Counted from the first letter of the stretch, positions 1-64,000 are shown. The stretch: 64,000 nt of DNA from Pocillopora damicornis (GCF_003704095.1 NW_020843739.1:186001-250000), one strand, 5' to 3'. The notes: a model not told the origin generated them from the letters alone. Program-made: numbers and translations.

Positions 1-126
1 CCATTCAGTTTTCAAACCGCTAGAACGGCCGCCATTTTCGACGCAGTTGACGGAAAAGAAACTGGGCAGGAGTTGAACCTTTAACAACATGTGGTCAGCA
101 GTTTTACAGAAAAGAAAAAGATCATT

Positions 127-3100
127 ATGGCCGACGTTGGTTAAAATCTTGCAGTACAAGGCTTTTTCTGCAATGATTCCTAGGTGGAAACATTGTTTAC
201 AACCATATTTATTCTAATTATTTCTACATGGATAACTTCGATCGGAGATGGGGAGAAAGTGACCTGTCGTGATCTTATTATGGGCAGTATCCTATTCAAA
301 TGTAAAGTAAGAGTAAGCCTATTTACTACGTAGTTTTGAATAATACTGAAAAGCTTATTTCGGCTGGTATGTAGGTAAAATTGTAGGGAAGTCTGTTCGC
401 TGTTTATTCCTTGACGCTCTTAGATATTTTTGTCCAGAGCTTATAATCGATTCTTTGACGCAGGCGGCTGTTAGCTGCACGAAGAATCACACGGTCGAAG
501 GTAAGAATTAACTAGCTCTAAATACACAAAGTTCTTACTGTCTTTTAAACTTGCACACAATCCTATTCATTTCCTTCCACCATAGTGAAATGCAGGACTT
601 TGCCTGTCGAAAAAGATGGTCGAAATATCACTGAATGCATTCAAAACGTATCATGCCGTTATACGTAAGTCTTCCACGAGTGGATCTTATTTTTACAATA
701 ATACTATGCTTTAAAACAAAATTATTTATTGAAAAATCTTGCTGTTTCACTTTCAGCAATGACCACTCGTACGAAACCGTTCTTTTGTTATCAGTCTTCC
801 TTGGTATGTGTGGAATTGACAGATTTTATCTTGGATATCCTGCGATAGGTTAACTTTAATTGTAGTTGAGTGAAAGTCAGCCTTTAAAATGTATTTCTTA
901 ATATAGACAAGGGCACATTGGTGTAATTTTAGTTGATGACAATATTATTTTTTAAAATCTTTCAGGACTGTTAAAGTTTTGCACACTTGGTTTCTTCTTT
1001 GTATTTCATCTTGTAGATGTTATTTTGATTGCAACACAGGTAAATAATACAAGTGGCAGTTGATGTTAATAACCAATGGTAAACAATACAATGCAACTCA
1101 CTTCTGTGAATAATAACATTGCCTCTTCCCCACCCTCTCCCCCACATCCACTTTCTCCCAGGAGTGTAGATAGGTATTAGTGAACAGTCATAAAAACCTG
1201 GAACTGTTAGAGGTTGATTCGGTTTTTCTTTTTAAATAAATGATTATTTTTGGCTGAATAACTTCCAATTATGCTAAGAAATGGTGGGCGAGTATGACAA
1301 GAAGCAAACTTGATAAAGGTCCTAAAACCGATGAAGGGACTACAGTACCTCTTCAAAGTGAGGGGTATACAAGAAACAGAAAAACCATGAAACCTCAACA
1401 GCCTCAGTGAGAGTAATAAAGGGTCATAAAGATCTATTCTAAATTGAACCACAAAGTAAAATAATTTTATACTACAGAAAATGAAGGTTACTTTGCAACA
1501 AATGCTGATACAAAGATTGGAGAACAACAAAAGACAAACATCACTAAGAAACCAAAGAGGATATTGAAAGATATTAAAACAAAGAAAGGGTAACTAAGCA
1601 AACAAACAGAACTATTCTGTGATTATTGTTTATTGAAGTACAGGCGGCCCAAGCTCCAGCTGTGAGATGATCATCTTGTGCAATAACAGTCATGGTGGAA
1701 TTATAAGAGTTTGTATGGGAATATTTACGACCACTCTAAGGAATAAAAAAATACGTCAAATTCTCAAAAAAATACCTCACCTTACTTCCACAGCGTATTT
1801 CTTGTTATCTGACTGCTTACTTTGATGAAAAGAACGCATTTTAGCGAGTTGTCTCAGTTAAGAGGTTTCTAACAGCCCGTGTCCATATCAACCTTGACAC
1901 ACGACCGTTGAAAACTAGCCAGGTAACCTGGCCTCCTTTTAAAACTGAGCCTCGCCGGGGATCCCACTGTAACTAGGCACCCGTAGTGCTAAGACAATTT
2001 CTTCATGCTAAGTTACGGTGGGATTCCCGGCGAGGCTTAGTTTAAAGAGGAGGCAAGGTTACCTAGCTGGTTTTCAACGGTCGTGTGTCAAGGTTGATGA
2101 GGACGCGGGCTGTTAGAAACCTCTAAACTGGAAATTTTTGAAGCAAACTGCTTAGGGTTAGGGTTGCACGGGGAAGATTGAGTTTGTAGTGAATTGAAAT
2201 GAAACTACAGTATACGTGCTTGGATTCTGCGTTGGATTTGTGGCCGCCCGGTCATTTTGCGCTGGAATTTTTCGCTCCTCAGATCGGGCGTTCGGAAATG
2301 GAGTGATCAGACTTGGGCAAGATGATCATCTCGCAGCTGGAGCTTAGGCCGCCTGTGATTGAAACTTCGTTTCTTTTACTTTCTTTCAGTTTTTTCTTTA
2401 TTTTAATTTCATGGATTTTAAAAGTTTGCAATGAAAACGAAAGCGCCAGTGGAAATTGATACAGCTTGTTATTTTTCTTAATGGAGTATGTTTCGTGTTA
2501 CATCTCAGCAAGTCACTCTTGGAAATTTCGCTATCGTGAGATCTATTAAGAACTTCCTTTGAGTTCCTCGCATCCATGGAACACGTCTGGACTTTCTTTC
2601 GGTTCTTGATCGATTGGAACCTCAAAGTATTTCTCGCCAAAATTTTCTATTAAATATTCCTCCCAGTCATTTTGCACAGGAAAGGTGAAACCTTCGAAAC
2701 TTATTCGTCTACGCGGGACCGCAGATCTGTTCATGTGAGGCGACACGAACATGTCAATCATGAGCCCATCATGCCAAGTACATCCGTAGGACATACAGAA
2801 TTTATAGCAACTATATCTATCTCGTAATCTTGGGTTCCAAGTTGCTTCGTAGATACCAACTATTTCATGCTTGTAGTAACCGCTTGGGTCATCCGGATTC
2901 AACGCTGGATCACTTATAGAGTTCTGAAAGAAAATATCTGGCGGTAAATCCTTTGCTGCGACTTGGAAAAATTTCACATATTCTTCCAAAGGCATTTCAA
3001 TATCTATGTCGTAGTCCCACGGAATAAATCCATGATGTCTTGCAGCACCAAGTAAAGTCCCGCCAAATATCCAGTAGTCAATGTTGTGTTTCTGCGCTAT

Positions 3101-6100
3101 GAGGTCAAAAATACGTAGCATTCTGGTCATGACGAGTTGTGCCTGTCGGTTGCGGAATTTTGCGTGGTTTCGAATATCAGGACATTGAATTGTACCGTTG
3201 ATCAAGTTACATTTTCCTCCCAATTCTGTGTACAACTCGGGGCACATTTCTCCCCAATCGAGTGCCACAAGACAGTGTTTTCCGAATCGATTACCATAGC
3301 ACGGATACACAATGTCTTCGCGATCGACAATCACAACACACTTATTTGTGGGGGAAAGTGTGAGCTTGGAATCAGTCTGTATTAAGGACATCATCAGAAG
3401 ACACATCGTAGCTACCAGAAAAATGAACACAAATAGAATCTTTCTGTGTCTCATTGCGAAAGTATGATGAGTTATGAAGTAAAATAATGAAATGTTCCTC
3501 ATATTCTACTTTCGCTCTGCTTACTTTGGTGACCGTTTTTTTTTTTAAATCTAAAATGACATGTACACCTTATTCCAAAATGGCCGCCAACCGGTAAAAG
3601 CTGGGGCGAGTGGCACGAAAACGAGGTCACAAGGGCCAAACCTAAGAGATTTTACAGTTTCTACTGAGAAGTTCTCAACAAACGTATTATTTAATAACGT
3701 ACCCTTCCGGTCAGGAAGAGAAAATATGGCAAATGCTTTATATGGACCCCGTTTACTAACCGAAGAAGATATTCTGGGAAGATTGCTTGCTGGAAGAAAG
3801 CCCTCAACACTGAAGAACTCTTAATTGCAGTTTTGGTTGCGTAAGTACTAAAACATCGAACGACCTAAAACCACCTGAAACCACCTAAAACCACCTACAA
3901 CCATCTACAACCACCTCAAAAATTTCAGCAACCACCTCAAAAACATCTACAGCCACTCGCAAACTATCGTCTAACTGTCGTAAACTTCTTCAGGGAGCTT
4001 TACAAGTTAACACTAAACGCCTATATTTATAAGCCATTGTTTACCGGGCAATTGCGGGGGGCCAATGACCATAAGGGCTTGGCTGGACCTACGACCAGGA
4101 ATAGGCAAAGTTGTGAAAATTTGAAAATCTATGTTGAAAATTTTTTAGGCAAGATGAGAGATATTTTTTGGGTGCCGCGGTTTTAGCTGAAATTTTTCAT
4201 ATTTGAAAAATTGAAGAAGTTTTTTTTACAGATGATGCCTGGAAAGCAGTTGGCAAATGAGGTTAGGATGGTTCGTGTACTTTAAAGAAAACGTGGTTTA
4301 CGTTCTACTCATTCTTTCTTAAATTTAAGTGGTGTAAATACCTCGTCTAAAACACTAGTGTGATACAATAGCACACGAGATATACTCGTTCCAATACAGC
4401 GTCATGTGATGAACAGCCTTCATTAATTTTAGAACAAGTTTCATAAAATCATTTTACTCTTTCTTATATAGCCGAAAACTGTTCGAAGACTGGTTGTGCC
4501 ATCACTGCAAACAGTCAGGGTACTTCAACATGATTCAGTGCGAGAGCTTCTGCCACTGATTTGACTGGTAAGACTTTTTTTTTTTTNNNNNNNNNNNNNN
4601 NNNNNNNNNNNNNNNNNNNNNNNNNNNNNNNNNNNNNNNNNNNNNNNNNNNNNNNNNNNNNNNNNNNNNNNNNNNNNNNNNNNNNNNNNNNNNNNNNNNN
4701 NNNNNNNNNNNNNNNNNNNNNNNNNNNNNNNNNNNNNNNNNNNNNNNNNNNNNNNNNNNNNNNNNNNNNNNNNNNNNNNNNNNNNNNNNNNNNNNNNNNN
4801 NNNNNNNNNNNNNNNNNNNNNNNNNNNNNNNNNNNNNNNNNNNNNNNNNNNNNNNNNNNNNNNNNNNNNNNNNNNNNNNNNNNNNNNNNNNNNNNNNNNN
4901 NNNNNNNNNNNNNNNNNNNNNNNNNNNNNNNNNNNNNNNNNNNNNNNNNNNNNNNNNNNNNNNNNNNNNNNNNNNNNNNNNNNNNNNNNNNNNNNNNNNN
5001 NNNNNNNNNNNNNNNNNNNNNNNNNNNNNNNNNNNNNNNNNNNNNNNNNNNNNNNNNNNNNNNNNNNNNNNNNNNNNNNNNNNNNNNNNNNNNNNNNNNN
5101 NNNNNNNNNNNNNNNNNNNNNNNNNNNNNNNNNNNNNNNNNNNNNNNNNNNNNNNNNNNNNNNNNNNNNNNNNNNNNNNNNNNNNNNNNNNNNNNNNNNN
5201 NNNNNNNNNNNNNNNNNNNNNNNNNNNNNNNNNNNNNNNNNNNNNNNNNNNNNNNNNNNNNNNNNNNNNNNNNNNNNNNNNNNNNNNNNNNNNNNNNNAC
5301 TAAATGAGTTTTGTCAGCGGAGCTTGGCAGCGGATGACTTTTTCATCGCCGGCATATCGCTGAACGACCTCGCTGTGCAAGATAGACTCTGCCCTCTCTT
5401 CGTTATGTAACTAGCCATTTCTTGTTTGACACATCGGCGTTTCCACATGGATATTTCATTGTTCCGACACGNNNNNNNNNNNNNNNNNNNNNNNNNNNNN
5501 NNNNNNNNNNNNNNNNNNNNNNNNNNNNNNNNNNNNNNNNNNNNNNNNNNNNNNNNNNNNNNNNNNNNNNNATGACCACTCGTACGAAACCGCTCTTTTG
5601 TTATCAGTCTTCCTTGGCATGTTTGGAATTGACAGATTTTATCTTGGATATCCTGCGATAGGTTAGCTTTAGTTGTAGTTGAGTGAAAGTCAGCCTTTAA
5701 AATGTATTTCTTAATATAGAAAAGGACACATTGGTGTAATCTTAGTTGATGACAATATTATTTTTTAAAATCTTTCAGGACTGTTAAAGTTTTGCACACT
5801 TGGTTTCTTCTTTGTATTTCATCTTGTAGATGTTATTTTGATTGCAACACAGGTAAATAATATGAGTGGCAGTTGATATTAATAACTAACAGTAAACAAT
5901 ACAATGCAATTCACTTCTGTGAAAAATAACATTGCCTCTTGCCCAACCTCTCCCCCACACCCACTTTCTCCCAGGATTGTAGATAGGTATACCGTATTAG
6001 TGAACAGTCACAGAAACCTATAACTGTCAGTGAAACCTGACAAATTACTGCAGAAGGGGGGGGGGAGGATGGTAACTTTTAATGGACTTGAAGCCCATCT

Positions 6101-6341
6101 GGGGGAGTAGTCAAGCTCTTTGATGTTATATTCTTAAGAAACTGGGATAATCTTCAGCAGATGTACAAGTCAATTTCCCCTCAAATTTACAATGTAAGAG
6201 GCATCTTAACAAATGTTTTTGTGTTTTGTTGCATAGGTCGTTGGCCCAGCTGATGGTTCAGCGTATATCATTGATTACTATGGCCCTCGCTTAGATCACA
6301 TATCCAGAAACTCAGATACATTTTACAAAACAGGAGGTTAA
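127..6341 (+). CDS. TM2D1: TM2 domain-containing protein 1-like. Exons approx. 127-135(?), 184-286, 424-500, 586-664, 757-848, 966-1039, 6237-6341; exons 4-5 also present at 5572-5661 and 5779-5852
   Basis: Spliced translation ...CRDLIMG[Q]YFCPELIIDSLTQAAVSCTKNHTVEVKC...SCRYTNDHSYETVLLLSVFLGMCGIDRFYLGYPAIGLLKFCTLGFF..VDVILIATQVVGPADGSAYIIDYYGPRL..* matches TM2D1 (DRFYLG TM2 motif, GPxDGSxYIIDYYG tail). GT-AG junctions are in phase except for a 1-nt deficit at the end of the exon at 286. The start exon is uncertain. Confidence 0.85.
287..423 (+). other. U12-type (minor spliceosome) GT-AG intron
   Basis: Donor GTATCCTAT at 287; branch site TTCCTTGAC at 407-415; AG at 422-423; no long polypyrimidine tract. 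Confidence 0.8.
1640..2356. mobile_element. Non-autonomous DNA transposon with ~40-bp terminal inverted repeats
   Basis: ACAGGCGGCCCAAGCTCCAGCTGTGAGATGATCATCTTG at 1640 is the near-perfect reverse complement of CAAGATGATCATCTCGCAGCTGGAGCTTAGGCCGCCTGT ending at 2356. No transposase ORF. Confidence 0.8.
1862..2123. mobile_element. Foldback MITE (PIF/Harbinger/Tourist-like) nested in the element above
   Basis: Inverted arms of ~120 bp (GAGGTTTCTAACAGCCCG...CGGGCTGTTAGAAACCTC) around a short loop, flanked on both sides by TAA (1859-1861, 2124-2126). Confidence 0.75.
2546..3502 (-). CDS. LicD/fukutin-family nucleotidyltransferase-fold phosphotransferase, type II membrane protein, intronless (318 aa)
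   Basis: Motif DYWIFGGTLLGAARHHGFIPWDYDID; downstream IDMF and FEGFTFPVQNDWEEYLIENFG; N-terminal hydrophobic anchor ILFVFIFLVATMCLLMMSLI. Confidence 0.9.
   Translation of the reverse strand: MRNISLFYFITHHTFAMRHRKILFVFIFLVATMCLLMMSLIQTDSKLTLSPTNKCVVIVDREDIVYPCYGNRFGKHCLVALDWGEMCPELYTELGGKCNLINGTIQCPDIRNHAKFRNRQAQLVMTRMLRIFDLIAQKHNIDYWIFGGTLLGAARHHGFIPWDYDIDIEMPLEEYVKFFQVAAKDLPPDIFFQNSISDPALNPDDPSGYYKHEIVGIYEATWNPRLRDRYSCYKFCMSYGCTWHDGLMIDMFVSPHMNRSAVPRRRISFEGFTFPVQNDWEEYLIENFGEKYFEVPIDQEPKESPDVFHGCEELKGSS
3860..3962. repeat. Degenerate ~10-bp tandem repeat (AACCACCTAA/AACCACCTAC-like)
   Basis: gacctaaaa ccacctgaaa ccacctaaaa ccacctacaa ccatctacaa ccacctcaaa ... Confidence 0.75.
4587..5298. 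other. Assembly gap (further gaps at 5472-5571, 10629-10728, 10857-11294, 42798-43047)
   Basis: Runs of N. Confidence 1.
5572..6030 (+). repeat. Second near-identical copy of TM2D1 exons 4-5 and flanking introns (copy 1 approx. 759-1207)
   Basis: Direct alignment of 759-1207 with 5572-6027 shows scattered substitutions (TVLL vs TALL, GMCG vs GMFG). Copy 2 starts at an N-gap. Confidence 0.9.
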
Positions 6342-7717
6342 AAAAAACCAATATGTCCTCCTTTGATTTCTAACTGTAAATATAAATGTAAAGTTCAGAC
6401 CTATGAACAGAAATGAAATAAAATGCAAGATTGTATTGTTTATATTATATATGTGCACTTATTATAGGTTTGTTACAAACCCTTCTTTTATGTCTTCAGT
6501 ATATTCATTTATTTTGTAGTCACAGCTGTACAAAGTCATAATGTAAATTGTAATTTGCCCGTTTTGTACGCTATTTGTAATATAATCTTAATAAAGCTTT
6601 TGGGAACAATTATTACAAGGCTGTTGCTACTCTGAAATCTTTGCATGTTTTTCCTTTCATAGCAGTTCTAATTTGGTACTTTATTCACGTGTATCAGATT
6701 ACACAACACGTGATAAAATTGCTCATTTTTGTCAAATTGTTTCTTTCCTCTTGTTGGTCAGCTAGTCAAAGGCTCATAATTTACGAACTTTTGTCGTGAT
6801 ATTCCAACATCCTGCTTGAATTATTACCTGGAAGTCCAGTAGATATAGTGTCAAGTTGTCTTTGGAGTCACTGCTATGATAAGTGACAGGTTTTGGTCTC
6901 TTCTAGGTTTTTTTTCTTATTTTTGTTATCTGCTGGCTAACCGATGGAAACGTTTAAACCATGAACCGAATCATTCGCTTTCTTTTTGTTTTCTTTGTTC
7001 TTGTGTAACTCTTCTTTTGATGTATTTCTTATCTAATGGAAAATCAAGTCCCGTGAAACGGGTGCGTAAAGGGAAGCAACGTAGGTAAGGAAGATAAGAG
7101 TATGTACTGTATCCACCGCACCTGTTGAACACGTCTTGGTAGCATCGTAGGGTTCAAGAGGCACAATTGGAAATGAAACTTTCGTTATTGTCGAAGGTTA
7201 ACCATGTTGCATATTTTGGTTTTTTTTTATTTGTAATTACTTTACAACATTCATCCACCTCTGATGAATGATTAGATTTGGGTGAGCAGGCCCTTATCGA
7301 TAACGCTACCAGACGCGCGTTTCTCCGTCTATGGGAAGATTTGAGACGGGTCGGGAAGAGGCTTTGCGGGGGCCTGATGCTAAAAACTATCGGTGCTAAC
7401 CTCGGCCCAGGCAGACTTCTGGCCAACTGGCGTCGCTCGAGGCCTCGTACTAGAAATCCTGCAGGTGAAGAAACATTCGTGGTGAAGTGCTGATACAGAG
7501 GGTGTGCTGGCTGACTTGTTTGACTGCTGAGTTACGCCCTTAGGTGACAAATTGTGATTCTGTCACCTTTGTAAAAATAATTTTCCTATATAAATCAAAT
7601 ATTCTTGTTATGTTCACACCGTTTAGAATAGAGATGATTACCCTCTGTCATTTTTTTTCGGTTTTTCATGTAAGAGTAAAATCGTGCAAATGGCATTGGA
7701 AACTACTGTAGTGAAGT

Positions 7718-9483
7718 ATGAGGCATTCTGTTGTTTCGTCAAATCGTGAAGTGCAAGTACTGATTTTAGGACATGAGTTAACTACGGCATTCATGTCATC
7801 TTTTATGTCTCAAAACCAAACATCATTCTCTTTTTCTGGGGTATTCTCGACAGCTTCTGTGCCACAGACAGAATTCGAACACGAGGGCTCCAAAATCGAT
7901 CACAGCTTCCATGACATTCCCTCAACAGATTCAAGCTGGTCGTCAAACACACTAAAAGCAAAATCACAAACAAAGTTAGAAGAAATCAACCCGTCCATGG
8001 CTTCATTGAGTCTCACAATGACTCCTTTTGGTGTACTGTTACCAGTTTGTCTCCTGGCAGTTTTTCTTTCATGTGTTGTTTGCGTCTACCACTGGCACGG
8101 CGTCAGAGAACGAAGATTAGACTTAGAAGACGAACGAAAGAGAAGAAGTCGGATCGTCTCAGATTTTGACGCTGGCTGTGGTTTGAGAACTTTCAAGCCT
8201 GCTGATAAGGTAAATACCAACCTCACTCTTTAAATTTTTTTGCGTAGACGATTGAATACTTTTTTAAACGTCAGTACCTGATATACTTTTCTTGCTAATT
8301 TATGTAAGTCAATCTCCTAACAGGTAAATAAAATATTAATTAATAATTTTGCGATCTTTTATGTAATATCTTTGATTAATAAATAGAGAAGGAGAGATTT
8401 CTGTACAACACGATTCTATTTAAAAGCAAAGCATTACTCCTAAAGACAAATTAGTTAAGGGGGTTAGTTTCTTTATCTGAACATCGTTATCATTGTCCTC
8501 CTCGTCACGTTCAGAAAGTTCGAATGTACCCATGGAAGTCCACAAGAATTCAAGACTTGCCTGACATCAATAACAACGATGGATTTGAGATTCCCTACTA
8601 TCTAGGTGCGAGCAGCAAAGCAGGCTGTTACCATGTTCACGGTCGCCGTCGTCCAGCAATGGGTCACATTTCAGAGCCTTACGAGAGGCCTGCATTGAAA
8701 AGGAACCTCATTCATAATAACACTACCGTATCCACTCGGGAGCTATCAGGTGACGTAAAAAATTCGTAAGAAGATAATTTAGTGTCATGAACTGAGCTGT
8801 CAGAGCGATTAGCGACGAAGGGCTAACGCTCGAAACGTTAGCCTTTAAACCATTTAAGGTGGCCAATTTACGTTTTCAACTCAGTTGATAACACTAAATT
8901 ACCCTTTTATACTCTCCCACCGACGCGGCACCACAGTTTTTATAGAGACTCACCCCCTTTAAACCCGTAAGGGACCTGTTATTATTTATCGCGGGGGGGA
9001 GGGGTTGGTCGGAGGATTTTGGTCTGTGTCACTTGAGAATTTAGCTGTTCCCACATAAGGTTCTCTATGATTCTTATAATCCTCCTAATTGGCAGTTGAT
9101 TTTCAGTATATTTTCTATGTTCCTCCCTCTGCGCTTTGTTGGCGACAGCTGATCCTCCCTCTGTTTCTCCGGAAAACCATGTTATACCCCCCTATTTTTT
9201 TCATTCAGTAGGCTTTATTATTTTAAGGCACGCCGCAAACCAATATCTGATCTCTCTTTCGTCAGAAACTGATTTCAGTTTAAAGCTCCCATCATCATGG
9301 TCTGCAGACACTCAAACCAATAGCTGCGTAGTGGCTTCCATAAAGAATGAAAAAACTGGATTGGATGATGACTGTTACGTCACTGGCATACGAGAAGAAG
9401 TTATTCGTTTGACGCACGTTGATCTGGAGGGACAAGTAGTGGTGCAAACAGTTAATGGTTCCTTGTTGGAATACTGGGTGTAA
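7718..9483 (+). CDS. Uncharacterised single-pass membrane protein. Exons approx. 7718-8209, 8515-8749, 9266-9483; 5' end uncertain
   Basis: Ser/Thr-rich segment, then TM helix FGVLLPVCLLAVFLSCVVCVYHW, then basic stop-transfer RERR. Donor AAG|GTAAAT (8209) joins acceptor TTCAG| (8514) in phase 0; donor CAG|GTGAC (8749) joins acceptor TTTCGTCAG| (9265) in phase 1; ends LLEYWV*. Confidence 0.6.
8800..8960 (+). mobile_element. Penelope-like element pLTR remnant with degenerate minimal hammerhead ribozyme (partial second copy approx. 13395-13490)
   Basis: CAGAGCGATTAGCGACGAAGGGCTAACGCTCGAAACGTTAGC resembles the CTGANGA..stem II..GAAAC-GTC core, followed by GGCCAATTTAC...CAACTCAGTTGATAA, which recurs at ~13407-13440. 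Confidence 0.55.
8968..9195. mobile_element. MITE fragment starting TAAGGGACC..ATTATTTATCG-polyG; matching opposite end seen at 43048-43088
   Basis: TAAGGGACCTGTTATTATTTATCGC at 8968 resembles the reverse complement of GCGATGAAGAATGACCGGTCCCTAA at 43064-43088. Confidence 0.5.
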
Positions 9484-10771
9484 AGTTAACAGCAAATAAT
9501 GTGACAATCCAGCCCTGATAAAAAAAAATGTGTGTTAATTAAATAAGGTTCATTTCAGGTTCCAACTAAAGCTTAGCTTATATATAAATTGTCGATGGTT
9601 GTTCAGTATTAAATTTTACCGCACAAGTCACCTCTGCTATCAGTTATTTCAATGGATATAGATTTTAATGAGCTTCACCTCACTGAACTTCAGCCTATGT
9701 GGGCTAAGCCTCCAAGATCAACATTGAAAAATATAGGTTCCTCACATATCACTTATGTCTAGAAATGCACGCAGTTACGTATACGAAAATGGCAGATTTA
9801 ACGAAATTTCATCAAACCTAATGAATATTTATGGCTTTGGCGATATTGGCGAATTTTAGTCGCATTCGTCAAAGCGAAATCAGCTTGGTGGACTTGAAGA
9901 TTTTAACAAATTTTCGCCATTTTCGCTACTGCATGCATTTCTGGACATATGTCTCACAACTATCTTCGAGGCAACAGGAAGAATAATAATCAAAATGCTG
10001 TAAGAGAAGAACGGAAAGAGGTAACTAAAATGGGCACAACATGAAAAAAAGAGAAGATCCTTAAAAATTTCGTAAACGTCTACTTAGTTTCCAAGGTAAC
10101 CCCCATGCAAAAATATGTACCATGAATCCGCAGGGATAGAGGGTAACCACGAACTTCTGAAAGCAATCCTTTTAACTCGTGAATTGCGCACATGCGCAAG
10201 AGCGAGTTGTATATATGATGTGGAGAGTGGCACTCGCTCGCTCGCTCGATTCCTGTAAACTTTTTTTCGATTTTAGGCTTTTGAGTGCATTTGATAGGTT
10301 TTTGCGAGTAATAAACAAACGAAATGGCGACCTTCGTTGCTAAGAATAGTGGTGGGGTGAAAAAGAAGCCAATGATAATTTTAAAAATAGTTTATTTTTG
10401 TTCGTTTTAGTTTCAACAAGCGGCGCCAGCGACTGGCAGGCGTGCGAGGATTCACACTGAAATACGAGAACAACCTTCGTTTTTCATAAAATTGTAATTT
10501 ACAATCCTTGAACTTGAAAACAATCCGAAGATTCGTTAAAAATATCACTTACTCTGAAGCGCTCGGAGTTTACCGGTGTTCAAAAGCTTTTTCTGTTATG
10601 GCGTGAGATTGGGGACAAAATCGATCATNNNNNNNNNNNNNNNNNNNNNNNNNNNNNNNNNNNNNNNNNNNNNNNNNNNNNNNNNNNNNNNNNNNNNNNN
10701 NNNNNNNNNNNNNNNNNNNNNNNNNNNNTGATAAAGAAACTCTGGCAATGTTCCGTGCTGAGCCGTACCCA

Positions 10772-10846
10772 ACGTGTAGCCGTACCCTCCCCTCCCCCTC
10801 ACCTTGAGGTAGGGGAAGTGGAAGGGTACGGCTACACGTAGGCTAC
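10772..10846. mobile_element. Short palindromic MITE
   Basis: ACGTGTAGCCGTACCCT ... AGGGTACGGCTACACGT inverted repeat. Confidence 0.65.
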
Positions 10847-11294
10847 CTAGGGATCCNNNNNNNNNNNNNNNNNNNNNNNNNNNNNNNNNNNNNNNNNNNN
10901 NNNNNNNNNNNNNNNNNNNNNNNNNNNNNNNNNNNNNNNNNNNNNNNNNNNNNNNNNNNNNNNNNNNNNNNNNNNNNNNNNNNNNNNNNNNNNNNNNNNN
11001 NNNNNNNNNNNNNNNNNNNNNNNNNNNNNNNNNNNNNNNNNNNNNNNNNNNNNNNNNNNNNNNNNNNNNNNNNNNNNNNNNNNNNNNNNNNNNNNNNNNN
11101 NNNNNNNNNNNNNNNNNNNNNNNNNNNNNNNNNNNNNNNNNNNNNNNNNNNNNNNNNNNNNNNNNNNNNNNNNNNNNNNNNNNNNNNNNNNNNNNNNNNN
11201 NNNNNNNNNNNNNNNNNNNNNNNNNNNNNNNNNNNNNNNNNNNNNNNNNNNNNNNNNNNNNNNNNNNNNNNNNNNNNNNNNNNNNNNNNNNNNN

Positions 11295-12180
11295 ACGTGA
11301 AAATTTAGTTGTTCTTCCCCTAAGAATCTGTACGATTCTTATAATCCTCCTGATTGGCGGTTAATTTTCGGTAAATTTTCTATGTTCCTCCCTCTATGCT
11401 CTGTTGGCGACAGCTGATCCTCCTCCGTTTCACTGGAAAACCATGTAATACCCCCCGAATTTTTTCATTCAGTAGGCTTTATTTTGACTCACGTCGCAAA
11501 CCAATATCTAATCTCTCTTTCGTCAGAAACTGATATTAGTTTCTAGTTTAACGCTCTCATCATCATGGTCTGCAGACACTCCAACCAGTAGCTGCGTTGT
11601 GGCTTCCATGGATGATGACTGTCACGTCACTGGCATACGAGAAGAAGTTATTCATTTGACGCACTTTGATCTGGATGGACAAGTAGTGGTGCAAACAGTT
11701 AATGGTTCCTTGTTGGAATACTGGGTGTAAAGTTAACAGCAAATAATGCGACAATCCAGCCCTGATAAAAAAAAATTGTGTGTTAATTAAATCAGGTTCA
11801 TTTACACCTTACACCTTACCTTACATTACTCACCTTACATATAAATTGTCGATGGTTGTTCGGTATTAAATTTTACCGCACAAGTCACCTCACCTTAGCG
11901 ATTTTGACAAAGTTTCGTCATTTTCGTTACTGCATGCATTTCTGAACATATGTCGAACAACTATCTTCGAGGTAGCCGGAAGTGAATAATATCAAAACGC
12001 TGCAAGAGAGATCACCTAGAAGAGAAAGAGGTAATCAAAATGAGCACGAAGTGAAAAAAAGAGGAAATCCTTAAAATTTCGTAAAACTTTACCAAGTTTC
12101 CAAGGTAACACTCTTTCAAAAATACGTAACATGAATCCTCAAGGATAAAGGGTAACCACAAACTTCTGAAAATAATCGTT
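11295..12180 (+). repeat. Diverged tandem duplicate of approx. 9030-10170, including the EYWV terminal exon (11527-11730)
   Basis: Collinear alignment with substitutions, a 21-nt in-frame deletion, a 7-nt insertion near the acceptor and a large 3' deletion. Confidence 0.9.
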
Positions 12181-12592
12181 TTTTTCTTGAAGCACCGTTC
12201 ATAAGGTACTATCTAAGGAACTTTTAAGGAAAAAGTTCGAGCCGCTTATTCTTGGAAGTTTTTTTCACTCAATGTTTATATGAAGGAAAAGACTTGATTC
12301 GTCTGAATAAGAGTCAGTTTTTTGGGCATTTTACTCGTTGCCATGTTGCTTCCAGTTGTTCAATCTCTCCTCCATCTCTCTAAATGATCACCATCAAGGT
12401 CCTAATCAATCTCGAGCCCAGGGTCATTATGACTCTTTGTCAGCGGTATGGTAATCATGAGGCCAGGGTGCTGAGTTATTTGGTTGAGATATGTTGTTTT
12501 CGAGTTGAGGTCACAGAGGAATGGACTTTTTCGATGAAATGGTTCGTAATTCATAGAAAATTCGGATTTTTCAGTTTCTCAACATATGAATA

Positions 12593-15500
12593 ATGCCTGG
12601 AAAGAAAACAATTACGTCAAAAGACTACACGACTCCACTTAGAAGACCTGGCGAGAAGCGGGAAGACTTGAACACTCAAGAGAACGAAAAGGAAACCCCT
12701 TCCCTTTCAACTGAAACTGAAAAAGGTGACATTTTGTTGTCATTATAACTTAATAGAAATGATGTATCTCTTGGTTTTCTTATTCGTTGGTTTTAATTTC
12801 TAAGTGAACCGAAATCTCGAAGAAATTTTCGTATGTGAATCCGTACAATCACATCAACTCAACACGCACGCATAGTGTTTAGGTAGCTGGAGTCGAAAGC
12901 TCGAAGTATCGAAATCCCACTTTAATATTTTATGTGTGTATTTATAGCTTAAAAGGCTATCCATTTTCTGTATGCAAATAACCCTTGTAATCAGTCATTT
13001 GTATCAGTTTGGTTCGTGTAACTTTAAACGGCTACTTACTATCCAAGAGGGTGTAATAATGTCCACGAGATAATAAGATTCGGAAAGACTTCCGTATAAC
13101 CTCGAAAGATTCTTATACAAAACTAGAGTCCAAAAGGTAACCTTTACCCCAGAACAGTGTTATGTATAATGAATTATGGGGCTCTGGGGAAATCTTGCCT
13201 CACATTAAGTTAGAACAGGTAAACTTTTAACTATTCTTACCTGAGTTGTACAGTAGGCAGAGCTTCTTCTGAGAGTTACATATCATTTAATAGAATCCAA
13301 ACACATTCCATAAATACCCTCAGTCAATTCAAACAATACTTTTTAATATAATTTGGTTTATCAAGTGAGTCATCAATGAGAATTGGCCATGGTGATCTCT
13401 TTTACAGTGGTCAATTTACATTTATCAACTCAGTTGATAAAACTGATAAAACCAATACCGCCCTCCTGCCCAATTCAGTACCACAGTTACCCTCCCCTCC
13501 ATAGTATAATTAATTTTGATTTTATGTAAAAACTGCAATGTGTGATATTGCTGAAAACTAAGTGTTTGAAATTACAGTTGCCTTTTCAGTAGCAGCTGGG
13601 TGGCATTGATCAGATGATACTGGTCATATTGTGACTGAGTTAACTGAGTGATTTTTTGCATGTATTCTTATGTCAAAGGTGCTTCTCTTGCTGTTGCACA
13701 AGTGCTTAGTAATGAAAAGGATTCAGAGGAAAATACTAATCCTGTAACTGTAAGCCAAGAAACTAATGAGAAACCTGTGGAAGATGTTCCTCCTGATCCT
13801 GTGTTAATAGACACTGGAAAAGATAAAGAAGATACCACTACTAAGTTACTAATTAGTCAGGAATCTAAGGAGATACCTGCATGTAAAGCGGAAAAAGTGG
13901 AAAAACCACTGGACGAGAAAGAAGAAGAAACAAAATTGCCACAAGAGAGTGATGTTCATTCTAATGCAACTAAAGAAACTGCTGAAACCAATGAACATAA
14001 CAAGGAGAGTGATCAGAAAGAGCAAACTGTTACGAATCATGACAAAACATCACTAACAGAAACCACAAGCAAAATTACAAACCTATCACCATTTGCAAAA
14101 GAATTTGTTCCTAAGGCTTCCCTTAATCTGATATCTGTAGTCAAAGCCCCTGAATTTGTGCCTGCGTCAGTTCGACCACAATCTGACAGACCACCGCTAT
14201 TGCAAAGGATAAATGACACACCTGAAAATGAACTGATGAACTGTGTTAAAGATGTCCTTTTTGGACTGACTCAGAGTCCTGGCGAGTTAAATGATTTTTT
14301 TAAGACTTTGGTTGATCAGATGAAGAAATGTATGGGAACTGTGAACTCTTTAAAAGAGGTGGTAGAGCTCATCTTTGAATATGTGAGTACCATTTGTTGT
14401 TGTTGTTGTTTTTTTTTTAGATATATGTCTCTAACCCCTAAGAGTGATTAGCGTCTAATTTCTCCTTACCATATCACCCCTGAACAAAACATTAAGAAAA
14501 ATGGAAATGATTACCAACCAAAGAAGCTCTTCATTGTTCAACAAATTCTCCTTGTCTGCACCGTAGGAAATGTTTAGAGAATAGTTTGGAGAATATGCAT
14601 ACACTTTGATGTTAGGGTCAATTTGCCATCGTCACATTTTAAAGGGTAACCCTTATGAAAACAAAAAGGACAAATAATTTTTAATGACAAGTTATAATAC
14701 TTGTACATACTTGGTTTTGTAATATAAAATTTCCTAAAGGTTAAATTTTGCTGACAAGTTGAAAACATGATCAGTCATAACTTTAATTGTGCTGAACAAA
14801 GTATTACCTTTGTTATGGTTTTTAAGATGTATTTAATTCCAATTTTTTCAGTCAATAACAGAGCCTAACTTCCAGTACATTGCAGCAAAACTTTGTAACA
14901 TGTTGTCCAAGGAGGATACCATTATCCTGGAAAGTGGTGAAAAGTTCAGGAGTGTTTTGATGAATAGGTACACGAAATTCAAAATTCCATTTATGATGTA
15001 CAAGTTTTGTCATTCTTTCAAATTATTTGGTTGGCAGGGTTTATGAGTAATCTTGCATGTGTTGGTGACCAGAATTCCAAAGACATGGATGGTTGAAGAA
15101 TGATATTCAATGTTAACACTTGTTCTACATTACTAATTTCCAGATGTAGGGATGAACATAAAAACAGAGAGGATGCTCTGAAAAACCCACAAACTTTAAC
15201 AAAATTGCTTGGATTTGCAATGTTTGAGGCTGAACTCTTCTGCAACTACAGGGTTAGGGGATAATTTACTTGCTTCAAGTATGTGACCATTTTTAATGGA
15301 AAAATGTCTAAGCTGTTGCGACATGTATCTGTTATATGTATGTGCTGTGTATTTACATGTAACTAATAGATTCCCTGTTGCTGTGCTATGCTGTTCAGTA
15401 AAGGATTGCAGATGATGTCAAAATGTGGTAAGACCCAGAATTGGCACACAAAGTGCAGCTTAGTGTATCTCTAATTTTCTTACCAAATTTTGATGTCTTC

Positions 15501-18500
15501 GGTGATCTATTGCTGAACAGACCCACAGAAAAATGGAATCTAATTGTTTTTTTTTTTAAATACAATAAAGAAGCAAAGCATTGTTAGTGGTGATGCCACC
15601 TATGCATCAGTCCTGTAATAGATCATTAGTAAGAACCAATCAAAATGGTTGTGTAACTCAACTTATTACATAAATGTCCTTAATGTTATAGCTTGGGTCT
15701 TTGTTTTTTTCATTTTCACAGCCCTTAGGTGAGAGTGAACCTTTGAAGGTATTTCATAGAGGATTATTAGAAATGTTGTCCACCCTTTTACAAAACCACA
15801 CAGAAGAATGCCTCAAATGCATCGGCAAAATATTGAAGGTATTGAAATCATTGTATACAATCAAAGCTGATTTGACTGATACATGATCTTTACTCTAATC
15901 TATAGTTGAACAGGCTTAATTGTCACCTCTTCAGTAAAGTTTCCTTTTTAAACTCCTGAACAAACTCCACATTTGCACTTTCCCATACAACTCAGTGGCC
16001 AGCTTCATGTATAAATCAAGCATCATATACCGTAGGTTCAACATAGTACCACTGTTGATTGAAGGGTGATTAAAGCCATCTTGCAGGTGAAAGTTTGTTT
16101 TGAGTACACTTACAGGTATCTGCAAGATTGCAAGTTATAGACTGTATCACTCATCCTTTGAACAGACTGGTTCTGTCAGGGGCACCCACATGAACATTTT
16201 TAGGCTTGTGTCAATTCAGGTTTGCCTTCACCAATAACACAAGGTGAATTTGAATTTTTTTTGTTTACATTTGCTGTTGGTGTATCCAGATGACAGGATA
16301 TCTTCTAGATGATCCCAGATTTATGGTAAAGGACAGTGAAAGAAAGCAGAATGTTGATAAAGTTTTCTCTGATGTTGAACAGCTTCTGAAAGAATCCACA
16401 CTGTCAGAAAGGTAGATGAAGTAATAATATTACATTAACCATTTAACTCCCATGAGTGACCAAGAGAGAATTTCTCTTTACAATACTGATCAATCAGACA
16501 AGTGACGAGAATAGAGAAAAATATCAATTTCGGGATAATTAGTTGTAGTTGATCCAATAATAAATTCTCTAAACTAACATTATAAGAATTGTGTTGTTGA
16601 CAGTGAGGAGAATTACAAATTTGATCGGGGAGTTAAACAGTTAACAAGCCACTTTTTCAAGACAGTTTCTCTGTACCAGTAGTTCTTAATAAGCCATCAA
16701 AGGAAGAGGTATAATGGAACAATTATTTGAACCCTTTTAACTCCCATGAGTGACTAAGACAGAATTTCTCCTTACGTTATCAATACAATATCAATAAGAC
16801 AAGTGCTGAGAATAAAGAAAAATATCAATAGGGGATTGTGAAGTAGTATCATGAGAACTGTATGGCCGACAGTAAGGAGAATTACTAATGAGATCTTGGA
16901 GTGAAAAGGGTGAAACAAGTCAAACCAAAAGAAAAAGACAAAAGGAATCTTATGAATAAAAAAAAATAATCCTATCACTTTCTTGTCTGCAGTTCAAAGG
17001 TGTTACTTTCTCAAGTAATAAAGCTACGAGCATCCAGTTGGTCCTCTAGTCCAGCTGTAGGAGCCAGTGAAACATCGTTTGACTTCCCTCCTGACAATGG
17101 ATACTCTTTCCCTTATTATGGTCTTGGCCTGGTAGGTTATCTTTTCCTTGATAAAATAACATGCATAACATACTGTACACTGTTTGTCATTACAGTTGAT
17201 ATAGTAATGTAATGAAGACAAGTACAGTTGTGATGCAACTCATGGATGAGCTACTGTTGTAAACTATGATCAGTCCCACCTTTTTGGCAAGGTCAGTTGC
17301 ACAAGTAAAAAAACTTAGGGGAAAAAATTTGCTGTTAGCACATTTTGCAGACCTCTGGGAGTATGGTTCACAAAAAGTAGCTACTTTTCTTGCACCTCAC
17401 ATCCAGAGTGTTCCTTTCTGTGTGCTAACATATATCTTAATATATATATATTTTCAAATTTCAATATTTTTGAAAGTGGGTGTATACCAGTATATGTGTT
17501 TACTTATGTGGCAGATTATGCTAAAAAGGAGGGACTACTTGTACTCTAACATTGTGGACTATCAATGGCAATTTAGCAGTGTATGGTCTCTTTGAGGATC
17601 TGTGACACTCAGAGTTAGCTCTTGGATTGACCAGACACATCACAGTTGGTGAATTGAGTGCTCTATATTCTTAAGTAAAAAAGGCATCAATTTCACCCAA
17701 TTTTTGATTAAAAATTGTTTTTCTCTTCTGAAATTTTCATGGATTTTTGTTTTCCTCATAACCTTTCAGGAGGAATTATCAATAGACGATGATTTAATTC
17801 CAGTAATAAATCCAGGTAAAAGAAGTAATTTTTAGCCTTTTAGACTGGATAGTGCAGTATCATGCTCAAACCCCTTTACATAATTAGGTAAAGGTGACAT
17901 CTTTATGTGAGCCAGGTGACCCATCTGGCCAAAGCTTATTCTGGTTATCATAGCATGAAGAGACTAGGAGTATCATTACTCCTCCCCTGGATGGGATGCC
18001 ATTTGTTTGCGAGGTTACCCCCCAGCATTTCATCAAGCTTCCCTGATAATTTTCCAGTACTCATTTCTACTCCTGGGTTGAGTAGAAAAGTATTTTGTCT
18101 AAGAACACAACACATAGACCCAGCCAGGTATCAAACCCAGACCTCTTGAGCCAAAGTTCAGCACTCTAACCATTAACACATTAGATAAGTATCCTGTTTT
18201 ATCTTAAAGTTTTGTTATATAAGTTATGTTCCAACAACCCTTTGTGCTTAACATCAAACAGAGCAGTGGAGTGATTACTTTGATGATGGAGAGGATGATA
18301 ATGAGCTGCAAGATGCTTACAAGTACTACTTTCCTGAACAGTTTGAGGGAGATTTTGAGTATGTATCATTTAGAATACTGTATTTTCAGTCCGGTGCAGA
18401 GTGCCACCTGAAATCCTTTAAATCCCAAGATGTGTATAATTATTCTTCACGGCAATTTTCTTACATGTACATTCCTTTTGTGTCATCTGTTCACGACAAT

Positions 18501-18864
18501 TTGGGTTTATTTTCTAACAACGTTCCCTAGATGATTCCCTTTTCTTGTTTACTTGATAGACTATGTCAACCATTTAACTCTCATGAATGACCAAGACAGA
18601 ATTTCTCCTCACAATATCAATACAATAGGTGATGAGAATAACAGAAAATTTAATTGATTGTATTTATATGAAAGGCTGAAATATTTAAAATATGAAAAAA
18701 AAAATTTTTTTTGTGAATTGTTTTATTTTTTTTACTGTTCTTTTGTTAACATGATTATTTCCAGTCCTGAAGATGGTGGTTATTACATTGAAGATGATCC
18801 AGAGTTTGATGACGAAATTGACCAAGAATATGAAAAGTTCTTACAAGAGCAAGGAGGATCTTAA
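12593..18864 (+). CDS. PAIP1: Polyadenylate-binding protein-interacting protein 1. Exons 12593-12725, 13679-14382, 14852-14967, 15144-15252, 15722-15838, 16290-16411, 16993-17131, 17770-17815, 18262-18358, 18765-18864
   Basis: PAM2 motif NLSPFAKEFVP; MIF4G-like region (LTQSPGEL..VVELIFEYSITEPNFQYIAAKLC..FRSVLMNRC; VIKLRASSW); acidic C-terminus DPEFDDEIDQEYEKFLQE; consistent GT-AG phases. Confidence 0.88.
15364..15542. mobile_element. Palindromic MITE in a PAIP1 intron
   Basis: AGATTCC..CTGTTCAGTAAAGGAT..GATGATGTCAAAATGTGGTAAGA pairs with TCTTACCAAATTTTGATGTC..GATCTATTGCTGAACAG..GGAATCT. Confidence 0.65.
16434..16644. mobile_element. ~200-bp TTAA-CCC/GGG-TTAA (piggyBac-like) MITE superfamily; further copies approx. 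14430-14618, 16728-16912, 18567-18660, 19097-19308, 42497-42700, 42698-43127, 46925-47135, 56891-57093, 62013-62215, 62664-62872, 63098-63302
   Basis: Recurrent termini TTAACCCTTTAACTCCC... / ...GGGAGTTAAAGGGTTAA and shared internal AGTGACCAAGACAGAATTTCTCCT sequence. Confidence 0.8.
17886..18180 (-). mobile_element. tRNA-derived SINE (CORE-like central domain)
   Basis: On the - strand: A box TAATGGTTAGAG, B box GGTTTGATACC, then TGTGTTCTTAGACAAAATACTT...CCCAGGAGTAGAAATGAGTAC; tail ..CCTTTACCT. Confidence 0.7.
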
Positions 18865-21800
18865 TTAAAAAAAAAAAATAAAAAAAATAGATAGCTGCCT
18901 TTAGTTAGCCTGAAGGTAATTGTTCTGTACTGTAAGATAAATAATTTTTATCTCGTTAGGGATATTTGCACTATGATATTATATTGATTGATAAGTTGCA
19001 TGTACTTGATCAATAACTTCATCTGACATCTGAAAGTGTATTTTCATTGCATTCTAAGGAGCAACAGCACATTGATGTGCTGCTCAACCATCACATTTAA
19101 TCCTTTGACCCCTAAGAGTGACCAGTATTTAATTTCTCCTACCAGTATCACCCCTGAATCAAACATTAAGGTAACGAGAAGAAAGGAAATGATCACAAAC
19201 TCAAGAAGCTCTTGATTGTTAAACAAATTCTCCATTCCAGCATCTTAGGAAATGTATATCGAACAGTATGGAGAATATGCATACTGGTGTTAGTGTGTAA
19301 AAGGTTTAAGGCCTGCATAGATGTGATGTGTGTGGGTCACACACCATAGTTTTATGTAAAAAATTCATGGTCATGAGTAGCCAAGAGTTAATCACCTCAT
19401 AAGACAAAATATAAGTACCACATGAATACACTAGTCACTATATTTCATTTGATCACTACACGTCTTCAGGAAAATAATCAGGACATCATTGAAGTGTTGT
19501 TTGTTAGTTTAAGAAGCTTTTGTGTGAATCAATGCATACAGAAGATTTTTCCTATCAGTGAGTGAAAGGTGGAACCACCTTGTACAGCTGAGCTTAATAA
19601 AACCCAAGAGAGTGACGTTCTTGGAAATGTCTCGATCTATAATTGTATCCAGTGATGAAAGTACAGACTACTGTTTTTTGTCTTGTATTTAGAGCTTAAT
19701 AGAGTTGTAGTTGTAGTTCTTTAGATCTTTGTTATTGATAGAAATACAGAAACTAAGGAAGGCAGCTATTTGAAATTTAAAACATTTTTGACCAATAGTA
19801 GCAATTAATATACAGATAACGTGTTGGGCTGGAATATCAAATACATGATAATATTTGTCCGGAAGCTCGCGATAGTCAAAAGAGCCTCTCCTCTATGATG
19901 TAATTATCCTCTAATCAGGGTTTACCTGAAACGATAAAGTATTCCGCTTACTGTTTGTAAATGCGTGACTTTCGAACTTGCGTGACATTTGCGTTACAGT
20001 TGGCCTTTGTGCCATTTGATTCCTTTAAATAGTTTTTCTCTCCCGCTTTCATTAATCGCCTGTTCATGTTCGGTGTTCATCTAAAGTTAATTTATAAAGT
20101 GTTATTTCAAGCCACCGGCGTATAGGGACTGATATTTTACGAGATTGATTAAAGTTATGTCCCTGTAATATATCCCCTGGATTTGGTTGGCATTTTTCTC
20201 CGGTCACGATTTTCTTGGTATTTCATCGAGCCTTGATGTTCGTTTGCCGCAACACTGTTAAATGTTTGGAAGAGGTCCTGATACAGTGTTTTAGTTTGAC
20301 AGATCAGGAAAAGCCATCAATCAGAAACTATTTTTTCAGTGAGTTAAAGAACTCGACTGGGGAGATTGCGTGTCTATTTAACGGGGTGTAAAAGTATTCG
20401 GTTTAGGAAAGAAAGCGAATGTGTTGAACTTTCTTCAAAAAAGATTAGAAACTGGAATTTTTTTAAACCAAGAGAATAGTGTCGTTGTTTGGTCTTTGTG
20501 ACAAGAAGCCACTATTGTGCTACCTTATGATCTCACCGAGAACGGTTTCCCGTTTCCTGCTAGACTTCACGCGGACAAAAGATACAGGAGCTGGAGAATT
20601 TAGGAACTGGGCTATGACCTAATGATGACTGACCAATTAAATATTGATGATATTAATCCAAACTAACTGGTACTGACACATTACCCAGCTAGGATGCTGT
20701 GTTCGCAAGCATATGCCTAATTGTGCGAGCTGAACATCCTTCCTTAGCCAATAAGATGTAAGATTGGAAACAATCCGTAAGGAAATATACATGTATAATC
20801 GATTAGAGTCATCAAGAGTTGAGCGTTTTCGTCACTCGGTTATATCAGTTAGTGCCTTTACCTCACCCTTAGCAATAAGCTCTGTTTGCTTTTGACTTTC
20901 CGACTCTGCGTCGGTTGATGTCAGGCATGAGACATTTCAGTGTTTACTTTGATCCTGACTGAGAGCGGTTCGTTTGTTAAATAATAATTAGCATTTGTCA
21001 TCTTGCATTCTTTCCTAACCACGAGAAGCACAGCAAGACAATGTTGTAGCTCGTCTTGCAGCTCTTGGTATCCAAGCGCGGGGGCTAGAGTTGATTAAAC
21101 AACTACAAAAGGAATGTTTATTACAGTAAAATATGGAGGTAAGATTCTTAAAACTAACTCACCTTTACTGTTGTTCGGTTAATTGGTGTGAAATCAAGTC
21201 GTATTATTTGAGTGAGAGACTAGTTGTGCTAGTGTTTAGAAGCACAAACCTGAAGCATTAGTTTCTGGTTTATGTAACAAGAACCTTTTGTGATTTGTTT
21301 CTGCGTTTTTCGCTTAATTTACTCGCCTATCTTACTCAAATGTCGCTTAACAGACCAAGTTTAACTTGATTAAATTTCTCAACAAAAAATTATTTTTCTA
21401 ATTACATACCTAAAGCGATTATGGCGGATATGGACCTTGCTCAGTCGGATCAATTATACTGATTGCTTTCCCATTGTCCCATGCTATTCTGATAGCTTGA
21501 AGTTTGAGTTACATCGACCTCTCACTGAATCTTCCGAAAAAGGTATCGAATGCAGCTCCCGGTGTCTTGGTCTGGTCTTGATTCCGAAATTGGGGGCACT
21601 CGGAAAAATATTCTTTAAAGATTGTAAACTGTGCAATGCAGTCTGGCCAAAATCCCCCGCAAAGTGTTTTAAATTAATTCAGAATACCCTCCTAAGAGGA
21701 GAGTTGATAAAAACTACGGTACTGTCCTTTAGTTGTTTTGAGTGTTGAACGGTCCGGCTTGATGTAGACACACGTTAGATTTTTTAACAATTAAAAATGG

Positions 21801-23120
21801 TGTTAGACGATAACACTGGCACAAGTCTGAAATAAAGAAATGAGTTCATTTTCAACACCAAAACCTCAGTATGTGTTAAGAAACTGTTTCTGTTTTACTG
21901 TACATGTTAAACATGTTATGGCAGAGGATTCTATTTTTCCGAGATATTTTTAATGCAGTGCCCCTCTTTTGATTCCGGAATTAGTCCGAGCTGAGTCTTG
22001 CAGCTCAAATGAGACCTACTGTGTTCAGTTGTCCGGAAACTGTTTTCATTTTTAATCTTCTCTTTGCAAAATTAACCAAATTTAATAATTGTTATCGTCT
22101 GATGATAATTTTTGAAGGGCAAAGTGAAATAAATTGAGGTACAATGACTGCTCTTAGTAAGATTCTCCAACTAGCTTCTCAAGATCTACAAACGAAATCT
22201 GTATTAAGTGACAACCGGTAAGACTCAGCTTTTACCTTGTATAGTGGAGACCTCTGTGATCGACCGAATCTACTCACGGAAACATTGTGTAAATACGATA
22301 CTTAGTGACATTTGCCAAATCTTCGTGAGCAGGAGAACTTGGCATGATAGCGAAAGTTTTAATAACATAGATGTTGGAGCCAATCGCCACCGCCTAGCTC
22401 GGATTAAATCGCCCTGTATAATAATTTTATTGCCTACCCCGTGCTTGACATACCACGTGTCCATTTTTACTTCTTTAGATCATGAAGAGGCTCTTTTTAA
22501 CCCAAACTGTCGCATTCTTCACCTGTTGGAAGACATTAAAAGGCGATGTAACTGTGCTGAGAATGGTTTGTGATTAGTTTGGGTAAAACTTTTAGTACTT
22601 TTTTGTGCACAAATTGCCACATCAGTTAAGCACACATGCGAGCCCACATAATACACCTGGGCTAAACGCCCCTTCCCCCACTCCCCTCGTTTTAGGGGAG
22701 CGCTATCAAGAATATCATCCTGACGCTGTTATGTGCGTGTCGTCACAGAAGGGCCACTTTTAGCAGGTTAAGATTAAGAGAGGGAAGAAAAGGAACAGTA
22801 TGGATCAAAAGATTCTTATGGATGGATTCAGCAGACAGAAGAGCAAAAGGTCTGGGGACTTAATTTAGGGCAGAAAGCTTGGAAGAACTACAAAAATGTG
22901 GGCATTTATTTATCATTAATCTGCAACGGTTTTCTGATAAATAGCGGGCTTATGGAGAGCAGGGTACGGAATTCGGAGAATTCTCAACACCCTTCCTACC
23001 CAGTGCCTCAGCTCAATATACTCAAGGGGATATTTGACTTTACCTGACGAAGGGTTCTCCGGTAGCATGACTATTAAGCAGTTATATTTTCCCTATTTTT
23101 TTGCCTACTGCAAGCACTGT

Positions 23121-23225
23121 CAGGGGTGTAACCAGGATTTTTCAAAGGGGAGGTCACACTCTGTCAAACAGAGGATACTCACTAGATTGTCATGTCGACC
23201 TCCACGCAGCACCCCTGGACCTCCT

Positions 23226-23256
<31 letters not shown>

Positions 23257-23269
23257 AGTTACGGCCTTG
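23121..23269. mobile_element. Short hAT-like MITE with poly-C tract
   Basis: Imperfect TIRs CAGGGGTGTAAC / GTTACGGCCTTG; no target-site duplication identified. Confidence 0.5.
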
Positions 23270-26200
23270 ACTATGCATTTGTACTTATGTTAGTTGTAAG
23301 ATCTTTGTGTTACTTTAAAATATCCCCGTCCATGACTTCTAGTATCTACTTTTTCCTTGACAATAAATTGATGGTTCAAGGATTTTTTTTAATCCCACTT
23401 TTGTTGTAATTAAACAGCAGTCATTGACCTCTCGGATCTACAGGGAGCAGTAAAGAATCTAACAGATCATCAAGCATCAAATGGCAGCGAATTCCTCAAC
23501 GAACGAGAAACATTTATTCTCGTGCGAGTTGAAAGTAGGGAACTCTTTCGAGTTGATGCAACTCAAGTTCTATAGAAACTCGCTTTTTTTTTCGTTTTAC
23601 ATAACCGTTGCTTCAAGACTAAACGCAAACCAATTAAGATGTTAATTTGATAAAAATCTTTCATGCGATCCTGAATTCATAAAACCATGTTCTCGTATCA
23701 CCATCCAATGCTTTCACTTCTGTTTCATTTTTTTTTTCGTTTTTGTTTTAATTTTGTTTTGTTTTGTAGAAAACATAGAGGGCCGTGAATTTCCCCTGTA
23801 CACACCTCTTCTTAATGACGAGGACGTTTTGACAAAGGATTTCCTAGGTGAGCATTTGGGACTTTTAACATGTCACTTATATTTTGATGAGTACCTTCAC
23901 ATGTCTGTTTTCAATAGTTTACTTATAGCCACCTTTAAATAGACTTCACTATACCAGCTTCCGTTCGAGAAATGAGCTCGCGCTCCTTCCATCCGGGGAA
24001 ACGGCAGAAATCGAGCCCACCTTTTAACTGATTTTCTACTTCATTTCAAGATCCAAATCTAGTCCCGGATGTGTACTCACTGATTGGAGTTTAGATCGAG
24101 TGTTAAGTGTTACGTTCCCCCTCAATGCAGTAAATAAGGGGCGATTTCACCCTGTTAACATTTCCGGGAGCAAACCATAAGTTTTAGAGGTGACATTTTT
24201 AACCAATATTTTGCCCTTATTTTAGAAAGTTTACGCCGCACGCCTACTGACACCCTAGAGGTCAGCGGCAGAGGTTCTCGTAGCATGCGTCGAGGAAGCC
24301 TAAAACCAAGTGTCAAACGCAAGCAGTCATCGGGAAATCTCAGTCTTAGTCCTACAGGGAGCAATTCCACGGGTAATAAACCCAGTGCCACGTCAAGAAA
24401 ACGTTCGAACCCAAACCGGCGGACTTAATAAGATGAACCAAGTGTACTGGCAACAGCGTGACAGGAGCCAAAAAAATTTACTAAGTGCATGTTTTCAATG
24501 GAGCACGCAACAAAAGTAAAGACAAAGTCGTGTGTCATTCATTTGCCCTTTGTTTGGCTTGTTATGATACTGGCAAATCGAATTACTTTCTGAGAACTCT
24601 AAATTTTGTTGTACCGGTAACCATCGTCTATGCATTTGATATGTCTCCTAAGTTCTCATTTTATATCATCATATTTCCAAACGAAAATTGTAATCAGTGC
24701 GATACCAGACGCAACTAGGAATATTGTATCGCAATTTCATGAATATACATTAAGAAGGATATTGGAAAAGGCGTTTTTTTCTAACATGATTCGCTTCAGG
24801 AGAACAGCAACTGATGCTTATTTAGAAGTCTCTTCATCGGTGACAAAAGGCGACCTTACACAAGTAATGCTCACAAAAAAAAATAGTCACTGAACTTTTT
24901 AGTTACGCAGGTTCAGTGTCGCTTTAGTGTCACCGGAAGCAAAATTGTTTTGCTTGTAAAGATCAAGCATGTGAAAGAAGCATGCGTGAAATAAGTTTTT
25001 CTTGTTCAGTCTTTACTCCTTAGAGGATTGATGTCAGCGTCAGAAGTACACGCGCAAAACGAATGGACACAATTGAGCACATGCGCCTAACAAAAAAGGA
25101 GATAATCTCACGCATGCAAACAACAACGCGACTCAAGTTCGAGCGTGTGCACAACGGATAAAGATGTTTACTCATCTTAATTACATTTTCTGTATTTCCC
25201 ACTTGTTGGTCTTTTATTTACTTTACAGAGTTATGTTTGTCCGCAACAGTCTTTAACTAAACTTATAAAATCAACCTACCATAACTAGGCGAGTATCAGT
25301 TAGCTATGATAACGATGTAGTTTTTACTTCGGCATTCAGAATATTCTCTGAAATACCAACCTAACCTCTTTAGCCTTTTTTTCAGTTGATGAAAATGTGC
25401 GTTTTCATTGAGGTAGGTGAGCCTAGGTTGAATAACCCCCCAAGAAATTTGTTTTTAACTTTGATATTGTTAAATATGAATATTTGTACCTAATGAGTTA
25501 ATTATCAAATACCAGGCTTAGATCTCTCGGACCACTGTGATTAGAATTAGTTTAACAAGTTGAATAGGATTTGTAGAGAGTACATTGTATAACTGGACAT
25601 AAACAGTTTAGACAAAGGCACGCAAGGCTTTTGTCAGGCAAAATAAACGATTAAGTGATGGCGCCAGAATGCCTTCCGTATATTGTGGAAACCTTTATTG
25701 CCCCCAAAGGAATCGATCTTGAGACGTTTAACAGCCCCTTATATCGCTTTTGAGCAATTGCGTCAAGACAAAGAAAAAAAAACATTTAATTGGTGGCAAT
25801 GTACCCCCACAAATAGTAAGGATATTAAATTTGGTTGTTATGTTTATTGGGGACAGCTATAGTGTATATGTTTGCACCGGCTCTATGACTAAGAGCAGGT
25901 TTTGATGTGACTTTGTTGTCAATACATGTTGTAAGCAACTCCTTGTCCTCTTTTAACTTTCACAGGATTCCAGATATTGTTAGAACAGAAAATTTTAGCT
26001 ACAAGGTATTTCATTAATACTTCTCTTAGACGGTCATTAGTGCATTCAACAGACTAATTTGATTCTTGTTAGCGCCTTCCTCAACCATGAAATTTATTGC
26101 AAATTGGGCAGATGTTGCCTCTAGCCGTGTATTGTTCTGTCTGCGTCTTCATAAAATCTTTCTCGCTTGGTCACTTACGTTAAATAATAATTAAATTATA

Positions 26201-26637
26201 GAGTACACATAAACAACAACTTGAAATAAAATCTCAAGTGCCGTGGAATTGTTCGATTGGAATAAAACCAGAGCCAAACTTTCTACTTGAAAGTGAGCAA
26301 TGTTTGAAGGATGTTAAAGACCTGAGACATAATTCGTTTCTGGATTTGCATTCCGTGTTAAACAAATATAAATGATTGAACAGAGAATCTTTTCTATTCG
26401 CGTGCTCCTTTTTCGGATCTCTTTTGTGTTGAGCTTGATTATGAAAAGTTTAATTTATTTACAATTCAAAAGTGACCCTTCGCGTTTTTCAGTCAATAGT
26501 AGCGAAGATTTGGTGCTCTTTGTTTACACAAGCCTAAACCTGTTATTAGTTTCCACTATCGGAGCAAACTTGAAATGTATTTTAATAAGAGAAACAAAAT
26601 TGGGAGAGAAACCGAAATTATATCTGGATACAGTGTT

Positions 26638-28311
26638 CTAAAGATCAGTTTCTTGTAAAGAGCTTATATAGGCGAGAAGCTTTTGGTCTATTTTGTTCAC
26701 TTCAACCCAGCAGTCCATAAATGAGTCATTTTCGACGTCGTTAAGTGTCAACAACTGAGTCTCTAAGTTTTCCTTTGGATGTAGTTTCTTCGGGTCGAAC
26801 GCGCAACCCGCACACACATTAGCATCAGGACGACTTATATTGGCCTCTGCAGCAATTTTGTCTGTTTGCATGTTCATGTCTTCAGAATCGTTGGGAAACA
26901 CATGTTCATTTCTGACAAATTCAGATCCCCTCCCGCTATCTATCAACAATTGCTCTTCTTCTTCTTTCTGTTTTATGTAAGTTGGGGGTGGTCGTGAACG
27001 TGACATGTTTGAACAGTCCTCTTTTGTTTCTCTTTGTAAAAGACTTTGTCTTTCGTCTTCGTTTTCATTCGAATTTTGATCACATATGGACAAAGTTGTG
27101 GTATAACTATTAGAAATGGGTGTCCTTTTAAATTCTCTTCCACCATCTTCACTTCTCCTTTGAAGTTTTTTATTTGTCGCCGAAGAGGTAGTGGAAGCAG
27201 GAGTTAGTCGGCTCCCACTCTCCACATCGCCACCAGCCTTTCCATCGCCATTGGCGTGTTTATACACTGCTAATCTGAACTTACCACCACGGATTTCGTT
27301 CATTGCCTTAGGATTTGTTTTATAAACATCCGCATTCGTCTTTTGCCCGCACTCACAGCGAAAGAAGCTTTTAAAGACTTTCTTAAACTCTTTATTCAGT
27401 GTTCCGTAAGCGATAGGATTGAGTGCGCTATTTGCCATTGGGAAAACGTTTGAAAATCGCAGAACGTAAACAAAGTACTTGGAGTTGAATAAGTCACCGT
27501 ATTTAGACCACAAGAACACAAAATGTTGAGGAAGCATACAGATTGCGTAGAGTATCACCAGAGCGACTAGCATGTTGGTAATTTTTGAAGTCTGTTTCAT
27601 TCTCTGCCTGACTGCAGCTGCTATTACCTGAGAGCTTTTAGGAAGCATTTTCATTGTGTTGTTCTTACGAATCTTAACCGCGATTAGCACTGCTAACACT
27701 ACAATAATGGCCAGAGGTAAGATGTATTGAATCACAAAAATGAAATTCCAATAGAGCTCAAAATAAAGAGGATCTGGCCATTTCTCATCGCAATAAACTT
27801 TACCAGGCTTAGGTCTTACTATCCCAGCCACATATAGAAGTGGAGAACAGATCACAAAAGAGGTGATCCAAATTACAGCCAGGGTGATTTTGACTTTTCT
27901 ACCGCTTAATCGGGGTTTCATAGGATAAGCAATTGCTCTGTATCGATCGCTTGTTATGGCGAGGAGTGTCCCGATTGAGGCTGACAAGCAGAGAGGAACC
28001 AGAATGTAGGTGAAATGACACATGAAATTTCCTGTAGCCCAGTTATGGTTGTTTTCAAACGCAGCCATTTGCGTCGGTAAAAAGATCACTACGTTTAGTA
28101 AGTCGCAAAGAGCCAGATTAAAAGTGAAAATGTTATTGCTCGTCCGCATCCGCTTACGACGGATCACAGCCACACAAACCACAGAGTTACCGATGATTCC
28201 TACAATGAACACAACGATAAATATCAAGCGAAGTGTCCAGCGCATATAAGCTGGCTCGATGAAGTTGCCACTCGCACTCGTAGGGGACATAGTAAAGTTC
28301 TTCTCACCCAT
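26638..28311 (-). CDS. Class A (rhodopsin-like) GPCR, neuropeptide-receptor type, intronless CDS (557 aa)
   Basis: Seven TM segments; GN in TM1, NLALCD in TM2, DRY, YCDEKWP in ECL2, YILP, CMLP, NSALNPIAY, helix 8 NKEFKKVFK; N-terminal sequon NFT. Confidence 0.95.
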   Translation of the reverse strand: MGEKNFTMSPTSASGNFIEPAYMRWTLRLIFIVVFIVGIIGNSVVCVAVIRRKRMRTSNNIFTFNLALCDLLNVVIFLPTQMAAFENNHNWATGNFMCHFTYILVPLCLSASIGTLLAITSDRYRAIAYPMKPRLSGRKVKITLAVIWITSFVICSPLLYVAGIVRPKPGKVYCDEKWPDPLYFELYWNFIFVIQYILPLAIIVVLAVLIAVKIRKNNTMKMLPKSSQVIAAAVRQRMKQTSKITNMLVALVILYAICMLPQHFVFLWSKYGDLFNSKYFVYVLRFSNVFPMANSALNPIAYGTLNKEFKKVFKSFFRCECGQKTNADVYKTNPKAMNEIRGGKFRLAVYKHANGDGKAGGDVESGSRLTPASTTSSATNKKLQRRSEDGGREFKRTPISNSYTTTLSICDQNSNENEDERQSLLQRETKEDCSNMSRSRPPPTYIKQKEEEEQLLIDSGRGSEFVRNEHVFPNDSEDMNMQTDKIAAEANISRPDANVCAGCAFDPKKLHPKENLETQLLTLNDVENDSFMDCWVEVNKIDQKLLAYISSLQETDL

Positions 28312-31300
28312 GATGGGGTTCTAACGTTCGCAGTTGTAAGATGACAAAATCACTCCATTTTGCAGCTTGTGTTGTTGTGGTTGGCTAGCTTTCGGGTCCA
28401 AGCCAGCTGATTTGACCCGTAAAATTATTGCAATAAATGCAACATTGGTATACTTGTAAAGATGCTTCCTTTGATTGAGTAGGACGTCGCTCTTCAACAA
28501 CTTCTAACTACTGACAAGTTTCAATTGGTTGTCCTTCAATCATCGGTTAACCTGCAATTAAAAAACTTCTCGGTTAAAGTGAATTTTCCGCATATTAAAA
28601 GTGCGAAAGATGTGTTTATCTTTGTGCGTAATTCGGAAAGCTATGATATGTAAATGTATAACCCACTTGCGAATTTCAAAGATAACCAAGACTTGATAAC
28701 TGTAATTAACAATTTCTCTGTAACAATCGCTACCTTGGCTAGTTCCTGTTCCTAAGTTATAAACGTGTTATGCACAATTGCCGACTGTCTTTACTTCTGT
28801 TTTTCCACCCTTTGAAAACATTGTTCTTTACAGACAAAACAACGTTTGTACAAACACGAATTCTGTGCTTTGCGTTGGATCCTCTCTGATTGTTTTATTG
28901 TATTATTTGCCAACGAGATCAGTAATGTTGTGAGGTGAGAAGTCCTTTTTAAAATATCTTTGCGGATTAAAGCGCGAATTTGTGTCTTCTGTTTGTTTAT
29001 TTCTTGGGTAATGTAAAAATTTCCATGGACCTTGTCATGCGAGGCAAGAATTTGTCTAATTTACAAGGACAGTAGGCGATTTTAATTAAAGCTTATAAAG
29101 ATAGATTTATTGCTTCATGGCCCATCACACAAACGACGCAGCCTCACCATTGCTCAGTGAACTCTGAAACATGGGTCAACCTCTCTGCATACAATTTAAT
29201 TTCCTTGTTAAAAGTGCAAGTAAACAATAATTTCTTGCTTTAATTCTGTTTAAAATGAATCTAATGGAAGTAGCGAAAACTTTAAATTTCCATTCATCTC
29301 AGAGCTAGGATTATTTATGATCTAAACTTGAGCTAACACATAATAATCTATTACACTTTAGCAATCTCCTGCTGATTTTATGACACTTCTTTACAATTTT
29401 ACCATAAGCTGTATTTGGAAAAACTCTGCGAACCACGCTGTATCACTCCAGAGATTAACCGGTAGGTGTTTTTAACCCAATAATCAAGATATTCTAAAGA
29501 ACTTAAACAAAATTAAACAGTTTATTTTATCGTTATGGAGTCCTACAAAGTGACTCGGAGGCTTTTTGCGAAATGGCCCTTTTTTTCCATTTTTTTCTTC
29601 TTTCCTTCTTTCTTTTTGCGTAATTTCTGGCTCCTCTAATCACAATAATTTTCAAATGAACTTCGTCAAACCTCGGACATCAGACACATCATAAGTATAT
29701 TTCCAGTTCTCCTGTCGTTTGGAAAGGTAAAAACAGAGGAGTTCTTCTATTTCCATTTAAAACACAAATTTCAACAACGGTTTTAATTTACAAACAACAA
29801 TTGAGTAGACCTTCAATTTGACTCTCACTGACTTTTCTATACCCCAAGTTAAAACTAATTCCATTATCAAAATGTAAAAAAATGTTTTAGATTTGAAGCG
29901 TGCGGAATAGTCTCGCTCCAGGACTCTCGGTAATAACAAAAGATGATATATATTCTTTCATGGGCGTTCACTTATGTTAGTGTGTGGCCGTGAGTGAGTC
30001 TCTTAGAACGAATTCAGCCCCAAAGCACCCCTGTAATAGCTCATTATTATTCCAGGAATAATCCGCGATCTGTTCGGAATCGTGTACAAAAACCAATACG
30101 ACTTTCTTGCTTTGAAATCAGCATTGCCGGCTTCTCCGGTTGACGGAGTATAGTTGTTATCGATCACTGACAAAGTTTTGTGCTCTTAGGTCAAATAGAA
30201 GTCAGATGTGATCCGTCTTCGTCTACTTTTAGCAGCATGCTAAATGGGTCTTAGTTAAGAAAAACAAACATGAGATCGTTTTTCTGATGGATACAATGCT
30301 CTGTTTACGTTCTAACATTAAAATATATAAACAATACACCTTAGTTTAATATTTGGTTTGAAACGGAATGTAGAGGCCTGAAAGCTTCCACTGTGGGCTG
30401 CAGAATCTGTTTAGTAAATAATTACTTACTCTCTGCAGCCCCTATTCTTTTTCTCTCGAAAACCACAGTAGGAAAGTTTCGACCCCTGGTTAGAAAGAGT
30501 CATTTTCTTCCACGCACTTTCATAACAGCATTCATGCCGACTTGTAAAGAACTTCAACATTCTAGTTTCGGTTCCGTGTGACCCTCGCTGGGAAGCACAA
30601 TGGTATTTTCATTTATGGCATTGTTTTATTTTGTTGGAATTTTGAAAGCGTGTTGGATAGATAAAAGCAAAATTTTTACTCTGAAATTCTTCGGTTTTCT
30701 CAGTTCAGTTCACGTAGGCTTTATCCGACAGAGACAATAAACAATACAACAGACTTGGCTAAGTTGCCAAAGTACTTTATCGTGTGCCGCAGAACTCATC
30801 ATCTTCTCTGTTGCAAACCTTTTTAACCACATCTCAAATCGATGATTCTCCCAACTAAATTTAATATACTTTTGTTAATGTTAGTTTGAGAATTTAGTAC
30901 ACGATCAGGACAACATCCCTGTGTTGTATGCCTTTATTTTCACGTATTATTAAACGTATGCACAGATTCTGAGAGGAGAATCACGTTGGTCACACTTCGG
31001 GAATAGTAGGATAAGGAACAGCTGTGGCTATTGGCCACAAAATCCCATCTCAATGTATTCTATCGAAGATACTTCACACCTCCTATGATGATTTCATAAA
31101 ATGAACATTTTGTTCTTGTCGCTCCCGCTGTTTTGATAAAAGACAAAATTGTTATTAAAGGTAAATTCTAATAACTGAAGTGTTTCGTTCTTGAAAGCCT
31201 GCTTTTCTACTCACGTACTGCAAGTAACTTATCTTTTCCCAACCTAGTTGCATAACATCTATAATTCGTTTCTCAGCCTTAATTTCGCAAAAGAAGATTT

Positions 31301-32529
31301 CCGTACCGCGATAAAACGACATAAAAAATTATTGACTCACCAACCATTCAATAAAAAGTGATGTCTTGCATCAAAAGTCGGGTTGGAAGCTGTGCTTATT
31401 GTTTGCGTGTTGAACTCCGGTTCAAGCAAAAGGGTTTCTTATGCATCTAAATATAAATTGTAAACACCAAATGATGTCCAACAGGGCTTTTGTTTAAAGA
31501 GAGACTCGTGTCAAGTTTGTAAACACATATGAGAAAGAAAAATCCTTATACCTTCTCTCATTTCTACTTACAGAAATCATCTCGGAAACATCTGCGTCTT
31601 GATTTAGAGCTGCTTTGACTTTGTATTGTTTACCCAACTCAATTAGATCAATTTAATGGCAGAATATTTCTGAATGAAATTTTCGTTTGTAGTAATCAAT
31701 GCTGCCATTTACCCTCTAATTTTTAGAAGTGTTTCGTTCAATTAGGTTCATCGAATTGTCAACAAAATGTTAGTGTCGACTGCGATGAAAAATTTGAAGA
31801 GAATTCCACTTGACTATATCGATTTCGCCCGCAATTTTTACTCAAAAGTTTACGAGCCGAAAGACATCTTTATTTACCAAGAAAATTGGCGCTGTATTTC
31901 GTTAATAATTCATGGTTATTCTTTTGCTGGAAGCTTCATATAAAAACTTTTACTTTCATCTCCTTTACAGTTTGCCGACAGGAAAGCGATAAAAATAAAT
32001 CCTTCTTACTCACACAGAAATATTTGTCTTATATATGTTTCAGTTCGGTATCTGTCTACAACCGAAAAGTAAGGTGTACGTTTGTAAAAAGCCGAATTGC
32101 TTAACTTGACCATGTTTTTGTCATACTTATCAACGGTTACAAAATGTCACATTCTGTGGGTTTTTGAGATAAATTTGAGTTTAATAATTCTTAGATCAAA
32201 CTCAGCATACTTGCCAAAGCTAAAGACATCGTCAGGCTAAAAAGCGAGGATTTGTGTTGCTAAGGATCATGGGATACCCGTTTCTTGAACTGCGGCTTTT
32301 ATTACAAGTTTTTAAACTAGTGGATTTCCATTTCCAATGAATGCCAGGTTACTTATGTTATAATTTTAGTTAAGTTTCCGGCCATGTTTACTTTGTTTAG
32401 TTTCCCCCCTAGACTCTGTAATGTCATAATCTAACTGAACTTAGGCGATTGATATATAGGTGTCTTAGTCTTTGTGGTCTTTTTTTAAAACAATGTATCG
32501 TGCTGCTTTTATGATAGGCTATTTATGGC

Positions 32530-32753
32530 ACTTTTTCAATTTAATCTCGAAAATAATCCGCAATTGTATTGGTTTTGCCAAACCTCGCTCTGTGATTGGT
32601 CCCGTATACTCGCGCCTCTCCCTTTAACCAATCAAATACAGAACTAAAACCGTTTTCCCGCGCTTTAGGCAGTTAATGGTTTAAATGATATCCCATTGGC
32701 TCTGGAAGGTAATTTCTTTTCTTTGATTGGTTGTTCAATCGAAAGGCGTTCTA
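32530..32753. mobile_element. Degenerate MITE-like repeat rich in GATTGG/CCAATC
   Basis: TTTTCAATT..TCGAAAATAAT start, internal CTCGCTCTGTGATTGG, TTTTCCCGCGCTT, end CAATCGAAAGGCGTTCTA. Recognised by resemblance to abundant coral repeats only. Confidence 0.45.
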
Positions 32754-35700
32754 GTGGGTGAATAAACCAAGTCAAAGGTTTTTCCTGTGAAATTAATTTG
32801 ACCAAATCAAAGGAATTGAGCGAGCGTGGCACACTGAGTTGAATGGCCTCAGTTCTTTCGGCTAAATTTGGCATGTTTGGCTGAACTTGACCTTTCATGT
32901 ACTTCATGTTCTTATCTATGAAACGTATATATGATTATTAACACGCCATAAATGCTGTTTACACACGAACTTTTTTATCTCATAAATATTACAACTTCGT
33001 CGCCAACTCCAGTTATTTGAGGTCGGTTTTTGATTGAACTCAGGCCAATCAAGAGGTCAGAACTTCATTATAAGTCTAAGAAAGAAAAACCGACCGTAGA
33101 TAAGTGTTATCAGAGACCATTCCTGGACATCTGGTGACAAACAGGAATCAATTTTCGATATTTCCCAAGTTGATGATCGTGTCACAGCTTTTTCTTGTTT
33201 GAGAAAATACACATGCAATAAGTTGTTAAGAGAAGTGACAGCTGAACTAACATAAGCATCACTAAATAAATAACTACACTGCTGTTCCAGGCAATCAAAA
33301 TAAGGCAAAAACTCTTTTGATTTTTATGATTACTAACTTAACTTTGAAGTTATTCACGCAGATTTCAGTCAAAGTGTAATCAACATATTTTTTTCCCATC
33401 GAAAGAACAGACCATCATCTAGAGGCGAATCAACAGAAAATTTTCTTCTTCACTGAGCTAAATAATGAAATGAATTAGAAGTCTGAACTTCTACAAATTA
33501 TTAACCGTTCAGAGAGTACACACCTCCTGGGATGTTTAAGCACGAATTAACTCATTAATCTCTTCTTTGGCGACATCGTGTAACGCCCAAAGAAAAGGAA
33601 AAACTACTTCATGAGTTAGCATGGTTAAGCAGTCTATGCCCGAATGACCTCGTCTAGAATTGCCGTTTCAGATATGGACAATCACAAAAAGGTTTTATAA
33701 AGCAAAGTGTTTCTTATTTCTTTCTTGGCTCAGTAAGGTTAATAGGATGTTATATTCATCGGATTCATCATCTAGGGCAGCTACATATATCAGTAGAATG
33801 CTGACTCACCATGTATCATGAGTACTAGAAGTCTCCTGTTATGTTGAGTATCGGTGTAAAACATTTACATGTTCAGCAAGATCCTGTCTTTTTTGGAGTG
33901 AACTTGTTCATCGGTTTAAATAAATTCAGTGTTTATCACCGCGAGTTGCACTCACTTAGTCGGAATGTTTTAGATATTCTAGATGTTTGTTTCCTTTTAT
34001 TGAGATTTTCTGATAACAACTTGAGATGATGAGGCCCTCCTGCAATTTTCCTTTACGTTAATTTCGAATTTGTTATATGGTTTCCACCTTTGAGAATTTT
34101 ACTTACCTGGTCGACTGACTACCCGTATATGGTAGGGTATTTCAGTACTGTGAACCTAAGCTTTTTTGCTTCGTTTTGATTAAGTAGCTGCGGTGGGTTA
34201 TTTATTCAGAACCCACAGTCTCAAAGGTTATATGCGGTGAAGACATCCGTTAACAATGAAAATTAAAAAAACAGATGCGAAGACTAGTTTTGTAAACAGC
34301 GCGTGCAAAAGCAGTACTTGAATTTCAAAATAAACAAACTAGGACGATTAGTAACTCTTTTACCCGAATATAGAGGTGTTAAAAATAACAACTATACTCG
34401 AATCTGCAGGTTAGGGTGTATATCATAGTCAGGAACAGCAGCATATCTAGTGGCACTCAGTCTGACGTCACACGTTACCGGTCTGAATATCTAACTTCCT
34501 CCTTAACACACACAATGTGTCTTGGAGTTGTAAATTGGTCGACGGTAGGAGAAAATGTTTTGTCAGTCTGTTGTCACATCATCGAATATTCGCAAAAAAG
34601 GCATTTAAAATGAGTTCTACTTGTCTTAAGATATGAAAAATTCTCTGATAGTTTTCAGTACAAAGCTTTAACTTCGTGAAATAAAAGATTGAATGCAAAT
34701 GCACCATATATGGGAAAGAAATTAGTCGTCAACACAACCTCATTTAACCCAAAAGTATATCGTGAACGTGGAGATAAACGTTTGTTTGTCGAACAAAGTA
34801 AAACGAACATGGTGTTAATTAAAAGGTACTGGTAACATCTAACCTTTTGCTGGTAAGAATGGACTTCATTTATACTGTCGAGAGGAAACGCCCAGAATCT
34901 GAGGCATTCGCAAGACTTTAGATAAACATTGCCAAACAATGGACACATTGCAGTATTTTAATGATTCAGGAGCTGCCCAAAAATGGATGTGATTGGTCCA
35001 ACACCCAACATACGATACATGCTGAGTAGTGAAGAAGACACTAGTGACTTTTAATTAAGCCTTGATATATGCGCGCTTCTCAGAGTTAAATTTGCGAGTT
35101 AAGGTTTCGCGTGCATGCTCCTGAGAACCAAACGCTTTGACTGTTGCATCATTATGCTTCTACACAACTTTTGCGGGTTTAGGTGCTTGCATATTTGATG
35201 CAAGGGACGCACTATCCACGGTATAAAAGCTGCATACATCACCAATCTTACCATTCGAACTGGGACAGTTTAAAATCCAATTCTAGCAGATTAAGTCGAT
35301 CATAGAGAAAGCACTCTATGAAATACATATAATGTGCTGCTGGTGCTTGACATCTCAAAATGAGAGTTGAACTCGCAATACGTGCTTGGGAAGATTAAAG
35401 GAGTCTAAGTGGTGAGAATTGAGAACAATAGTAATTATGGTCAAATAACTTTGGGCCATTGATTACCTATATACTTATCTTTTCACATTCCATATTTACT
35501 ACTCCTCATTTTATCTTATCTCTGATCATTTGATTGCAAGTTCGTGCGAATATTTTCAATTTATTTGCAAATTGAGTTTTGACTGACGAACAGGTTGCCC
35601 ACAACATCTTCAGTTGAGGTGGAAATTATCAACAAGGAGTGAGGTTTAACGTGTACGCTTGTTAAGGCCTTTTGCTCTTACAAAGGAAAGTACTTGATTA

Positions 35701-38700
35701 ACCAAATTGGAAATTTTTCTGTGACGACGTTAAGATAAAACGTAACAAATGTAAAAAAATTGAAGTCAGTTCTGTCTAGCTGACTGATTCTAATCACTAG
35801 AAATAGCCGCAAAGCAATGAAATGCGTTCAACATCACACATTGACCGTTTTTACCACTCAGCAGTACATGTAGACAAAGATAACTCATAGATCGAGAGGC
35901 AGTGTAAATTCTTTCAACGCAAGGAATGAAAAAAAACATGGCATGTACAATCGTTGATGTTTTTGAAACGCACATTTTCGTTAAAGCCACAACTACCAGC
36001 GTTTTTCTTGCGTATGATTCTCATTTCCCTGGCCCTTGTTACTTCTTCTCTTCTTTACATCCATTATTAATAAATAATTATTATTAATAAACTACTCGAA
36101 AGAGACTACGCCATCATCGCAACACGGTTTAGAGAAGATTTCTAAAGATGAATCAGCTTGCCTTTTTGAAAAACTCAGCTAATTGAGTTGGCGGATAAAA
36201 TGCCCAATTAACACTTCACTAATGAACCAGCAATAAATAATGAATCACATTATCCTTGGTGGGAAATACAAATACATGTGGTCTCTATTTTGAACAGAAG
36301 GATTCTCGACAATGTTATATAACTAAATTAAAGAAAACTGAAACACGCGTAAAGGGGGCAAGTAGAATGGCTCAGCCAATTCTTGTTACAATGTGTACCA
36401 AAACATTCGTCTGACAACACATACTAGCTGTGAATTTATGCGCCAAAGTATCGCTGTCGCTGAGTTTTGCCCTTTTAATATCTCCCCTAAGTAAAGAGTA
36501 AATAAATCCTGCTTTGCACGATCTCAAGCTAGCCTTGCTTAGCTTTTCATCATGACGTAAACTTTCTTTTCCTCTCAATGGATAGAAGCAGATAGTCACG
36601 CATTGGATACCAATCGTCGGTGAGGAAGTGATAAGTGCAGATCAAATACATTACCCCTTTAATCAACTTTACCACATGCAGGGTTCACTTCAAAGACTTG
36701 CGCGAACGTCCATCGCCTTTTGATTAATTACAAAAGTTAAGGCAAGGTCTCGATGGCTTCAAGTTCGCACGGGTTCGAACACCACTTTGAAACTTTTTTT
36801 TACCACCCGTGGATAAGTCAACAACAAAACAAATACAGTGCTCTGTTGAACAACTGCCGTTACCTCGTGCAGGTTGTATCTTAGATAATTGCGCAAACAC
36901 TAATCACGTTTCGATAAAACTTTACCCGAGTCGATTGAGATGGTTTCAACTTCATACGGGTTGTACACTGCTGTGCCTCTTTTTTTTAATACCCGAGGAT
37001 TAACTAACAAACAGAACGATCTTGAGCATTTCTTGCTGTTGAACATCACATTCCAAACACATTTTAGGAAGATTATACTTGAGAAGCATTCTTAAAAGAT
37101 AGATACATCATTACGTCTGTTTACCTCCTACAAGGGACTTGATCTGTGATGTTAGCGACCAGTACTTTCTTCAACTGAACTTTTTCAAAGATGGTTTATC
37201 CTGCTGTATTTTGAGAGCAAAGTGAGACACCTGCCTTAAAATTCTAAGATTTTCATCAACCGAGGGGTGTTGTAATAAAGATAAGGTAACGGTTCAGCAT
37301 TTTGTGTGTTTTGGGATAGATCTTTTATAAAACAAAGAAAGATGAAACCAGCTGATAACAAAATCTGATGATGCCGTAGACATCGTGCTGTGATGAATGA
37401 AATAAGTGTCATTACTTTCTGCCTGGATTTTCTTGATAATTTTGCTGTGTCTTGTCATCTCTTTTGCAGAGCACTTCTGCGTATGATAATGGCATGTCAG
37501 AGTTAGGCATTTATCAACGTACAACAAGGTTCGACGTGATTAGAGCAACCAAGCATAGCGTTTATATTTATTCATTCCAATCTTTTTAAATCATCCTGAG
37601 TTATTAGCGTGGAACTTTCAGAATGAACTAATTTTCAGTCCATGAATAATATCTTCTTCCAAACTGAAGGTGTCTTCGAAAAAGAATCCCTTTTTATGGC
37701 AAAATTTTTGAAACGTGCATGTGCCATTATCGAGAAACTCAAGATGATTCAGAAATTATCAAGCCTAAAACTTGGACTGAAATGATAGGAACGAATAGGC
37801 CCAGTAACAAAGCATACACTATTTCAATAATATGATTTGTGAAGGGTATCCTATCATTTGGCTCTACTAGTATCTTGAGTTAGCTTTTTTTTTTGCATGT
37901 GTTCAACAATTGATATTTTACTGAGTGCAGATTACAGGACAAAACGTTATGAGAATAATTTTTCCACTGCGTGCATGTGATCCCATGTTGACTTTTGAAG
38001 CAAAAGTCACGAGATACTTTTTCTCTCAGTATATAGTGGAGGAGAATACAGTAAGTGAGACTACATTACTTCGGCTCACTGAAAGGAAGAAATGGAAATA
38101 TTCAACAAATCCCTCATTGACAGATTTGAAAATGATGTCGATTTATCATTTCTAATGATGATTTTTACTGTCAATTTCGGCAGCTGGCTGCACAAAGCCA
38201 CGAAAGTCTCAATGATGTGATCCTCCTTTCGGATTTTAGGCGATAAAATTTTAGTCAGGGGTTGATAACGGGCCAGCGTGTGTAATCGTGACTTCAACTG
38301 ATCAACTCAGGTGGCTGTCCTAGGCCCCCTCAGACTTTCGACGACCTGTTCTTATGATCTCATTACGATTATTATCTACATTAAATTGACCCTGCAACCC
38401 ACTTGATCAAGAGATACAGTATCCTATGAAAGATTTGACACCCATAAATTGTGGACTGCACACTTAAAATCATCAAGAGACCAAAGTTTATCTCAGTGGA
38501 ACAAAGCAACAAGCTTTAGGCTTAAGTTTCTTCAGAAAACGTTTGAGCCACTTTGGTCAAAGAGAGTTATCACTAGACTGATAATTCATTTTCATACGCG
38601 AGTGAATCTTAATATTACTTATGAATCATTATTAAAGAATAAACTCGAGAAACTTTGAGATGCTTTGTCCGGCAAATGCATGAGCTAAACTACGTTAGGA

Positions 38701-41700
38701 TTCAATTATGCTTCAATGCAATTCCTCTAATGACGGTAACTTAGCTAACGATCGAAGCTCCTGTTCACTACCGAATAAAATCACCTTTAATCAATGCAAC
38801 TAAGATTAGTTGGAAGAATTTGTAAAAGCACCCAAAAGAGAGATATGATATGATGCGGAGGTCAATATTCCTTTATTTACCTTCACTGCTAGGTAGTTTG
38901 ATTTATCTCGCCCGTCTGATTTTTTCCCTTCGATTTAAATCTGACATTGGAGGCCGGTTATTAACTCAAACAGAAAGCTCTGCCTCCCAATGCCACGAAG
39001 TAGAATGACACGACATTGATTAAAAACAAAATTCCTGAATTTGATACGGTAGACTCATCACATTTTGACAAAATTTGTCAGCCTTGTGCAGATAACGCCA
39101 AATTAGACAAATTTGGGGGAAGCCATGTGAGAGCAACAAGCAATCTGAAAATTGACCTGTGATCCTTAAATTTTCTCGATCAGATTTGACCAAAAATCTG
39201 GATGTCTAAGTTACATTTGCAAATTTGAATCGGGAATATAAAGTGTCTTTTACTGAGAAATAAGAAGAATTTAGTTATATATAAATAGGTCTTATCTTAA
39301 AGATGTTTCCGAATTTAATGAACTGAGGTTATATTCTCCTCAAGCTAAAATTTGTTTGTGTGTCAGTGATGAGGCAATAATCCAATATTACTGACAGGAC
39401 ATCAATCAACCTCTCCGCACCTGTATTCCATGTCAGTGGATCTCATGTTCCACTTCGTTACTTTCGGGAAAGGCAGTGATTTTAAAGACTTCAAGGTGGC
39501 CTTCATCGATATTTACCGCGCACGAGGTCAAATATCGTGTTATTTGCCCGTTTCATAAATGCACGCTTTTCGTTCGCAAATTGAGTGTCCAGTAGTGTAA
39601 GAAGACAGATACAAAGAGCGCATCAATTCAGTTTATTGTCGGAAAAATTGTTAACGTGAATGCAAGCAGATATTTTGATATTTTGCAGATATTTTGTTTT
39701 GTTTTTGAAAAGAACGTAGTAGAATGCTCTTCGTTAGTATCTTTTTGTCTTTGCCTAATTTAGTTCAAGAAGAAAAGATAACAAAAATCCTATCAGTTAT
39801 CACGATCATCTTGTCTCACACAGAGTTTTTCTTTTTTAATTTTGATGTATCAATGGTGAGGTTTAAAAGTCTGGCGCCCTAACTTAGATTTTAAACTCCT
39901 TGTCAGAAAAAATTGCGGTTAAATTTTTTTAAGAATGTGTAGACTGTGAAAAGGTATGTTAGATCAAAGTTTCCGATTCCAGTCCAATCCTGATAGCCTC
40001 TGTCTCGGGCACTGTGTTCAAAGCAAAGCTCTGTGCACATTTGTTTTTACATTCGGAAATTAAAGGCATATGACTCAACTGTGAGTCCACAAAGTACGAA
40101 AAGAAAAAAAAGGGCGACGATTGCGACGGCAATGAAATCCACCAAAATTTCTCTTGCACATTCTGTTTACAAGGATCTCAATCAGAACCTGGAGTGTCCC
40201 TAGAAACTTACAGAAGCCCTCCCTCCCCTGCCTGTAACTATTTTGTTCAAGGGATTCTACACCCCCCTCACCTCCCGAGTCTCCTTATATCTACTAGGCA
40301 GTGAACTGTGCACAGGAGAAGGAACTGTAGTTTGAAGATATTTGCGTTAGCAAACAATAATCGGTTCAAAGCCCACTTACAAGAGATTACAAATTCTCAA
40401 TTTAACTCACATAAACAGTTCAGCCACAGAGGATTTGTTGATGGGAGTCAAAGAGATTTTTTACCGGAATTATGCTGTGTTTTGCGCTGCATGTGCAATA
40501 TTTTGAATGTTAAACTCAAATGCATATTTGAAATGCGCTGAAATGGCAACTTTATGTTCTTGAACAAAACTCACAATGTTCTATCATAGGCAAAGATGAA
40601 AAATCAGAGAGCAACCTTATCATTTTAGAACAAACAGCGACAAAAAACATGGGTGCCTTAGAGGCTAGGCTGATTAAATATTTTTGCCATGAACATGCAA
40701 TCATTATAGAGAGGAGGTGTACAAGTGTAAGCAGGAGATGCCGTTTATTTGATCGCTTTGTGCGATTCGGAACAAGTGCGCCGACGGTGTTACTAGTCGT
40801 TAAGTTTTCCTGCTTTGTCATGGATAATCAGTCATTCGCTTTCATGCACCGAACATGGTACATGAAACAAAAATGTGATTTTAAAAGTAAATTTTATAGA
40901 ACTTCTCTTCAAACCTCTAAATGTATATTGGTCAATGTTCAAACCAAGTATTAAATTCAAAAGACGAACACCAACCTCATTTTCCCGTCCATCGCCGCAA
41001 AAAAAAAAATATTTACCCAACGGATTTCCCGACGACATTAACTGCAGACACCTCAAGATCGTTGTTTTGTTTTCTAAAATTAACCGTAATGATTCCTAAC
41101 CTGAGAAATCTAATACTCGTGACCTATCATTTTGAAAAATGTTGAATTGCTCGCCCTCTTTCATTTAAAAACTGACGATAGACATTTCCTTAAATAATTG
41201 ACTATTGTTAGTAAAGATGCAAATTACACCCTTTCCTAAGACGTCCTACAAAGGAATTTTTACGGGTTGGATTTGGCTGCTATCGCGATGAAAGGTGTTA
41301 ATGCTTGAGTCATGCAGTTTTGATTTAAGACAAAATCAAAATCATTAATTCGAAAGTTTACTTGAGAGTCAAGAATCCAAACATTTTTAATGATATCCTC
41401 TTTACCTATGACGGTACGCCATTCTCTTATCTCGGATTTTTCCATAGGCGAAGGAGGGGGAGGGCGGGTTTATATTTGCGTATTTTGTCGCACTTTGCGT
41501 GAAATGGCTGATGCTCCTCCCATGTGTCTAAGCAGGCTCGTATACATTGTTAATTGCGTTATGTCATGGAGATTCTTACTGGGCTTGTGCAAAAATATAT
41601 CAAGGATTTTTCAGTTGAACGTTAAAGAATACTCTTAAAAGGTTTGGTTACAGCACTCCCGGTATCCCCTATATATCCCCAAACCTTTTTAAGAAGAAAT

Positions 41701-42217
41701 AGTTCGTCTTTGGTAGAACTCCTTTCGCATCCAACAGTTCGAAGACAAAACAGGTTTAAGCTGCTTTACGGAAAGGACAAAGAGCAACTATTGTAACAAC
41801 TAAGTATTGAAACAAAGTTTTGTTTATTAATTTTTGACTTTTTTGAAAAAGCTAAAACTCCCCCCAAAAACAAAAAAACATAAGGAAATAAGCAGATAAA
41901 CGTATCAAAAATTCAAAATTTGAAAAAGAAAGGGATGAATTTGCAATTCGTAGTGATGGACACAATGAACGCCGTCCCGCGGGCAAAAAGTTATGGAATG
42001 ATTTGCTCTCGAAGTTTCATGACTGGATTCGCTCAATAAAAAATTGTTTAATTAAGGTTAAAACTTCTTCTGCTCCACCGTGAGCATAGCCAAGACTTAT
42101 CATTCATCCGTACTTTTTTTCTCCTTTTAAAAGTTGATATAGAAAGTAGCACATAACTGAGCTGAAAGAGAACTTTAGAGCTCTTAAGGCTGGAAGTTCT
42201 TCCACCTTTCCCAAAGC

Positions 42218-45200
42218 TCATCCTCTGCTATTGCAGTTACTCGTTGTTAGAAAATCTTGAACCTGATAGACAAACTGGAGAAACTCGGGCAGTTTGGAGG
42301 TGATCATTTCCGGTTCCCAATCTTTACCACTGAGAGCTCGGTCCCACTCTTCTCGGCCAAGGTGGAGATCAGTCTAAAAGCAAGCAAATACGTGAAACGA
42401 CAAAAGCGTATCAAAATATCTTACAACTACTCAAGGAAATTCTTAATTCAAAGTCATCATTGTTAAGCAGAAATGGACACTTCTTGGATTTGAATATGTT
42501 CACTCCCACGATCTAACTAGTAAATCTTCTTACTGTTTGCCATACAATCTTTTGATATTACTTGGAAGAATTAAGTATTGGATCAACTTAAGGTACCCTA
42601 AACTATATTCTGATTTATTTTCATCACTTTTCTCTGCTTGATACTGTACTGATGTTGTGAGGATAAGTTCTCTTGGTCACTCATGGGAGTTAAAGGGTTT
42701 ACTCCCATGAGTGACCAAGACAGAATTTCTCCTCACAAAATCTATACAATATCAAGCAGACAAGTGATGAGAATAAAGAAAATATCAATTAGAGGATNNN
42801 NNNNNNNNNNNNNNNNNNNNNNNNNNNNNNNNNNNNNNNNNNNNNNNNNNNNNNNNNNNNNNNNNNNNNNNNNNNNNNNNNNNNNNNNNNNNNNNNNNNN
42901 NNNNNNNNNNNNNNNNNNNNNNNNNNNNNNNNNNNNNNNNNNNNNNNNNNNNNNNNNNNNNNNNNNNNNNNNNNNNNNNNNNNNNNNNNNNNNNNNNNNN
43001 NNNNNNNNNNNNNNNNNNNNNNNNNNNNNNNNNNNNNNNNNNNNNNNCCCCCCCCCCTTTCAAGCGATGAAGAATGACCGGTCCCTAAGGATGATTACTA
43101 ATGAGACCTTGGGAGTGAAAGGGTTCATGGGAAAAGGGGCCACTTGATGTTCCCGAGGAACAGAAACATCAATGCATTCCGGGCTCTGAGCATTGGCGGT
43201 TTCGACCTTATGGTTTCCTTATGACAATATTGAACATCAAGCAAGGAATATTTCTATAACTGGTTCTTACTGTTTCAGTGTTCTGTTCCCCTCTGACGTC
43301 ACTGCACCAAGTGCTTTCTTCAGAAATTATCAAAGTGAACCCCTCCCGTGGTTCATACAATGTTCGACGGGAGCAGCGCATATGGTTGAATAAAAATCCC
43401 GCCGGTAGCTCTTCTTTAGGCACATGCAATCCATCAGGTATTGTAAATGTTAACTTCCTGGACAGAAAATCAGCTAACACCTTTGTTTGCACCTCTTCAT
43501 CTCCGCTGTTATGTAATTCAATAGCTGAAACTGAAATAGATTTTTTTCAAAAATGAACCGAGATTATGGCACTCCACCGAGAAACTTATTAGTTGAAATT
43601 GGACGGAAGGGGCAGCTTCCGTCCCGTGGCCTTCTTGATCTAACAAATGTTTATTGGGGTTATAAAGAAAAACATAGCGATCATCTGTCGATTTTTCCTC
43701 CGCCAAAAGTTTCTTTAGGTTGTCCTTATTGCGGTCGAGATGAATACAGAGAAAATCCAAATCCAATCCAATCCAAGAAAATTAAACAAACCAGCAAGAG
43801 GACAAAGAAATCAGAAACTCACTTGTTTTAGGTCTTATCATGAGTCTGCAATCGACTTGGCATCCGGGAAAAATTATGTCGGCCTGGAGATATTTTTGCG
43901 ATGGCAGAACCAACCATCCTCGACATCGTGATCTGGTCAATTCATCATCGAAATGAAGTTCTTCCACAACATGTCTGACGTCATTGAATGGAATTGGAAT
44001 TTCTTCTAGTTTTGTTTGCACATCCTGGTTAGCAACCCACACCTAACAGGAGCAAGAAGGGCTGTTAGCATCAAGTGTCTTGACAATTTCAATCTGCAAT
44101 TGTTGATGTGGTTTTATCTGCCTTTGTTATCATCCGCATCCGCGCGTTGTCCAATGACGCCTTACCTGCAAGGTGGACCTTGCCCCAAGTTAAAGCGCCG
44201 TTAAGGTTCAAGCAATCTAAATTGCAAGTTTATTAACGAAGAGCCACAAATAGAAAATGTTTAGAGCAGAAAATTTAATTGCATAACGTACCCGATACAC
44301 CTTCGGATAACTCATTCTTCCAGTCAACTTACCTTACACCTTACTGATCTGCCTTGAGGTGAAATAAAACTTAGATCGTATCTTGACATGTAATCCTTGT
44401 CAGTCTTTGGTGAACCAAACGTCTCCTGTAACGAGTGTTTGCTGACTAGCACACCTCCCTTGAACGCAAGCCGCCAATTCCTCTTCTTGAGCTTGTCAAG
44501 TACCTCCTGAATATCCCATGTTTCTTCAACATCCACTGTTAATATTTAGTTGGTAATTGCTTAAGATCACGTAAAATAAAGAGTTACAGACAACAAAAAG
44601 GCGTGGTAAATTTTTCAAAAATCGGAGCTTGTAACCAATATTTTCCTTTGCTTCACTGATCTTCCCACGAATTTCCTGTAGGCCTGGGTCTTACTCGTTT
44701 CCAATTGTCTCTCTACTTTCGATAACGAGGGAAGCAGGCTTGGGGTGCACGAGGGGAAACGTCCCCTTCGTCGTACTGGTGCTGGTTCGAGCGACCTTGC
44801 GGCCTCTTATGTGACTCAAAAGACGACTGGGGATGAGTGAGGGTCTAAATGAGAAGCTGACCTGCGCGTTAACGGAGGAAAAGGGTCGTTTGGATAAGCA
44901 GTCAGTCGCAAGAGGAATAGTCGATGTATTGCACTCTGCAGGGTTCGTTTTCAACACGTCACGTGTCTCACCATACAGCGACCTGGTTTATCACGTGTGC
45001 GCACTGATCACAGCTGATACCGTCATGAAAATGGGTACTTATAGTAAGTCACTTATTCTGTTTTGTTATTTAGTTCTCACCTTCATCAGGTTCTCGGATG
45101 ATAACGGTCCCAACGTGGCACCACATGTCGGCTTCGTGAAATTTGTTTGACTCTATTCCACGCTTGATCTTTTTTAGACATTCAAGAGCATTTGCTATGA

Positions 45201-47975
45201 GGTCGTTTTGATAGCTTGGAACTGTTTCGCCTCGACTACATGCTCCTCCAAGCTGAAAAGATAGCGATCAACTGGGAAAAATTAATGAAACTCAGAAATT
45301 CAGAATCAACGTCAGTATCTGAGCAAATGCGCTCTTACCGCTCCCTTGACCCATCAACAGTCAACTAGTGACAAGTTAGGGTTAATATTGGATTAGTGGA
45401 GGGGTAGGTACGCAGTTGCTTCGATACTGACTTCGATCCGAAATTAATTTTATGACTGTGGATCACTGAATCAAATATCTCCCGCCATAAGTTATTGCAC
45501 TGTTAGATGACATATTTTTATTGTTAGGCTACTACAGTGTCTGAGTCTTCTTTGGAACTTAATATATTCAGCTCAGTTTCAAAAAGAAGCAAAAAGAATC
45601 GGAAATACACTCTGCAGTACTTCATGCGTGTCCTGACAAAAATACGAACAGAAATACTAACAAACCAATTCGTATTCCTCCGACGGTTTCAGCCGATACT
45701 GTGAATGTGATCCTGGTAACACCATGCGGTCTTCGTCTTCAAGTGGCACGAGCTTTAGTTCACAATCCTTCGGTAGATTCCTGTCGTCAACGTAACAGCA
45801 AATCTTGTCTGTTTTGATCCTCGCTGAGGCCTGTGCATGAAAAAGGGAAGAAAAAAATTGCTTCCAAAACCGTTTGTGCTTTAGTTCCTTAATGTTAGAT
45901 CAGTCATTTGATTTGAAATGCGCGGTGAGGACCAAGCTGAGAAAATAGGGCTACACGAGTTGTATGTTACTACCGTGGAAGTGAAGAGCTTCAGGTGCAA
46001 GCAAGGTTTTTACACACATCTTCTCATAATAAAAGTTCAAGAGCAACAGGAATAACCTTCAACATTTGTTAGCAGGCTATAGAGAATAGAGAACTGAATC
46101 ACAGATTTCTTTGAGACGCGGACGGGAACCGGAAGCCGAAGAACAAAATTTATTCTAGTGCACTTTGACGCCAATGTATTGACTGTTATATCGTCGTTTT
46201 AGTATTAAAAACCAAATTGTGCTGACCAAAAAGGTGTGGCGAGCACGAGCAATGGAAACTTTTAACCTCCTGCTCCCGTCTGCGTCTCAAAACTGATGTT
46301 TGTGCTTAAGCTCCCTATTGTCTTTTATCACTAAGTGTCTTTAATACAGCAAACTCTTAAGTCAACCAAGAAATTATAGTGCTTCCTAGGGGAAGACCGT
46401 CATGCTTTGATTCCATCTACGATACATTCTGGTCGTTGGGCCTGTCTTTCTGTTTGTTGCTTTGCTGATGAACCATATTTGCATAGTTGTTCTGTTACTA
46501 AGGTGTAACAATATCTTATGCGAAATAGATTAATAGGTACATACCACCCTTCCCTTCATCAGTAATTCAGCATGCTTTACTTCTTTCTCTGTTCCTTTCA
46601 GTTCAAAGAGCTTATTTCCTCGAGGAAATACTTGTGCTCCAGTCACTGTGCAAATATTACGAAGATTATCTCCTCCCTTTCCTTTCACATGCTTCTCGAA
46701 TTCACTCGGAATTTTCACAAGTTGTCGGGGATATCCCTTCCTCCCACGTTTAGTTTGGGCTTCCTCCTTTGAAAGAAAATTTTAAAATAGAGCATGTTAC
46801 GTTGGGCCTCGAAGAGTGTATGTGGTAAAACTAAAACTGTTGAGCAAATTACTGTGGGTAGCGATAGAACAAAGTGGCCAAAATAGCCAATGAGATCTCA
46901 ACATGAATACATGAATTTGGCTACAACCCTTGACACTCTTAACATAAGTATGCACATTCACAATACTCTTCTCTATAATTTTCCATTTTTACCGACGGGG
47001 ATAATTTGTTCAACAAGCAAGAGCTTATCCAGTTGGCGATCATTTCCTTTATTCTCTTTACCTCCTGGGTTTGATTCAGGGGTGATAATGGAGGGAGAAA
47101 TAAGATACTAATCACTTCTAAGCGGTTAAGGGGTGGTTTCATATTGAAGGCGGTGATGTTTTACTATGCGAGATAAAAATCTGAATTGAGTTATTCAGAA
47201 CAATAGTCCTCTCTGAGGTAAAATTTCTTATATCATATACTAACCATTCTTTGATAGATGAGTTGTTTTGCGCGTGCGCGTTGCCCCTCATTGCCGCTTA
47301 CTGAAAAGCCTCCCTGATCGCTGTCTGAAGTGATCCTTGATCCTGATTCTGTCTCTATTAACTTTATCGAACTTCCCTTCTTGCCAATCACAAAACCCAT
47401 GAGATCCTTTGGAACTGCCACGAAGTCGCAAGTTTCCCCTGTGATTCTTCCTCGGCGGTTGTCGTTGGTTGCCCCGCACCTACGACATCGACACGTATTT
47501 TTTATTAACATAAGTCAACAAGCTGATGGTGAACAGAGAGAAAAAAATTTTTACAGCTCTTATTTCTGTGACATTTCAATCTCGAGCCCTTTCCTCTATA
47601 GGGGAGAATGGGAGTGAGTGTGGGAGGGGGAGGGGGAAGGGTTTAGTGGAGCCAAGGTAAATAAAAAGACGCTGATTGATATCAGCGAGCCCGCAATATG
47701 TTATGAATATTGGTCGGAGGATTCTTTGATGCAACAGCTGTTACTTAAACATCTCAATGTGAATGTCCGCTGTAACAAAAATGTACTAGCGCAGTTAGAC
47801 GATTGCATTGAAGGCTTATTACGTTTAGAATCAAATGTTATTACATATAGGACTTTGTAACATTTAGAACCAAATGTTATTATATTTAGGACTTTATAAC
47901 ATTTTAGGAAAGTTATAACATTTAGGACTTCAACAAAGTCAAGGTAACTTGCTTGCAGACTTCATCATAACTCAT
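42218..47975 (-). CDS. Uncharacterised ~550-aa protein with two KH domains and an unknown C-terminal domain. Exons 47975-47953(?), 47479-47245, 46766-46545, 45830-45666, 45252-45081, 44535-44333, 44042-43823, 43524-43271, 42373-42218
   Basis: KH1 VAVPKDLMGFVIGKKGSSIKLIETESGSRI; KH2 VKIPSEFEKHVKGKGGDNLRNICTVTGAQV. Eight exons join in phase through GT-AG introns with no stops, ending ...LPEFLQFVYQVQDFLTTSNCNSRG*. First exon tentative (GC donor). Confidence 0.85.
44690..44845. mobile_element. Intronic MITE-like element
   Basis: Imperfect inverted ends ACTCGTTTCCAATTGTC / GACGACTGGGGATGAGT. Confidence 0.5.
45303..45439. mobile_element. Palindromic MITE in an intron of the KH gene
   Basis: GTCAGTATCTGAGCAAATGCG..TACCGCTCC pairs with GGAGGGGTAGGTACGCAGTTGCTTCGATACTGAC. 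Confidence 0.65.
46109..46292. mobile_element. MITE-like inverted repeat
   Basis: TTTGAGACGCGGACGGGAACCGGAAG pairs with CCTCCTGCTCCCGTCTGCGTCTCAAA. Confidence 0.6.
47817..47930. repeat. Minisatellite (~39-bp unit built from ACATTTAGGA-like subunits)
   Basis: acgtttagaatcaaatgttattacatataggactttgtaa / catttagaaccaaatgttattatatttaggactttataa / ... Confidence 0.75.
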
Positions 47976-48792
47976 CTCTTTGCAGAAATAGCAGAGGTCC
48001 ACACGCAGGCTTAGAGAAGGGGAAGGAGAAGGGGTGGTATGGGGCGCGGGCAGACATTGAATCATTACCGTCAAAGGTATAAACTGCCGCTCAGATGTTC
48101 TTTGTACGCTCTGGTTACGAAGCGATCGATCGGCTTTCGACCTCCTCGATGTAAAGGCTAAAATATTCCGAAAAATGAAAGTACCAACACCAACGGATTC
48201 AAAGCAATAAAAGTACTTGAAATTTAGGAAATGCGAGGTTACAACACCGTGCTCATCAGCTGCGATTACTAGCCACCGATATGAGCTCGAAGAACCTTCA
48301 AATACTTCCCTTTGAGTCCATAAATTCCTTTTCAACACTGACTCCAGACAGTTACCCAGGCCACGATATATCATATCATACCTTTTTTTCCTTGCATCTG
48401 ATCTCCTTTGAGCGTAACCACTACATTCCATTTAGCTGGATTGTTTTCCTGTTTAAAAGCAAACTGGTAGGGAAAAAAATATTCACAACTGCTAAACCGG
48501 AAGTTCTTCCGTGTTTTCCTAAATTCTCGTCACCAGTTTCCTTGCAATAATTTTCGAGGCAGCACTGGGATTTTGGTAATACTTATGAGTTAGATTATTT
48601 TGCCTGCTTTCAGTTGACGATTGCTAATCCATAAAGCGATTGAAATTTTGCCTTGTAAGAATTTTTACGAAAGAGACCGAGCTTTATTTTAAGACTGTGA
48701 GACCGACAACAGCCGAGCGATACCGAAGACAACCGACAGTTTGGGGAGTCCGACGAGAAGTGCAGGGGTTGGAGCCGGTGCGAAAAAGCAAA

Positions 48793-48800
<8 letters not shown>
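47976..48800. promoter_or_regulatory. Putative bidirectional promoter between the KH gene and TNPO1
   Basis: About 0.8 kb between divergent start codons; CpG retained; paired inverted ETS-like sites CCGGAAGTTCTTCCG at ~48497-48511; YY1-like AAAATGGCG overlapping the TNPO1 ATG. Confidence 0.55.
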
Positions 48801-58929
<10,129 letters not shown>

Positions 58930-58950
58930 GGAGATGCTGCGGCAGTCAGG

Positions 58951-59316
58951 GTGAGTGTAATGAAACCACTGATCTCTTTCAAATATGGCAGACTTAAATA
59001 ACACAGTCACCCATTACATTGAATATTTTATTTGTACATGCACTTGTAGTTCTTGGATGATTCGTTAACTCCATAGAATGAGTAAACTGTTAGTTAGACT
59101 TTCTAAGGGGAACAAACTTCATGTATATCACACAGAAAAAGTGCATGAACCCAAGAATGACATGCATGTACATGTAGTGTATGCTCTTTGAAAAAAGAGA
59201 CAATGTACACTAAATAGGATTGCAATCTCTTATTGTAAATGAAATGAAATAGATGGCCTTGTTTACTACAAAATTTTTCATTGGAATTTTTTTGAAAGTG
59301 TACATTTCTTTTTCAG
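58951..59316 (+). other. Putative 3'UTR intron of TNPO1
   Basis: Donor GG|GTGAGT 21 nt after the stop codon; acceptor TTTCTTTTTCAG|G at 59316. Confidence 0.6.
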
Positions 59317-62300
59317 GTGGTATAAGAATAGAGGGCTGTGTAGTCCTTGCTCAGATCAAGTAACAGTGTCCTAAGTCCATGTCCGTCATTGTCCTTGTTC
59401 CCTTACAAGTCTGTGTGAATAGCTAATGGATGTTTCTATGGGGGGACAGTGTTCTCATTTAGTGATGAACTTCCCACAAATGTATGAATGTCAGTGATAA
59501 TGCTGGGAGGTGCCTGACTTTTGTGTCGAACCGAATTGATCAATTTAAGTTCATGTAATAATTGGACGTGTGCTTGTGTTGCTATCATGTGCGTCCTTGT
59601 TGTCAGTGACTAACATTTGTCATGTCAAGTGCTGCAATGTGGCAGTGTCATTGGAAGGCTTTCATTTAATTGTCCTGTGTTGAAAAGACCTGCTGGAATC
59701 AAGTCAACCTTATTGGTGCATAGTTGTCTACCACCTATAAAGCGTATTTACATTTCTCTGTTAGTTATGCAAAGATACCTTTACCCCAATGATCAATATT
59801 TCTCTTAGCTCTATGTTATAGAACCTACATCTGATAGCTAAACTTTTTATATGTAAATGACATCAATTCACTCTCTTTTCTCTTTCACATACTTCATTTT
59901 TAACTGATCTGTATAATGTTGTGTACAATAATATACAATGTATAAATAGTGTGAAGCAGAAACCTTGATAACAGATATATAAACCCTAACAAGAATGTAT
60001 AACAAATTTTTGAAACTCTAATAGTGTTAACTTGAATGATGCCAGTGCGAGGTTTAGTATGGTACCACCAACGGCAGGTCTGTGGTGTGGCAAGATTTAA
60101 TTTTTTTGAACAGTTTCTGCTGGACAGATACTTTGAACATTGGAAGAGTTGGCGTATGCATAACGACATTGGAAAAGTCTTTTAATTCCCTTTTGATGTA
60201 CAATTAACCTGCCATAATAGCTAAGTTTACTCTCTTTCAAATATTAAACTTGTGGGAAGGAAAAAAAAAAACAGGAATGATTTAACTGAAACCTAATTAG
60301 TTCTCTCTAAATATCTTGTAATTTTTTCCTTTGCTGATAATGATTCATTGGGGTAGTCTTTGCATTGATTTTGTGCTTGCCAGTCTAATAATCCAGCACA
60401 CTTATGTGTACCCAGAACTTCTATTGTTACAGTAAGTTAAAATTGGACAAGTTACACTGGACAGATATGTGAAAAAAATATGCACCAAGTAAAGCAATCA
60501 AGTAATCTCCTGAGTCTTCTCTTATGGTTTATCAAAGTAAGTACTGAAAATTCTGGCATGGTTTTCTTTTTAAAATGAAAATCAAAGTGCTAATATTTCA
60601 ATCTCTCCTGAAGATGACAGATCCTGTAGTGTTTTTCCAGACAAATTGATAGTTTAATGTTTTAGGATGTTATTTTATTGCATTTGGCAATATATATATA
60701 TTTTAATTATCAGAGGAAGAAATTTTAGGAAGTTAAATGTTTTATAGTTTTGTATAAGGTTGTAGTAACAAAATTAATGCTTAACAGTATTAAATTAATA
60801 TAGATTTGAATTCAGTTTAAGCTACAGTGTAAAATGAAAGACAAGCCCTTTGATCAATTTGCAATTTCTTTCATGTGATCTCTGCGAATTTCTTGTTCTA
60901 GTGGTGGTTAGATTGTCCTTGTCCATCATGCTACAATTATAGTTTTCCTCCATAAATCCTGAATTTTATTGTGTGCTGCTTTCTTGTCTTCTGTGTAAAA
61001 TTTTGTGAGAAATTGCCAGTTGATCAATGTTGTCCAAGTCTCAATTTGTCAATAGCTGTGTAAAATGTTTGTAATCAGTATTCAGTTGTAATATTCTGGT
61101 ATACTAATGCTTAAATTTTAAAGAATTCAATTTCCATTCTTGAAAACTTGACAAGTGGCTGAAAAGGATGGTTTAAGTGGTAACTTGTCCAGAATTTTTT
61201 TCCCCAATTATGAGCCCACTCTTCTATAATAATATTGATAAAGCATGCACAGTGTAAGTCAGAAATGATAGTACTATCAACTTAACATAAACTTACTTGA
61301 AATTTCATCTGGAGTAGCCATAACAGTTGTCAACCCATGCAGCTTTTGCATGTGCGTATCTTTGTAAAAGTAACTTGTCATGTACGACAGAACTAAATCT
61401 TGCCAAATTCTGAATTACCCCAGGTTTTCCTGAGAATTTTTGCCATAAAGTTTCTTATTTTGCCCTCATTTTCAGATTGTTTTTTATTTCTTGCCATCTC
61501 TTCAGCCATTTTTCTCGTTTTCAGTGTCCAGACATATAGATATTTATTTATTTTGTATGTGGAAAACAAGTTTCAAGATGTGCACAGTTTAATTTTTCTA
61601 AATAATATCAAGTATTAGTCTGGTGTTTTAGACATTTAATATGAATCTTGCCTACAATTTGAACTAACAACTTCATCTAACAACAGCTTTTGTGTAAGAA
61701 TGCATCCGAGACTGAGTGTAATAATTTGTGATGTTTGTGACTAGTATTTTTATTGCAAGGCAAACAACAAACTTGTGTAAATGTTAAAAATTGAAGTTAT
61801 TCTTCTATCTTGCCAGTTCAATGGATAATGATGCAGTACACATAAGTGTTGACCAAGTTTTCAAAGTAACAGTAATAATATTAATATTAAATTAATATTT
61901 AAGTTGATTAAGTTAATAGTACTTGTCAAATGGGATAATGCTTAGGCGTATGTAACTATACTAAATGTAAGATCATTATCTCTAAGAACCTTTAAGTGAC
62001 AATCAAATGCATTTAACCCTTTAACTCCCAAGATCTGGTAGTTAATTCTCCCCTGTAGCTTTTGCACATTTCCTTCTTGATAAGTTAGGAGAATTTAATG
62101 TTATATAAAGATAACTTCTTGATAAGTTTCAATTTTCTCTTTACCTGTTTGCTGGTTAATGCATGGTATTGTAAGGAGAAGCTAGATGCTAATCAATTCT
62201 GGGAGTTAAAAGGTTGGAAATGTTACATGTGGCAAACTTTTGCATCTGGATCTGTGTGTGCATGTAAATTTTTTGGATGGTAAACAAATGTTCTGAATTA

Positions 62301-64000
62301 ATTTTAAAATTCTCATGGTTTTGGGGAAGGAACCTCCCAGTGAGACAAGTCGAAGTAGGAATCAATTAATTATTACAGATTTACTTTAAGAAATTAATGT
62401 TAGCTCACTAACATACATGTAGTAGCTAAGTGAGGAATTAAGGGGTGGTATAGAAGTCTCTCTATCTCACTGCTGCCACAGTGTTTAACAATTGTGCACG
62501 CATAGTGTTTTGAACTACTTTTTGTGTCTGCTAGTCATGGTTATGAAGTAAGACTGAGTAGAAGTTTTGAGTTGCCACTAGTAGCATGAATTATTTATTT
62601 CATGGTAAAATAGCCCAATATACTGTATTTGTGACAAAACCTAAACCTAATATTCCCACAAGCTTAACCCTTTAACTCTTAAGATCTGGCTGTCAGTTCT
62701 CCCCGATAGCTGCTGCACATTTCCTTATTAATTAGTTGCAAGAGTTTTATCTTAGATCAAGATAACAACTTGTACCTGACAAGTTTGAGTATTGTCATTA
62801 CCTGTTTGCCGGATGATATATGGATATTTTAGGGAGAAGTTATATGTTGATCACTTGTGGGAGTTGAAAACTTGACACCAATTCCCCCACTGTCTTCCTT
62901 ACGTGTCTTATCCCCTTGTTGATATTTCTCTATCTTCTCACAATTTTCGTGGTGGCTATTAATTTGATATTTAAAGGAAAAACTACCTTTCAGTTACTCC
63001 CGGCTTTTTGAAAAGGTTTATTTAATTCTTTATTCTCTAATTCCCAAAGGTTTCTTGCACTTTATCTTGCAAACAAGTTATCCAAATTTGCAAATATTCA
63101 ACCCTTCACACCTTCTCATTGATATACATATTCTCCATACTGTTCTCTATGCATTTAGCAAGGTGCCGACGAGGAAAATTTGTGTAACAATCAAAAGCTG
63201 TTTAAGGGATCATCTCCTTCAATCTCGTTACCTTATTATGGTTTAGGGATGATATTGTAAAGAAATGTTAGATGCCAGTCACTATTTTAAGGGTTAAAGG
63301 GCAAGAGAATGTATAGCAGCTGGAAGGGAGAGTTTCATATCTGATAATACGAGTTTCGGTGTTAATTTGTCTATATTAGGTTTAACATCTTGGTTTTTCA
63401 CTTAAATATCTGGTGCAGATCTTAGATTTATTTTTAGATTCGAAGGCTATGCGCTCACGATTGTTATGTAGATAGCTTCTGTTTCTCCCCCAAACCAGCT
63501 GGTCTGTGTTTGTTGTGCCGTAAGGAACTTCAGTGATGTGCTTCTGAATATTTTTGTCATCATTGTTATTGTTGGTTCGATGCATGACATAGCCAAATGT
63601 TATTTGTCTTTATTTAATTTAATTAAAAAGATTACAATTAATTGATGGCGTTTAAAATTGTCCTCGGAAATATTTGTCGATAATTTTCGGCCTGCATGTT
63701 CTGGGAAGATACATGTCGTAATAAATGTCAAGTTTTATGTTGTTATTGGGTTGTCAAATTGATTTTTTGTCAGATCTGATGTAGAAAGTGGGCACAATGT
63801 AGCTCAGTGCTGCGACTTGATTATATTACCAACAAATTTAGGCTGGAACCTGATAAAGATTATAACAACCCTTTCGATTAACATACGAGAAGATATAAGT
63901 TGGAAAAAGCGGAGGAACTGAATATCGCCAATAGCGTTATGAAACGACCCAAGAACGATACCGGAAACAAGGAAACACAGAATTGACGCCAGATTATCGA

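What the first reader, a model, noticed from the sequence alone, without database searches (positions are those of the whole stretch)
42218..47975. Unrecognised RNA-binding protein: tandem KH domains fused to a possible degenerate CYTH/triphosphate-tunnel domain
Seen: the ORF track shows only fragments, but 8-9 exons splice in phase into an intact ~550-aa protein with two N-terminal KH domains and ~330 aa matching no family I can name with confidence. Inference: the order of C-terminal elements - helix then strand ADMWCHVGTVIIR, RYDLSF, ADIIFPGCQVDCRLMIR, RCSRRTLY..GFTLIISEE, TDLHL..EWD..W.PE.I..LPEFLQFV terminal helix - parallels CYTH/triphosphate-tunnel proteins (ExExR/KxG first strand, DxRxS, RxKxRxxY, last strand ExE followed by a capping helix, as in Cet1-like RNA triphosphatases). 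The metal-binding glutamates are replaced (D-x-W-x-H; D-x-H). This suggests an RNA-end-binding pseudo-enzyme or an altered-chemistry enzyme coupled to KH RNA recognition.
Basis: partly seen in the sequence, partly recalled or inferred. Interest (0 to 1): 0.75.

Follow-up and report, generated by a model that had tools for sequence, protein, structure and literature searches.

The report
Coral KH-KH protein, possible triphosphate tunnel
This is an expressed stony-coral gene for a protein with two ordinary RNA-binding KH domains and a large conserved tail that matches no named family and may be an inactive version of the tunnel enzymes that act on RNA 5' triphosphate ends.

Summary
The gene is real. 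On the minus strand, 9 coding exons (48431 to 42218) add up in phase to 560 codons, and every intron is GT-AG. RNA contigs show 7 of the 8 junctions. The KH exons are therefore joined to the downstream exons. The N gap lies wholly inside the last intron and hides no exon.

- The first exon is at 48431-48382, not at the ATG at 47975.
- Exon 8 starts at 43530.

Both KH domains pass Pfam's cut-off. The remaining roughly 390 aa match nothing by sequence: no Pfam family, no solved structure at E<=10, and hhalign against a CYTH alignment gave P 0.24.

A protein-language-model search did put Cet1-type RNA triphosphatases (PF02940) in all ten best named hits, but the score was 0.84, which counts only as a lead. 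The order of conserved acidic and basic strand residues parallels Cet1, with the metal-binding glutamates replaced.

The family has about 10 loci in this genome. Every named relative is a stony coral.

The scan had already noted this family on other DNA of this genome (s1-773002, s1-773034). I found no paper describing it.

The parts
48382..48431 (-). Coding exon 1 (16 codons plus 2 bases), with the ATG at 48431.
   Evidence: Its translation is identical to residues 1-16 of P0096. Donor GTATGA, and phase 2 joins the G at 47479.
47245..47479 (-). Exon 2: KH domain 1, with the GKKG loop at residues 49-52 (47374-47385).
   Evidence: Pfam KH_1 E 2.2e-13, 50.2 bits. Joint 47244|46765 (cut +1) seen in 4 of 4 runs.
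46545..46766 (-). Exon 3: KH domain 2, with the GKGG loop at residues 124-127 (46671-46682).
   Evidence: Pfam KH_1 E 2.3e-8, 34.1 bits. Joint 46544|45829 (cut +1) seen in 4 of 4 runs.
45666..45830 (-). Exon 4: a conserved beta-rich linker or subdomain (C-x-Y-I-D ... Q-Y-R-L-K-P) with no family match.
   Evidence: No Pfam hit. Conserved across the family. Joint 45666|45252 seen in 2 of 4 runs; the intron is retained in contigs of X1 and X4.
45081..45252 (-). Exon 5: a long amphipathic helix followed by the strand D266-M-W268-C-H270-V-G (45109-45129). This strand is the candidate counterpart of tunnel strand beta1.
   Evidence: D, W and G are invariant and H is at least 90% conserved in the 17-row tail alignment. 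Amphipathic-strand signal. Joint 45081|44535 seen in 4 of 4 runs.
44333..44535 (-). Exon 6: a helix, then strands carrying R333-Y-D335 (44366-44383) and R347-C-K349 (44333-44341).
   Evidence: R and D are invariant; R is invariant and K at least 90% conserved. 100% identical to P0081.
43823..44042 (-). Exon 7, the most conserved exon: W351, R388-C-R390-G-W392 (43905-43928) and D413-C-R415 (43833-43853).
   Evidence: 59-66% identical to 6 intact paralogous exons in the same genome. pN 0.17-0.23 against pS 0.60-0.86. A profile of this exon finds only 65 proteins among 1.84 billion.
43271..43530 (-). Exon 8: a helix, then strands R474-C-S-R-R478-T-L-Y (43355-43378) and F-T-L-I-I-S492-E-E494 (43316-43339). 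RNA uses the acceptor at 43530.
   Evidence: Joints 43530|43823 and 43271|42373 seen in 4 of 4 runs. P0081 and P0096 carry the two extra residues that the 43530 acceptor adds.
42218..42373 (-). Exon 9: the strand T-D511-L-H513-L-G515 (42356-42373), the terminal amphipathic helix L537-F550 (42251-42292), and the stop codon at 42218-42220.
   Evidence: H is invariant and D at least 90% conserved. Helix signal. The contigs continue past 42100 as 3' UTR.
42798..43047 (.). Assembly gap (N) inside intron 8 (42374-43270).
   Evidence: RNA contigs skip 42374-43270 as one intron in 4 of 4 runs. The gap was not filled.

Best explanation
The window encodes a 560-residue member of a multigene family seen so far only in stony corals. 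Residues about 30-165 form two type-I KH domains with intact GXXG loops, which bind single-stranded RNA (or DNA).

Residues about 170-560 form a beta-rich domain. I read it as a Cet1-like triphosphate-tunnel (TTM) fold that has lost the glutamates which hold the catalytic metal. It keeps conserved arginines and lysines on alternate positions of its strands.

On this reading the tail does not hydrolyse. It grips a phosphate-rich ligand, most plausibly the 5' tri- or diphosphate end of an RNA, while the KH pair holds the adjoining single strand. That would make the protein a reader of uncapped RNA 5' ends.

Shown: the gene model, its expression, the KH domains, the family and its constraint.
Inferred: the fold (my estimate about 0.65), loss of catalysis given the fold (about 0.6), and the ligand.
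For: - Gene and expression.
- KH domains: Pfam over the cut-off twice, and the profile matches solved FUBP, Nova, PCBP and IGF2BP KH structures at E 1e-15 to 1e-11.
- Constraint: residues D, W, G / R, D / R, W / D, R / R, R / S / H are invariant over 17 tails down to 30% identity. In exon 7, pN is 0.17-0.23 against saturated pS of 0.60-0.86. Several subfamilies hold genera of both major coral lineages (quick tree).
- Tunnel lead: the 10 best named language-model clusters are all PF02940 or its clan.
- Strand pattern: conserved polar residues alternate with hydrophobic ones exactly where the hydrophobic-moment scan calls amphipathic strands, and the protein ends in an amphipathic helix like the TTM 'plug helix' (PMC4641920 passages).
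- Register with Cet1: essential Cet1 residues run acid (E305/E307), base (R393), base (K409), acid (E433), base (R454/K456/R458), acid (D471), acid (E492/E494/E496) (PMC2699512 and PMC10201420 passages). Here the conserved residues run D266/W268, R347/K349, R388/R390, D413, R474/R478, S492/E494, D511/H513. Four of the six spacings lie within 7 residues of Cet1's (the mapping is my inference).
- Precedent: trypanosome RESC1-RESC2 are Cet1-like tunnels that lack two of the three metal ligands, are judged inactive, and bind 5'-triphosphate guide RNA.
That is a lead which I did not reproduce.
Against: - No sequence statistic supports the fold. There is no CYTH or mRNA_triPase hit in 8 exon pieces, 34 members or 10 further members at E up to 10.
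- PF02940 finds nothing in the genome, though that search rang in no control genome either.
- The tail profile finds 0 PDB sequences at E<=10, and the solved Cet1, mimivirus, CYTH and RESC chains are in that bank.
- hhalign against CYTH gives probability 0.25%.
- The language-model score of 0.84 with 166 shared features is below the tool's own bar.
- A first atlas call on P0072 residues 142-530 without filters gave the family itself, oomycete KH proteins and fungal DUF7905, with no TTM.
- Two of the six Cet1 spacings are off by about 25 and about 40 residues.
- A site this strongly conserved, with D, H, D and H on the two strands that would meet, may equally be catalytic.
- No binding or activity data exist.
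Confidence: 0.42

Rival explanations
1. The tail has the tunnel fold but is an active enzyme with altered chemistry. Asp266, His270, Asp511 and His513 would hold a transition metal, or His would act as the catalytic residue. The protein would process RNA 5' polyphosphate ends, or a nucleotide or polyphosphate, with the KH domains delivering the RNA substrate.
For: The candidate site is invariant or nearly so across subfamilies at 30% identity, which is more than many pseudo-enzymes keep. A histidine coordinates Mn2+ at metal site 2 of the TTM adenylate cyclase cyaB (His-122; PMC4641920 passage). Known TTM activities are very diverse.
Against: Changing Cet1 E305, E307 or E496 even to Asp impairs catalysis in many TTMs (PMC4641920 passage). 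In this register position 268 is Trp. Position 515 is Gly in this gene and His in most relatives, so the third ligand is not conserved. The fold itself is unproven.
Confidence: 0.2
2. The tail is a coral-born domain of another, possibly new, fold. The resemblance to tunnel enzymes is a coincidence of beta strands rich in Arg and Asp. It would be a second RNA- or protein-binding module.
For: Every statistical test against known families was negative. The exon-7 profile finds only 65 proteins in 1.84 billion, with nothing recognisable outside the family. The language-model hit is below the tool's threshold, and the unfiltered call gave no TTM.
Against: The order of charged residues, four spacings and the terminal helix fit Cet1.
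Confidence: 0.28
3. The tail is a divergent 2H phosphoesterase, which would make the protein an ASCC1-like KH + 2H fusion. (The ASCC1 architecture is recalled, not taken from a call.) The two conserved His strands, C-H-V-G and L-H-L-G, would be the two H-x-T/S motifs.
For: There are two conserved histidines, each on a hydrophobic strand, one near each end of the domain.
Against: Neither His is followed by Thr or Ser at +2 (Gly, and Gly or His, instead). No 2H Pfam family appears at E<=10 in 44 members. No 2H family is among the language-model hits. The domain is about twice the size of a 2H core (size recalled).
Confidence: 0.05

Closest known systems
Cet1-like RNA triphosphatases (Pfam PF02940 mRNA_triPase; yeast Cet1, mimivirus, Chlorella virus and protozoan enzymes), members of the triphosphate tunnel metalloenzyme superfamily
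   Same: They are the nearest named clusters by language-model features, 10 of 10. The acid-base-base-acid-base-acid-acid order of conserved strand residues is the same, 4 of 6 spacings agree, and there is a terminal helix.
   Different: No HMM or profile match. Under this register the metal ligands E305/E307/E496 are D/W/G (H in most relatives). There are two insertions of about 25 and 40 residues. The domain is fused to two KH domains. It occurs in an animal, whereas tunnel RNA triphosphatases are said to be usually found only in viruses, fungi and protozoa (PMC10201420 passage).
RESC1-RESC2 of trypanosome RNA editing (Cet1-like tunnels without catalysis)
   Same: This is a working model for how the coral protein may act. 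RESC1-RESC2 have a tunnel with two of three metal ligands missing, judged inactive, whose basic residues bind the 5' triphosphate of a guide RNA. Their sequence also found no homologue, and only structure comparison did (PMC10201420 passages).
   Different: No sequence relation was tested or seen. RESC1/2 act as a heterodimer and, in the passages I read, no KH domain is mentioned. The coral protein's ligand is unknown.
CYTH proteins (thiamine triphosphatase, CyaB); the coral's own copy is at G000:C847:80234-80740
   Same: They belong to the same proposed superfamily. The only hhalign path, which was not significant, pairs R-x-x-Y plus the next strand of the tail with CYTH's T-x-R-x-x-Y strand.
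   Different: The coral's canonical CYTH scores 72.5 bits to PF01928 and keeps E-x-E-x-K and E-x-E. The tail scores nothing, and hhalign gives probability 0.25%.
FUBP/KHSRP-type KH proteins (one orthologue, P0072, is labelled 'Far upstream element-binding protein 3' by its source)
   Same: Both have type-I KH domains. The best solved matches are FUBP, Nova-1, PCBP2 and IGF2BP.
   Different: This protein has only two KH domains, and the 390-aa tail has no counterpart in those proteins. The source label rests on the KH part alone.

Membership tests
KH domain, type I (Pfam PF00013) | Profile match above Pfam's gathering score | tested here: met
   Exon 2 scores 50.2 bits and exon 3 scores 34.1 bits against a cut-off of 21.5. 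P0096 scores 72.8 bits with 2 stretches.
KH domain, type I (Pfam PF00013) | GXXG loop between the first two helices (feature recalled) | tested here: met
   GKKG at residues 49-52 and GKGG at residues 124-127, read from the sequence.
Triphosphate tunnel metalloenzymes (CYTH PF01928 / mRNA_triPase PF02940) | Match to a family profile | tested here: not met
   No hit at E<=1 in 8 exon pieces. No hit at E<=10 in 34 members or 10 more members. PF02940 finds nothing in the genome at E<=10, but it rang in no control genome either.
Triphosphate tunnel metalloenzymes (CYTH PF01928 / mRNA_triPase PF02940) | Sequence or profile relation to a solved TTM, or to a CYTH alignment | tested here: not met
   0 PDB sequences at E<=10 with the tail profile A4. 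hhalign of A4 against the CYTH alignment A5 gives probability 0.25% and P 0.24. No Cet1-type alignment could be built, because no tool gave such sequences.
Triphosphate tunnel metalloenzymes (CYTH PF01928 / mRNA_triPase PF02940) | Topologically closed eight-stranded hydrophilic beta-barrel with a C-terminal plug helix (PMC4641920 passages) | not testable with these tools
Indirect evidence only: amphipathic strands carrying conserved polar residues, and a terminal amphipathic helix.
Triphosphate tunnel metalloenzymes (CYTH PF01928 / mRNA_triPase PF02940) | Glutamates on the first and last tunnel strands that bind the divalent metal (Cet1 E305, E307, E496) | tested here: not met
   Under the inferred register these positions are D266, W268 and G515 (His in most relatives). 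The register itself is unproven.
Triphosphate tunnel metalloenzymes (CYTH PF01928 / mRNA_triPase PF02940) | Basic residues that hold the triphosphate (Cet1 R393, K409, K456, R458) | tested here: inconclusive
   R347/K349, R388/R390 and R474/R478 are invariant or at least 90% conserved, and lie in the matching order. Whether they line a tunnel is unknown.
2H phosphoesterases (ASCC1-like KH + 2H) | Two H-x-T/S-x motifs (feature recalled) and a 2H family profile match | tested here: not met
   The motifs read C-H-V-G and L-H-L-G, and no 2H Pfam family appears at E<=10.

The most novel reading that the evidence does not exclude
Stony corals evolved and expanded a family of RNA 5'-end readers. Each is a catalytically disabled Cet1-type triphosphate tunnel, a fold otherwise described for RNA work only in fungi, protozoa and large DNA viruses, welded to two KH domains. 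The proteins would recognise uncapped 5'-triphosphate RNA as a non-self or processing mark. They would form an animal innate-immunity or RNA-surveillance arm built on a fold not previously tied to that role in animals.
Probability: 0.25. Interest if true: 0.8.

Novelty: new variant of a known kind. Interest (0 to 1): 0.6.

Why it matters
If the tail is a disabled triphosphate tunnel, this would be the first animal protein family that couples such a tunnel to KH RNA-binding domains. It would also be a second case, after trypanosome RESC1-RESC2, of a Cet1-like tunnel turned into a 5'-triphosphate RNA binder.

It would give corals a candidate sensor or handler of uncapped RNA, which bears on coral antiviral defence and RNA surveillance. 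The family would then need a proper name in place of 'uncharacterized' or 'FUBP3'.

If the tail is not a tunnel, it is still a strongly constrained, expressed domain of about 390 residues. It is seen only in stony corals and has no detectable relative among 1.84 billion representative proteins, which makes it worth a structure.

I found no paper on it. The full-text searches were 'triphosphate tunnel' + 'KH domain' (0 papers), 'RNA triphosphatase' + 'KH domain' + 'coral' (0), 'CYTH' + 'K homology' (1, irrelevant), 'Pocillopora' + 'KH domain' (0) and DUF7903/DUF7905 (0).

Tried and rejected
Its exon cannot supply the two bases that exon 2 needs, and P0096 begins with the 48431 exon.
- Hidden exon in the N gap: rejected.
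- Pfam on exon pieces and on 44 family members: only KH families.
- Full-length profile against PDB: only KH structures. Tail-only profile: 0 hits.
- hhalign of the tail against CYTH: not significant.
- PF02940, PF25482 (DUF7905) and PF25475 (DUF7903) in the genome: nothing, apart from one unrelated 14.7-bit hit on C1278.
- Viral contigs scanned with the tail alignment: 25 pattern matches, 0 confirmed.
- 2H reading: rejected on its motifs.
- ZNFX1 neighbour and STAT-type sites reported for paralogues by earlier notes: not present at this copy. There is no AAA_12 hit on contig C374 among the 53 matches listed, and no TTCNNNGAA between 31756 and 53984 (19 in the window against 28 expected). AAA_12 exons do lie on C3979 at 70.9 and 102.7 kb, the contig that also holds paralogue pieces at 35-36 and 75.6 kb. 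I did not examine them further.
- Taxa of the weak unnamed hits P0046-P0060: no names on record.
- The careful tree did not finish, so the quick tree is what I cite.
- No supplementary files of papers were opened.

Full report
**What is there**

The ORF track shows fragments on the minus strand. Reading that strand and fixing the borders gives nine coding exons:
- 48431-48382
- 47479-47245
- 46766-46545
- 45830-45666
- 45252-45081
- 44535-44333
- 44042-43823
- 43530-43271
- 42373-42218 (stop included)

Their lengths sum to 1680 nt, or 560 codons. The phases run on without a break, and 8 of 8 introns have GT..AG ends.

**RNA evidence and the gap**

The look-up of sequencing runs listed 22 runs from 7 studies, and 5 of them are on record as RNA. 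I laid the contigs of X4 and X15 (RNA-Seq libraries of two studies) and of X1 and X2 (guessed to be RNA) on 42100-48050.

- Seven intron joints with CT..AC ends on the + strand were reported at my exon borders.
- Six of these joints appear in 4 of 4 runs.
- The exon 4/5 joint appears in 2 of 4 runs. X1 and X4 carry an unspliced contig over 45081-45829, so intron 4 is retained there.
- Bins 45881-46477, inside intron 3, have zero depth in all four runs. This argues for transcripts rather than DNA.
- Single contigs of 993-1915 nt run exon 7, exon 8, exon 9 and the 3' UTR, and pass from 43271 straight to 42373.

The N run at 42798-43047 is therefore inside intron 8. No exon is hidden in it, and the frame is continuous across it. 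The same follows from P0081, P0096 and every aligned orthologue, none of which has extra residues there. The flanks of the gap (42498-42895 and 43095-43293) have word depths of hundreds to above 100,000. They are a high-copy repeat, which probably caused the gap.

One run (X1) shows an alternative acceptor at 44559. By my reading it brings in a TAA.

First, RNA uses the acceptor at 43530, not 43524. P0081 and P0096 carry the two extra residues.

Second, exon 2 starts in phase 2, so it needs an upstream exon that ends with two bases.
- P0096 is a 560-aa ORF from public transcript assemblies (26 member sequences). It is identical to the window over exons 1 and 2 and 93% identical overall (517 of 557 compared positions).
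- P0096 begins with the 16 codons found at 48431-48384, followed by AG|GTATGA.
- The unitig break at 47481, and an unspliced contig over 47452-47731, fit a spliced and an unspliced form side by side. The junction itself lay outside the laid stretch and is inferred.

**The KH half**

Pfam KH_1 matches exon 2 (E 2.2e-13, 50.2 bits) and exon 3 (E 2.3e-8, 34.1 bits) against a cut-off of 21.5 bits. The GXXG loops are intact: GKKG at 49-52 and GKGG at 124-127. A full-length family profile finds solved KH structures of FUBP, Nova-1, PCBP2 and IGF2BP at E 5e-15 to 1e-11.

**The family**

Exon 7 and exon 8 each find 10 places in this 234-Mb, 4393-contig genome. Besides the window they lie on contigs C1395, C3979 (two places), C1005 (at least four), C2178, C4281 and C3881. 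Three places have in-frame stops.

An exhaustive HMM search with a profile of exon 7 from 8 copies found 65 proteins among 1.84 billion representatives. Most are fragments, and 55 have E<=1e-10.

Two word-indexed searches returned 32 and 41 proteins. Apart from one KH-only plant hit (Clitoria, E 2.4e-5, 7% of the query covered), every hit that carries a name is a stony coral: Montipora, Porites, Oculina, Desmophyllum, Stylophora, Pocillopora or Orbicella. The names are 'uncharacterized', 'K Homology domain-containing' and, once, 'Far upstream element-binding protein 3'.

P0081 (341 aa) is 94-100% identical to exons 5-9, exon by exon, and is this gene's own product in public assemblies.

A quick maximum-likelihood tree of 32 rows places the window's gene with Desmophyllum and Oculina orthologues. 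It also shows several older subfamilies, including a long-branched one shared by Orbicella and Montipora (the careful search did not finish).

Exon 7 compared with six paralogues gives pN 0.17-0.23 against pS 0.60-0.86. The copies are old and under purifying selection.

The nearest named relatives and the assembly size suggest a pocilloporid coral. That the size matches a published Pocillopora assembly is recalled, not taken from a call.

**The tail**

I built a tail-only alignment of 17 sequences (A4). Invariant or at least 90% conserved polar residues sit at alternate positions of short hydrophobic runs. In the numbering of the 560-residue model these are:
- D266-x-W268-x-H270-x-G
- R333-Y-D335
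- R347-x-K349-x-W351
- R388-x-R390-x-W392
- D413-x-R415
- R474-x-S-x-R478
- S492
- D511-x-H513

A hydrophobic-moment scan calls amphipathic strands at these places. It calls amphipathic helices before the first strand, at about 366-380, and at the C-terminus, 537-550. This is the picture of a sheet or barrel with one conserved hydrophilic face.

**Tests of the tunnel idea**

Negative results:
- No Pfam family other than KH appears in 8 exon pieces, 34 members and 10 more members at E up to 10.
- PF02940 finds nothing in the genome, though it rang in no control genome either.
- The tail profile finds none of 177,635 distinct PDB sequences at E<=10.
- I took the coral's own canonical CYTH gene (72.5 bits) and gathered 57 relatives, of which I aligned 29 (A5). 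hhalign of A4 against A5 gives probability 0.25% and P 0.24. A looser run gave the same.

Positive results, at lead level:
- The atlas feature search of P0017 residues 40-432, restricted to named clusters with KH families skipped, returned PF02940 mRNA_triPase clusters of giant viruses and plants at ranks 1-4. It reported that 10 of the 10 best named hits share that family or clan. The score was 0.84 with 162-166 of 256 shared features.
- The tool warns that scores under 0.9 are leads, and that a third of shuffled proteins also get ten of ten.
- An earlier unfiltered call on P0072 residues 142-530 gave the family itself, oomycete KH proteins and fungal DUF7905, with no TTM.

Comparison with the literature. 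I read passages only, found by term search, in three papers.
- TTMs are defined by a topologically closed hydrophilic eight-stranded barrel, triphosphate substrates, a divalent metal and a C-terminal plug helix. Catalytically dead members such as Med18/Med20 exist (PMC4641920).
- Cet1 binds its metal through E305, E307 and E496, and binds phosphate through R393, K409, K456 and R458. E433, R454, D471, E492 and E494 are also essential or structural (PMC2699512; PMC10201420).

The conserved residues of the tail follow the same acid-base-base-acid-base-acid-acid order. Four of the six spacings are within 7 residues of Cet1's. The other two are longer by about 25 and 40 residues, at places where I predict helices. 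This mapping is my inference, not an alignment. Under it, two of the three metal ligands are gone (W268 and G515).

The atlas has no model of the two homologues I asked about.

Two earlier notes of this scan on other contigs of this genome describe the same family. s1-773002 speaks of a predicted tunnel, and s1-773034 of a ZNFX1-like neighbour with STAT-type sites. I treat the tunnel statement as an unverified lead.

**Surroundings**

The gene's start at 48431 faces a transportin-like gene on the + strand. The transportin identification is from my own reading of its N-terminal and later exon ORFs and was not tested. That gene's ATG lies about 360 bp away.

There is no AAA_12 helicase hit on this contig among the 53 listed. 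There is no TTCNNNGAA between 31756 and 53984. The neighbourhood reported for a paralogue therefore does not apply to this copy. Nothing recognisable lies in the 12 kb beyond the 3' end.

**Verdict**

- KH-KH plus an unassigned, strongly constrained tail is a fact.
- 'Degenerate triphosphate tunnel' is the best available reading, at about 0.65 for the fold. It rests on leads and on a residue-order argument, not on a significant match.
- The mechanism I favour is a non-hydrolysing grip on an RNA 5' tri- or diphosphate end, helped by the KH pair, by analogy with RESC1-RESC2. It is inferred throughout.

I found no paper on such a protein.

Noticed in passing
window 48640-56300, + strand: A transportin-like (importin-beta family) gene starts about 360 bp from the KH gene's ATG, head to head. 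The two probably share a bidirectional promoter. The identification is by eye from the ORF translations.
   Followed up: partly
window 42498-42895 and 43095-43293: A high-copy repeat flanks the assembly gap inside intron 8. Summed word depth is up to about 120,000 in RNA-run contigs, with many loose ends at 42698-42782. It is the likely cause of the gap.
   Followed up: no
window 45253-45665 and 44536-44559: Intron 4 is retained in contigs of 2 of 4 runs. One run uses an alternative acceptor at 44559 that brings in a stop codon. Both forms would truncate the protein after the KH pair and exon 4 or exon 5.
   Followed up: partly
window 47729-47731 and 47541-47631: RNA contigs of all four runs carry 28 extra letters, plus small indels, in the 5' region relative to the assembly. 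This is a strain difference or an assembly error in intron 1 or the 5' UTR.
   Followed up: no
L021 (G000:C847:80234-80740): The coral's canonical CYTH (thiamine-triphosphatase-like) gene is a single open frame with E-x-E-x-K and E-x-E intact. It is a useful internal contrast to the KH-gene tail.
   Followed up: yes
P0102 (Orbicella, 696 aa) and P0089 (Pocillopora meandrina, 605 aa): P0102 repeats the first half of the tail domain in tandem. P0089 carries a C-terminal extension with a P-loop-like stretch (one member of A3 gave a weak Roc hit, E 0.014, and P0089 is my guess). Either could be a gene-model fusion.
   Followed up: no
G000:C3979 70882-71022 and 102747-102887; paralogue pieces at 35306-36313 and 75588-75768: SF1 helicase (AAA_12) exons lie within 5 kb of a paralogue piece of this family.
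   Followed up: partly
atlas hits: Oomycete KH-domain proteins (397 aa), fungal DUF7905 and plant DUF7903 clusters appear near the coral tail by language-model features. Similar KH-plus-tunnel-like architectures may exist outside animals.
   Followed up: partly
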